Shown here: positions 1 to 64,000 of the stretch, in pieces
Numbering within the stretch: position 1 is the first letter of the stretch
Layout of the letters: the number at the start of each line of letters is the position of its first letter
Assembly: GCA_964019335.1 (NCBI GenBank)
Contig: OZ025741.1
Span: forward strand, 62,001 to 126,000
Direction of reading: 5' to 3'
Length of the DNA: 64,000 nt
Origin: Diplonema japonicum
Taxonomy: Eukaryota; Protista; Euglenozoa: Diplonemea
Position numbers and translations under genes: made by a program
Notes under the pieces: model-generated
What the model was told of the DNA's origin: nothing
What the model saw: only the letters and a program-made list of their open reading frames with translations
The model's database searches: none

Positions 1-180
1 CGGCTGCGGCGGCGGCGGAGCTAAGATCCCGCTCAGCGAGCCATGCCGTGAAACCGCGTCAGGCTCGCTATCATTGATCGGCCTCAATCCTGGTGGGCGG
101 TGTTTCTCACTGTGGCTCGACACTCCACTTTGTCTCCTCGGAGGGGCAGGCGGCAGTGTGAACCAGTCCTCATCTTCCAT
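1..180 (-). CDS. 5' part of a Pro-rich hypothetical protein, runs off window edge
   Basis: ATG at 180 opens MEDEDWFTLPPAPPRRQSGVSS...APPPPQP with no stop before base 1; same strand as all neighbours. Confidence 0.55.
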   Translation of the reverse strand, partial: MEDEDWFTLPPAPPRRQSGVSSHSEKHRPPGLRPINDSEPDAVSRHGSLSGILAPPPPQP

Positions 181-334
181 CCCCTTCGCCCTCCCCCCTC
201 TGAGAAAAAAAAAAGAATTAGCAAAAACCGTAAAGAAAAAAATACTATGATAGGGAAATAGTGTTAGGCAAAAAACTACTCGCCGACCAGGGGGAGGGGG
301 AAGGGGAGAAAAGCAGCAAATCAACAACACAACT

Positions 335-1715
335 TTACATATTAGAGACGGTGATGTAGCGGTGCACCATGTCGTCGCCGCCGAAGGGCGCGTTGCGGAG
401 CAGTTCACGGACAGACGCCGCCTCGATCTGTTGGGTGGGGTTACAATTTAAATAAATGAAAACAAACCTTCTCCCTAGGTATGGGTTTGACCCTTCGTTT
501 CGCTTTCTTCTTGCTGTGACGTTCAAACTGTGCAATCTCCCCCTCCGTGACGGGAATGAGAGCAGTGCCCTGCGGAGCAAGTGCCTGTGACAGCAGCGAC
601 TCAAAATTATGAATCTGATCAACTGTGGTATCTGTGTAAAACAGCTCCTTAACCCGAGCAACATTAACGGAGAGAGGGGCAGACGGAGAGGAGTTGATGT
701 ATTCCTGCAACACAGCAACAACATGCTCGGGAAGACCGTGTTGTGCAAAGATGGTAAGGATGGAAGAGATGGACAGTGGGTGCATGGAATCCTTCCCGTA
801 CACCCACATGAAGAAAATAAGATGAACAGTGTCGGTGGGGAGCATGCCGAGGTCGGAGGACATCTCGTCGTACAGCCGAACACACCACCAGAAGATGTTT
901 GGTTTCTTCGCACGCAGAGCATGTATCAGTAAAGCATGTACCCCTGCAACCTGAGACGAAGCATGGGCACAGTGGTGTTGGTACGCGCTTGAAGCAGGCC
1001 CGTCGCCGGAAAACCCGTTTATTATGTCGTACTTTACACCACCCTTCACCACAAGCAGCTGGTATGCCCGTTCTGTAAACAAGGTGGAAGAGGTGCTCAT
1101 CGCACGAAGCATTTCAAAGCAATCCCGCATCTCCCATCCTTTGGCGTGCACCGCCACCCCCACGCTCCATCGTTCTGAAAGCGAACCCGCAACCCAGTCT
1201 TTTTGCATATCCTGCATCTCGGATTTGATGGACTCCCATTCGGCAGGGCGAAGCATGGCTCTGTAGCACATTCCTACCATCCACGTTGTGTATTCCTCGT
1301 AGCTGGACCTGACGTTCACACCGGCTTCAAGAAGATCCTTGCGAAGGACGGGTAAGGATGGGGAGTCGAGGCACAGCAGTGTTTCAGTCCAGTGGACCAT
1401 GCGTTTCATGACCAGTGGGTGTGCTTCCGCATATTTTGGTGTGTTGCCCAGGTAAGACTCATAGCTGAAGTGGTAGTACTCGGGTGAGAAGGTTTCCTTT
1501 TTGCTTTGTCTGCTGGCGGCCACCTCAAGCAGCATCTGCTTGTCGCCTCTCTCTGAAAGCGGCCATGACTTCTCCATCGCTCTGTGCAGCCCTTTTACCG
1601 TCCAGTCCCTTCCCGCCGATTTCCTCAGCACCGCGCTGGGAACCATTGCATCCCCGTCTATCTGGAACTTTCTTCGTAATGCTGCGCGTGCTGACTTTCT
1701 CACAGCAAGAGCCAT
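335..1715 (-). CDS. Probable mitochondrial helical-repeat (PPR-like) protein; 2 exons, intron 428-467
   Basis: Arg/Ala-rich N-terminus MALAVRKSARAALRR; PPR-like segment CVRLYDEMSSDLGMLPTDTVH; 40-nt GTTTGT...CAACAG intron joins ...PREK to IEAASVRELL...SNM*. Confidence 0.6.
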
Positions 1716-1771
1716 TTTCTTTTTTTTATAGCTTTTTTTTCCTCTTTTTTTCTTTGAAAGATTTCTGATAA

Positions 1772-3550
1772 CCCCTAAACGCCCGCGCGGACGTTTTTGT
1801 CCTTATTTCAAAATTTGCTTTTCGCTAAGTACTTTTTTTTGAACACGGCCCCTGGACTTCAAAATATGGCATTGTTGCGCGGTTTATTTTGTCTTGGAAC
1901 TACATTTTGCGTTAAAAGTTTTGTTTTAATTGAAACCGGCAGGGTTGGCTTAAAATGAAATCAGATGGTCAAAATAGCAGCGAAAACGTGAGTCTCCCCC
2001 GACTGGTCAGAAAAAGAAGAAAAAGACGATGAGGCGGTCAAAGAGGGGCCGGAAACGATGCTTGGGTGGGAGAAATACTCCCAAAGGCCCGAAACATATC
2101 ATTTCCGTAAAAAGGTGGGCTTAGGACACCTCTAGGTGAAGCGGCCAATGAGGAGGGTGTTTTTAATCTTTTTTTTTACACACGCAGTACTTGAGCTCAT
2201 AGTTTCTTCCACGAACGGTCGTTTCGGTTCAAAAAAAACAGCGGAATCTGAATCTTTCCATCCCAGAGTACAAAATTTGGCTTGGGTTGGTCCTGTTACT
2301 GGGTTTACGCTCGGCACCGAACATGAAGAGCTACTGGACAACAAATTCTAATTTAACCATCCCGGCTTTTGAGAAAATGAGCAAACCGATTCGTTGACAT
2401 ACAGCGCTACCTCACCTTTGACAACCTGGAAAACATTTGGAAGGCCTGAAACTGCACCTCATGCGCAGGTTTCTTGACATCATTGTCAACCGGTGTAGGA
2501 CTGTGCGGACCCCTGGCAAGTGGTTGTCTGTTGACGACAGTGTTATCCCGACAACAATAAAAGTCATGGCACCACGAAAAAGCAACTCGGTGGGCATCAA
2601 GGTAATCGCTACATGCGACTCATAAAACTGTTACCTGGCGAATTTCAACATTTTCAGAAGTCCACAACACAGGACCTAGTCATGCGTACTGTCGACTCCT
2701 AAGGGTTTGCTGTCGACCCCTGACCTGCAAGACCAGCTCCAGGGGACTGGAGTTCGGCATATGAAAACCCGGAAGTGGACCATGGTCGTTTTTTATTGGG
2801 TCCTGGAAAGCTGTTGCCAACCCCTCCATAATCTGGAAGAAGAGCAGGGAATGTGGCAAAAATTATGGCTTCCCGAGCTTCGAAGAAGAACTTGTTGGCA
2901 AGCTTCTCACCCATGCCCCAAAAACCGATAGCACACACCCCCGACAACACCGTCACCGACCCCCAAGCGCAAACACGCTAGCAATGAGGATTCCCTCACT
3001 CAGAAATACCCAAAACGTCTCGATTTGACCCTAAATCACACCTCCGAGACCATGATGAACGGAACGAAGGTGAGGAGGGTGCTCTATGCTGTTCCTGGGT
3101 GCGGGAAGAAGGTGCAAACGTGGTGCCCCTGTTGCAAAACCCCCTTATGCAAAACGTGTTTTTTACCCTTGCATGCTACCCCAGCTGGAAAAAAAGCTCA
3201 CAAGTTGCTTTTTTCATCCCACAGCCCCAAAAAGTCTCCAGACTGACCTCAATCCTAGAGTTCAGGGCACCAAATAGGGCTGAATGCTGCCCTTTTTACC
3301 CCAGCCATAACTCCACGGACCCCCCACGACAAGACCCCCCAAAATCGGACATAAAAAGTACACCTTCAATCCCCCTCTTACACACATAGTTAAGTGTTCT
3401 CATCTGAATCTGGCACCTGGAATTGAAAATTTTAGTACCGTTTACCTTTTCCTTGCACCTTCCTATGGTTGCATGCTGCCCTTTTTTTGAGTATTTAAAG
3501 CAACAACGAAAATGGGGGGGTCCCGTAGATAGGCTCCGGGCGTTTAGGGG
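1772..3550 (+). mobile_element. Decayed piggyBac-superfamily DNA transposon (1779 bp)
   Basis: Perfect 14-bp TIRs CCCCTAAACGCCCG (1772-1785 / 3537-3550); ATAA direct repeat on both sides; transposase fragments PGKWLSVDDSVI..GIKVIATCDS (2437-2625) and Cys-rich tail CGKKVQTWCPCCKTPLCKTCF (3025-3246); frameshifts and stops. Confidence 0.9.
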
Positions 3551-3553
3551 ATA

Positions 3554-3584
<31 letters not shown>

Positions 3585-4163
3585 CAGTTTGAGGAGAAAA
3601 GTATAAGGCAGACAAGAAAAAAAAAGGGGGGAAGGGGGGAGGGGCTTGCAAACCACCATGCGCACACAATTTCATGTAAAAAGGAAAATATAAAAAAGAA
3701 AGACATACACACTTGAGACCAGGTCTCTGGATTTGTGATTTTCCCATCTGTGATCTATTACCCTTCTGGGAGGATGGACCCCCATCGGAAAAAAAGAAGA
3801 AACAATAAAACACTTTGAAGAAAAGAAAGAAGGAAGGAAAAGAGGGGAAAGTGCTGTGTGCCAGGCACCTTTCGTTTTCTTTTCTTTTAAAATCCTCCAT
3901 TTCTGTATCGCGCAAGAAAGAACAACAACAACAACAAAAAAGAGGGAAGAAAAGGGTGCAAAAGCATGATTGGTCCTTTTTGAAGCCAAAAAAAGGGGGG
4001 GGGTGAAGCCTTTGGGATTAGGGAATTGATCGTTGAAAGGTTATCTTTTTTCTTTTCCTCGTTTTTCTTTGGAACATTCTTTTCATAGATATTGTGTCCA
4101 AAAAAGGGTCGGTCCTACCTAGTAGTTAATTTCTTTTTAAACTTTTTTATTTTCTTTTTCTGC

Positions 4164-7100
4164 TCATGATGTCGTCCTTCTCGCACGAGTAATGAGGTCC
4201 ACATCCCCACGTTTGAAAAGATCACTCCATGCAACCTGTATTGAAATAAAAAAAAACCTTTTTTACCCCTCAGGATGTACATACGTTCGCCTTCAACTGA
4301 AGACCGCCAGGAGGGGCCTCAAGGAAGCCAGACCCCACCAGGTAGCACACTGCCTGCTCTAAAGATTTTGTCATATCGGGGAACTCGCTGTTGGGCGCAC
4401 CATTGATGGCAGCGACAAGATCGCTCGAGTCATGCACCTGACCTGAACGGAGGGATGTGTCCCAGTTCTCTGAGAAGTGCGACGCGACTGCGGAGAGGGC
4501 GTTCTCCCCCAGCTCAGAGGCGGCCAGCAACTTCGCCCTCCACTCCTTGTAAGGGAGCTCCTCCATCTCATACCCAAGGCTCTTGAACAGCCTGAACACG
4601 GCAGCGTAGGGAACAGGCGTCGCGTTCACAAGGTTGTAGTGATGTCCCCTGCTCTCTTCCTTCATGCACACTGTCACTGATGCTGCGGCCATCCAGTCCA
4701 CAGGGCTCATGTCGATGCCCTTTGACTCGTCGACCTTGGGGTATGCCTTCAGCTGCACGCACCCCTTCATCAACCTCACCAGGAAGTCATCTGTCGTCCA
4801 GGCGCCTGTGTCAGACGCACCCGAGATAAACGACGGTCTCAAGCACATAGCAGGGATGCCCCTCATCTTCGCTGCGTCCATCACCATCTTATCGGCCACC
4901 CACTTGCTCTGGGTGTACCCGCCTGTCAGGCCCTTGCCCGACGAGAGCTCGATGTTCTCCTTGATGATGTCATACTTGCAGTACTCCGCCTCGTACACGT
5001 TCGTCGTCGAGATGAACGCCAGAACCTTCAGCTTGTCGCCCTCGCAGCACAGCTTCAAAATCTCCAGCGTCCCGTCCACGTTTGCCGCCTTCATGCTCTC
5101 GTAAGGCAGCAGCCAGTGGACCACAGCGCCGCTGTGCACTACAAGGTCCACCCTGTCCACAAGCTCCGCCCACCTTTCGTTGGAAAGGCCAAGGCAAGGA
5201 AGGCCCAGGTCTCCCAAGCACGGGATGATCCTGCTGTCGTACTCGTCTTTCCACCCAAGGCACGCCTTCAACATCTTCACCATCCTCTGTTTGGCCTCGT
5301 GCATCGCGCCCTGCCCCTTTGGAGCACGGATTAGGCAGTAGATCGGCCCGTCAGTCCTCTTCAGAAGGTCGATGACGATGAACGTGGCCAAGAAGCCAGG
5401 TGTGCCTGTTACGAACACCCCACGTGGCTTGCTGGGGGGACTGATGGCACCCTCCGATCGCTTGATGCAAGAGGGAAGCTGGGCTTCGAACATGAAGTCC
5501 CGTGGCCCTGCTGTGCCCCCGTTGGTGCCCTGTGCGGCACCTGCCATTCCTGCAAGGGTGGGACTGGCGAACAGTGCGTTCAGAGGGAGCTTGACACCGA
5601 ACAGCTTGTTGACCTCCATGGTGACAACTGTAGCGGAGAGACTGTGACCCCCAAGGTCGAAGAAGTTGTCTTCCTTGCTCCTCACTGCGTGAGCAAGGTG
5701 TTTCTTCCAAATGGCAAGCACCTTCTCCTCTGCGTCAGTAAGGCCTTCGATGACCATTGTGTCAATGCTGTCATCCCTAGGCGGCTCAGGAAGCGCCTTG
5801 TGGTTGATCTTTGCGTTGGGTGTCAACGGCATCTTCTGCAGAATGACGATCGCGGTGGGCACCATGTAGTGCGGCACCTTGGACTTCAAGAAGTCCCTGT
5901 ACTCCGTGCTGAGGTTCCTCATGTTGTCTTGCGACTCATTGGCGTACGCCAAAGCATCAGGGATGGGCACCACATAGCTCACAATGATCTTCTCGTCCTT
6001 GGCATCTTTCCTCACCACTGTTACGTTCTCTTTCGCCTTTTCGTGGCGGGACAGCTTGGCGTTGATCTCACCGAGCTCGATACGGAACCCTCTGATCTTC
6101 ACCTGGTCGTCGACACGGCCAAGGCATTCCACCGTCCCGTCAGCCAGGTAGTGCCCAAGGTCACCAGACTTGTACAGCATGTCAGTCGGGTTCGACGTGA
6201 ATGGCGATTTGATGAACTTAGCAGCGGTGTCCTTCGGGAGCCCCAGGTAGCCCTTGGCAAGGTGACAGCTCCTCATGTGGATCTCGGCAGCCTCGCCGAC
6301 ACCTGCAGGCTTCCCAGCAGGGTTTAGCAGAAGCATCTGGCAGTCCTTCATCCCCTTCCCGCACGGAATGACCTCCTTAAGCTCGTTGATGAATTCTTCG
6401 GTGCCACCCTGTGCAGGAGGGGGAAGGTCGAAGTAGCCCACGGCACGCGATGTCTCAGTCGTGCCCCACATGTTGATGATCCTGCAGTTAGGCGCAAAAC
6501 CACGTAGCCTCAGCACGTCCCTTTTGATGAGCATGTCACCAACAAACATCACAAAACGGAGGTCGTTCATCGTGAAATTCGCCTCGTCGACAGTGACGAG
6601 GATCTGCCCCAAAGCAGGGGTGAAGCAGCAAACGGTTATGTTCTGCGCCTTCATGTACCTCCCAAGACAGCCAGGCGTGTTGATGGTGTCCTGCGTAGGG
6701 ATGAACACAGCAGCACCGAAGAACAAGGGTGTGAAGATGTCACGCTGGAGGGGGTCGTGTGCAATACCACTGCACATCCCAAACCTGTCCTTCTCAGTGA
6801 TATCGAAGGTTGCACCAAGCCACGGGTAGAAAGTGGTGAGTGACGACTGTCGGCCCATAACACCTTTAGGGATACCGGTGGAACCAGATGTGAACGTCAC
6901 AACAGCGGTATCGTCCTGCGAGATCTCAACATCAGGGAGAGTGTCGGGGGAGTCCTTGAGCAATGTGTCGAACTTCTCAGACTTTGGCTCCGGGAGCACC
7001 ATCCTGACCTTCGGCTTGATCGATGTGATGTACTCATCCACGTCGCTGGGTTCGACAGGTGCGTCTTCGATGCGAACCCAGCCCACGATGCCAGCTATCT

Positions 7101-8946
7101 TCATACACGTGACCACGCGCTCCCCAGGGTACTGCGGGTCCATCATGGAGTAGGCTGCCCCCGCTTTGTAAATACCTATTATAGCAACCACAACAGCAGG
7201 GCTCCTATACCCGTAGATGCCGATCACATCACCTTTCTTGACTCCGTTCTTCAGCAAAGAGTGAGCGAACTTGCTTGTTGCAACATCAAGTTCCGCGTAG
7301 CTCAGCGTCGTGCCAGGCTCGTACGACACAGCAAGTTGTTCGGGGTGCCTCTGTGCGTTCTTGTGGAACACGTGAACAAGGGCGCCCGGCCAACCCTCAT
7401 CCTGCGGAGTGGTGGGGTCGGGCAGGATGGCCCTCGCCTTGGGGGTGATGAGGGAGTAGTCGTAGATACCCTGCGTGGGCCTCTCAACAACCTGCTTGAG
7501 AAGGTATGTGTAGTTGTTCATCAGCTCACCAATGAAAGGCTTCGTGAAGAGCTGTGCGTTGTACAAGAAAACGAATTCAACGCCGCCGTCCCACCTGTTG
7601 TTCACACGGAGCGTCAGGTCGTATGGCGCAAGCGCCTTCCCGACCACGGCAAGGTTCTCGACGGTGGTCCATGCAGCATCTCTCTTGATGGGGGGTGTCA
7701 GCTGGCTGTCCATCATGTACATAACCTTGAAAAGCGGTGACAGGGCGTCGGCGTCCTGGTCCTGCATCGTACCACCAAGCAGCGTGGTCTTGGCACCCTT
7801 GAGGGTCTCCTGCATGAGGGGTGAGTCGATGACCTGCTCAAACTCGACATGCTTATGTTGCATCACGCCGCTGATGGCCTTGGATGTCCTCTGCAGTACC
7901 TCCCTGAAAGACAGCGTGGGGGAGTCGTCAGCTGAGGAGAGGTCCGTTCTGAGCGGAATCCTGTTGGTGAGGGGCCCAACGGTGGCGTCGTACCCGTCGC
8001 GGCGGAGGTTCGTCAGCAGGCCGATAACAACGTCCTTCTCCGCAGTCATCCTGCTCAGCCACGTGACGAAGACAGAGATGAGGATGTTGTGCAGACCAAA
8101 CTCACAGCCCGCGGCGATTCTGCGGAGGTTCTTCGCTGTTTGCGTGCTGCCATGGAGCACGTACGAGTACCTAGCCTGCTTCATCGAGACAAGCTGGGGT
8201 CTAGGCCTGTCGACTGGCACTTGCACAACAGGCATGGCGTCTGACAGGTTGGTGGCCCAGAAGCTCACAGCGTTTCTGAACTCATCTGTCTCAGAGGACT
8301 CTATGATTCTTGTGTCGGCGTCCTCTTCGCTGACCATCTGGCTGACAAGACGGAGAAGACCAGCACCTTGCGGGGAGAGGAGCTGCTCGTAGGTCTGGAC
8401 AAGCTCTGAGACGATCCACTCGATGGACCACGCATCGACGATGCTCCTGTGCCCGACAATGAGGAGCTCCTCGATGTGTGTGCTTCTCCTCATCACAACG
8501 AATCTGAACAGCGGGGATGCCTCGTCAAAGGAGAAGGGCTTCATGAGCCACGATGTGCACGGCACTGTGAGGTCCGCACACGACGTCTCCACCTCTTCGA
8601 AGAAGAGGAACTTCTCGATGAGCACATCATCCCACTCAGGGCGCTTCATGCAGTACCTCGTGCTGTACGGGGGTGAGATCATCTCGCAGGAGGGTGCAGG
8701 GAGCTTCTCCGACTTCCTCTCCTGCAAGTTGCACTGCAGAATAGGACTGCGCTGCAGCACCGTCCCGATCGCCTTCTTCATGGCACCGAGGTCCAAGTGA
8801 TGTCCGTGCCTGAACTTGATCCTCCTGCCGATGCTGAACCCGGACTGGATTGCGCCATCTTGCTGCTTCTGGTGGTCAGCGAAATTCTGTTCAAGAAGCA
8901 AATACTTCTCCTGCTGCACACCGGCAGCAGTAACATGGACAGTCAT
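4164..8946 (-). CDS. LYS2: L-alpha-aminoadipate reductase (NRPS-like C-like/A/PCP/thioester reductase); intron 4236-4284
   Basis: Lys2-type A-domain motifs FTSGSTGIPKGVMGR, SGIAHDPLQRDIFTPLFFGA, GTTETSRAV, DQVKIRGFRIELGEI; PCP FFDLGGHSL; R domain VFVTGTPGFL and GYTQSKWVA; start MTVHV at 8946; 49-nt intron adds VAWSDLFKR...TTS*. Confidence 0.88.
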
Positions 8947-9886
8947 CGTTCTTTTTTTTTCTTCTTTTATATTCTTCTGGGGTATAGTATCTTTCTTTTT
9001 TTCTTTTTTAAAAAAGAGAAGAAAATATTTTCTTTTGCGCACAAGAGGGTTTTGTATCACGAAAAAAAAAAAAAAAAACAGTCTTCTAGTACCGGTAAGA
9101 GAGAAGAAAAAAAAAGGGGGAAACAAAAAGCAGTTGAGGGAATGAAGCTGTTGGGGTAGAAACCTGGAGAGGTTCTTAACCCGTCAAGGCTCGTTCTTGG
9201 AAAAACGGGGGAGGAGAAACAAAGAGAACCTGAGGGAAAGAAGAAAAAAATGAAGGGGCAAAAAAAAAAGGGGGGGTTTTTTTTAAATTGTACGTTTGTT
9301 GCAGTGCCAGTTGTTCTTTTTCTTTTCTATCTTTTAGAAAGCAGTGGTTCACAGGTATAAAAAAAAAAAGAAAAAAAAAACATGGTTCATAAATTAATAA
9401 AATTTCAAAAAGAGAAAAGTTTAAATCAATGGAAAGAGAGGCTTTGTTTTCTTGTTTCTGGGAAGGGTTGCGATGGCCAAAGAACTGTAATCTTTCTTCA
9501 GGATATCGGCAACCCTCCCGAGGCAATCAAACAGATGGGAAACGAGGACCCATTGATGGTCCTATCCTTATTTTTCTTCGATCTTTCTGGTTTGAACCTT
9601 TCTTGTCTTTTAAGTAATTGTCTGAACAAGTTCGTATATAATGTGAATAAAGAATGGGGGAAAAAAAAAAGAAGGGGAAACAAACAAAAAAAAAAGAAAG
9701 AAACCCACCCTTTTCGTGCAACCTGATTTTCGAATAAAAGAAGAAAAAAAAAAAAAGAAAACACGATGTCGATGGGCTGATTTCATTCCCCCCCTTTTTT
9801 TTCCCCTCATTCTTTTTCGTTTGGTGGCAGATTGCAGGTTTGTTTTTCTTCTTTTTTTTCACCCTCCCCGAAAAAAAAATCAAAAA

Positions 9887-12181
9887 TCAAATGTTCGAAG
9901 GCCACAGAGCACGGATGGCAGTAGCAAGCTGGTCCCAAGTCATAGTGACAGCTGTACCCTTGTCACACTGATTGCCCAGAGGCGAATCAAGGACGGGTTC
10001 GGAACCAGAAATTGTCACATAAGTCGTTCCGGTGAGCGAACCAAGGTTGCTCGGCCCGCACACCTGCGCCCCATCGACCATAGTGTTCTTCGTGAAGTAG
10101 TCTGTGGGGAAGCCAGTGACCTGGAACCACGGCTGGGCCTGCACCATGATGTTCCCCGTCATGTTGCGGTAGTCCCCATCACGGTACTTGAACCCCCCAA
10201 GGAAGACGGTGTTGAAGGCGTCCTCGTACTGGCTGGACCCATCGTCATGATCAACGTTCCACCCAGCAGGCCCGAGGAACATGTTGTGCACAAGGCGGTT
10301 GACCTTGGGCTTCATACACATTTCAGACGGTGCGCCAACACACGGGAACACCCAGTCTCTACGGTCCCAGCTGTTGAAGGTACCGTGGTCGCCTGTCTCC
10401 GTAACCATGTTGAAGACAAGGTTTCCTTGGAGGAGGTCGCCGCCCATGAAACCATCGTTGAAGTTGAACCCTGCACGCGGCCCGTTGTAGCACACGTTGT
10501 TCTCGATAACATTGGCGTGGGTCACACCCTTGAAGAAGCACGACGTCTGCTTCATGTAGAACCCAACGGTGTCGATGAGGTTCCCGCTGAATGTGTTGTA
10601 CTCTGGGATGCTGTCGGTGTTGCCGAGCGCAAGCTTCGTGGACCCGACAACGAGGAACGCAGAGTCGCCTGTCCTCCAGAAGTTGGAGTTGGTGACAGCG
10701 GAGTGCTTCACGTAGTTTGAGAAGAAGACTGCGTTCCCACCCAACTGGTCGAACCCCACACTGTCAATGGTGACCCTCTCTGCTCCGTCTACAAACAATG
10801 CAGCACCACGGTGCACGCTCCAGTCACCACCTGAAGGTACTTCATAGTCTTGCAGGTATGTCGGTGATGCGCGGGTTACGTTGACCCCCTGCAGGACAAT
10901 GTCGTGGGCAGGTGATGCTGCGGTTCCCCTCACGGACCATAGGTACATGTGCTGTGGGACTTCTACAACCGCCTGACCGCTGAGAAGGCTTTCTTCTTCC
11001 ACAGTGTCCTTCGGGAAGTACTTCAGCACCCTTGTCGTCTCGTTGAAGAACCATTCGAGCGGTGCGTCGAGCTCCTCCGCAACGTTCTCGACGTAGAACC
11101 CACCGCACCCGGTGTCGCCCCTTGCCTCTTGGTTCCCGCCGCGGGCGAACTCGATGACATCTTTGCTTACGGATGACGACTCGAACCCCCAGCTGCCCCA
11201 CCCGCTGGGCTGGTACATCTTCACCACAACACCAGTGGGGTCGGCCCACTTGGCCATGCGTGCTTGCACATCAGGGCTGGTCACTGTCATTCCTTTGATG
11301 GACACGGTGTTCCAGAAGGGGTTGTTGTATGTCTCGTTGAAACGCGTGTTGTAGTAAAGCTGCTGCGTGGTCTTGCAGTTGTTGATGTCTCTGGGAGCGG
11401 TCATGTCGGAGATCACGACATCAGACGAGGAGGCAAGCGAGACGGTGGCGATGTGGGCTCCGGTCTTGGACTTCACGTTGGCGTTGAGGGGGAATTGCTT
11501 GGCGGACGATGTCTCGGCGTGGCCGGTGCAGCCGGAAGCGTAGCCTGACTTCGGGATGAGCGGGTCGCCGTTGGGGTACCTCGCACGAACCCGACGGTCG
11601 CCACTGATGAAGAGTTCCATGAAAGAGCTGACAGTGGAGGGCACAATGCACTGAAGGGTAGCACCTGTAGACTTAGTCCATGTGCAGTTCAACTTTACAC
11701 CACCGCTGACGACGGAGCCCTGCTGGCCCTGCCAAGTGATGGGATAGCCGGGCAGCCCACTGTCTTTATCGGTAAGCTCGAAGGTGCTGGCGAGGTAATG
11801 AGTTCCCTTCATGATGTTAACCACAACGCCACTGCGGATATCCTCCTCTGAGAGTCTTCGAACCATCTCGCGAGCCTTGGGAAGCGACTTGAAGGCGGTG
11901 GACTCGGTCAGACCGTTGGAAGTATCGTCACCATTGGGGCTCACGTAGAAGACCTTCTTCCCAGTGGTGCGGGGGTGCGTTGGCTTGTCCACAGCGGTGG
12001 CCGGACGTGGGCATCCGGACGGGAAGTCCAAAGATGCGTAAACATTGTCGATGGCTTGCTTCCCGCCGATCTTCGCAGCGAACTCCAAAGAAGTCTGCTT
12101 CACAGTGCACTCGTAGCTGAAGTTCTGAGCAGCACACCCTGCCAGCAGGGTCAGCACCACTGGTATCCTCATATTCCCCAT
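9887..12181 (-). CDS. Secreted right-handed parallel beta-helix (pectin-lyase fold, GH141-like) protein
   Basis: Signal peptide MRIPVVLTLLAGCAA; FYVSPNGDD..NG....AFKSL, GTHYL..TFELT..DSG, ELFISGDRRVRARYPN, then beta-helix repeats and ETGDHGTFNSWDR. Confidence 0.75.
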   Translation of the reverse strand: MGNMRIPVVLTLLAGCAAQNFSYECTVKQTSLEFAAKIGGKQAIDNVYASLDFPSGCPRPATAVDKPTHPRTTGKKVFYVSPNGDDTSNGLTESTAFKSLPKAREMVRRLSEEDIRSGVVVNIMKGTHYLASTFELTDKDSGLPGYPITWQGQQGSVVSGGVKLNCTWTKSTGATLQCIVPSTVSSFMELFISGDRRVRARYPNGDPLIPKSGYASGCTGHAETSSAKQFPLNANVKSKTGAHIATVSLASSSDVVISDMTAPRDINNCKTTQQLYYNTRFNETYNNPFWNTVSIKGMTVTSPDVQARMAKWADPTGVVVKMYQPSGWGSWGFESSSVSKDVIEFARGGNQEARGDTGCGGFYVENVAEELDAPLEWFFNETTRVLKYFPKDTVEEESLLSGQAVVEVPQHMYLWSVRGTAASPAHDIVLQGVNVTRASPTYLQDYEVPSGGDWSVHRGAALFVDGAERVTIDSVGFDQLGGNAVFFSNYVKHSAVTNSNFWRTGDSAFLVVGSTKLALGNTDSIPEYNTFSGNLIDTVGFYMKQTSCFFKGVTHANVIENNVCYNGPRAGFNFNDGFMGGDLLQGNLVFNMVTETGDHGTFNSWDRRDWVFPCVGAPSEMCMKPKVNRLVHNMFLGPAGWNVDHDDGSSQYEDAFNTVFLGGFKYRDGDYRNMTGNIMVQAQPWFQVTGFPTDYFTKNTMVDGAQVCGPSNLGSLTGTTYVTISGSEPVLDSPLGNQCDKGTAVTMTWDQLATAIRALWPSNI

Positions 12182-12748
12182 ATTTCTTCTTTTCTTTCCC
12201 TGTATTATTTGTGTTGGTTTCCAACAACGAGCAAAGGAGGGGGAAGGGAACAAAATTCCACATACAATCAGGGTAAACCACAGAACCAGCGAATAGAAAA
12301 ATGAGCCGGAAGGGGACAAGAGGGGAATAAATGGGTGGGTGCAGCTATTTAAGTAGCTGCGAACGTACTTGTCTCCTCTCCCTCTACACACATCCACCCC
12401 CCCCCCCCCCCCGTCTATCAATATTGAGCAATTCTTTTTTTTTTAAAAAGAACTTGTTCTTTTTTTTATTTGTTCTGAGGGGGAGGGAGGCATTAAAAAA
12501 ATAGTGGGGGGGGGAAATAAGTCGGATCTGATAGTCTATTTATGGCCCTCTTTTCTTTTAGGGGGAGGGGAGGAGACAATCTCTTCTGTTTTTTCTTCTT
12601 TTCTTCTTCTTTTATCTTCTTCCTTTTTTTTTTTTTTCCCTACCAAAATACCAATAAAATAAATTGTTGTCATTGATCAAAGCAAACAAAACCTTAAAAA
12701 AAAAAACTTTTTTTTTGAAAAAAAAAGGAAAAAAAAAAAAAAAAACCA

Positions 12749-15700
12749 TCACACAGCATCAGCGGCAGTAAATTCTTTAAGGCTCTCCGGAGACCTATAC
12801 AACCTGAGTAGCTCTTGATAGAGTGCTGCCTCAAGGCGGAGATCCTCTTCGCACCGAGAGTAGTACATGCATAGAATAAGATATTCGACAGGCCGAGGAT
12901 CTTGCATGTCCTCAAGGATAACCTTGTAGGCGGACCCGACGAAGAACGAGCGTATCAGACGGCCTATAGTCAACACAAATGTGGTGTAGAGGGCAGTGAT
13001 ACTGAAGGACGCCAGCAAGGACCCAAGCCCGCTATTATCCGCCACCGTGTCGGAAGCGACAAGAAGGAAAAGACTCTTTGCTTGCATTGTTGTGCATCGG
13101 CTTGTTGCGGAGTCGTACTCCGGACAGCCCGACCATCTGTAATGTTTCGATCTTGAGTAGCACTCTGCCTCGTCCTTGCTGGGTGCGAATGCAGCGTCCA
13201 AAGGGTTGCCATTCTCGAAAAGTGAGTCGCAGATGATTTCGGCGCTGAACCCTGCAAACTCCCCGCATTGCTTTCCGGTCCCGTCGCATGAGGAGCTCAT
13301 CTGCACTTTGCAGTCGATCCTTGCCGTGTGGCGCGGGTCGTAAAGTTCAAGGTTCTCCCTCCTGCTGAAAAGGAACGGGGAGTAAAAGTTAGGCAGCTCT
13401 GCCGACACGGTGCCGTTCCCGCTGATCGCCTCGCTTAACGCCACCCGCGCAGCGTGTGGGATCGTGTACCGAGCACGCTGCTGCACCTCAAGTAGTGATG
13501 CTTGGCTCGCCGACTTCCTTGTAACCGTCATGTCGATTGATATCTCAACAGCATGCGGCATTGCAAAGATGTCCTCCACGTACAGGTCTTGTACCTTATC
13601 CGGTGTTACGGGCACCACGTTGCTTGTATTTGCCAGCTTGTCCCATAGTGCTAGACCGGCGCAGCATGGGTCTACTTGGACGTCATCGCATTTAGTTGAT
13701 GGGCAGCGTGTGCCGTCTACGGCACACCCCTTTGGTCCCAGGACGCTGTTTTGCATCATCATCCGAGCTTCCTGAAACGTCAGCGCGCCGTCGTTGTCCG
13801 TGTCGAACTGCCGCACCACCTCCATGGCCTCGGATGTGTTCCACAGTTGATTGATGATGTTCTCCTTCGCGTGGCTCGTGATCCACCACACTGTCTGCGA
13901 GCTTGTGGGCAGTTCGCTCAACTGTACCGTCTTGCCTTTGTAATCAAACCCCTGTGCTGCAGGTCGTGTGAGCTGGACTTCACGCAAGACTCCGTCGGGG
14001 ACGCCTCTTCTGTTTGTTGATGGCAGCACATCGCGCCCGGTGTAGAAGGGCGGTGCCCCCACAATGCCCACCTCCATGGTCGCGTGCTCCACGTAGTTGT
14101 TGGTGAGCGCTGGTGAGAAGCTGGAGTAAAACATGAGCGGGAAAAAGATGATGACCACCAGAACGATGGCCACAGTGCAACCTTCAGATGCTTTGATGCT
14201 AACGGGGAGCTTCTTGTCCTTCCCAATGTCCTTGTTCAGCAACCGGGTCTCTTCAAGGTCGCACCTCGCGAGGTACAGCTCGTGGCTGATGTCCTGCAGC
14301 TTCACCCAGTACTTGAACTTCAGCGTCGTGGTGGTGAAGGTCCAGTCCAGTACCACTTTCAGCTCGTAGACGAATGGTACAGCTCTTGCGACTTGGTAGA
14401 GATACGCGAAGAAAGGGTGATGTTTGTTGTGGAAAAAGTCGGGCCGCATGGTGTAGCCTTCTCGTAATTGCGCAGCGGAAATAAGCAAATAAAGAGCCTT
14501 GATGCAAAACAGGGCGGACACCACACGGACAGCTTGCGCTGACCCGAACGACGTGATCACATACTTGGAGTCGATCTCCACTTCAGCAGTGAGCCGCGAC
14601 GCTGACCACCACGAGAAGAGCCCGAAGTACAGCCCTGTGAGGAACACCTGGAAGATGAACTTGACAAGGATCTGTTGGTACAGGTACAATATCCTGTCAA
14701 CGATGATGATGACGAGCAGTATAAGCTGCGCCACGACGAGCGACCCGGGCAGCATGTTGTTGCTGAGGGACGCCGCAAGGTCGGTCTCTTCGCCGTCACC
14801 GATCGAGTAGTACGAGAAGATGAACATCACAAAGGCAACAAAGTCAACGATGAACATGAAGCTGTAGTAGTCCGCTCCGATCTTCAACTTGTTCCCGTTC
14901 AGCACGTTGGACTGCAGGATATGTAGCACTGAGAACGTCGCCTGTGCGGATTCTTCTTTTGCGGCTTTCGCGGCAGCCAAGGCGCTCCCCCCAGCGATGG
15001 GGATGTCGTGTTCGATTTTTGCGAGTTCTGCAAGCCTTCCTAGATCGCGCAGCCCTGCGCCAACCTGCTCGTCGGGTAACGAGCCACCGCAGCCATCTTG
15101 GTCACGGATTGTGTTCCCTTCGCTGTTATAAAACATGTGGGTTACAACCTTCGGTGCGCCCGCTGCTACACGCTTCATCAGAAACCTTCCGTTTACAGTG
15201 TACTCGACAACTACTTCGGGATGCACCACCAGATTGTCGTCGACCGTCTCCTCACACTTCAGGTGTGTAAGGAGCACCTCGTCCATCTTCTCCGCCTCAT
15301 CCGGCACTGTCTCCTCCTCGTAGTGGTAGCTGAGCGATGCGTCTGACCACAGCCCCATCGTCTCCAGTAAGTGGCAGTGGGTTAGAATGGCCAAGATGCA
15401 CAGTAACTCCAGGATAACAGCGTCCATAAGATTGGTGATCGCACCAAACAGGAAGGGTTGGTACAGCTGGATTTCATCGAACCAGCCCTTCAGAAGACTA
15501 AAGGCGGCAGCCTTAAACGTGACTTCCGCGTAGAGGAAAACAAGGCACCACCTCCAATACTTGATGTGGGGCCTGGGGTACATGACTATGGCGTAGACAC
15601 AGACGGAGATGGGAAGGGGAAGGCTCAAGTAACAGGGTTCCCTGATGAAGTCGACGAAGAAAAGCATGTAGCACAGCTTGTCGGTGTTGGACTTCAGGAA

Positions 15701-18700
15701 CCACTGCAGGGTATCCCAGAACTCGGCGTATCTTCCTGTGTACGATGCAGATGGCCTGGCGTGCGAAGTAGTTCTCAGCAGCCCGGTGAGCTCGTCGATG
15801 AACACGTTCAACACGTAAGAGTAAGGCAGGATGCCAAACTCGTTGTAAGCGGTGGTGTCGTGCGATTTCTTCCTCCCCTTCACGATGAGTTTCTTCTCCG
15901 TGCCCTGCGTGCCAGTGATGAGAATTGTTGATATCGACTGGTCGTGCATTGGCTTTCGGGGGATAACCAGAAGTGATTGAGACTGCGACCTGCCTCCCCA
16001 CCCAGAGACGTCTAAGGGAAGCGAGGACGGTGTCCCCTCCGAGCATGAATCGTCGGAGACATACTCTGCTGCTAAGGGGCTCTTCTTATCCTTCTTGTCC
16101 AAGAAATTACTGGACAAAAGCCTCTCCTCTAAAGGAGACCGTGGGGGCCGCGGTGACCCTGCAGGTGGAGGTGACGTTGCTTGCACGTAGTCCGACGACA
16201 CCTCTACAGCACACACACCGCACAGCTCGTCATCTTGCATTCTAGCGCACGTTGGGCAAATCGACACTTCAGCTGACGTGTACCCCAACCGAACGCCCTT
16301 CAACTTCAACGCTCGTTTCTCCTTTTGGCTCTTCAGTTTCTTCTTCTCCTCGTCCATTCGCGACAGCCACTCCTGCTGGATTACCTCCCCAAACTCCATC
16401 CTCTTGATCTCTATCTCCTGATCATAGTACAACATCCACACCCAATCGTGATTGCAGTAAATGCGGCCCATCACATAAGCAGCACCCATAATGACAGCGT
16501 GCATGCCGAGCGCCTTCACACCGAAATGCCTGTAGAACCCCCCGCTGTCTATGTTCTCTTCAATGAGAGGAAAGTACAGGAGACACGTGGTGAAGAGGAA
16601 GGTGGTGTACAAGTAAGTGACCCACCTCCACAGGTTGTTGCCTTTCCATCTGAGGATGTTACTGTTATGGAGCAGGTACATAGAGGTGAGGGTCTTGCAG
16701 AGGTCGACAAAACCAGGCTGCTCAGGCTGGCAACCATCGATGAAGACCACGGTTAAGATGAAGAAGGGGAACACGAGGTTGAAGAAGAAGCGGAGTCGAT
16801 CGAGAGGTGTGCGATGACGTTGCGAAGATGGGGTAAAGTCGCGTTCAGGATGCACATTGGTTGCTGCGCTGCAGGCAGTGCAGCCACAGCCAGGAACAGG
16901 CAGCCCGCCTTCTACAGAGATCCTATGAAGGTCTCCGTATGGATACGGGACTCTTTGGACGCCAAACACTAAACTGTACACCGTTAAGATTGCCTTCTTC
17001 GCCTCTTGAACTTCTTTCCAATGTTCCGTCAGAACCGCGGATGTGGTTCTCTTGCTTGCTTCCCATTCCGCCTTAATGTCGTCCCCCCTCTCCCTCGCCC
17101 TGCGGTAAGCCACGAGCTGTGTTACAACACACAACGCCACCACCACCTCCACCGCAAGTTCCATGGGCACTACATCGACACTCAAGTAACCCCGCCACAG
17201 ACCCAACGACTCTTCGTTATATGGCAGCTTCCTCTCGGTACTATCTCCTGGAAGCCCCAAATATGTTAAATACTGTACAACAAGGACCAGCCACGTCACG
17301 ACTAGGACACCACGCCATCTTTCCAACCCGCATCCAATAGGAAGTGCCATGCCTTCCCTTTCAAGGGCCAAACACGCGACTAGGAGTGCGAAGTAAATGA
17401 GGGCTCGAAGGGTGTCGGGCTGCAAGCAAATAGCAATGAGAAAGGCGAGCATTGAGGTTTCAAAACCAAGCGCGTCCATGACAAAAGCGGGATTCTGCCC
17501 TATGAGCAAGAACAGCGCCTTGCCCCGTCGCACGAGGTACCCCACGGCGTACGCAACGTGCACTCTCGTGCTGCTGTCAGGCATGGGGGGGTCCTCAATG
17601 GCTTCAACTATTCCCGTGGCGGAGTCGACAAAGCCCTCTTCTTTCCAGCCCTGCGACAGGGTAACGAGGAGGCCCGTGATGTACGCTATGGTATAGGTCC
17701 ACACAACACTCAGGATGGTGCCCCCGAACCGGAGGCCGATGTAGGCAGCTGTCACAGTGCTATCATTCAAGTTCTCGCCGACTACAGGGAATTGAAACAC
17801 GATGGACATCAAGGTGACAAGGAAGGAGTAAACGTTGAATGGCGCGTAGATCTTATTACACATCTCGGGGGAGAACTGAAAGACCCCAAGCACTGCAGCA
17901 TACGGGATCGAGATCAGAGTGGAGCGGTACCCAGACGAGCTGTACACAGCCGCCAAGAAGAGCGCAATGACCAACGCAGTAGTGCTGTAGGCAGCCATCA
18001 GCCTCTTCACTACAATATTCACCTTTTTGCGTCTTTCCAGAACTTTTTCTGTAAGGGGGTAGCTCCAAGACGTCGCACCCACTTGCAACTGAGCTACCAC
18101 CATGACTAGTATTAAGGGAAGCAGTCTTTTGAAGGCCCGGAGGCTCCCACCGTCGTTCTTCACGACAACATAAGCGAGTCCAACGTATTCGGCAGAGATG
18201 CCCATGCTGTCGAAGGCGGAATCGAAAGCGTCCTTGCACACGGACCATTGGTAGAAGTAGAGAAGTATTGCCCACAGTAAGGTGACCTCCCTGGTGATCC
18301 GCCACCCAATGTTGCGTTGGTAAGGGGTGAGGTTCAGCCCGCGGGGTGTCATGCACATGGCAGCGAGCGCCATGAACATGCAGTATAAAATACCAGACAG
18401 AACGCTGGGCGGGTGCAGCCCAGAGACGAGCATCAGCACGACCAAGGCAAACAGATCAAGCACAACACCTGGCGGCACACCCGTCACACACGCGATGGCG
18501 AAGAACACCCTGTACCTGATGCGTGGCTGCGGCGGGTGGCTAGGGCGTACAGGGGCGTCAGGCGGTGTTAAAGGATTGTTTGGGGGTGTCTGCAGCCTCA
18601 GTTCTTCAAGCTCTCTCATTTCTTGGACATTTTCCTGTGAACGAAAAGTCTTTTCTTCTTTTTTTCTTTCTTTCTCATACCTCGTGCGTCTTCTTCTCTT

Positions 18701-21068
18701 TATGAATGCTCCACTGCTTGATGCTGAAGAACAGAGACAAAAACAACGGGAAAAGCTGCCACGCGTCGCTGTCATGCAGACCGACGACGTCCTGCAAGGC
18801 AGTCCGAGCAGACTGTTTGTTGTGTTGAAAAAAATCAAAAGCTGAGAAAAGTAACGCCCCTATCTCTAAAACCCGTCTAGTCAATCCTTGCTCTAAAGGG
18901 GCTATAGAAGGAACTTTAGGAAGATTCTTTTCTCAAGAATTCCAGCGTTCAAATCATGCAAGAACTAACCAAGTAGCTAAGACCTTCGAAGGAAAACCTC
19001 TTTGTGGAATTTCCAACAGAACGGGTACCGGACGGGTTTTAGAGATTTGGGGTGTAACGAAAAAGAAACATACCGCCATCGCTGGGAAGAAATCGCGCTC
19101 CAAGACGTTGAATAAGTACAGAAACGTTAACAGAATCGAAACATAAGTCAAAAGGTAGGGCCACATAGGCATGGCCAAGGAAGGGCGGTAGAAGAGGAGG
19201 AGGCAAGTGAGGAAAAGAACCCCGTGAGCACCGTCGATGGTCCAGCACGATGCGAAGAACAATGTCGACATGCTGAGTGCGATGAAGCAGCGATGGTAGA
19301 ACCTTCTCGCACCTATTACCACTGAAGACGTTTCTGCCTCCTGCCTACCTCCTCGTCGTCTGAAGTTTATGTACAGCCGCTTTGTGAGGCCGATGAACAC
19401 CAGCAGCAAGCCCAAGATGGGCAGCATCACCATCGTGCAGCTGCTGGACCCTAACCCCCCGCAATTCGAGATGGCGAACCCTGCAATTTCTAGCCGTCTC
19501 TGCAGCGCAGACGTGTTGTTGCTTGCGGTGTCCTCGTAGTGCCTGGACGCAGCCACACCCCATACCCCCACTACATGTATCACAGCAAGGCACAACGCTG
19601 GTGTTAACAGCTCGAAGAAGGCGTGCTTCCTCATCATGGACATCAAAAACAAGATAAGCCACACCGACGACACGACCGACGGCAGCAAGATGATGATGAG
19701 TGTGAGGAGCACAACGAGGATCCTGCTGCAATACCTGTGCGAATTCGTGACGAGGAGGTTGATGACTCCCTTGGTGATCTCACCGGTCCGCTTTTCCGCG
19801 TACGCGCTAAGTTGCGAAAAGTCCCCCACATCAGGCAGCCTCACCATGCGAATGAGCTCTTTAAGCTCTTTCTTCGACATGTCCTTGATGACAGCCGTGA
19901 GGGACATCATGCCTTGCAGCGTCGCGTCCAGTGGGTTGATTGAAGACCCTGGGTTGTTCATGTCCACATCGTCTATGTCGAGGCTCCCCTCGGTAGCCTC
20001 ATCGCCGGACACAGTGTACGCGCAGAGGATGAGGTGCAGCACAGCAAGAAGGATGACATGCACTACGTTCTGCACCTCGAGCTCGACGCCGCCTTCCTTT
20101 CCATGAGAGTCATGCAGCCACGACACGCCAAGGACCTTGTAGATCCCCGAGTCAGGGATCTGGTCCGCCAAGTACGGCACAAACGTTGTATAGTGCGCTG
20201 TGATCAGCACTGCGCAGTACCGCCTGAACCCCGTGACCCATGGCCGTGACGGCGAGAACAGATGGTACCCTCGCTGCCGCGACCAGTTGACGCAATACGC
20301 GACAAAGACAAGTAGCAAGGGGATGTCCAGCACGGCAGGGTGGCTCGCAGCGCTCATCCCACTCAAGACCGCCACCACAGAGAAGCTTCTCACTTTTGCA
20401 CTACTGTTCACCGTTTCTGGTGCATCGCCCGTGTCCTTTGCCAGACGCTTCTTCATGGTGCGGAGGAGGATGGCAACGCAGACGAGGACTAGTTCAGGGA
20501 CGGTGCACTTAATGCGCCCCCAGGCTGTAGAATCACGGAAAGAACATAGACCAAGCAGCTCTGCCCATGTTGAGTTGACGAACCCACGCTGGGAAGATGT
20601 CATTGCTTGGAGGGCTATTTCCGTGATGATCTGGGAGAAAAGGGAGAGTGCAGCGGTAATGCCTGCAACGTAAACAGTAACGGAGCACTTAGACACAGGG
20701 TCCGTGGGGACAATGCCCGTGAGGTAAGGGTGGGTAGTTGCGGCAAAGAGAAAACACATGATATAGATGGCTGAAACGAGATTGAGGCGGAGCATAGGGA
20801 CGCCGATGAAGAGGAGCGGGCTGATGCCAGCCAGCCACGCGATCTTCTCCTTCGCCAGCTGGATCTTGTAGTAGTCGCTGGCTACATTGATAACATGCTC
20901 TGACCTGCTAGTAGACCTCCCACGGACTCCTTGGCTCCCCGCACGCGATCGCCAGTCTGATAGAAGCTGAGCAGCTGCCTGCATAGGGGTCTTGCAGTTC
21001 CCATTGTTCGCTGTGAGACTTGCCTCATCAAATCTGATGTATGGCACGTGCTCACGCGGAGAATCCAT
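12749..21068 (-). CDS. PIEZO: Piezo-type mechanosensitive ion channel, ~2670 aa; exons 19074-21068, 18681-18812, 12749-18634
   Basis: Many TM helices; Piezo anchor signature PFVYELKVVLDWTFTTTTLKFKYWVKLQDI; QLREGY; outer helix IIFFPLMFYS; inner helix ITALYTTFVLTIGRLIR; C-terminal LLRLYRSPE; two phase-0 GT-AG introns join the two long ORFs. Confidence 0.9.
18855..19054. mobile_element. 200-bp MITE-like element inside Piezo intron 1
   Basis: Imperfect TIRs CGCCCCTATCTCTAAAACCCGTC / GACGGGTTTTAGAGATTTGGGGTG, flanked by TAA on both sides; no coding capacity. Confidence 0.75.
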
Positions 21069-21193
21069 TTACTTTAGTTCGCATTTCCTCTGTTGGTTGG
21101 TAGGCAGGGCATGCAAAGACAAGATAAATAATATAAGAGAGAAAGAGAGGGAGGAAGAGATAAACTGGTATTTAAAAAAAAAGGGGGGAGGGG

Positions 21194-21255
21194 TGATTCA
21201 CCTAATACCCACTAAGGGAATTTTCGGGGTAATAAGTTGGGTATTAAGTGAATCA
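21194..21255. repeat. 62-bp inverted-repeat element (mini-MITE)
   Basis: TGATTCACCTAATACCCA ... TGGGTATTAAGTGAATCA, 17/18 complementary; core shared with 35604-35806. Confidence 0.6.
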
Positions 21256-21793
21256 TTCGGTTGCAATAACATGCGAACTCGTTATGGCACCACAGAGTGC
21301 CTACTGGATATCACTCACGGCATCGTGAAAGCGCCGGAGGATGCACCAGGCAAGGGCGGCATCAACAAGACATCACATCAAGTATGCAGAGACCAATGGG
21401 GAGGGGGAGGAGAGGACGGCGGATAAAAAAAGAAAAATTTCACTTGATATTCAGAATGCAAACATGGAATAACATTATCTTGCTCTGCATGGAAATTGTA
21501 GAAAGGAAGAGGGGGGAGGGGGTTCGAAGGGAGACAACGGGGGAAAAGGCGTGGACGAACGAAAGAAGGGAAAAAAAAAAAAAAAAAAACCAGAACACAG
21601 TTTTCTCTTTTTTTTTTTCCCTTGGTAAAGAGGGGTGCGAGGGGGAGGGGAGGGGAAAAATATGTTTTTCTTTGTGAGAAAAAAAAAGAAATATCATTGA
21701 TTACAATGGTTTTCTTTCTCATTTCTTTTTTTTTTTGTTCTTCGCGTAAGGGATTTGAAGAAAAGGATACTCCCTTTTTATTTTCCCTATTTT

Positions 21794-24700
21794 TTACTGC
21801 CGCTCTTTGGCTGACAAGTTCTCCTCAGCAGGGTACGGCATGACAGTCTCACGCACTACACGGTGGAGGACGAAGCACAACGAGATGGTGAGCATGCCCC
21901 AGGCGTAGATGGTGAAGGCCCAGGAGTAAGAAGGCCTGGTGATGTACTGCAGCTCACCGTGAAGAAGCGCCATGCCACCACCACGCGACTCCGAACGGGC
22001 AGATTCGTCCAGGAAGAGGCACCCGTAGGTGTTGGTAGACATCTGGTTGGTGTGCGCCCAGGCCGCAAGCACGAGGATCCACGCGAGGGTCAAAAACGCA
22101 GCCGACACAAAGATCATCTTCCCGAAGACAGCATGATGGGGCAGGAACGAGTACAGGACCACAGCCACCATACCAATGCCAAGGAACAGTGTCCCCGACA
22201 CAGCAAGCCCTGCAACGGTCTCCATGTCGCCCTCGAGGTCGCCCTTAGGGCAGACATCGCCGATCTTGCGACAGTTGTCGCCGCCTTCAAAGGTGGAGGT
22301 CTTGGGGAAGGCGCACTTCGGGGCGGAGAAGTCGGAGAGCGTCACGTCCATCTGCACAACGTGCACCTTCGAGTGCTCTGCGAAGTCCCCAGACTCAGCC
22401 AGCACAACGGTGTGCGAGTTCGCGATGAACATCCCCTCCACAGAGCCGCCGGTGATCTTCTCCGCAGCGCCCTCCACGCTGTTCACGTCGAACACCTTCT
22501 TCGTGGTCACCGCCTTGATCCCTGCCGCAGCGAGGTTCACAGCAGGGTTCAGGGCCAACGCACCCCCAGCCACAACCACCCTCTCGATGGAGTCCAGCGT
22601 CGCATCGGAAGCAATGTTGGTACCGGTGGAGAAGTCGGCCTCCCTCAGGATTACGGAGACGCCTGCGGGGCCGGACGTCGCGCGCTCCATCAGCAAAACC
22701 TTGTCGTCGCTCAACCAAGCAGCGGCACTGAAGCGCACGTCGGCCTGGGTGTTCGTGGCGTTCCTGAGCGAGGCAGGGTACTCACCCTCGGCGTCGCTGA
22801 GCAGCACCACCTTCTGCATGATGACAGAGGGGTTGGCGTAGTCGGTCACGTTCAACATGATGCAGCGCACGGCATTGGAGTTCAGCAGCGTTGCGTCCCC
22901 ACCGGTCAGGGGCGACTCAAGGCAGGCAACCACCTTGTCCTTGTCAGCGTTCACAGCGAGAGAGCCGAAGCCCCTGCCAACGCGTCTCTGGCGGTAGATG
23001 GCTGGGATCACGGCCTTCACGTTAGCACCACCCCCAAGGGCAGCAGCGTCCGAGGTGTAGATGGCCTGGATCTCACCGGCAGCGTTCCAGATCGCGATCT
23101 CGGGACCGAACTGGTCGGCACCGATGAACATCCCCTTCCCGAAGGCCTGCACGTCGCCCATGTTCAGCCCGAAGCTGGCAGGGGTAGCCACAACGGTGTT
23201 AGCGGGGCAGGTAGCGACGGTCCAGCCGGCGGCACCCCCGACGCGGGTGACCTCGTTGTCGGTCGTCGAGAGGCCGGCGAGGACGTTGTTGCCGCTGTAC
23301 TTCAGGTTCGCCCAGGAGTCGACGTGCACGACGGTAGAGGAGGCTTCGTTGGTGTACGTGTTGCCCAGCCTCAACTTCGCAACGGCGGGGGAGAAGCCCT
23401 GAAGGGCAAGCACGGTGGCGCCGTTGCAGTCAGCAGAAGGACCGCGGCCGGTCATGGCGTACAGCTCACCGCTGCAGTAGTCGTAGGTGAGGCCGCTGAG
23501 GCCAGGGGCGTCGTTGCAGAAATCACCGGTACCGGTGGCGCAAGGCTGGCTGCAGTTCGTGCAGGTCAGGTCCGTGGTGAGGTCGGGGTTTACAGTTCCG
23601 GCAAGGGGCTGGGCAGGGAGCGTGTAGCTGGTGAGCTTCTTCTTGGAAGAATCAACGAAGTGGTTGTCGTGGGGGAGGACGTTCACGTCGCCGGAGCTCA
23701 CCTCGTTGGCCAAGCTGAAGTCCCACGTAGCTCCGTTCTGCTCTTGCTCAAGGACGTGGAAAGTGAAGCTTTTCAGGGGCTTCATGCACCTCTCGGCGTG
23801 TCCGGCCCTTGCCTTGCAGGAGTTGATCTGGGGGCACTCCACAGACCAAGCGTGCGACCTGCAGCCCGCCTGCGTGCACCTCGCCCACGCGTTGCTGTAC
23901 ACCTCATCGGACTCGTAACCGGCACTGCAGCTGAGCTCCAGTTCGGAAGCGCACTGGGCAATGAAGGTGGCGTTGCAGTTCTGCGGCTGCGAGGCGAAGC
24001 TGTGGTCCTTCTTGAAGTCGTCGCTGCACATCTCCCAAAGACCAAGACCGAATTCCTTCCTGCCCCTTTCCTCCTGTGCGTACCTCATACGCCTCCACTG
24101 CGAGGTGGGCAGGGCAAGGGTCATGGCAACGAACGCGAGGATGCACAGACCCCAGGCTCCCGCTGACTGAGGCCAGTCCGACACCGTTGCGGCAATCCTC
24201 TTCGCCTCCTCCTCCTTCAGCCTCATCTCCTCCATGTCAACCTTGTCCTTTTCCAGGTCACCGCCCCACAGCTGCATGAAGTTGGGGAGCTTCTTCCCAC
24301 ACAGCTCTTCGGCCCTGAGGATACTTCCCCTGGTGAGGAGGTCGGCCCTGTTCCTGCGGACCCAGATGAGGACGAGAATGCTGAAGACGATGATGGCGAC
24401 AGGGACCCCGACGGCAACGAGCACCTCCCAACCAGCAATGGAAAGGGCGATGACGAGACCGGGCATGGCAAGGAAGGCAAGCAGAATGTAGGCAACGGGG
24501 AACCAGCGGAGGTTGGCGGCGGTATCGCCCATGAACTTGGCGAGGGCGAGGGGCACGGGACGGAGGGGCCAGATCATGAACCACACCACTGTCCCGAGGA
24601 CGTTGAAGAAGACGTGCTCCAGGGCAACCCTCATCCCAATCACGACGTTGTCGCTCGACAGGGCAGACAGCACACCGGTCACAGTGGTACCGATGTTGGC

Positions 24701-26038
24701 ACCGTGCGTCAGGGCAACGAGCTTCTCAATGTGGATGAGACCGATCCCGACAAGGGGCGTCAGAGTCGAGGTGAAGACAGAGCTGGACTGCACAAGGATG
24801 GTGCACCCGGTACCGAAGATCATCAGGATGTAGTTGTCCAGACCACCGCACGAGCGCAGGATAGGGTGCTTGAAGTCGATGTTCAGGAAGTACCTGGTCC
24901 ACGAGGCAACGCCACCCTTCAGCACGGACTGGAGCAGCTTCACAAGCAGGAGCAGGCAGGTGGTAAGCATGGTGAGGGACACGAACAGCAGCAGCACACC
25001 AGCGTCGTCGTCGGAGATGGGGGTGTCGCGGAGCACGTGACCGGACTTCTGCTTGATGATGGTCTTCTTCTCCAGCTTCTTAACCTCGTCGTTGGAGGAG
25101 GCCTGCGCGATCTTCTCGATAAGCTTCTTGTCAACAGACACCACGCGGCCGGAGGCAGGCTTCGTGATCTTCTTGATGAACTCCACCTTCTCACGCTTGT
25201 CAGTGCTCAGGTTCATCGAGTCCACAGCCTCACCAGCGAGCTCCTTGAGGAAACCGGACGCAGCCTCGAGGGGGAGGAACATCCCCACGGTGAGCCAGTT
25301 GAACATGTCGTGGAAGACGGCACCGGTGAAGGCCCTCCTGTACTCGGCGGGACTGTTCAAGTGAGCAATGGACACAATGGTGTTGGTGACGGAGGTACCG
25401 ATGTTGGCACCCATCACAAGGTACGCTGCGTCCTCAACGCTGACAAGCTCCGCTGCCGCCATCGAGATGACGATGGACGTGGTGGTCGACGAGGACTGCA
25501 TCAGCACCGTGGCGAGGATACCGATGGCGAGCCCTGCAACGGGGTTCGACAGCAGCTCGCTCTCACGGAAGGCCCTCCCGGAGGACTTCCCGCCGAGGAT
25601 CTTGAAGGCGTTCCCCATGAGCCCGAGGGAGATGATGAACATGTACAGCACACCCCAGATGCTGCAGAACTTCACGAAGTTCACCACAACAGTCTCAACC
25701 TTTTCCAGGGGGGTGAGGAACTTCCAAGGTGTGCCCGTGTCAGCCATGGCCTGCAGGGCCCACACGTCCCCCACCGTCTCGTACTCTGCCCTCGTCATGA
25801 GCTTCAGAAAGGCCTTCTCACACTCAGCTTCACAGTCGAAAGGGTCCCCACCCAGGATGTCCTTTCCCATAGGGCACTCCCTGAACTTCTCGTAGTCCAC
25901 GAAGCACGACCCGTGCACGTAGTAGCGGTCCCCTGCCTTCCATGCCTCGTCTGCCTTTGCCTCGTCGGGAATGGGCTCCGTGCTGAGCTGCGGTGCCTCC
26001 CCCTGAGGGGTTTCTTTTGGATGGTCTTCTTGCGTCAT
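21794..26038 (-). CDS. SLC34/NptA Na+/phosphate cotransporter fused to a claudin-like 4-TM module with an inserted phytase-like domain (1414 aa)
   Basis: Two SLC34 repeats QSSS...GANIGT; then TM + W...GLGLWEMC; PF13449-like motifs GLSGLTY, GRGP, DQFGP, RGFGSL, LESPL, MER, VEG; three further TMs with YSW before the last; intronless. Confidence 0.8.
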   Translation of the reverse strand: MTQEDHPKETPQGEAPQLSTEPIPDEAKADEAWKAGDRYYVHGSCFVDYEKFRECPMGKDILGGDPFDCEAECEKAFLKLMTRAEYETVGDVWALQAMADTGTPWKFLTPLEKVETVVVNFVKFCSIWGVLYMFIISLGLMGNAFKILGGKSSGRAFRESELLSNPVAGLAIGILATVLMQSSSTTTSIVISMAAAELVSVEDAAYLVMGANIGTSVTNTIVSIAHLNSPAEYRRAFTGAVFHDMFNWLTVGMFLPLEAASGFLKELAGEAVDSMNLSTDKREKVEFIKKITKPASGRVVSVDKKLIEKIAQASSNDEVKKLEKKTIIKQKSGHVLRDTPISDDDAGVLLLFVSLTMLTTCLLLLVKLLQSVLKGGVASWTRYFLNIDFKHPILRSCGGLDNYILMIFGTGCTILVQSSSVFTSTLTPLVGIGLIHIEKLVALTHGANIGTTVTGVLSALSSDNVVIGMRVALEHVFFNVLGTVVWFMIWPLRPVPLALAKFMGDTAANLRWFPVAYILLAFLAMPGLVIALSIAGWEVLVAVGVPVAIIVFSILVLIWVRRNRADLLTRGSILRAEELCGKKLPNFMQLWGGDLEKDKVDMEEMRLKEEEAKRIAATVSDWPQSAGAWGLCILAFVAMTLALPTSQWRRMRYAQEERGRKEFGLGLWEMCSDDFKKDHSFASQPQNCNATFIAQCASELELSCSAGYESDEVYSNAWARCTQAGCRSHAWSVECPQINSCKARAGHAERCMKPLKSFTFHVLEQEQNGATWDFSLANEVSSGDVNVLPHDNHFVDSSKKKLTSYTLPAQPLAGTVNPDLTTDLTCTNCSQPCATGTGDFCNDAPGLSGLTYDYCSGELYAMTGRGPSADCNGATVLALQGFSPAVAKLRLGNTYTNEASSTVVHVDSWANLKYSGNNVLAGLSTTDNEVTRVGGAAGWTVATCPANTVVATPASFGLNMGDVQAFGKGMFIGADQFGPEIAIWNAAGEIQAIYTSDAAALGGGANVKAVIPAIYRQRRVGRGFGSLAVNADKDKVVACLESPLTGGDATLLNSNAVRCIMLNVTDYANPSVIMQKVVLLSDAEGEYPASLRNATNTQADVRFSAAAWLSDDKVLLMERATSGPAGVSVILREADFSTGTNIASDATLDSIERVVVAGGALALNPAVNLAAAGIKAVTTKKVFDVNSVEGAAEKITGGSVEGMFIANSHTVVLAESGDFAEHSKVHVVQMDVTLSDFSAPKCAFPKTSTFEGGDNCRKIGDVCPKGDLEGDMETVAGLAVSGTLFLGIGMVAVVLYSFLPHHAVFGKMIFVSAAFLTLAWILVLAAWAHTNQMSTNTYGCLFLDESARSESRGGGMALLHGELQYITRPSYSWAFTIYAWGMLTISLCFVLHRVVRETVMPYPAEENLSAKERQ

Positions 26039-26124
26039 TTCTTTTTTTCTTTTTTTTTTATCGATAATCTGATTGGTGTTTGGTTTTTGTATCTCAAGGG
26101 GGGAGGGGGGGAAGAGGCCAGAAA

Positions 26125-26370
26125 TCACAGTTGGATATCTAGTTCTGCGGTAACCAGGTCCGACGTCCTCACGATCACCTGGTTGAATTTACCCGCTTTC
26201 GTCTGCATGTTGCTGACGGCCATGTGGTGCAGATCGCTGTCCATGCAGCAGAACTCACCTTCGCCTTCATAGCCCTCGTACAGCTTCACCTCTATTCCCG
26301 TCTTGCTCCGCTCCGCAAGCCAGTTCCAAAACTTTAGATGCTCGACACGCAGGTCGGCCAGGTCCGACAT
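26125..26370 (-). CDS. GEMIN7: Gemin7-like Sm-fold protein
   Basis: 81 aa; LR..L..LYEG....F...D.D....VSNMQTKAG......RTSDL matches my recollection of the Gemin7 Sm-like domain pattern. Confidence 0.7.
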   Translation of the reverse strand: MSDLADLRVEHLKFWNWLAERSKTGIEVKLYEGYEGEGEFCCMDSDLHHMAVSNMQTKAGKFNQVIVRTSDLVTAELDIQL

Positions 26371-26868
26371 GTCGCTTCCCCCTTTTCCTTTTTCTTTTTA
26401 TAGCTTCTCGGAATGGTGGAGTTGGGATAAATATTTTTAAAAAGAAAGACAAAACATTAAGGGGAGGGGGAAGGAAATCTCAGGAAAAAGGAAAACAAAA
26501 ACAAAAAACTTTCATTAAGATTCGTATCTTAAAAAAAAAAAGATTTCTTTTTTACTTTAAAAGAGAAACTTGGTTAAACTGCAGCAAAGAAAAAGGGGAA
26601 TACCATATACTGGTGGGAAAATATTTTCGTCCTCAGGATCCAGCCCGCCACCCCGGAGAAACTGCCCTCCCCACGCCTTTTTTTTTTAAGATACGAAACG
26701 AGACCGGTGAACAAAAACAATGGGAAAAAAAAAAGAAAAAGAAATATCAAAACTGCTTTTTGTCTCAACCTTTTTTTTTTCTTCTTCTTCTTCCTTGCAA
26801 AAACTTAACCGTGCTACCCTTCCCTTTGAAAATGGGTATTAAAGCAAAAAAAAAAAAAAAAAAAAAAA

Positions 26869-27822
26869 TCAAGCCACTCCCAGCGACTTCAACCCTTCTT
26901 TTATGCAACCAATGAGAAGCTTGCTCCCCTCTGCAGTGGGGTGCAGGGCATCCGCCATTAAGTCTTTTTTTTTTTTTTCTTTTTTTTTCCCCTCCCGCAA
27001 CATACCTTCACGAATCTTCCCGTCCCCAAGGAACGGCTCCGTGCAGAGAGAGACGTGGGTGGAGCGCTCACATTCAAAATTCTCTTTAATCGCTTCGTTG
27101 ATCTTTCCTATTGCTTCTGTGTACAAGTTGTTCGGCCAATTATAAGTAGGGGGTTTGAACGACTGCCCACGAGGCAGCAACCCCACAATGACCAACTTCC
27201 CATTTGATTTCATGGAGCAGCGCAGCTGATAGATAACATCAAGCAAGCGTGTGATGACGGTCTGTGCTGCGTCATCTACTTGCGATTTTGTCAAAGTCGC
27301 TGATGACAGAGGGCTCCACCACCCACCTACGTGAGGCGAGATAAGCTGGCTCAGATCATTGGTTCCAATGTGTAGAACCACGGATTTTGCTTTTTTAAGA
27401 ATCTGTTTCTCCCCGTGGTTGAGCCGCCATTGGAGGTGGGCGGTTTGATCACCGGAAATTGCAAGAACTATTTTCTTCGATGTGTTGAAGGCTTTGTTAA
27501 AAACGCTTGGAATGCCCTCGCATCGTGCTGACGAGCATTTTGCGTCACCGCCAGCAGTTCCCCGGAACGCTTCTGTAATACTGTCACCGAGGAAAACCAC
27601 ATCGTACTCGTTTTTTCCTGTTGCAACCTCGTAGGCGAGCTTTCTTTGAAACTTTCGCCACTCGTTATTTCTGTCGCAGCCGGCGCACTTAGGGAGCGGT
27701 TCTACTAAGAGGTTGAAGCAAATGACCACCAAGGCTAGCAGGGTCACGATGATGGTGGGCTTCATCGGTAATTGTATTTTATTTGTCGCCTCTGTGAGAA
27801 TCGTGTTGGTACGCCGTATCAT
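26869..27822 (-). CDS. SGNH/GDSL hydrolase (PAF-acetylhydrolase Ib-like) with N-terminal signal anchor; intron 26964-27005
   Basis: VFLGDSIT, AISGDQT, HIGTNDL, GLLPRG, DALHP blocks; 42-nt GTATG...AAAG intron; alternative start at 27765. Confidence 0.85.
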   Translation of the reverse strand: MIRRTNTILTEATNKIQLPMKPTIIVTLLALVVICFNLLVEPLPKCAGCDRNNEWRKFQRKLAYEVATGKNEYDVVFLGDSITEAFRGTAGGDAKCSSARCEGIPSVFNKAFNTSKKIVLAISGDQTAHLQWRLNHGEKQILKKAKSVVLHIGTNDLSQLISPHVGGWWSPLSSATLTKSQVDDAAQTVITRLLDVIYQLRCSMKSNGKLVIVGLLPRGQSFKPPTYNWPNNLYTEAIGKINEAIKENFECERSTHVSLCTEPFLGDGKIREGMLREGKKKEKKKKDLMADALHPTAEGSKLLIGCIKEGLKSLGVA

Positions 27823-28066
27823 GTATTGAGTATTTTTATTATAAAAGAAAAAAAAGGGGGGGGGGATTGAACCACCCCTCTCGACACCTTTTTTTTTTTC
27901 TCTTTTGGGAAGTACACAAAAAAAAAAAGAAAATGCCTACAAAGGGGGGGGAACAAAAAAAAATATTTCTAAACATCTAATTCAGTTAATATAACAACGT
28001 AAAAAAAAAAAATTAACAAAAATGCGGGGGGGGGGGGGGGTTAATAATTTTTCTCTCTTGCAACCC

Positions 28067-28714
28067 CTAAGACACCAAGGCCACCGGCCTCCACTGATGC
28101 TGGACGGTGGAAGGCAGCGGCGCCACCTTTCGAAACAAAACCCCTTGCGCGTGCTGCGGCGGGGGCCGTTCTAAAGCCTTTGTCAATGATGCAAGAACAC
28201 TAAGGCGCGGCGGTGAGATAGGTGCAGGTGTGTGCACAAGAGCAGGGGTAGACGGAAGGGGGGAAGGAGAGGCTGACGACGAGGAATCTGTCACAAGAAC
28301 AGAATGGACAGTGTTCGATACGGCAAGACACAGCTGGTGTGCCCGGGTCTTCTCTTTGAACAGAAGGCTGAAAACAGGGCAGGTATCGGCACCGATTTTT
28401 GCACGCACCTGAACGACACATTTCACCCCCTCACCACCCGGCAAAGTGAGTTCAATAATATTCCCTAGATGCAGGCGAGATCCAGTGTTGGCATCGTCTT
28501 CAACAGCACCACTTTTGGGATGCGGCAACAAGTATAAACCATTTTCTGTCACTATGCAGTATCTCCTCATCCATTGCTCTGAGCGGCTGAGCCAGACTTC
28601 GTCAGAAAAGCTCACTTCTTCATCCCCGCATTTCCTCATGAATCTTCTAAGCTGGGCTTGTTCTTCTGCTTCCCCTGATGAAATATCCAGGTGGTCCGTG
28701 AATTTTCGCGGCAT
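28067..28714 (-). CDS. Myosin-TH1-like PH-fold protein with Pro/Ser-rich tail
   Basis: FSDEV....RRYCIVTENGLYLL...LHLGNI resembles the TH1 pattern. Confidence 0.55.
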   Translation of the reverse strand: MPRKFTDHLDISSGEAEEQAQLRRFMRKCGDEEVSFSDEVWLSRSEQWMRRYCIVTENGLYLLPHPKSGAVEDDANTGSRLHLGNIIELTLPGGEGVKCVVQVRAKIGADTCPVFSLLFKEKTRAHQLCLAVSNTVHSVLVTDSSSSASPSPLPSTPALVHTPAPISPPRLSVLASLTKALERPPPQHAQGVLFRKVAPLPSTVQHQWRPVALVS

Positions 28715-29413
28715 TTTTCTTCTTTTTTTTACCCCCTTCCACCTCCCTTCCTTTTTTTTTGTTTGTAGGGGTAATATTTAATTACGGGAAAAAAAAAAAA
28801 GAAAAAATATTAATAAAAGAATGACAAAAGGAGGGGGGGGTTAAATATAAAAAACGACGAGAGGGAGAAAGAAAGAGGAGAGAAAAAGGCGGGGGGGGGG
28901 GGGGGGGGGCAAATGCAAAAAAAGGAAAAAAAAATGAAGTACAAATCCCCTTTTTTCTTTTAATTTGATAATGATTTTTCTTCTTGTTTTTTTTTTTTTT
29001 TGTTCTGTGGAAAAGAAAGGGGGGGACAAACGGTAAACAGACGGTGGTTAATTTTTCTTTTTTTTTTTTTCGGACTAAACACACTTTTTTTTTAAAAAAA
29101 AAAAGAAGAAAGGGCCGAAACAACTACAACAGAGGGGTAAGGAGTGTGTTGCGTCAAAAACCCTCCCCCCACTCTCATTTTCTTTCTTTTTTTTTCATTT
29201 CCTTTTTTTTTCTCTTTTTTTTTCTTCTTTTTTTTTTACCACAGGAAAGCAGGATCTTAATAGGAAAAAAAAAAGGGGGACCGGAAGCAAAATGTTCTTC
29301 TTTTTTTCTTTTCTTCTCTTTTGCTTTTTTTTTCCAAAGAACATGCTCACACAGGCCCTTTTTTTTAAAAATTCTTTTTCTCGAATTTTACTTCCGCTTT
29401 CTGAAGAGGCTAG

Positions 29414-29463
<50 letters not shown>

Positions 29464-29542
29464 AAAAAAAAAGAGGAAAAAAAAAAAGCAATATAAACGT
29501 GGGAGGAGGGGGGTTGTTTTTTTTTTTTTTTTTTTTTTTCCC

Positions 29543-29881
29543 CTAGTTCTTCTTGCCCTTACCCTTTCCGCCCTTGCCACCCTTCCTGCCCTTACCCTTG
29601 CCCTTGCCCTTACCACCCTTCTTACCGCCCTTCTGCTTGTCCTGCATGCTCCTGAGCTGTTCGATCTGGGTGGTCATCGCCTCCCGGAACTTTTCTTCAT
29701 CCTCACCTGCAATGAGCGCGCACGACTCCGGGGTGACATCATCGAACTTGAAGGGGGTCTCGGCGTGCTGTGTGTATTGTAAAAAAGAAATGGATTGTAC
29801 ACAAACCTTGGCAACCACCTTGCTGGCCTCCTCAGCGGTGTTGAACATCAGCTTGGCTGTGCCTTCCTCAGCAACGCAGAA

Positions 29882-29915
<34 letters not shown>

Positions 29916-30868
29916 TTTCGTTGAACATACCGTGCTGTTGCCACCTCGGCCACTGCTGTCTTGACAACCTTCCACCTCTGCTCCCCTTCGCCAATCTTGG
30001 TGAAGATGACAGAAGCGTCCTTGGGAAGCACAATGGGTTCCTGCTTGGGCTTCTTGGCTTCGACTTCTTCGTCGCCCTCCTCCCTCTTCCTCTTGTCACC
30101 AGCCTCGGCTTCGGGCTTCTTCCTCCTGTCGGCGTTCTGTGTTTTAATTTCAATTTCTTTTTTTTTTTTTTTTTTTTTTGTTGGTACCTCCTTGTCGTGC
30201 TGCTCCTTGAACATGACCACAAGCTTCACGTCGTTGTACTCCAAGCCAGCCTCAACGGCCTTCTTTGCCTCCTCCTCGGTGGAGAACTCAACGTGGACGG
30301 ACTCCTTGTACTTCCTGTTGCCATTGGCGTCCTTGCCAGGGTAGGCACGACGGTTCACCTTGTACACCTTACCCTGCTTTGCGAAGAACTCCTCAAGGAC
30401 ATCGAGAGACACGTCAGTGGGGAAGCCCTTGGCGTAGATGGTGCGCGGGACTGTGTGTGGGTGAATTTTTATTTTTTTTATTTTATTTACACTATATGCA
30501 ACTTGTGCCGAGCAAAAAAAGACATAGTCATAAAGAAATATTATTATTATTATTATTATTATTATTTTTTTTTTTTTTTCCATACGAGGGTTCCACTCCT
30601 TGGGAAGACACTCGGTCCTCCTCACCTTGGTGTTCTCTTCGCTCACCACAAGACCCTCGACACCCTTGAGCGCCTGTGCCAGCTCGGCCACGTCGGTGGT
30701 GATCTTTTTGACGTTGTTAAACGTGCACAGGACCGACAGATCAACCCATCCCTCCTCATTGCTCTTCACCTGCCCCAACAAAAACTTGTCCTCCATGATG
30801 TTCGAGTTCGAGAAGTAGAACCCAATCTGCTTCTGCAGACCCTTAACCTGTTCCTCAGTGATCGGCAT
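29543..30868 (-). CDS. La protein (La motif + RRM + C-terminal RRM, GK-rich tail); introns 30451-30585, 30137-30187, 29883-29930, 29768-29806
   Basis: KQIGFYFSNSNIMEDKFL, GWVDLSVLCTFN, RTIYAKGFP, SVHVEF; low-complexity inserts in the ORF are bounded by GT..AG. Confidence 0.9.
30539..30565. repeat. (TAT)n microsatellite in La intron
   Basis: Direct run of tattattat... Confidence 0.8.
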
Positions 30869-31151
30869 TTTCTTTTTTACTTTTTTTTTTTCCTTTCAAA
30901 TCTTTTTCTTGGGGGAGGGGAAGAGGTTGTGCACAAAAAAAAAAAAAAAGGGGGGAGAGGGCGTGAAATACAGGTAAGAACAAAAGAAAGCCTACATATA
31001 CCTAATTAAGAGGATGGGGTTCCTTCTTTTTCTTTTTTTCTTCTTGGGAATAAAAATAAAAAAAAACAGAAAATATTTTCTTTTTGTACAATACAGTTTA
31101 CGGTAGGGGGCAAAAACAAAAAAACAAAACAAAAAAAGTAAAGGAGAAAGG

Positions 31152-31252
31152 TCATCTCCATGCAATGATGTCGCTGGCAGAGGCGTGGCCAAGGTATGAC
31201 TTGGCACCGTAACCTTTGGAAGAACTGCGGTGAGAAGCCTCGTTCTGTCGAT

Positions 31253-31290
<38 letters not shown>

Positions 31291-32578
31291 CAAAAAAAAA
31301 AATATATATATACATACATGTGTCGCAACAGGCCGCCTGCTAGGGATAGATTTCACAGGGGGTGCCCAAGTCCCATGCCCAGCCTGGGCTTGCGAGATAA
31401 GGTTGTCCCGCCCGCTGCTTGAAGACCGCATTTTCGCAGTGTGCAGTGTGGTAGCCACCGTTCCTATTTAAAAAAAAAAAAAAATACAAAGATAACCCCT
31501 TAATCTCCTTAAATTCTAACATACTGGGTGCAATGATGGAGTACTCCCTCCTGGGCGGGGTGTGCGAACGTGAGAGGCCCGAAAAAGAAGGCGTTCTTTC
31601 GAATACAGGTGAGGCTGTTCGTTTCCCGCGGAGCTTTTCCGGCTCCGGTGTGGGGGGTGGGCGGTGCTCCACCAACGGCCTCGGCTTCGAAGGAAGCTGC
31701 TTAGGCGACTGTTTCCACTTCACAGAAATCGGCTCATTTCTAACATTAGAAATAACACCCATCGTGGACTGCAAAGTGTCATTCGGCCTGTTGGACACCG
31801 ACCGTATCTTTGTATGGGTTGGCCGTTCCCCTCGACCAGTGCTGATGATGGAGTCTTGTCTTGTAACTGGCGATGCGGACCTTCTCACTCGGAACGGTGT
31901 GTGGTGTAGCAAGTCCCGTGTTCCAGGTGGAGTGGCGTCTCGTTTCCTCCCACGCGGGGTGGGCGGCCGTTCAGGGTTCACTGGTACTGTACCAAAACCT
32001 CTTGAACTGGCTGGGCTTTGGTATTTAGGATGTTCGGTGGAAGCTCGCCCGCTTCGAGACCTCGTCGGCTTCCCGAGGAGCTCAGGCGCAGGGGCGTCCG
32101 ACTGCAGCATTGCATCCCTTGCAGCGGTACCAGACTGCTGCCACACTGCTCGATGGGATCCTGGGGAAGCGGACCTAGTACGCTGGAGAGAGTGTGCGGC
32201 CGCGCCTGTTAAGTCAGTTGTTTGCTTGCTGGTCGATTGTTTCCGGCTGTTGCTTCTCTCGGTGGGAGGGGAGTAACCTATCTCGGAGGTCATGCCACCG
32301 CCTGACAGCCCGCTTCTTCCTCTTCTGTGTTCTTCGCACGTGGTGCTAGGCCGTTTCGATCGAAGGGATGCATCCCTTATCCCAGGCACTGCCACGAAGC
32401 CCGCACCGTCCAGCCCGCTATTGCTGCGTCGGAAGGCCGTCTCTATCCTCTTCGATGGTATATTCTTCTCCTCCCCACGTTGGATCGGCTTCCCCGCTAC
32501 TTTCATCCCCCTCGCTGCTACAGGGTCGCTTCTGAGCGACGCGACGGCATTTCGTAACCCCACCGATGCGACAGGCAT
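31152..32578 (-). CDS. Ser/Arg/Pro-rich low-complexity hypothetical protein; introns 31464-31524, 31245-31317
   Basis: 412-aa ORF plus two GTATG..AG introns that continue into compositionally matching exons ending ...SDIIAWR*. Confidence 0.6.
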
Positions 32579-32697
32579 TTATTTTACCCCTCTTTCTTGT
32601 TTTTGGTTAGTAGAAGAACGGTGGAGGGGATAAAAAAAGAGCAAAACATAACAAAAAAAAAAAAAAAAAAAAAAAAAGGAAAAACCCTCACACAAGC

Positions 32698-33255
32698 TCA
32701 AGCTTCTTTCTCTGATGTTTTCCGCTTCAGCGGTCTTTGATTGTGTAGAACTGCTTCTTCGCACCGCTTGATCGCCTTGTCCCTGCCGAAGACATAATTT
32801 TCAGACTTCTCCAGTGAAAGGTTCGCCCCCCACGGTTCAATGAAGTGCCAGGATGTTTCTACAGTCCGCTTGTGTTCTATAGGGTCAAGGAAGACGTCCC
32901 TGTACCTATCTCGGGAGTAAGGGTGCAGCTTGTCCCACGCGGGGGGAGGGGATATCACTGTCTCTGCGTTGTCGAGGTAGGATTTCATATCTAGTCTAAG
33001 GTGGGGGGGCAAGTTCATATTTAATGGGGGGCTCCCTATCTTCAGCACGTCTTGTGCGTACTCGCCCTCCCAGCCCAGCAAGAGTTGCAGCCTGTCCTCC
33101 GCCCCTATCATCAGGTTTCTTCTGTACCCCACTAACCCCATACCGCCGGCCAGCAGGCCCGACAGTAGGATCAGAATTCTTCTGCTTTCAGTCCTTTTCC
33201 CAAACTGGAACCGCCGTGGGTTCAAGTATTTCAGGATCAGTCCTTTGGTGGCCAT
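32698..33255 (-). CDS. Hypothetical single-pass (possibly mitochondrial) membrane protein
   Basis: 185-aa ORF, basic N-terminus, one TM ILILLSGLLAGGMGLVGY. Confidence 0.6.
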   Translation of the reverse strand: MATKGLILKYLNPRRFQFGKRTESRRILILLSGLLAGGMGLVGYRRNLMIGAEDRLQLLLGWEGEYAQDVLKIGSPPLNMNLPPHLRLDMKSYLDNAETVISPPPAWDKLHPYSRDRYRDVFLDPIEHKRTVETSWHFIEPWGANLSLEKSENYVFGRDKAIKRCEEAVLHNQRPLKRKTSEKEA

Positions 33256-33397
33256 TTTTTCCTTTTTTTTGTTTTTCTTCTTTCTTTTTTCTTTTTCGGC
33301 TCTTTCCCCCGCTCCACCAAACCCTGGTTGTTTTTTTTTATATTTTTTTTATTTTTTTTAACAAAGTGTTTATTTTTAAAAAGAAAAGGAAACAAAA

Positions 33398-35260
33398 TCA
33401 AGTAGATGGAGCGGGTACAGAAGTAGCCGTTGGTTGAGGAGGTGCAGGGGGGGCCGGTGTAGGCTTCCTTGCTGGGATGAAGATCTGTGGGGCTGGTTTG
33501 GCACGGGAAGCAACCTTGTTGTACGCCTCTTTGTTCCAGCGAACCGCGAGGTTCCTGCTGACGATCTCCTTGGCGATGCTGGTCCGGCGCTGCTGCTTGG
33601 CTCGCTCACGAGACAACGAAACGAAGGACTGCAGGTTGGCCAACCCCCCCGTGAACCTCCTGGTCGGGCTGGGAACATGGTCGAGCGTCGTGATCTCAAT
33701 ACACGGCTGACTGAAAACAACGGACAAATTCTCATCTTCCTCAAGGGAAGGGCTTATATCTAATGTGGGAGACGTGACAGGGCTGCGCAACACAGACGGC
33801 GACAACAATGAAGAATGCGCCCAGCACCGTGGACAATTCTTAAGCTCCATTGAACCTGGTACAACATCGGCCTGTTTCTTCTTCTCCTTCTCTTGGACCT
33901 TTCTAAGCCATTCTGGTGTCGGTGGAGGGACGTACTTGGCCGTCGCGTAACGGTCATGGCGGACCTTTTCACGCAGCCTTCTCCGCTGCTCGCCAAGCCC
34001 GCAGAAGTACTCCCGTTCCCAATCGCTGTTCGGGTTCACAGCATATTGGTGCTCGTTGTCCACGGCCTCTAGAGGGATCGCGAAACGGTTTATATTATTG
34101 TGGATAAGCTTACCGGTGCCGCCTTGTTCAACTGGCAAGGTGTCCTTGCAGAACATATCCCTCGCAACGCGTTTGGAAGCGTTGTCAGTGATACCTATAA
34201 ACGTGAACTTGACAGCAACTGGGTACCGCTCTTCGACAAACCCGTACAGCTCCCGTGCTACGTAATGCGGGTCGCCGGAGTACACACACCGTCGTGTGGT
34301 GATGATGTCGATGAGGAGGCCGTAGCGGTGTTGTGAGCGGATAGACTCCTTGATCTCCCGCCGGGTAGTCGGTCTGTCGGACTCGGCTGCTCGGATTATC
34401 ATTTTAACCCCCCGCGACGCCATTAGCTTTGTAATGGTACGTTTGCCTCGTTCCAAACTTGTTTTGAGCTGCTCGCGCTCGGATTCTGTGTGGACCTCCA
34501 CGGTGATGTAAAGCCACGTTAACGGAGCACCGTCTTCACCGCTTCTGACCATTTGCGTCCAGTCGCTTGGAAAGCTTGGAGGAGCTACGTCGGGGAGCCT
34601 GGCGGTTGGGAAGACCCCCTCCATAGACGTCAGATGGCTCTGCAGCTTCTTCGACTCGTACGCGAACTTCTCCTTCGTGAATTTCGGTTGCGATAGTTTT
34701 TGAACGTGTTGCCCTTGCACCTCAACCTTTGCTTTCCCCGCTTCGACCATATGCCAGTACTCCGCGCATAGGTCTTGCAAGACGTAATGCGACGTTATTG
34801 TTACGTTTTCAGGCCATTTTACCAATGAGGGTGCGATGCCATAGGTAGTCGAGACGAGTTCTTCCGTGTTGCTTTTCAACACCCATTTCTGTGTCTCTTG
34901 TCGAAAGAAAATCGCGTGGTTGCTGTTGTTAAGGAACAGGGTTTTTCCTCCGAATTTTCCGGTTGGCCGGTAGATACCTTGTTGGAACCAAGAGTGCTCG
35001 GGTGTATCGGCGATAACCTTCAAAGGGAGGCTGTCTATGCAGATATAAACGAGCTTCAGCTGGGACTTCTCGGCGGAGTTACCGAGCTTCTCTGTGTGAA
35101 CCTTTAGTGTGCAGTGCTTTACGGACTCCCTTATGCTTTCGGTGATGTCAGACCATTTCCCTTGCCGTCCCCTGACGGCCTTTAGAACGACTCCAACATC
35201 AGATAGTTCAATTGACTCGCCGTTTCTCACTTGCACCCGTTGTAGGCCTAAGATTTGCAT
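33398..35260 (-). CDS. Hypothetical protein (~620 aa)
   Basis: Long intronless ORF with coding-like composition; no family recognised. Confidence 0.7.
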   Translation of the reverse strand: MQILGLQRVQVRNGESIELSDVGVVLKAVRGRQGKWSDITESIRESVKHCTLKVHTEKLGNSAEKSQLKLVYICIDSLPLKVIADTPEHSWFQQGIYRPTGKFGGKTLFLNNSNHAIFFRQETQKWVLKSNTEELVSTTYGIAPSLVKWPENVTITSHYVLQDLCAEYWHMVEAGKAKVEVQGQHVQKLSQPKFTKEKFAYESKKLQSHLTSMEGVFPTARLPDVAPPSFPSDWTQMVRSGEDGAPLTWLYITVEVHTESEREQLKTSLERGKRTITKLMASRGVKMIIRAAESDRPTTRREIKESIRSQHRYGLLIDIITTRRCVYSGDPHYVARELYGFVEERYPVAVKFTFIGITDNASKRVARDMFCKDTLPVEQGGTGKLIHNNINRFAIPLEAVDNEHQYAVNPNSDWEREYFCGLGEQRRRLREKVRHDRYATAKYVPPPTPEWLRKVQEKEKKKQADVVPGSMELKNCPRCWAHSSLLSPSVLRSPVTSPTLDISPSLEEDENLSVVFSQPCIEITTLDHVPSPTRRFTGGLANLQSFVSLSRERAKQQRRTSIAKEIVSRNLAVRWNKEAYNKVASRAKPAPQIFIPARKPTPAPPAPPQPTATSVPAPST

Positions 35261-35603
35261 TGCGGAAGCCTTTTTTTTTTTTTTTTTTTTTTCTTTTGTG
35301 TTTAGCAAGTACTGCTCAGGCGAACAATAAAAAAAGAGGGAGGATTAAAAAGAATATAATTAGTTTGGGGGTTTAGTGTAGGGGGGGGGGGTTCATTTTG
35401 TTATTTTTTTTTTAACTTTGATGGGAAAAGAAGTACAAGCAACGACCCACCAAAATAATAATAAAAAAAAGAATTCTTCTTTTTTTTTCTTTCTTTCTTC
35501 TACTTGTTCCCTTTTTTTCTCTTTTTCTCCTTTTTTTTTAAAAAATAAAAAAATGCTTTCACTTGCCGGGTAGAAACCTGGAGAAGCTTCTTCTTGAGGG
35601 GGG

Positions 35604-35806
35604 ATTTCACTTAATACCCAAAAAAGTCCAAAAATTCACAGTTTCCAATACCAAACAGTATACTGATTTATTTTAATAGGCCCTGAGTGGGGAGGCCATT
35701 CTTGCCAAAGCTGTGTGCACGAGGCAGCGCAAATAAAAGAAAAATTGTAAACTATTTTAAAAACAATAACATTTTCTTTTTCTTTTTCCCCTGTATTAAG
35801 TGAAAT
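35604..35806. mobile_element. 203-bp MITE-like element
   Basis: Perfect 14-bp terminal inverted repeat ATTTCACTTAATAC / GTATTAAGTGAAAT; AT-rich interior; no clear TSD. Confidence 0.6.
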
Positions 35807-36219
35807 ACATAAAAGTTCTAAACAAAAAAATATTTATGAGTTAAAGGGTGTCTCATCTCCTACCTGCACCTATCCCCATTCAGCAGCGGTTTCTCCTCTT
35901 TTGGTGGTCTTGCCGGCCTTCTCCCCAGCCTGACCGCTTCAAAAAGGGGGGGGAACTATTTTCTGTTTGTTAGAGCATTCTTTTTCTTCTTGCTCGTGGA
36001 CGGAGGGTTTCTTATTTTTTTTTTTTCTTTTTTTTTTTTTATAAAGCCGAAACTAAAGGAATTGCACGTGCCGGGGCAGATACCAAGTTGAGAAGTCTAA
36101 AAACCCATATCCGAGTAACGCAGGCAACATTCCCCTTTGTTCACAAGTCGGAAGAAAGAAAGAAAAAAAAAAAAAGGCGCGTTTTGCAGGAAAAACAAAA
36201 GAAATAGTCGGTTTTAACA

Positions 36220-36252
<33 letters not shown>

Positions 36253-37128
36253 AGCGGCATGTGGCACCGTCCTTGCTAAAAAGTGATACCTTAATCCTAA
36301 CCAGTTTTTTTTTCTCCCTTTCTTTTTACGTATCAGTGAATTGTGGTTTTGCATCCCTACGCGATATATCGAAAGTTGGCCGTCTGATAAACCTTTCTAA
36401 CTCTCGATCTTTAGGAGGCTGAAAGTCCCCCCCCCACTCACACAAACCCTCCCATTCACGTAGTAATACGTCGGGTAAAAACAATTTTCAGATCTCGGTT
36501 TCATTTCACACTTTTAGCTGGACGAGCGTCGTGTAAAAAAAAAAAAAAAAAAAAAAAATGCTGTGGGTCGTTCTAAGGCGTCCCCCCCTTGTTCCCATCA
36601 CCTTGGTTTGATAGGCAAAAATTCTTCTTTCTTTCTTTCTTTCTTTCTTTCTTTGAGAAAAAAACAAGGGGCGGAGGGGCGGGGGCTAGTTTTTCTCTTC
36701 CCCCCCCCCCCCCCCGTAAGACCCGGGTGTGCGGTAACTGCTTTTTTTTAAAAAAATAACTGGTTAGGGTACATAGTACCCCCCTGAGCTTTATTGCCCC
36801 CCTCCCCTAACTTAAGGAAACGCCTTCAGAGGAAACGGCCCCAAAGTTAGGATTAGAAACGGGGAAACGTTTCCGTTTTCCTTAAATTTAAAAAAAAAAG
36901 GTGCTTGGAAACGCGTTTCTTGCCAGCATAGTCCCGCCCCCCCCCCCCCCCCCCCACCCGATAAAAAATGCTTAGCGTTCAGATCTGTATGAATGAGCAT
37001 TTCTTTTGTTGTGACTTTTTCACGCCAAAGCAATATTGTTAAAAGGAAGGGGAGGAAGGGAAAAAAAAAAAAAAAAACGCATGGAGGGTATGAGATAGCC
37101 ATCAACAATAAAAACACCCCCACACAAA

Positions 37129-37854
37129 CTACTCCTGTTCGAAGCCACGCTTCACAACATCACACGAGGTTACGCTGTCAGAAGGGGACCGCAAGATCAC
37201 GAACGGGTGCAGCAAGGTGGAGGGGGGAAATGTCAAGTGCTCTGGGAACTTAATCCTGCCCCGCTTCTCCCCGTTGATGGTAACCGTAACGTGCCGCCGT
37301 GTGCAATCAACCACAAGTCGGAGATCGGCTCTGTGATACAGGTCTAGACGGCACAATTCCACATTCGTTTCATCATCGAAAGAAACATGGCCATCAAGTT
37401 CAAATATCACATTTCTGCCAAGATGCTGGAAGGGGTAGTCGTTGCTTACGAAGTCCTTCATGTCTATGAAGCCCACCATGTACCTGTCGTCCATGGTGGA
37501 TGAGGTCTTCGTTTGCCGGAAAACAACATCGAGAGCGAAGCATGGGGTCGTCCCCACCCTAACCCCCCTGCTCCAGACTGCTGGGTACGCGCTGTTGAAA
37601 CATCCCACCACCTCCACCGTTTCCTCGCCTGCGAGGTGCATTCTTGGATGGTCCACAACCCATCTCTGGGTGCCGTACTCCTGCACTATTTTGCACACGT
37701 CTATGGGTAGCTTCTCGCACCACACCAACAACGCCAGCCACCTTACGCGGTTGTCCATTGCCTCGAACACCCCGTCTTCCTCATCGCTGTCGCTTACATT
37801 GTCTTCGAAATTGAGTATCTTCATGGAAGTAGGCTGATGTATCGTGTCGGCCAT
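37129..37854 (-). CDS. Hypothetical protein, possible SPRY/concanavalin-like beta-sandwich
   Basis: 241-aa ORF; YMVGF, LRLVVDCTRRHVTVTING, LHPFVIL pattern. Confidence 0.55.
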   Translation of the reverse strand: MADTIHQPTSMKILNFEDNVSDSDEEDGVFEAMDNRVRWLALLVWCEKLPIDVCKIVQEYGTQRWVVDHPRMHLAGEETVEVVGCFNSAYPAVWSRGVRVGTTPCFALDVVFRQTKTSSTMDDRYMVGFIDMKDFVSNDYPFQHLGRNVIFELDGHVSFDDETNVELCRLDLYHRADLRLVVDCTRRHVTVTINGEKRGRIKFPEHLTFPPSTLLHPFVILRSPSDSVTSCDVVKRGFEQE

Positions 37855-37993
37855 GTTCCTCCTCCTCCTCCCCCCTCTCTTGTAATCTTTGGGGTAAGGG
37901 TGTAAGTGTTGGAAGGAAAAAAAAAAAAGACACCACTTTGAAAATTACTTTTTTTTTTTTTTTTTTTTTTTTTTGCCTGCCTGGAAAGGGAGG

Positions 37994-39898
37994 TTACCTG
38001 ACCGGGTCCTTTGACGTGAGCACCCTTGGTATCGCTGTCGGTATTCCGCTCGTGAACAGGGGGGTGAGATCGACGACGTTTGCCGCCACTGATGCCGCAG
38101 GTTCATCAGGGGGGCAAACCCTCGGAGCAGCCCGCTTCGCACGCAACGAGCAATCCGCTTGTTTTGGAGGCCGTGGCTTTTTCCACAGCTGCTCGTGCTC
38201 GGTACTGGACGGTGGCGGCGGTGTGCTATCGCTGTCAGGCACATGCGGCCATGGGTTCGGTGCATCATTTTCAACATCCAAAACTGGGTGTGGTGGCGGC
38301 GGCGGGGGTGGCTCCTGAACCGGGGGTTTAAATCTAAACCAGTATTTCTCACTTTTCTTCACATCCGGCTTCTTCCTCGGGAAGATCGGGGGCTTCGTGG
38401 ACAGCCTCCCCGCGTCCCCCGACACCTTATCGAACTGCACCTGAAGCTTCTCGATCACACTCAGCACAGCTTCCTTCCCGCCGCATGGCTTCTTTAAGAT
38501 ATCCCCAAACCTCGGCGAATCTAAATTCAAAATCTGGACGTGTTTTGAAGCTTTGCTCGATACGCTGGTCCGTCTGCTCGATTCTGGTGTGTACTTGGCG
38601 GATATGTTGTTATTAGAGTATTCCCGCTGGTGGGACGTTCGCTTCCGTAACATAGTTTTCAGCGAGGACATCTCAGTGGCGTACGACTCTGGGTCCTGTA
38701 TGCGTCGGGTCTGTGCTTCGTGCAGCTCGTTCTGAAGCTCAGCTATCTTAGCCCTCAACGTCTCGCGCATGTTGAGGGAATCAGCTACCTGTCGTGTCCT
38801 TGACTGCCACCCATCGTTCATCCATTGGTAGGTGGTAGCTGATTCCTTCACGAGCTTTGCAAGCTCCACCTCTACATGGGTGCCTGTCACGTCCTCTTCC
38901 GTCACTCGTTTTACAAACTGCTGCATCCCTCTGTTGTTGTCAGGGCTGTCCAGGCAGCCGCTCAGTGTTTCATTCGGCAGTACGTCCGCGCAGTCCGCAG
39001 GCTGTTCGAAGGTCATCACGTGCGTCACCGCCGCCATCTTCATGATGTCCGCGTGCTTCATCCCCTCCTTCTTGTTCACCAGGTAGTGCACGGTGCCGCA
39101 CAGCGCAGCGACCATCCCTTCGTCCTCGGTGGTGTAGGCTGCCTTTTTGCCGTGTTTGTTGAGGAACATCATGACGCCCCCAATTCTTGCGCGTCCGGTG
39201 TAGTGCGACGGCTTGAGCGGGAGACAGAGGAGGTTGTTGGCGTTGAGCTCCTTCATCCACACACTATCTAGGTCGGTACTGTTCGCGTTGAGGCCGATAC
39301 CGCCAGAGTACACGGCATTGGCGATGAAAGACTTGGTGACTCTTGGGAGGGACGAGGTGTTTGCCTCTGCGGTCGCAACGCTGACCAGCCCCGATTGGCA
39401 CCCGATCTCCGTGAGAAGCAAGACGCCCTGAGAAGAGGACAGGCTGCGCGTAGTGTACTCAACAAGACATCCAAGAATATCAAGAAGGGGCACGCCTGTT
39501 ATAGACTGCGACGTCGCTCCTTGCTGTTGCGCCCGCTTCGGTTCCAAAAAGTTCTGCGCGTACGCATCCTCTTCAGGAGAGAGGTACTGCTGCAGGTACG
39601 CCGTCTCCACACGGTCATTAAAATCTGACGCGACTTTCCTGTTGGGGTGGATGACCTCTTTCTTGGGATCTCCCTCAGGCTCGATCCCCAAAAGCAACTC
39701 CTTCAACCCCTCCTCTGTCTGCTGTATCACGGTGTTCAGGGCGCACAACGTGTCTCTGAAATGGCGTGTTTGCTCCGAGGTGTGCATGACGCAGGTCTGT
39801 AGCAACCTGACAAGACTCGAAAAAGACGAATCAAGGTGCATGATCAACGCAGACGACACGCCTTCCTTCGGCAGCATCGTAGGCCTGTGGTGCAACAT
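37994..39898 (-). CDS. GAF-domain / coiled-coil protein
   Basis: NNLLCLPL...IGGVMMFLNK....YTTEDE GAF motif, then coiled coil and Pro-rich tail; ends may be spliced. Confidence 0.7.
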   Translation of the reverse strand: MLHHRPTMLPKEGVSSALIMHLDSSFSSLVRLLQTCVMHTSEQTRHFRDTLCALNTVIQQTEEGLKELLLGIEPEGDPKKEVIHPNRKVASDFNDRVETAYLQQYLSPEEDAYAQNFLEPKRAQQQGATSQSITGVPLLDILGCLVEYTTRSLSSSQGVLLLTEIGCQSGLVSVATAEANTSSLPRVTKSFIANAVYSGGIGLNANSTDLDSVWMKELNANNLLCLPLKPSHYTGRARIGGVMMFLNKHGKKAAYTTEDEGMVAALCGTVHYLVNKKEGMKHADIMKMAAVTHVMTFEQPADCADVLPNETLSGCLDSPDNNRGMQQFVKRVTEEDVTGTHVEVELAKLVKESATTYQWMNDGWQSRTRQVADSLNMRETLRAKIAELQNELHEAQTRRIQDPESYATEMSSLKTMLRKRTSHQREYSNNNISAKYTPESSRRTSVSSKASKHVQILNLDSPRFGDILKKPCGGKEAVLSVIEKLQVQFDKVSGDAGRLSTKPPIFPRKKPDVKKSEKYWFRFKPPVQEPPPPPPPHPVLDVENDAPNPWPHVPDSDSTPPPPSSTEHEQLWKKPRPPKQADCSLRAKRAAPRVCPPDEPAASVAANVVDLTPLFTSGIPTAIPRVLTSKDPVR

Positions 39899-39927
39899 TG
39901 ATAGTCACAGGGTGTAAGGCAAAAAAT

Positions 39928-39960
<33 letters not shown>

Positions 39961-40014
39961 CAGACAGAAAAAAAAAAAATAAAGGGTGGGGGGGACGGGT
40001 GGGGTCGTATTATA

Positions 40015-41487
40015 CTACAAGGCAACCGATGCCTTCCTGAACTTGCTGCAGATCTCTTGCGTGGTCAGCTTGGTGATCTTCTCAGGGGAGACGACGTGCC
40101 GGAGAAGCCTCGTCCTGAGAGAAGAGTTCTTGGCCTTCAGCTCCGCACGGATAACCTTTATATAAGAGTGGTACGCCTCTGTCTTCCCACCCTTTTCCTT
40201 AAACAGACACTCTTCGATGCCACATGCGATGAGGTAAGGGTTCCAGATAGGTGGTGCGGCTGACACACCAAGGTTTTGGAGTTTTGCAGTGACAGACTGA
40301 GATGGAGGAGTTATAGTCTTGTCGATTATGGGGTGGAGAGGGTGTTCTGCTGAGATATCCTTGGAACTCCACAAGTACTCGCCTTCGGGTTCTGAAGAGT
40401 TCACAGAACTGTCGTCGTAGTCGTCGTCGTCTTCCTCTTCCTCGTTGGGCTCGAGGATCTTCGGTTTTGGGTATGTCATCCACCGCTCCCACTCCGTGTC
40501 TGCTACCTCTTTGTTGTAATCCTGCAGCTCGACGAGGACAGCATCGGCTGTGTTGAGGCTGCAGTCCCCTGTGTCCACCCATTCCCGTGCTGCAGATTTT
40601 GTAGCATTTGTTGATTTTTCAGTTGAAACCCGTTGGTTCTCTTGAAGAGATTTTAACACGTCTTCCGCTTTGTGTGTGCTGCACACCACAACAGGAGTAT
40701 CTGGTGTTTTTGGCATCGTTGTTGGTTCTCCTTCGCCGGCGACGAGTTCTTGTTTCTGAACCTCGTTGGGCGAGAAGGGAAGCGAGGCGGTGGATGAATT
40801 GATGAGATTATCATAGAGCCGCATTCTACATGCTAGCCTTGACCTGTCGCTGTAGTCGTATGCTAAGGGGTTCACTTCTGGGACAGGCGACTCGATTCGC
40901 TGTTTTTTTGCTATAGGTAGGTCCTTTGGTGTTGCTCTATTGACGGCCTTTGCTATAGGGTCGGCTTGGCGTGTGAGGACGGAGGAGATCTCTTTATCCC
41001 GTACGTATGCACCGCCGTTGCGCCAGTCTTGGAATTTGGTTCGGAGTTTTCCTTTGGTCATCTTCCCGCCTGTGAAGCTCGTCCGCATGACACAGTACTC
41101 CAGCATTGCGTGGAAGAATGTATCTTCTTTGACGAGAGTTCCTTTGCTGTCCTTGGGCTGCCATTCGTGCCACCAGTCCTTTGCTTTGTTGCACGCTTGG
41201 AACCACTTGGACGATATCGGTCCCCTGTTGTCCCATGTGAAGGCAGGAAGTCCCGCTCGCTTGTTCAGAGTGTGTCGGCCCTTCATCGTCTGGTTGTGTT
41301 GGGTTTCTTTTTATTTTTTGATTTGCTGTTGTGCTCATACCTTCCAGTCGATTTCGACCTGCGACACCCACTTATCTACGGTTTCGTAGAATTTCTTGGC
41401 CTGCGGCAATGTAATCTGCCCCCTGTCCACCCCCGTTTTGACGTCCTGCAGCGTCTTGCACCCGAATACATTGCTCAACGCGGACAT
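40015..41487 (-). CDS. Protein with C-terminal TFIIS central (TFIIS_M)-like domain; intron 41290-41340
   Basis: IACGIEECLF...Y...IRAELKAKNSSLRTRLL..VSPEKITKLTTQEI; upstream exon MSALSNVFG...IDWK joined by a 51-nt GT-AG intron. Confidence 0.7.
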
Positions 41488-41707
41488 TTTTTATTCCTTG
41501 TTTACCCCTCCCCCCGCCCTTCCCTCTCCTTTTTGTGGTTTGTTGTTGTCTTTCAAAAAAAAGAAAATAGTTGAACATTTGTTTTTATATATTAATTTTC
41601 TCCCCCCTTTTTCTTCTTCTTCCTTCTTCTTCTGGTGGGGTTAGACAAAGTAAAAGAAAAAGAAGAAGAAGAAAAGAGCGAGAAAAATATTACAATCCCA
41701 TCCCCCC

Positions 41708-42382
41708 TCAATTCAGCTTTGCTTGTTTCCACGTTCGCTTCCAATCAGGTTTTGTTTGAATGTGCCCCCTTCGTACGTATTTTGCAGTCAACCTGTCGAA
41801 GTCCTTGCAAGGGATCGCGCCTGAAGAACGCAATACGAATCCTTCACGGACCCCGCCTAGCAAGCTAGGTTTACCTGCTTCGTTGTTCATAAATTTCTCA
41901 ACCTGCTCCATGGCAGTGAAGTTCCCTCTGTGGAGGATGGGGACAATGGGGATCGGGATGCTAGTTGCCTCCTCGATATCAGCAACAAGCTGGGCCATTG
42001 CGTCCCAAGAAAGCCATGTCTGAGCAACATCGTCTCGAACCGCAAAAAGGTAAAAAAAGCTTTTTAGACCGGAATACTCTATTGAATGCATGCCTTGTAA
42101 GTTTTCCCCGAAGAGGCTTAACCCTTCAAGCAGCTCTGTGTAGCTGAACTGGCTGTAGAAACCCTTCACCCAGTCAAACGAGCCATGGGTGGCTTCTTGG
42201 TTGTGGGTTCTCGCGAAAACCTTTCCGCTTGTCAAGCAGCAGTTCCCGCCGTCGATTTTTTCCGTGATGATGCAGTCGATGTTCAGCAAAGGGTCGGTGG
42301 CAGTGTCGGTGCGGGTGATATCGTCACTTGCAACCTGGGGGGAGAAGGAAAGGTGCGGTGTACGGGGGTATTCATCTGTCAT
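41708..42382 (-). CDS. ATP-dependent RNA ligase family protein (PF09414-like)
   Basis: YPRTPHL, motif I TEKIDGGN, FGENL..HSIEY, FYLFAV, REGFVLR, AKYVR.GHIQT. Confidence 0.85.
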   Translation of the reverse strand: MTDEYPRTPHLSFSPQVASDDITRTDTATDPLLNIDCIITEKIDGGNCCLTSGKVFARTHNQEATHGSFDWVKGFYSQFSYTELLEGLSLFGENLQGMHSIEYSGLKSFFYLFAVRDDVAQTWLSWDAMAQLVADIEEATSIPIPIVPILHRGNFTAMEQVEKFMNNEAGKPSLLGGVREGFVLRSSGAIPCKDFDRLTAKYVRRGHIQTKPDWKRTWKQAKLN

Positions 42383-42404
42383 TTGGGGTGAAAACCTGGA
42401 GGGG

Positions 42405-42451
<47 letters not shown>

Positions 42452-42497
42452 GAGGGAGGAAAAAAAGAGAGAGAAAAAAGGGGAAAAAATAGTCAAC

Positions 42498-42782
42498 TTA
42501 CAAACCACCGGTGGGGTGGAATGTTAGCGTCCTGAAGTTTGTCACCGAGGTACTTTTTCCGGTCACCTCGCGTGTCCCCCCGTCTACAGTCAGTATCCCC
42601 TGAGGGTTGGCATTGCAGACCACCTTTCTTCCGTTTTTCATAATCGAGCACCCAAGAGATCTGTTTGTTAGGGATTTAGAAAAAAAAAAAAAAAAAGAAA
42701 AGAAAAAAAAAATGTCGTACCCCAAAGACACCGTTTCTGCAGTTGCCGCTGCCATTGCGGGCTGTGTAGCTGTGTCACTCAT
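42498..42782 (-). CDS. Small two-exon ORF (intron 42661-42720), or upstream exons of the RNA ligase gene
   Basis: 60-nt GT-AG intron; GTAAG donor at 42501 could splice in frame to the acceptor at 42396. Confidence 0.4.
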   Translation of the reverse strand: MSDTATQPAMAAATAETVSLGYDIFFFFSFFFFFSKSLTNRSLGCSIMKNGRKVVCNANPQGILTVDGGTREVTGKSTSVTNFRTLTFHPTGGL

Positions 42783-43275
42783 TTTCGCCTTTCTTTTTTC
42801 TCTCTGTTTTTTCTTCTTTTTTTATTTAAACCGTGTAAACCTGAGAAACACTGTATTCCCTCCCCCCAGAAAATTATAAAAGAAAGCTTTATAAAAGAAA
42901 TTAGAGGAAGACAAGCATGAGGGAGAAAAAAGAAATAATAATAGGATTCGAAAAGATGAAGAAAGGGGATCTTTTCGTTCTGTAAAAGACGGAGAAATGA
43001 AAAAGGGGAAAAAAAAAAGGAAAAAAAAAGAGTCGGTTGATTACTGTTTTTGTGCACAGCCGGGGTTAACCTGTAGAAGGATAAGCCCAACAATGCTACC
43101 ACTACTCTTTTTTTAAAGCAAATAAATGTGTTTTTTTTTTTTAAAAAAGAAAGTGTGTGGATGGGAAGCACACGGCGGGCCTCCTTTTACACACCGTTTT
43201 CAAAAAAAGAAGAAAAAAAAAGAGTGAAAATCTTCACTGAAATCACAATGTTAAATAAATATTTTTTTTGGAAGA

Positions 43276-43746
43276 TCACTTCCCTGTGCCAGTCGGAAAG
43301 CCGTCCTGCGGCCCATGGATGACACGGCTATCCACCACTGTGTCGTTAATGCTCGCGTTCCTGATCTTCATGTAGCCCTCAGGATCGAAGGTCCAGTGCT
43401 CGTTCCCATAAGCCCGGATGAGCTGCCCTTCTTGGTTTGTGTATTCATATTGAAAGGTGACTGCTATCTTGTTGTCGGTGTGTGTGAAGTAGTGCTTCAC
43501 AAGCTTGTAGTCTTTTTCCCTCTCCCACTTCCCTTTCAGGAATTGCCGCACCGCTTCCCGTCCCTTTAAGAACGTGTCCCTGTTCCTCCACTCTGTGTCC
43601 TCGCTGTACGCCATCGCGATCTTTGCTGGGTCGCGTGAGTTCCATGCGTCCTCAGCTGCCTGCACCTTCTTCCTGGCAGTCTCTTCAGTAAACGGTGGAA
43701 GAGGGTGCCTCAGCACAGGAGCTTCCTTCGCTGGTGTGTTACTCAT
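43276..43746 (-). CDS. DUF1348 / SnoaL-like (NTF2-fold) protein, copy 1
   Basis: PLPPFTEETARKKVQAAEDAWNSRDP, WRNR, KWERE.DY.L.K, YGNEHWTFD, RNASIND. Confidence 0.88.
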   Translation of the reverse strand: MSNTPAKEAPVLRHPLPPFTEETARKKVQAAEDAWNSRDPAKIAMAYSEDTEWRNRDTFLKGREAVRQFLKGKWEREKDYKLVKHYFTHTDNKIAVTFQYEYTNQEGQLIRAYGNEHWTFDPEGYMKIRNASINDTVVDSRVIHGPQDGFPTGTGK

Positions 43747-43946
43747 TTTTCTTTTTTCTTTTAAATAACTTCGGGGGGGGGGGGGGGGAGGTTTTTTTTC
43801 CCAGCAAGAATCAATAGGGGAAACGGGAAAATAAATAAATAAAAAAAATATAAGAAAGAAGCAGGTCTTTGCAAGACAATCACCTACAAGTGTTAAGAAC
43901 GGTAGTTTTCTTTAAAAAAGGTAAAAAAAAAGAAATTAAAATTTAA

Positions 43947-45729
43947 CCATCTACCAACGGACCATTTTTGCCCACCAGGGGGTAAATTTTCAAAACTTCA
44001 AAAAAAGCTATTCTAGCGCAACGCCGGGGCTATATGCCCCCGAAAATGCCTCCAGATGTCCCAATTCTAGAGAGAGGGTGCCCACAGCAGGGCCCACCCC
44101 CACAACATTGTCAAAAATATCGTTCCTGAAGTGCTCGAGAGGGGGTACAAAAAACAAGTCAAAAAAAATCGACTGTAAAATTCTATAAAAAGCTATTTAA
44201 GGCCTTCTTGTCGCGGTTCGTACGTGCCCCAGGGCTGGGGGACTTCTTTTTTGACCCCGAGAGGGGTTTCTGGGGGGTATCCCCGGCAAGGTGGCAGTCT
44301 TTGAAGCACGGAGTCACGCAAAGTTGTACCAAGCAGGCTGAACACTGAAATAGGGGTCTTTTCGACTTGAAATGCTTGCACCGCACGTTGCACTACTTTT
44401 TCGGGGAAATGGTCCCAGAAGGTACTGTCACGGCGCATTGGGGTCTCAGAGCACTCGTTCTGTGTTTCGGGGCATGGTATTGGGGCAGCCTGCTCTGTAG
44501 TTGACTTTATCTGTTGTTTAGACTGCCTCCCTAGTAGCCCTTCGATGACTGCCTCTTTGAAAGGCGTCAATACACTGTCGTTCGTACTCAGGGCGTTGGG
44601 GGGCAAGGCTTCTTTCCAAACAAGCCAAGCATTCGCCAGAGATTTACCTAACAAGTACGAAAATACTTTTAGGGGCCACTTTTAAGTCATAAGGGTGCGT
44701 TTATGGCGTTTTGTCACAGCATCACCCAGGTCGGTTCCGCCCATTGCGGTGTTGTAAATATGCACTTGGTGGGGAACAAGATGTCCTTTCCGGCTTTCAT
44801 TCTCTTTTGGCGGACGGTCAAATTTGACTTCACTGGAACATCCAACGTCGATAGAAAGCACACAGGCTTGATGTCATGCCACGTTGTGGTGCAAAGGATG
44901 CTCGCGTGCTGGTGGAACTGTGTCCCCACGGGATGCGCGTCCTTGGGCTTGCGGCCTCGCTTCTTTGGGGCATCCATGATCTCCGGGAGGCCTTCGCGAT
45001 AGGTAGTTTCGCTGTGGAAACACAGATTTCCCAGAATAGTCAAAAAGCGGTCTCTTGACACGACGGTAGCGTACCCAGGTGTAGTTGAGAAACGTGGAGC
45101 CAGTGCACCAGTAATCAGAATAATCTGGCTTGATATCCAAGTCCATCGACAAAAGGACACCTAGGAAGGTACGCAGAGAAGCAGCATCGAGATCCAGGGA
45201 GACACCTTTTTTAGCCGCATTTGCCACATTGTTCGAAGTTATGACCCGAATAAAGTTTGGACGAGCATTTGGGAGAATATATGGAATGGCGTTGAGCCTC
45301 TGATGTCAAAACAGGATCCACAAGGATTCCGATCTTCACGAAACCGGATGCCTTCCAACTGCTCCGGCTTTGCCGTCCAATCACCCTGCTGTGACTCGGA
45401 ATCGGTCGAATTCGTGTCAGAATCACTGTTTGTATCAAAATTGCATAATAGGGATGAGCCATCAGTGCTGCCATCACTCATAACGTCCACTTCCGGCCTC
45501 TTTCCGGGCGCCTTTTTTTGAAGTGATTTTTAAGGGTAAATTTGGGCTGGCGTTTTTTTTTATTTTTTCATTTTCTTGTTAAGTTAGGGCAGCATTTAGT
45601 TTATATTTTTCATATTTTCCGCGCAGGACCCCGCCGGCAAGAAAGGGCCGGGCCGTATTGCATTGAAAGCCCTTTGCGTAAAAGATTTTTTTTCAAATCG
45701 TCTATATATAGACGCTCGTTGATAGATGG
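43947..45729 (-). mobile_element. Decayed piggyBac-superfamily transposon (1783 bp)
   Basis: TTAA TSDs (43943-43946, 45730-45733); 13-bp TIRs CCATCTAYCAACG (12/13); fragments SRDRFLTIL, WHDIKPVCFLST, YNTAMGGTD, ANAWLVW, CSACLVQLCVTPCFKDCH; frameshifted. Confidence 0.92.
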
Positions 45730-45865
45730 TTAAAAAAAAAAAAGGGGAACGAAATTGATATCGGAAGAAAGAAAGAAAAAAAAGAAGCCCTTTAAGCTGG
45801 AGGGAGTGGGGCCTCTTATATATCAATTCACAATGTTAAAAAAAAAAAAAAAAAAAATTGGAAGA

Positions 45866-46330
45866 TCACTTCCCTGTGCCAGTCGGAAAGCCGTCCTGCG
45901 GCCCATGGATGACACGGCTATCCACCACTGTGTCGTTAATGCTCGCGTTCCTGATCTTCATGTAGCCCTCAGGATCGAAGGTCCAGTGCTCGTTCCCATA
46001 AGCCCGGATGAGCTGCCCTTCTTGGTTTGTGTATTCATATTGAAAGGTGACTGCTATCTTGTTGTCGGTGTGTGTGAAGTAGTGCTTCACAAGCTTGTAG
46101 TCTTTTTCCCTCTCCCACTTCCCTTTCAGGAATTGCCGCACCGCTTCCCGTCCCTTTAAGAACGTGTCCCTGTTCCTCCACTCTGTGTCCTCGCTGTACG
46201 CCATCGCGATCTTTGCTGGGTCGCGTGAGTTCCATGCGTCCTCAGCTGCCTGCACCTTCTTCCTGGCAGTCTCTTCAGTAAACGGTGGAAGAGGGTGCCT
46301 CACGAGCACAGGCAAGCATCTGCGAAGCAT
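45866..46330 (-). CDS. DUF1348 protein, copy 2, with distinct MLRR N-terminus
   Basis: Appears identical to copy 1 from RHPLPPF to the stop; N-terminus MLRRCLPVLV. Confidence 0.8.
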   Translation of the reverse strand: MLRRCLPVLVRHPLPPFTEETARKKVQAAEDAWNSRDPAKIAMAYSEDTEWRNRDTFLKGREAVRQFLKGKWEREKDYKLVKHYFTHTDNKIAVTFQYEYTNQEGQLIRAYGNEHWTFDPEGYMKIRNASINDTVVDSRVIHGPQDGFPTGTGK

Positions 46331-46655
46331 TAAACCGTGTAGGGGGTTGGCACTTTTTTGTTTTTTTGCAGGGGGGGTGCGGTAAAAAAAAAGAGAATAA
46401 AATGTATAAGCTGGAAAGAAAAAGAAAAGTAAATGAAAAATAAAGGGTGGGGGGAAAGTAATAAATGAATAAATATAGGGTGGTCATGTAAAAACGCACG
46501 CAGTGGATAAAAAATAAATAGCAAAAAAAAAAAAAAAAAAAAGAAAAATTTTTTTGTAGGTGGAATAATAGCAAAAAAAAATCGACGAAGGCGCCCGCAA
46601 AATCTATCGTATGGAGAAAGAAAGATAAAAAAAAAAAGAAGAAAAAAAAAAACCG

Positions 46656-47945
46656 CTACCACGCTTCGCTAACTTTTGCAAGAAACGACAGCACGCTTGG
46701 GACGAGGATGGCCAACACACATTTGGCACACGCGACATGCGACCCACCGATAAGGGACAAGGCTATAACAAACGGAAACAGCCGTATAGGGAGGGGCTTG
46801 GGGACAGCTCCATGCTCGCTCAGGTACACGGAAACAGCCGAGGAATGAGAAAGATCAAGAAGGGTAGCACCCCACCGCGACACCACTTGCAAGTCCGCCC
46901 CCGCCTCCGTCAACAGCCTGACTGTGTTCAGAGACGACGTCCCAACGGCTACAGCAATGGCTGTCCCCTGCTCTGTTCGCATGTTTACCTCTGCACCTCC
47001 TGACAGAAGAGTTGAAACAAGAGCTTCATTGTCATCAGCGACAGCTTTCATCAAGGGTGTTCTTCCAAACAAATTGGTGGTGTTCACATCTGCACCAAGC
47101 TCACGAAGTGTGGCCATGACGATGGGGTTGCCGTAGCCCGTTTCGACGTACCTCTGCAGGGTGGTCCTGCCGTACTTGTCACGTTTGTTGACCTGCGCAC
47201 CCAGCTGCTTCAACGTGCGAAGCAAATCAACGTTCGCCTCCACCGCAGCAAGGTACAACGGGAAACCGGAAAATGTTTCATCCGACAATTTCGCACCGCG
47301 TGCTGCCAACGCCTCCACCGAGTCTCGTTTGTTCCCAGAGATGGCTGCTGTGAGCGCAGTTCGATGACAGCTGTCCGTTGACTCGATAGGAACACCCAAA
47401 GTGATCAATGTATGTATTATTTCCACCATTCCCCGTTCAGAGGCTATCATAAGCGGTGTACCCCGCATGCTGTCTGTCTCATTCAGATCTGCACCTAGCT
47501 CTGCAAGAAGGGTCAGTGTGCATGGTGATTCAAGGCAGAGAAGGACTGGGTTGAACGGTAGGTTTGTAAGGCGGAAGTTGTTCATCTCCGACAATGCGAG
47601 GATCATCCCTTCGTCTCCATCACGTACGGAGCAGTACAGGAGGTCCTCTGCAGTTGTTCCCCGGCGAAGCTTTGCCTTGATCGTCTTCATGGCCTCCATT
47701 TTCAATAGTACTTTCCTGCTGACTTGTAAGTCGAGCATATCGCCGTCTGTGATGCTGCTTATCTCCCACAGACCTACATCGTTGTCTCCGCCGCCAAGTA
47801 GTTCACCGCCTAATAGCAATTCCTGAGTCCCCACGTTCATTCCTGTTGCCTTCTTCACCTCAAGTTTCAAGAGTCGTATGGTCCAATCAGGTCCCACTTC
47901 TACAGGGACTTGTCCGCCATCTAAAGTCCGGATGTAAAGAAGCAT
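46656..47945 (-). CDS. Ubiquitin-like domain + ankyrin repeats + C-terminal hydrophobic segments
   Basis: MLLYIRTLDGGQVPVEV...TIRLLK...QELLLGG Ubl; repeats GTPLMIAS, RTALTAA, GRTPLMKA, GA.VN. Confidence 0.85.
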   Translation of the reverse strand: MLLYIRTLDGGQVPVEVGPDWTIRLLKLEVKKATGMNVGTQELLLGGELLGGGDNDVGLWEISSITDGDMLDLQVSRKVLLKMEAMKTIKAKLRRGTTAEDLLYCSVRDGDEGMILALSEMNNFRLTNLPFNPVLLCLESPCTLTLLAELGADLNETDSMRGTPLMIASERGMVEIIHTLITLGVPIESTDSCHRTALTAAISGNKRDSVEALAARGAKLSDETFSGFPLYLAAVEANVDLLRTLKQLGAQVNKRDKYGRTTLQRYVETGYGNPIVMATLRELGADVNTTNLFGRTPLMKAVADDNEALVSTLLSGGAEVNMRTEQGTAIAVAVGTSSLNTVRLLTEAGADLQVVSRWGATLLDLSHSSAVSVYLSEHGAVPKPLPIRLFPFVIALSLIGGSHVACAKCVLAILVPSVLSFLAKVSEAW

Positions 47946-48162
47946 AGCATGGGCACCTGTGTTGGGTGGGGGGGGGGGTAAAAAAGAAAAGAAAAGAAAA
48001 GAGTGTTTTGTACTAAGAGAAAGTTTTCGAGGAACACAAGGAGAAAAGGGAGAATTGAAAGAGAAAAAAAAAAAAAAAGAGGAAGTAATAAAAAAAAAAA
48101 AAAAAAAAGCGGGGAGAAAGAAAGCGGACAATGTTAAAAAAAAAAAGGAAACTTCAGATACA

Positions 48163-48214
<52 letters not shown>

Positions 48215-48814
48215 AGACTATTTAAGGGTGCCTGCAGTATGTGGCAGGGCACCCTGCACAAGTATCGTCTACTTGATTACAGGGGGCGCGCCTCGGCCTA
48301 GTTGTAGCTTCTTCTGCGTTCCGCGTCGTGTCCTTAATGCGTGCGGTGTGCAACTCAACCCCAGCCATGGTGCCCCTGGTAACCAAGATTCTGGGCCCGT
48401 GCAGTTTGCTGCCTGTTCGTCACCCTGAGCATCTGCGATACGTTCTTCCACTCGGGCGCTACCGGTGGTGACCGACGTGGAGGTCAACAGCGAACAACAC
48501 ATCTGATGTACTTCTTTATATTTCCATATTTCTGTGTTATCCCCACCACCCAAAAAAAAAAAAAAAAAAAAAAAAAAAAAGCGAACACAAGACAAAACCG
48601 GCAGGGGAGAGAGAGAGGAGAAGGAAGGGGGTGGGGGGAAAGACAAAAAACAAGATTCTTTTCTCTCCCCTCTCCTTCTTCTTTTTTTCCTTTCTCTCTT
48701 TTTTCTTTTTTCTTCTTCTTTTTTTCTTTTTTTTTTTAAAGTGGCGAAATTAAGATAATAAAGTTGGCCACAATACTGTTCGTTCTTTCCCCCCCCCCTT
48801 TTTTTTTACGTCTC

Positions 48815-50837
48815 TCACTTCTTCTTGCCCGCCTGGCGCTTGATAGGCCGCTGTAAATTGTCATCGTCCTCCCTGTACTGAATCATCTCTTTGAAGTTAA
48901 CAATGTAAGTCTTGCCCCTGTTCGTGAGGGTCACGTCCTTCTTCTTTTTCTGATACGCATCTTCAACAGTCTTGCTATCCTTCTTTGAGTAGACAGTCCA
49001 CGCTGTTGAGTCGTCCTCACAAGCTTTCGTCTTTCGCAGGTCAGACTGCCAGTACCACTGAGCGTCTGCAACAGGTGAGTTTGCTGCAAACTTCTTCCTT
49101 CCTTTAGGTCTTGGTTCTGATTCAGAGCTGCTGTTGCTCTCAGAGTCCGAGTCCTCATCTGATGATGGCTTCTTGGCAGGTTTCTTGGCTGGTTTTTTAG
49201 CTTTCTTCGGGGGTGGTCTCTCATCGTCCTCTTCTTCCAAACTGCTGGACATCGTTTTCTTCTTCTTCTTCTTTGGAGGTGTCGGCCGTTCTGGCTCAGA
49301 CTCGGAGTCGCTTTCTTGCTTCTTTGCCTTCGCCTTCTTTTTTTGCGGTGGTTTTCTTTCCTCGTCATCGTCGTCATCGTCATCAGTTGATGCCTTCCTT
49401 TTTTCAGGTTTACCCACCTTCTTTGGTACTTCATTCTTGTCACTGTCCGTCTTCTTCTTCTTTGGAGGTGTCGGCCGTTCTGGTTCGGACTCGGAGTCGC
49501 TTTCTTGCTTCTTTGCCTTCGCCTTCTTTTTCTGCGGTGGTTTTCTTTCCTCGTCATCGTCGTCATCAGTTGATGCCTTCCTTTTTTCAGGTTTACCCAC
49601 CTTCTTTGGTACTTCTTGTGGTTCATTCTTGTCACTGTCCGCCTTCTTCTTCTTTGGAGGTGTCGGCCGTTCTGGTTCGGACTCGGAGTCGCTTTCTTGC
49701 TTTTTTGCCTTCGCCGGTTTCTTTTTCGGTGGCTTCTCTTCTTCCTCGTCGCTTGCGGGTTGTTGATTTGCAGGCTTTTCGTCAGCCTTCTCCGGTTTCT
49801 TCGGTACGGGGGTTGGTGCTGCAGATGCATCATCGTCATCATCGTCACCAGGCTTTTTGTTTTTGGTATTCGTACCCTCGATGGGTTTCTTTTCCGCTTC
49901 CTGTTTTTCAGCAGCTTCTTTGGCTGCAAGTTTGGCAGCCCTTGGGTTAGGTTTGGGGGGCACGTCCTCGTCGCCGTCGCTCTCGCTGTCTGGCAATGTG
50001 ACCTTGGCGGCCTTCTTGCCGCCTCGCTGAGGGGGCGGGATGTCTGGGCTGCTGAGCGGGCGCTCGTCTTCCTGTTCGTCCTCGTCGTCCTTCTCCTTCT
50101 TCCCTATAGACGAAGACTTTTTCAAACGCTCTGACGGGGGTGGTGCCTCGTCAGGAGAGTCGTACCCTTGCACTTGGGCAAGGGAGTTCCCTGTCTGCAC
50201 GGTTTGATCTTTTTTGGAAGGCTTTTTCTTCTTTTTCTCTTCCTTGTTGTCCTCATCGCTGCTCTCGTATTTCAGATGCTTGGGCGGTGTGCCTGCATCT
50301 GCATCTGCATCTGCGTCCACGAGCATAGTGCTGTCGGAGACTGCAGCAGCATTGAACGTGAGGCGTACACGGCCCAGACTTTTTTTTTTCTTTAATTAAA
50401 ATTAATACCGCGTACTTTAATGTGTCGTTTGGCTTCAGCTCATATTGCTTTCCAGGTGCGCAGGGGTTCGTGTGGTCCTCGTCTTCTTCTTCTTCGAGAG
50501 CCCCGTCCTGTTGGAATTCTTTTTTTCTCTTTTTTTTTTTTTTTTTTTTACCGGTAGGTTTATGTAGGTTTTGTTGGTGCTCTTCAAGTCTTTCACCATG
50601 ATTTTCGTTGTACTTATCTAATAGAAAGATTTCCCCCCCCCCCCCCCACCCCCTAGTTCACACCGCTAGCTCAGCATGCTTGCTTGAAACGCATTTTTCG
50701 TTGATTACCAAATCGACGTTTTTCCGTCCGATCACCCATGTGCCCGGCTGTGGGGTTGTGTGTTGGTTTAAATTTTAACAACACACTTTTAAGTTTAACT
50801 TTATACCCTTGCCCACCAGTGAACCCAGGGACGCCAT
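48815..50837 (-). CDS. FHA - acidic/Lys-rich linker - WWE protein; introns 50748-50786, 50618-50663, 50508-50551, 50379-50415
   Basis: Spliced N-terminus reads ...WVIGRKNVDLVINEKCVSSKHAEL...VKDLKSTNKTYIN...YELKPNDTLNLGRVRLTF (FHA); C-terminus QWYWQ...WTVY...VEDAY...YIVNFKEMIQ...RPIKR (WWE). Confidence 0.8.
49262..49715 (-). repeat. Coding tandem repeat, ~2.5 copies of a ~180-190-bp unit
   Basis: KKQESDSESEPERPTPPKKKK occurs three times; VPKKVGKPEKRKASTDDDDD twice. Confidence 0.85.
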
Positions 50838-51652
50838 GTGTGTCTGGATTCTTTTTTTTTACCTCACCTTGCCTAACCTTGTGGGGTTTTTTTTTTCTTT
50901 TTTTTTTTCCAAAAGAACGTGCAAAATATTTAAAAATGTTTAAAAAAAAAAAAGAAAAATCGCGAACTGGCAGCAGGTCCTCCTTTTGAAGAACCTGCGC
51001 TCTCATCGAAAGGGGATATGTTATTAAAAAAAACAAAAAAAAAAAACATATAATTCTGCCATTAATTCTTTTTTTTTTCCCTTCCCTCATTTCTTTTTTT
51101 TCTTTGGAACAATAGAACAATAAAAAAATTAAAAAAAAAGGTCAAATGAAAATAGGGTGCCGAATGCCCTTAGTTTATTTTTTTTCCCTCGGCCCGCTGA
51201 CCTTTTTTTTTTAAATACAAGCCAGTTGCGCCGCAAGCTTTCAGGGTAGGGATTTATAGGAGGGGGGTACAAACAAGACGAAAAAAAGAAAGAAATCATG
51301 CATTTTCATTTCTCTTTTTTTTCTTGTCCCCACCCCTTTTCCCCCCCGCTTCAAGAAGTGAATGCGGGGCCTCACCTTCATTTATCTCCCCCCCGTCCAG
51401 TCATCATAATTTTGGAAAAGAAAATTCTAATCAAAAAATAAAAAAAATACAAGAGTTCTTTTTTTTATTTTCTCGAAAAATAAAAAAAAAGAGAGGGAAA
51501 AATAAAAAAGAGTGGGGGCGGGGGGGGGGAGTGCCTGTAAACAAGGTTTCACCGGCTTTTTTTTTTTTTTTTTTTTTTTTTTTTTGTATTTATGAAAATT
51601 GAAAGAAGAAAAAAATCACGCGCGAAAAAAAAAAAAAAAAAAAAAACGAAGC

Positions 51653-53406
51653 CTACGGGGTGACCTCAGGGATGTTCATCTCACGTGGGGTGTTGGAAAG
51701 CATCTTGTTGATAGCAGAGATGTAGGCCTTCCCGGTGGCCTTCAAGATATCAACGTCCAGACCCCTCCCCATGAACCTCGTTTCGTTAGCGTCCTTAACA
51801 CGCACGATGACCTCACCCATGGAGTCAGAATCCTCACCGTGAACAGCTTTCACCTCGAAGTTCGTCAGAATACAGGAAGCGTTGGTAATACGGTTCAGCG
51901 CGCACACGATGGCGTCCACTGGCCCGTTACCAATGGCGGCATCGATGGTGCAGTTGCCTGTTTCCTTGTTGCAGACTTCGACGGTAGCGGTGTTGATGTT
52001 TCCAGCACTGAGCTGCAGGGACTCAAGGGTCCAGACCTCTTCCTCCTTCACCCTGGAGCTGTCCTCCTGGACCAGAGCGTGAAGGTCGTTCTCGGTGACA
52101 ACCTTCTTAACATCCGCAAGGGCTTTGAACTTCACGAACAGATCTGCCTTCGTCTCCTCCATGAAGTCGCTGTAGCCGAGCTCCTCCAGACGCGAGAAGA
52201 ACGCGTTCCTGCCGCTGTGCTTCCCCATCACCAGGGACGTGCTGCTCACCCCGACCCGGGCAGGGGTCATGATCTCATACGTCTCCCTGTTCTTCAGCAT
52301 CCCGTCCTGGTGGATGCCAGATTCGTGCGCGAAGGCGTTAGCACCCACCACTGCTTTGTTTGCCTGGATATTTTTTTTATGATTTTCTTTTTTTTAAAAA
52401 AAAAAAAAAAAAACTATAACACCTGAACCTGCATCCCGGTGAAAGCGGACACCATCTGTGACGATCTGAAAATCTGTTCCGTGTTGATGTTCGTTGTGAT
52501 GCCGAGGTTCTTGTGCGTGTCCGTGATCATCACGATCTGTATGGGGGAGAGGGGAGGGTGGGGGGGTTTATAAAAAAAAAAAAAAAAAAACCACACCTCT
52601 TCGAGGGACGTGTTGCCGGCCCTTTCACCGATCCCGTTGATTGTGACCTCCACCTGCCTGCACCCGTTCACAACCCCTGCAAGCGTGTTGGCAGTGGCCA
52701 TGCCAAGGTCGTTGTGGCAGTGCGTCGAGAAAATAGCTCTATCGGCACCCTTTGTGTTCTCGACAAGGTACTTGATAAGGCTACCGTACATCTGCGGGGT
52801 GTTGTAACCGACAGTGTCGGGGATGTTGAGGGTGGTGGCGCCCGCTTCGATAACCGCTGCGAGGACCTTGCAGAGAAACTCCGGGTCGGACCTGCCCGCA
52901 TCTTCAGGGGAGAACTCCACATCTTCGGTGAGGGAGGCGGCAAAGGAAACAGCAGCAACCGCCCGTTTAATGCACTCCTCCCTGTCGATTTGAAGCTTGT
53001 GTTGAAGATGAATGTCAGATGTTGCAAGGAAAGTGTGGATGCGGTGCTTGGGAGCATGCTTCACGGCGTCGTGACATCTTTTAATGTCCTTCTGTGTTGC
53101 TCGGGACAGGCCGCAGATTGTCATTGTGCTGCCGTCGAGCCTTCCTTCTGTTAGGGAGCCCACGTCCTCGGCGATTCTTGAAACCGCTTCAAAATCGCCG
53201 TCTGAGGCGATGGGGAAGCCTGCCTCGCATACATCGACGCCCAGCCTGCTCAGCTGCTTGGCGATCACCAGCTTTTCTTGCGTGTTCAAGGTGCATCCTG
53301 GAGACTGTTCGCCGTCTCTCAGCGTTGTGTCGAAGACGACGAGCTTGGTCGCGTCGCTGCTTGCCCACCTGCGCAGACCCTTCATTCCTGTTCTTGCCGT
53401 CTTCAT
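51653..53406 (-). CDS. leuA: 2-isopropylmalate synthase with probable mitochondrial presequence; introns 52537-52596, 52364-52422
   Basis: [54 protein letters not shown], regulatory domain GNGPVDA. Confidence 0.93.
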
Positions 53407-53960
53407 TTCTTTTTTTTTTTTGTTTTGTTGTTGTTTTAGGGGGGGAAAAAAAAAAAACCTTGTGGGGAAAAATAAAAAACTCGATTTTTTTTTCCCCCCC
53501 CCGTTGAAAAAAAACGAAAGTACGTGAATATACGAGTGGGGGAAGGGCGGTACGGGGGGAGGTGTGATGGGGGAATTGAAAATAACTGAGGAAAAAAAAA
53601 AAATAGGGGGAAAATAAAATTCCATGTTTTTTTTTTTTAATCGAAGAAAAATTGTGTTCCCCTCCCTTTCTTCTTTTATTTCTTCTTTGCAGTACTTTCT
53701 GCAGTAGGGATAGAGTTGTAGTGTGGAGAAAGAAGAAAAGAAATGGAGCGCTGCTATTTGATTTCTCTCCTTTTTTTTTTTTTTTATTCACAGCAAGATA
53801 ATGAATTCGGAGTTCGAGAGTAATAACTTTAAAAAAATAATAATAATAAGAGAAAAAAAAAATATTTCGCATAAATGCGGAACAAGGTGGGTTCAGTCAC
53901 TCCTCCCATTTTTTTTTTCCCCCTTTTACCCCTCAACTTCATTCAATACCCTGATATGAA

Positions 53961-54002
<42 letters not shown>

Positions 54003-54044
54003 AATTTCGGTGTGCGGGTGGGTGCTCACCGTTCAGGGAGAAAT

Positions 54045-55245
54045 TCACACTAATCGGTCACCGTTCTGCGGTTGCTGTCTGGTGCCTGCGGTGGCTGTTT
54101 GTCGCGATGAGATGGACGGCATCTGGGCGAGAAACATTGCTTGGAGTCGTGCTAGGTAGGGGGCGGTTTGGCTCGAGGAGAAGAGTGGTCTCCTGTCGTA
54201 GCCGTGTGTCGTCGGGCCCCCAAGATGTCGAAGGGTGTGTACCCTTGTCTTTGCGTTGGCGGGGAAAGCATTCTTCCCACTCTTTGCTGTGCATTTCTGA
54301 ATACGTCCTAAGATGTATCGCATCCTTCCAGCCTTCTCTGTGAGCCAGTCCTGGTCGTCGAGGGGTCCAGCCAAGGACTGCCGGGTGGCCTGCTCATAGT
54401 CTACTGCGAGCTCCATCGTCGTGACGGACGTCAACTTCCTACCTGCGTACCATCTTAGGCTTTTCAGCCACCTGAGGACGCTCTTCATGTAGAACATTAG
54501 GACCTTTCCCGACGCTCCGTTCGATTTCAACAGCTCCACTGTGGGCACAGTGTGCTGCTTCCCCGTTGTGATCTCATCCCACGGGTTGGTGGTGAGGATT
54601 CTGGTGCTCCGTTCAGCCGCTCTGGCGTCTCGTCTTGACACGACATCCAACAGGTATCGTTGCACGACTGCCGCCTGTTGCTTCGCAGCCCCCGTTGCGC
54701 CCCTTGGAATGATCCCGTGGAGGGCGGTCACTGCAGGTAGGTCACTTCGTGTCATCCCGCCATATCTTTCGTTTGTCAGGGCAGCTCTCGCTGGTGCACA
54801 TTCCCATAGGGCGTGCTCCGTGACTTCTGTCGTCGTCTGGCATCGATGGTCGCAGACGTCGCACGCAAGAGACGAGCTTTCCACACCCTCACGTTCATCC
54901 AATTGCTTCCCCCACACTCGAGGGTGTACCGTGAACACTGCACCGCTGATGATCCGCCGCAGTCTGTACGATATCAGCGGTCTCCGTGACTGGAGCTTCC
55001 TCCACCGGGCGTTCGTGGACGGACATGCACCCGCTTCCATTCCAGCAAAAGACGACCTGCCGTGGATCAATTCCTTTGCAACAGCCGGTCTGATCGCCTG
55101 TCTTACTTCATGGCGTCTCGCACTGGGCACCAGAGCGCGCAAACCTTCAATGAAGGACCACCCCTTGTTCAGGAAGGGTAGCCACCTCTTCAGCAAGACC
55201 CCTAGCGGCCCCCTCTCCTCGTCGTCCTCTCGCTCCCGGTACAGT
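54045..55245 (-). mobile_element. 5'-truncated non-LTR retrotransposon remnant (C-terminal Zn-knuckle region), open frame
   Basis: CDVC...TEHALWEC (zf-RVT-like), WLKSLRW, ELAVDYE; no RT core and no proper start; homologous to the neighbouring remnant. Confidence 0.65.
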
Positions 55246-55469
55246 GTGAAAAAAAAAAAAAAAAAAAAAAGAGACATTTAAGGGTACCTGCGGTATGTGA
55301 CAGGACGCCTGAAAAAAAAATAACCCCCCCCCCATCCACACCAGATTGAGCATAACGTTGTGAATAAAATAAAATAAAATAAAAAATTGAGAATCGAGTA
55401 AATAACAAAAAAAACTCAAAGTACAGGACAAGCCCCCCGCTAGAGGGCCGCCCTATGGGAGGGGGGGGT

Positions 55470-56560
55470 CTATCTGTTAATACTCCCCTTCTGGAGCATT
55501 GCTTTCATTCCGATTGAGGCCGTGAGCGTCTTGCGGAGTCGTGTGATGCGGTCCCGCTTGTAGTCGGCTTTCAATTCCATTAGCTTGTCGTGCGTGGAGC
55601 GGGTGGCGAAAATAGGCCTCCTGGAGAAACCAATAGCTGCCTTTCCTCCAATGGCGATGAGGGACTTCACTCTTTTTCTCTCGTCCGCTGGGAAGGGGCG
55701 TCGCTTCTTCCGTGCCCTGCATGCTGTGTTTATCTTTACGATGAGAGCTTTGATTCTGCGCGCCCTATCTTCCAGCAGGCCTCCCAAAGACTTTCCGGTC
55801 GTCCATTCGAAGTCAATGGCCAGTTCCACCGCCGACACCTCCGAGGTGGTGTCCTTCTCCACCCAGCGCAGTTGTGACAACCATTGTAGCAGCGGGTTTC
55901 AGGTACTGGGACAGGACCCCGCTCACTCCTTCGAGCTCGCCAGCTATCGGAACCTACCACATTTCGAATCCACGGTAGCGGCTGTGTGTTGACATCCTCC
56001 TTCTGCATGAGCTCTACGTCTCGTTTCTCAACCACCACGGCTAAGTATCGTTGCAGCTTCTCTAGGTACGCAAAGTCATGTCCTCTCGGCAGAATCGCGT
56101 GCAATTCCAGACATAGGGGCCATCCTGTCCTGTTGCGCAGTGGTTCCAAGCCGTCCTGTGCTAGCTCTTCCTGTGTGCAGGCGCACTCGTAGAGTTGGTG
56201 GCGGAGTAGGGTTACCGTGTCCGGGTACGGTGATTCACACAGGTCGCACCTGAACCCTTGTGTGCGTGATACTGTCGTTGTTGGGACTTGGCTTACGCTC
56301 TCTTCGACTTCTTCGGTGCCGTCACCTTCTGGTGCCAGGGGGACGCTTCTTTGATTCGTTCCTGCATGCGGGCTAAGGTAGGGGACCCCTCCGGTGATAA
56401 CCCGTCTCAGGCAGTAGGACATGAGCGGGTCTTTGGCTGTTTTCCATAGTTGGTTGGTTTTGGGATCCGCTCCCGCCTCCATCCCTCTCACTGTGTTCCT
56501 CTCGTTCGCCAGCGACCTGCTCCGGGCTTTCCTCACCGCGTCCCCAAAAAAAGAAAATAC
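55470..56560 (-). mobile_element. Second, divergent 5'-truncated non-LTR retrotransposon remnant (frameshift near 55900)
   Basis: GMEAGA.P.TN..W, SY.LRR.I.G, CDLC...HQLYEC, LHAILPRG, QRYL, ELAIDFEWTTG are collinear with 54045-55245. Confidence 0.65.
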
Positions 56561-56684
56561 CCGTTTGCCTGGGGGGGAAGAAACAAAAAAAAAGGAGATG
56601 AGATAAAAGAGCCCCCCCCCCCCCCCCCTTCTTATTTTGGAAGGTCCCCTTGTCCCCTTGTCCAAAACACACTCGTCACACTAT

Positions 56685-57363
56685 CTAATCAAGGTCATCA
56701 AGGTTAGTCTGTTGGGGGAGGGGCTTTCTGTCGTGCGCCTCCTTAGGACTTTCATCAGTCTCGTCCTTAATATCAATATGCACATCCGACGGGGACTTCC
56801 CCTCATCCTCCGTTTTCGAGGGCCCATCATGCTCCGACTTCCTAATAGGTACGGACTCTGATGAATCGTCATCCATAGGGGGTCCCGCAAGAATGAAACA
56901 AGTACCCTAAAATTTTTATTTTATTTTTTATTTATTTTTTTTTTTTTTCCCCCATACAATGCAGCATGACAGCCCGATCAAGATCCAAAACGGAATAAAA
57001 CACACAGCCAGCGATATATCCGCCCCGTCCGCCTTTGCGATCACCATCAAGAACGGGGAGATGGAGAAGCCCAACAACACCATTGAAACAAGCGTATTAC
57101 AGGGCTGTCCTTCTTTGCAATCCTGGATCCCCGAGAAGATGATACTCACGAGGAGAATGCCCGCGGCAATAAGATACGGGATGGCAACGTGCCACCAGCT
57201 CTTTGTCATATCCCCGTCCAATTTCATAACCATCAACATGATGAACAGAGGGAACCTGATGAGGGTCGTAACACCATGAACCACATGCTGAATGTACCCT
57301 ACCCGAGAAGCCTCTGTGCCGGTCTGCGTGCATCGATAAACGTAATTGCTTTTTGTGAGCACG

Positions 57364-57394
<31 letters not shown>

Positions 57395-58081
57395 CTTTTT
57401 TTTTTTCCCTTAAACATACTAAATTCCGTTTATTGTGTCGAAAACGATGAACAAGTACACCGGGATGAACACGTTCTTCCACTCCCAGTGATAGTGCTCG
57501 TCCAATCGGAGGGAGAGCAAGATCGACCACACCACGAAACACGAGATTCTGATGAACTGCATCCCCGCCGCGATACGGGTCCTTAACTTACTCACACGCG
57601 GTTCGTCAGGTTCATCCTCCTGCTCAGGATACAAACAAATACGAATTACAACTATGCTTTGAAAGCACATGACGAAACCCTCCATGATCCACACTGGGGT
57701 GAACGTAGTCCCCCACGACCACGAAACCTTATCGTCTACCCTCAGTGTCAAGAATATCAAACACAAAATGAGTGGGACCAATATGCTGGCGAAGACGCAC
57801 AGGATGATTGCTGGATCGAGAGTTACAAGCTGTTCTGCACCGCCCTGCGCTGCCAGCTTCAAACCATTTTCACCGTATCTATCATACAGGCTCCTCTTGG
57901 CGTCATCAGATAGAACCTCGTAGGCAGCTTGAATTTCTTGAAACTTGGCCTCGCTCACGTCCGGTCCACGTCTGTCTGGGTGGTACTTCACTGCCCCCTT
58001 GTGATACGCCTTTTTCAGCTCCTCTTTCGTGGCGGTCTTTTCGACGCCGAGCGTCGCGTACAGCCTTGTGTTGGCTGGCAT
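56685..58081 (-). CDS. DnaJ-domain protein with TMEM185/FAM11-like multi-TM region; introns 57364-57419, 56907-56957
   Basis: J domain with HPD and AYEVLSD..KR..YD.YG; repeated LRLD....W..VFIP(V/F)W units; acidic tail. Confidence 0.85.
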
Positions 58082-58419
58082 TTTGTCTCTTTTTTTTTTT
58101 TTTTGCTTGAAAAAAAAATTGTTATTGCAGGGAGGGAGAAAAAAAAACAAAGAGAAAACAAAAAGAATGGTAAAAGAAATATTCTAGGGGGGGGTTTTAT
58201 ATTGTTATGTAGATCTACTTATCCATGGGGGGCGGGGGGGGAGAAGAAAAAAATGGTGGTATTTCTTTCTTTTTTTTTGGCAATAAAAAGAAAAAACAGT
58301 GCCTTTTTTTTTCCTGTACAAAAGAAAAGGGGCAGGGGGAGATGAGAAAAATAATGTTTCGGTAATCTATCGGGGGGGGTTTTTTTTTAAAGATCGAAAA
58401 CTCCATCAGCTCACACAAA

Positions 58420-61400
58420 TCAGCCCATCAACGGTGTGGGAGTGGGGCCTGTGTGGAAATTCCTTCCCTCCCAATATCCATACCCCTTGGCCTTGACGCC
58501 GTAGATGAAGCGGATGCTTCTCTAAGCCCTCTGGTGCCTGTCAAGGGGCGCCTGCTATCTTGCAGGACAGGAACGCTCAGGGTTGGTGCCTTTTTGTTTT
58601 GTTTTCTTTTTTTCTCGCTTTCAATGCAAACCTCATGTGAAACAGGCCGTGGAGACCTAGAAGGCTTTCTCGCTGCACTGCTACGCTGTGGGCTGACCAT
58701 CTGCTTTGACTGCCCATGCTTCTGTGGTGAAAGTGTGAAGTTGTTCTATTCAGCTGATACCTTGGTGCTCATCATACGCGGCATCCCGCCGAGCTCCCCA
58801 GGTGTGTTCGACGCCGCCCGCCCGGGTGCCGGTGACGGATTCCTACTGCTCGGTGCAGCAGGTGAAACCTCCCGCTGCGTCCCCCGCACCACCTGATGCC
58901 ACACCGACGGACCGTTCCCCTTCTGCGGGGAGCTCGACACCGTGTCGTCCTGTGCCTTCGCTGCGGGCATTGGTTTCGGGGACCTTCCCCTCCTCACGGG
59001 CTCCACCAGCTTCTCAGTTGGCTTGCTTGCCTTACCCCATGCGGACAGCGGCACGTTATCCGCAACACCCTTCGGGCTGACTTTCTTCATGTACGCCTTG
59101 AGGGGCGAGTGGTCCGACGGCTCAGGGCACACAGGAGACTTCTTCGTGGAACCGAAAGCTGCCCTTGTGTGTGAATTCGCAGAGGTCGCCACCGCCAAGG
59201 GTGGGTTCTGCATGTGCGGCAAGTCAATCGCTGCAGGGACGGCGGCCACAGGAGGAGGAAACACAGGATGAGACCTCGCTGCCGTCGACGAGGGGGCCAC
59301 GCCCACTGGGACAGGTCGGGAGGCGTAGGAGGCGGGCACAGGGGCCGATAAGGGAGCTACCGGAGCAGCAATGCCCGTTGCAACCTCCCTTCGGATAACT
59401 GTTATAGGTCCAGCAACTGATGAAGGCTTGGGTGCCGGTGGTGACAAATACAACCTTTCCTTGACTGGTGACCGCTCCCTTATGGGGGATTGCTTCCGTG
59501 ACTGGGCCTGCAAGATTGGTCGCTCCCGCAAGGGGGATCGCGACCTTGAACAAGACCTCCCCGAGCGTGAAGGGCACCTGTGCGCCCCAGGCATGCCGTA
59601 CGACCCTACAGACCCGCCAGATGACGAGCCTGCCCTGTTGCTCCGCTTTCGGTCGCTGTACATGTCGGTGTGGACATCATTCGCTTGTACCGTGTGTGTG
59701 TGTGTGTGCTCCCGTGCGACTACCGTCTCGTACATTGACTTCTCGGCCCGCCTGCCCCTCTCCATGGCCTCCTGCTGCAGTATCGTCAGCGACCTCGATC
59801 GCGAGGTGTCAGGCAGATAGCCCTCCACGCTGTTGTTCCCGGATACCGCAACCGACCCGCTAGTGACCTTTGAGTCCGAAAACTCACGCCGCTGATTCCT
59901 CAGCTTCGTGATCGACGTAGGGGAAGGGTACGGCGAGGGCTCGGGATTGCGCTCTACGTAGACCGCGTGCTGGGGGATGGTGGCATTGCTGATGTCCAGG
60001 TCGTGCAGGCGGTGTTCAGGTTCCGATTTGACATCAGCTGTCGTTGTGTCTACTGTCTCCAAGTTGCGGAGGCGTTCCTCAAGATTGGTGAGCTGCATCT
60101 GGTGCGAGCTGCGTTCATGCTCAAGCCTCATCTCCAACTGCCGCACTTGGTTGACCAGCTGCACCTTTACCAGATCATCGTTTGAAGAGGGCGCTGCCTT
60201 CCCAGCGAAGGACTCGATTGGCGGATGCGACAGCCTCGGGATGACAGGTGATGGTGACGACTGCTGGCGGGACTCTGGCAGCGGTGAGGCAGACACTTGC
60301 GTGGAGCCTTCCGACGCAATGAGCTTCACCTCCGCTTCCTTGTCACCGATGAAGAACGCAGGGCCTGTCGAGGGCCCACCGTCCACCTTGTCCCCTTCCT
60401 TTCCAACGTAGCACAGCGTCCACCTGTCTGTCGTCTCGTACCGCCTGCGTGCCGACCATGCTCTGTCCCATTCCGAGGACTGGGCTGCTACCTCTTCTTC
60501 GCTGCTGCAGATCACGCCGTCCAACAGCAAGCAGCTGAAGTTGCCATTCGACCTGACAAGTTCGCAGACAGGGGCTACCCTGTGCAATTTGCACCCGTGG
60601 ATGTCAAGAGTGCGTAGCTGCGGTGTGCTGCGTGCGGCAGACACAACAGCCTCGACGCAAGAAGCGGGTGGGTTGTTGAAGCCAAGGAACACCTCGCGCA
60701 GGTGCGACCTCGGCAGTGCCCTGGCAAGACACGTGAAGGACTTCTCTCCAAGAAGGTTCGACCTCACGTTCAGTCGTTCGAGAGATGAATTGGCGACTGC
60801 GATGGCGTCCATCAGGACCGCACCCTCCGCGTCAGTGACCCTGTTGTTGGAGATGTCAAGAGTAGCGAGGAAGGGGTTGAAACGAAGGAGCTTCGCAAAG
60901 GCCAAGGTCCCCTTCCCTGCGAGGTCATTGTAGCCGAGGTGGAGGTGTTGCATGGACTTCGAATTCTGTAGCGCGTCGCAGAGGTGCCCCGCAGCAGAAG
61001 AGTCAATCACATTACCGTGCAGAACCAGCTCGTTAATGTTGGAGCTGGTGCCAAGGACCTGGGCGAGGGCTTTGACACCCACACCACCAATTCGGTTGTG
61101 GGAGAGGTCAAGGGATGTAAGAGTAGTGTTCACAGACAAGGAGTGTGCGAGTGTGATGACGCCCCCGTCCCTAAACTTGTTGGCGCCGAGCCGCAACGTG
61201 TGCAGGCTTGTATTCTTCTTCAGCATGTTCGCAATGCTTAGGATACCGTCTTGCTCGATCTCATTCCCTTCTATGTTCAAGATGTCCAGCACGTCGTGCT
61301 GCCGCAGCATCCCCGCAATGCACTTCACATCCACGTCCCTCAACGGCGACGCTCTATCCGTTAAGGAGCAGCTCCTGCTAGGCGTTGTGATCGCTGCTAG

Positions 61401-61487
61401 CACCTCTAAACAACACTCCACACCAAGCTCCCTGCACAGCTTCACATACGCCTCCACCGCATCGCCGTTGGGGGTATCCCCGTCCAT
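58420..61487 (-). CDS. RI-type leucine-rich-repeat protein with coiled coil and long disordered tail; introns 58722-58760, 58590-58631, 58449-58483
   Basis: 28-residue LRRs L..N.TL..L.L..N.I...G; small GT-AG introns extend the ORF to a stop at 58420. Confidence 0.8.
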
Positions 61488-61632
61488 CTCCCTGCGGTGG
61501 TGTTATGTCGTTTTTTCTTTTTGCCTTGCTTCAAGCTGTATTCACTTTTCTTTTGTTTTTGCTTCTATTAAACTACTTGTCGTTGTTTCTTCCTTCGTAT
61601 TCCCCCCGTCGGCTTTTCTTTTTTTTTCTTTT

Positions 61633-64000
61633 TTAGAACTCGGAGACTACCTCTGTCAACTCCGATGCGAACTGCGGGAAGAGAAGCTTCAGCTCTGTGT
61701 AAAGTGGTTATATTTGGAAAGAAGAAGAAGAAAAAGCGCCCCACGTACCGTTAACAGTCTTCATCACGTTCTCGTGCTGCTGGTCGATGTTGTCACGCCT
61801 TGCTTGCGCTGATTCAATGGGAGCGGAGTACTGCAAAAAAGGTTTAAAGAATTACGCGTAAAACGGATGAAACGCCATACTTGGTACTGCTGCTTCTGAG
61901 AATCGAGCAGGCGATGCAGGGCTTGCTGCTTGCGCTCCTTCTCGTCGAAAGCTTTGGTCCGATCCAGTTGCTATTGTGGGGTGTACGGAGCGCTTGTTGT
62001 TGTTGGGGTATACCTTGACATTCGTCTCCCTCTGGATGTCATGCAGGTTGGTGCTGAAGTCTCCGATCTCGGAGGCCACCTGTGCCGTCTCCATCGCAGT
62101 CTTCTCGGTGTTTGCAAGGCATTCCTTGATCTGCTGGTCGCGCTTCTGCGCCTCTGCTTTCTTCAGTTTCAGCTCGTTAACAAGGCGGTGGTTCTCTTTT
62201 TGCAGCGTAGCTTTCGTCTTCCCTCTCTGCCCGCTGGAAGTGCAGGCTTGTACCGCTTGTCCCTTGCTCCTTAGAACGTCGCGGTGGTCCACCTGTCGGA
62301 GTTTTTTTTTCTTTTTGTTGTTGTGAAAGCGTACCTGTTTTTCCATGTCCTCGACCTTTCTTTTTTGCTCCTTCTTCAGGTTGTGCAGCCGCTGCTCCAT
62401 GATGTAGATCTCTCTCTTCATCCTGTTGATCTCCTCCTTGCCCACCATGGGGTCCAGCGCCAACTCCGTCTCCTTCGCAATCTGAATCTTCTTCTCCCAA
62501 AACATGACGTTCCTTTCCGCGTCCAGGATGTGGTTCATCACGTCCTTCTTTGCCTCTTTGATATCCTGTTTAAAACCATTTTGTGTGTTGTGCTATGTGG
62601 GTGTCATACATGGATCTTTCCTTCAAGTGCGATGGCTTCCTGTTTGCGCTGTTTTAAACGCTTCACAAGGTCGGTTTCAATGTTGAAATTGTCGTTGGAA
62701 AGCTGATCTTGCGTCTGCGCGTTCTTCGCGAGCAGATCGTTGAGCTTACGTTGAAGGAGGTGCATGCTCTCCATCTGGTCGTCCAGCGTTCCGATCTCCT
62801 TCGCCTGCTGCTTGGCATTGTCTGCAAGGGGGGTGCGTGGGGTTTCTTTTTTGTATGTCTCATACTGGTCAGTTTCAACCGTTTCTGTGTAAGTATGGTA
62901 GATTGCGCCTTCAACTCTTGAATGGCCTTCCCCAGCTCCGATGCTTTGGTTTTGGTATTTACAAGTTCGGTCTGTGCTCTGATCCAGTCCCTTTGCAGGG
63001 AATCGTTCTCCAGAGATTTCGCGGTTATGGATTTCGACAAGTTGTTAATTGTCGCTTCAAGGGGCCCGACCCCTTCGCCCCCATCTTCCGTCCCTTGCTG
63101 GCCCATGATGGAGTCATATTGCCGGTTGAGCTGATCGAGCATCTTTTGCTTCCTCTCGATTTCGTCGTGTTTCCTTCTAATGTCTACTTGGAACTTCTCT
63201 ATAAGCTGGTCACGACCTGCCAGCTCCTTTTCAAGCTCTGTTAAAGTCCCTTTCAAACCCTCGTTGTGGGACTGGGTTTGCAATGTGTCCACGCGGATCC
63301 TTGCCAACTCGTTCTCCATTTGCGTGACCTGAAGCTCTTTGTCTCGTATGACGTTCTTCATCCTTTCGATTTCTTGAAGCGCCGACTGCGACCCTTTCTT
63401 CAGCGTTGTTTGGATGGAGAGCGTTTCGAGGACCTTGGCCTCCGCCTCTGCCACCTCGCGGGAGGTTTTTTGATGCCGTTTGGCGATGTTCATGATGTCG
63501 GTGTTGATGACTTTCATTTCAGACTCGACTTTTTTAGTCTGTGCGTCGGTGTGGTCTAGGGATCGCTTCAGCATGGTGAAGGAGTCGTTGGATTTCTGCT
63601 TTCTTTCTAGAAGCTGGTCGATCTGCTTCTCCAGGAAATTCACCTCATTCTCAGTCTTGGCGAGCGTTTGCGTGAACTTCTCGTTCCGTTCCTGCTCGGC
63701 TTTGATGGAGTGCCGGTACCCTATAATTTCGTTGTCCAACGTCATCAGTTGTTCCTTTTGCGCGTTAAGGGCTTCTTCTGTCGCGCGGAGCGTCTCATCA
63801 CGCCGTTGCATGCCGATAAGGGATGTCTTCCACTGTTGTAAAAGCTGTTTTTTTTCGAATTGAATGGCTTCCATCTCAGAGAGAGCTTCTGCGAGGGTGT
63901 CGCGGGCTATGTTTGTCTCTTCGGACTGCGACGCAAGCTGTGCTGTGTACATTGCGAGGTGTTGGGTTTTTGATTTGATTTGTTCGTTTAAATTGTCGAT
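61633..64000 (-). CDS. CCDC40: Coiled-coil domain protein 40 (axonemal ruler, FAP172), 5' partial, multi-exon
   Basis: EMEAIQFEKKQLLQQWKTSLIGMQRRD, GPLEATINNL, WIRAQTELV, ERNVMFWEKKIQIAKE..LDP..G..EI..MKREI..M; several small GT-AG introns. Confidence 0.85.

Follow-up and report, generated by a model that had tools for sequence, protein, structure and literature searches.

A diplonemid SLC34-type phosphate transporter gene encoding, in the same chain, a predicted claudin-like four-helix module and a degenerate phytase-like propeller

A gene of the marine protist Diplonema japonicum encodes a sodium/phosphate transporter joined in one chain to a four-helix membrane module that has the claudin/TARP/MP20 fold in predicted structures. 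The first loop of this module, inferred to lie outside the cell, holds a Cys-rich helical part and a PF13449 "phytase-like" beta-propeller that has lost most or all of the acidic and polar residues conserved in its family. The design is conserved and expressed, and it was not described in any paper that we could find. The sequences as such are already public as "hypothetical protein" entries with both Pfam domains precomputed, e.g. Diplonema papillatum DIPPA_19218, DIPPA_19196, and DIPPA_19221.

The gene lies within a window of 64,000 nucleotides (contig OZ025741.1, positions 62,001 to 126,000), to which all coordinates refer. The open reading frame (21794..26128, minus strand) is open for 1444 codons. 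Its first ATG is at 26038, and this start agrees with D. japonicum transcripts. Full-length transcripts were also found in Rhynchopus euleeides and Namystynia karyoxenos. Contigs from four public sequencing runs in four studies cross the junction between the SLC34 core and the tetraspan (23993-24572 in three runs, 23993-24473 in the fourth), three of them without a difference. GC3 of the gene is 0.82, compared with 0.53-0.72 in the 19 other long open reading frames of the window, and is even across the modules (0.76-0.84). The gene belongs to a family of at least six copies in this genome. The six fused copies have the same layout, and PF13449 occurs nowhere else in the genome.

Table. Features of the fusion gene, with window coordinates and residue numbers of the encoded protein.
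Position	Strand	Residues	Feature	Observations
21794..26038	-	1-1414	Whole coding sequence plus stop, no intron	D. japonicum Trinity transcript (P0196) 99.4% identical over the full length
25709..26038	-	1-110	N-terminal cytosolic region (inferred)	No hydrophobic segment; a motif before the first helix is conserved among diplonemid copies
24359..25708	-	111-560	SLC34 Na/Pi cotransporter core, two inverted repeats each carrying QSSS and GANIGT	Near-invariant across 14 homologues; dN/dS 0.05-0.12 in the unsaturated paralogue comparisons
24173..24358	-	561-622	Charged cytosolic linker (inferred)	Begins R-R-N-R-A-D after the last SLC34 helix; no hydrophobic segment
24110..24172	-	623-643	Helix 1 of the predicted claudin-fold module	Hydropathy peak at 625-643; helix 26-43 of the C-module model
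23987..24109	-	644-684	Membrane-proximal part of outside loop 1 (inferred orientation), W ... G-x-G-x-W-x-x-C signature and predicted beta strands	Q647, W648, R650, Y653, E656, R660, G664, G666, and C671 invariant; strands 50-82 of the model; same motif in the dinoflagellate modules
23723..23986	-	685-772	Cys-rich helical subdomain of loop 1, shared with dinoflagellates	Aligns to Prorocentrum P0029 residues 528-682 at E 3e-13; helices 91-168 of the model
22274..23722	-	about 773-1255	Diplonemid-specific insertion	P0029 has 17 residues at this place; insertion site the same in all fused homologues
22400..23503	-	846-1213	Degenerate PF13449 phytase-like beta-propeller (predicted), inside the insertion	PF13449 at E 2.7e-13; best solved match YjiK C-terminal domain 3qqz, Z 18.5, 230 of 243 residues; dN/dS 0.19-0.21
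21854..22273	-	1256-1395	Cys-containing stalk (C1256, C1263), helices 2, 3, and 4, and outside loop 2 (Y1338, C1340, F-x-D-E, S-Y-S-W)	Hydropathy; model helices 669-699, 706-734, and 772-799, hairpin at 738-763; aligns to P0029 residues 700-768 at E 2e-6
21797..21853	-	1396-1414	Short cytosolic C-terminal tail (inferred)

The anatomy proposed from the sequence alone in an earlier note (an SLC34 core, a claudin-like tetraspan with a PF13449 propeller inside its first extracellular loop, and replaced acidic motifs) was right in every part that could be tested. Pfam PF02690 (Na_Pi_cotrans) matched the core in two stretches at E 1e-28, with QSSS at residues 181 and 417 and GANIGT at 210 and 446. 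The solved SLC34A2a structure (PDB 9z60) matched residues 90-559 at E 5e-109. The first helix of the tetraspan is followed by Q-W(648) ... G-L-G-L-W(668)-E-M-C(671). Across 14 homologues W648, G664, G666, and C671 are invariant, but W668 is not. Residues 685-751 contain 8 Cys, most of them invariant or nearly so. PF13449 scored 50.9 bits against a cut-off of 27.6. Three more hydrophobic helices follow at 1277-1295, 1308-1326, and 1373-1391, with S-Y-S-W at 1370-1373. In support of an outside orientation, loop 1 contains 21 Cys and 4 N-x-S/T sites, and the basic R-R-N-R run following the last SLC34 helix is on the inside.

To assess the fold of the tetraspan, we first modeled a propeller-less tetraspan (P0074; pLDDT 83.5, pTM 0.73). 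All listed Foldseek hits were TARP gamma subunits, with TM-scores of 0.60-0.75 on the target-alone chains. Alignment by VIA-align gave Z 15.8 for TARP gamma-7 (169/181 residues), 15.2 for MP20 (166/166), 14.3 for claudin-15 (171/181), and 14.0 for Cav1.1 gamma. In the model of the fusion gene's own C-terminal module (pLDDT 81.4), which also showed the beta-propeller, the tetraspan aligned across the insert to TARP gamma-7 at Z 14.8 (175/181), MP20 at 13.9, and claudin-15 at 12.8. However, no sequence profile links the tetraspan to claudins or amastins, and helical bundles reach Z 12-14 by arrangement alone, so that the fold assignment rests on aligned length, the beta sheet, and the motif. A language-model search placed amastin-like and claudin-clan clusters nearest (scores 0.80-0.87), although these are leads only.

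Dinoflagellate SLC34 proteins of about 850 aa (Prorocentrum cordatum CAK0888535.1 and relatives; MMETSP and metagenome sequences) carry the same module without the propeller, which was not known to the earlier note. Their SLC34 core is 41-44% identical, and they share the W ... G-I-G-A-W-x-x-C-S motif, the Cys-rich helical loop, the C-R-x(4)-C stalk, and the outside-loop-2 motif. Databases annotate them only as sodium-dependent phosphate transporters, and no paper that we found names the C-terminal module. The SLC34-tetraspan fusion is therefore wider, and the roughly 480-aa propeller region is a diplonemid insertion drawn from a diplonemid clade of free PF13449 proteins. Indeed, fused and free diplonemid propellers formed one clade (SH-aLRT 100). 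The free proteins include P0036, with three tandem propellers, a signal peptide, and a C-terminal anchor, and Lacrimia lanifica P0048; their domains are 39-40% identical to the fused one.

A profile of 123 free domains confirmed the acidic replacements. The family has T-D-R-G-P-N, G-L-D-x-E, [DE]-E-Y-G-P, N-R-G-F-E, and D-N-D-F-G, where the fusion gene encodes T-G-R-G-P-S, G-L-N-M-G-D, D-Q-F-G-P, G-R-G-F-G, and S-G-D-F-A. About nine positions are present in roughly 90-95% of the free domains, whereas every fused copy, in at least six diplonemid species, has lost most or all of them; some paralogues in other species keep one or two. The conserved residues are assumed to form the active or metal site, but no solved structure of the family was found, and the loss of activity is thus inferred. 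The fused propeller is nevertheless under purifying selection, with dN/dS of about 0.2 compared with 0.05 for the SLC34 core at unsaturated dS.

Comparison with known systems points to several differences. In the solved vertebrate SLC34 (NaPi-IIb/SLC34A2, PDB 9z60), the chain is 646 aa and the match ends near its residue 552 with no further membrane module behind it, while here a 790-aa membrane and ectodomain module follows. TARP, Cav gamma, claudin, MP20, and LHFPL tetraspans share the predicted four-helix bundle, the outside beta sheet built from loops 1 and 2, and a W ... G-L-W-x-x-C type motif after helix 1 (Z 14-16 over 160-175 of about 170-180 residues), and several of them are auxiliary subunits of membrane transport proteins. 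They are, however, separate polypeptides of about 160-320 aa with a loop 1 of roughly 50-100 aa, whereas here the module is fused behind a solute carrier and loop 1 is about 630 aa with two extra domains. Amastins (PF07344), surface tetraspans of kinetoplastids in the same wider group of organisms (Euglenozoa), have four helices and a Cys-containing loop 1 and were the nearest named clusters in the language-model search (0.87). Yet the amastin HMM found 11 other loci above its cut-off in this genome but none of the fusion genes, and the profile-profile comparison reached only 67% probability over 53 columns.

Taken together, we favor, with a probability of roughly 0.6 and in the absence of any experiment, a surface Na+/phosphate cotransporter of the SLC34 type whose C-terminus continues into a module of the claudin/TARP/amastin structural class. 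Pi transport, plasma-membrane location, and the roles of the module and the propeller are inferred. In this reading the tetraspan is an old partner of this SLC34 lineage and works like a covalently attached auxiliary subunit, in the way TARP and gamma subunits serve ion channels; it would pack against the transporter and control its stability, its sorting to a membrane domain, or its activity. The propeller, copied from the lineage's own secreted or anchored PF13449 phosphoesterase-like proteins, is most likely a non-catalytic binding or docking ectodomain held next to the transporter's mouth. Candidate partners are phosphorylated or polyanionic ligands, a partner enzyme, or particles and prey.

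Less likely, though consistent with the data, is a transceptor, in which the dead propeller binds phosphoesters or another outside signal and the claudin-fold module passes this on to gate or internalise the SLC34 core, or to signal inward. A pseudo-enzyme regulating the transporter was the second functional proposal of the earlier note. Beyond the evidence given above, the solved proteins closest to the tetraspan are regulatory subunits that couple outside domains to channel gating (TARPs, Cav gamma, GARLH4), and a dinoflagellate-type relative from a metagenome (P0080) adds an N-terminal SPX phosphate-sensing domain to the same SLC34-tetraspan chain. Nothing shows ligand binding or coupling, however, and the propeller is the fastest-evolving part, with 30-84% identity between paralogues within this one genome, which is unusual for a conserved small-ligand pocket.

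The note's first proposal, a single-chain organic-phosphate capture-and-uptake machine, here read as hydrolysing organic phosphate and importing the released Pi, is not supported. The domain clearly belongs to PF13449, annotated members of which are induced by P limitation in the cyanobacterium Nodularia (PMC9846622), the fusion places it beside a Pi transporter, and its fold is kept under purifying selection. In this reading, hydrolysis would use other residues. The replacements differ between paralogues (Gly, Asn, Gln, Ser, Lys), a pattern that fits release from catalytic constraint and not a new site, and the few propeller positions that are invariant across 14 homologues form no acidic cluster. 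We therefore regard this reading as unlikely.

Similarly doubtful is a surface-coat or adhesion function unrelated to phosphate, such as contact with prey, substrate, or other cells, or protection, as proposed for amastins and claudins, with the SLC34 core only as membrane partner. The amastin-like neighbors in the language-model search, the Cys-rich ectodomain with N-x-S/T sites, and its fast divergence in a multi-copy family would fit; some free diplonemid propeller proteins are also multi-repeat, and P0036 is membrane-anchored. Among the proteins examined, however, the module was found only behind an SLC34 core, in two distant protist groups, which argues for a function tied to the transporter, and the genome's amastin-like genes are separate loci. 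Finally, a merger of neighboring genes by mis-assembly or a missed boundary, for which no evidence was found, is refuted by the uninterrupted frame, the even GC3, the six copies of the same layout, the full-length transcripts in several species, and the contigs bridging the junction.

On the minus strand of the window, a frame without interruption encodes a protein of 1414 residues when read from its first ATG. All long ORFs of the window lie on the same strand, and G+C is higher in coding than in intergenic DNA. The closest proteins are from diplonemids. A Trinity transcript of Diplonema japonicum (P0196, 1417 aa) is 99.4% identical to the protein over its full length; the mRNA therefore spans all modules. 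The five Trinity 'isoforms' of one component (proteins P0001 and P0195-P0198) are 88-99.5% identical to the window/C94 copies and to the C79 copy, in different mixtures (C numbers denote contigs of this genome), and look like assembler chimeras of paralogous transcripts rather than true isoforms. Contigs of four public runs cross the SLC34/tetraspan junction, three of them without a difference. As these are Logan contigs of unknown library type, they show presence and junction-bridging only, not expression, transcript ends, or strand. In one run, loose contig ends of poly-T were noted 55-70 nt beyond the stop codon, hinting at a poly(A) site if that run is RNA. Contig depth drops to zero upstream of about 26172 in all runs. 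GC3 of the gene is 0.82, the highest of 20 ORFs in the window, and is even across the modules, which fits a long-resident and possibly highly expressed gene.

Features of the transporter gene, its neighbors, and related loci in the same genome (nucleotide positions without a contig name are those of the window; residue positions are those of the 1414-aa protein)
Location	Strand	Feature
21794-26128	-	Open frame; first ATG at 26038
residues 111-560		SLC34 core; QSSS at 181 and 417, GANIGT at 210 and 446
residues 561-622		Charged linker, starting with R-R-N-R after the last SLC34 helix
residues 625-643		Hydrophobic helix 1 of the tetraspan
residues 846-1213		PF13449 match
residues 1277-1295		Helix 2
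residues 1308-1326		Helix 3
residues 1373-1391		Helix 4
21723-21742	+ (poly-T)	Loose contig ends
12749-18838 and 18954-21068	-	Adjacent ORFs (2029 aa and 704 aa) with Piezo-type matches
26869-27822	-	GDSL-type lipase/acylhydrolase
29543-30868	-	La-domain protein
40015-41286	-	TFIIS-domain protein
C94:279544-283788	-	Fused paralogue
C94:239968-243807	-	Fused paralogue
C79:325619-329875	-	Fused paralogue
C95:310404-314516	+	Fused paralogue
C81:11006-15445	-	Fused paralogue (within locus L031, C81:10400-15900)
C77:266247-267695	-	SLC34 of 505 aa without tetraspan or propeller (L033:697-2214)
C26:568004-568327		Amastin-like (PF07344)
C27:556369-556803		Amastin-like (PF07344)
C20:513524-513847		Amastin-like (PF07344)
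C59 (several), C93 (several), C58, C78		Amastin-like (PF07344)

The SLC34 core was well supported by sequence. PF02690 (Na_Pi_cotrans) matches in two stretches with an E-value of 1e-28 and 100.4 bits against a cut-off of 29.1. The QSSS and GANIGT motifs occur in both repeats and are invariant in 14 homologues. The solved SLC34A2a structure (PDB 9z60) matches with an E-value of 5e-109, covering residues 90-559. Behind the linker and helix 1, about 630 residues without a hydrophobic helix follow, holding 21 cysteines and four N-x-S/T sites, before the three remaining helices. As the C-terminus of SLC34 is cytosolic, the long loop should face outward, and the cysteines and potential glycosylation sites fit this inferred orientation.

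To examine the C-terminal part separately, we ran an exhaustive HMMER search with residues 600-1414. Besides PF13449 propellers, the search retrieved many proteins of 250-600 aa that match both ends of the query but not the middle. Although some appeared at first to be stand-alone tetraspans, they turned out to be fragments or C-terminal parts of dinoflagellate-type SLC34 proteins of about 850 aa (Prorocentrum cordatum, MMETSP, and metagenomes), several of them starting inside, or just behind, the SLC34 C-terminus. These proteins carry the same helix 1, the same W ... G-I-G-A-W-x-x-C-S motif, the same Cys-rich stretch, the same C-R-x(4)-C stalk, and the same three helices and loop-2 motif, but no propeller. 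One dinoflagellate-type relative from a metagenome (P0080, 1092 aa) has SPX, SLC34, and the tetraspan in one chain, joining an intracellular phosphate-sensing domain to the same transporter-tetraspan pair. The C-module of the window aligns to the Prorocentrum protein P0029 in two blocks (E-values of 3e-13 and 2e-6), which are separated by 483 residues in the window and by 17 in P0029. The tetraspan is older than the propeller. A word-indexed homologue search with the Prorocentrum C-terminal region returned only close Prorocentrum-like proteins.

An AlphaFold model of a propeller-less module (P0074) reached a pLDDT of 83.5 and a pTM of 0.73. Foldseek returned TARP gamma subunits (E-values from 7e-3; TM-scores of 0.60-0.75 on the target-alone chains). 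A comparison with 48,161 chains using VIA-align placed TARP gamma-7 first (Z 15.8, 169 of 181 residues), followed by MP20, TARP gamma-3 and gamma-8, a designed claudin fold, GARLH4, claudin-15, and the Cav1.1 gamma subunit. Nine of the ten best matches have the claudin fold, i.e. eight natural members and one designed protein, at Z 14.0-15.8 with 135-175 residues aligned. Generic helix bundles reach similar Z values (12-14), but over only about 120 residues. The model of the window's own C-module (pLDDT 81.4) shows helix 1, beta strands, a helical Cys-rich part, the propeller, a strand, helices 2 and 3, a hairpin, and helix 4, and agrees with the four helices derived from hydropathy. Its tetraspan aligns across the insert to TARP gamma-7 (Z 14.8, 175 of 181), MP20 (13.9), and claudin-15 (12.8), these matches being mixed with propeller matches. 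The assignment of the claudin fold, a left-handed four-helix bundle with an outside beta sheet from loops 1 and 2, rests on predicted models. In loop 1, the window has W648, G-L-G-L-W668-E-M-C671, and a next Cys at 688; W648, G664, G666, and C671 are invariant, but W668 is replaced in D. papillatum paralogues.

Sequence profiles did not confirm membership in a defined family. No claudin-clan (PF00822, PF13903, and others) or amastin Pfam hit was obtained at E <= 1 for the whole protein or for ten propeller-less modules, and PF00822 does not hit the fusion loci in the genome. Searches of PDB chains with the C-module sequence and with a profile of the propeller-less module gave nothing meaningful. 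The amastin HMM (PF07344) finds at least 11 other loci above its cut-off in this genome, as ORFs of about 200-360 aa and some in tandem, but none of the fusion genes. Profile-profile comparison with these amastin-like proteins remained inconclusive, with a probability of 67% over 53 columns covering helix 3 to helix 4 only. A language-model search placed amastin-like (0.87) and claudin-clan clusters nearest, at scores of 0.80-0.87, which can be taken as a lead only. We therefore refer to the module as a predicted claudin-fold, claudin/amastin-class tetraspan, not as a member of any defined Pfam family.

The propeller matches PF13449 with 50.9 bits against a cut-off of 27.6, covering model positions 5-278 of 284. 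The predicted structure is all-beta over C-module residues 248-630. The best structural matches are the YjiK C-terminal propeller (3qqz, Z 18.5), glutaminyl cyclases (Z 16), and NHL and SCAN propellers. To assess the conserved residues, we built a profile from free PF13449 domains and aligned all recovered proteins to it. In 123 free domains, the D of T-D-R-G-P-N, the D and E of G-L-D-x-E, the E of [DE]-E-Y-G-P, the N and E of N-R-G-F-E, and the D-N-D of D-N-D-F-G are each present in 90-105 of the 94-113 rows that cover them. In contrast, the window has T-G-R-G-P-S, G-L-N-M-G-D, D-Q-F-G-P, G-R-G-F-G, and S-G-D-F-A. All 50 fused rows, from Diplonema japonicum, D. papillatum, Rhynchopus euleeides, R. 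humris, Namystynia karyoxenos, and unnamed ENA assemblies, have lost most or all of these residues, with different replacements in different paralogues. Free diplonemid proteins keep them, e.g. P0036 (three tandem propellers, a signal peptide, and a C-terminal anchor) and P0048 of Lacrimia lanifica. As no solved structure of the poorly characterized PF13449 family was found by sequence, the role of the lost residues as a metal or active site is inferred from their conservation.

In a maximum-likelihood tree, all fused propellers and the free diplonemid ones form one clade (SH-aLRT 100), apart from the other free domains. Inside that clade the order is unresolved, and monophyly of the fused propellers is neither shown nor excluded. 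The better argument for a single event is that all fused proteins, hemistasiid and diplonemid alike, share the same insertion site, which argues for one early insertion. The domain is not decaying: between the window copy and its paralogue on contig C79 (dS 0.47), dN/dS is 0.21 for the propeller and 0.05 for the SLC34 core.

The 62.5-Mb genome has six fused copies, and PF13449 occurs nowhere else in it. Three copies lie on the window's contig, and one of those, the second C94 copy, about 196 kb away, is nearly identical to the window's copy, with a 100% match over the aligned parts, and encodes 1415 aa. The others fall to 39% identity in the C-module but stay at 73-94% in the SLC34 core. In the C81 copy, the longest ATG frame is cut to 1169 aa and the last helices match in a separate piece, pointing to a possible pseudogene, frameshift, or assembly error. 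Fragments were also found on C12 and C106. The unfused SLC34 on C77 (PF02690, 5.8e-25) is 50-57% identical to the window's core. Together, these proteins form a natural series of a plain SLC34 (one 505-aa copy in this genome), SLC34 with tetraspan (dinoflagellates), and SLC34 with tetraspan and a presumably dead propeller (diplonemids). Diplonema papillatum has five copies.

Most likely (with a probability of about 0.6), the gene encodes an SLC34 Pi importer whose claudin-fold C-module acts as a built-in auxiliary subunit, while the Cys-rich loop and the dead propeller form a non-catalytic binding or docking ectodomain next to the transporter. Possibly, though we consider it unlikely, the protein is a ligand-gated transceptor. 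In this case, the catalytically dead phosphatase-like propeller would sense outside organic phosphorus or prey-derived ligands and, through the tetraspan, gate, stabilize, or internalize the SLC34 core. Such a protein would be a protist counterpart of TARP-type regulation, applied to a nutrient transporter and written into one polypeptide. The available data are compatible with this hypothesis but do not go beyond that. A still-active hydrolase is doubtful in view of the motif loss. Equally doubtful is a surface-coat or adhesion role unrelated to phosphate, since, in the proteins examined, the module was found only behind SLC34, in two distant groups. An artefact is refuted.

Each part of the protein is known by itself, but the combination was not described in any paper we could find, although two of the literature searches were swamped by papers on cancer fusions and poultry nutrition. 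The sequences are public as 'hypothetical protein' or 'sodium-dependent phosphate transporter'; in dinoflagellate genes, the latter annotation hides an unannotated 250-aa module with a predicted claudin fold. This predicted fold and the propeller-less form in dinoflagellates are new. The family would be the first case known to us of a claudin-fold tetraspan covalently joined to a solute carrier; such tetraspans are otherwise known as separate auxiliary subunits of channels or as junction and surface proteins. We do not rely on a link between PF13449 and the 'atypical alkaline phosphatase' PhoAaty of phytoplankton, as one cyanobacterial annotation equates them (PMC9846622) whereas another paper states that PhoAaty has no defined HMM (PMC11098088). 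Likewise, no link could be made to P-starvation induction of the dinoflagellate homologues, because the accessions in PMC12122900 do not match the proteins recovered here.

The upstream neighbors on the same strand, i.e. the GDSL-type, La-domain, and TFIIS-domain proteins, show no evident functional link to phosphate. Just downstream of the transporter gene, two adjacent same-strand ORFs carry the C-terminal parts of Piezo (THU9-anchor, cap, plus an EF-hand) and a weak match, just under the Pfam cut-off, to the Piezo N-terminal TM1-24 region. They look like one Piezo-type mechanosensitive channel gene, split by an intron, a frameshift, or an assembly error.
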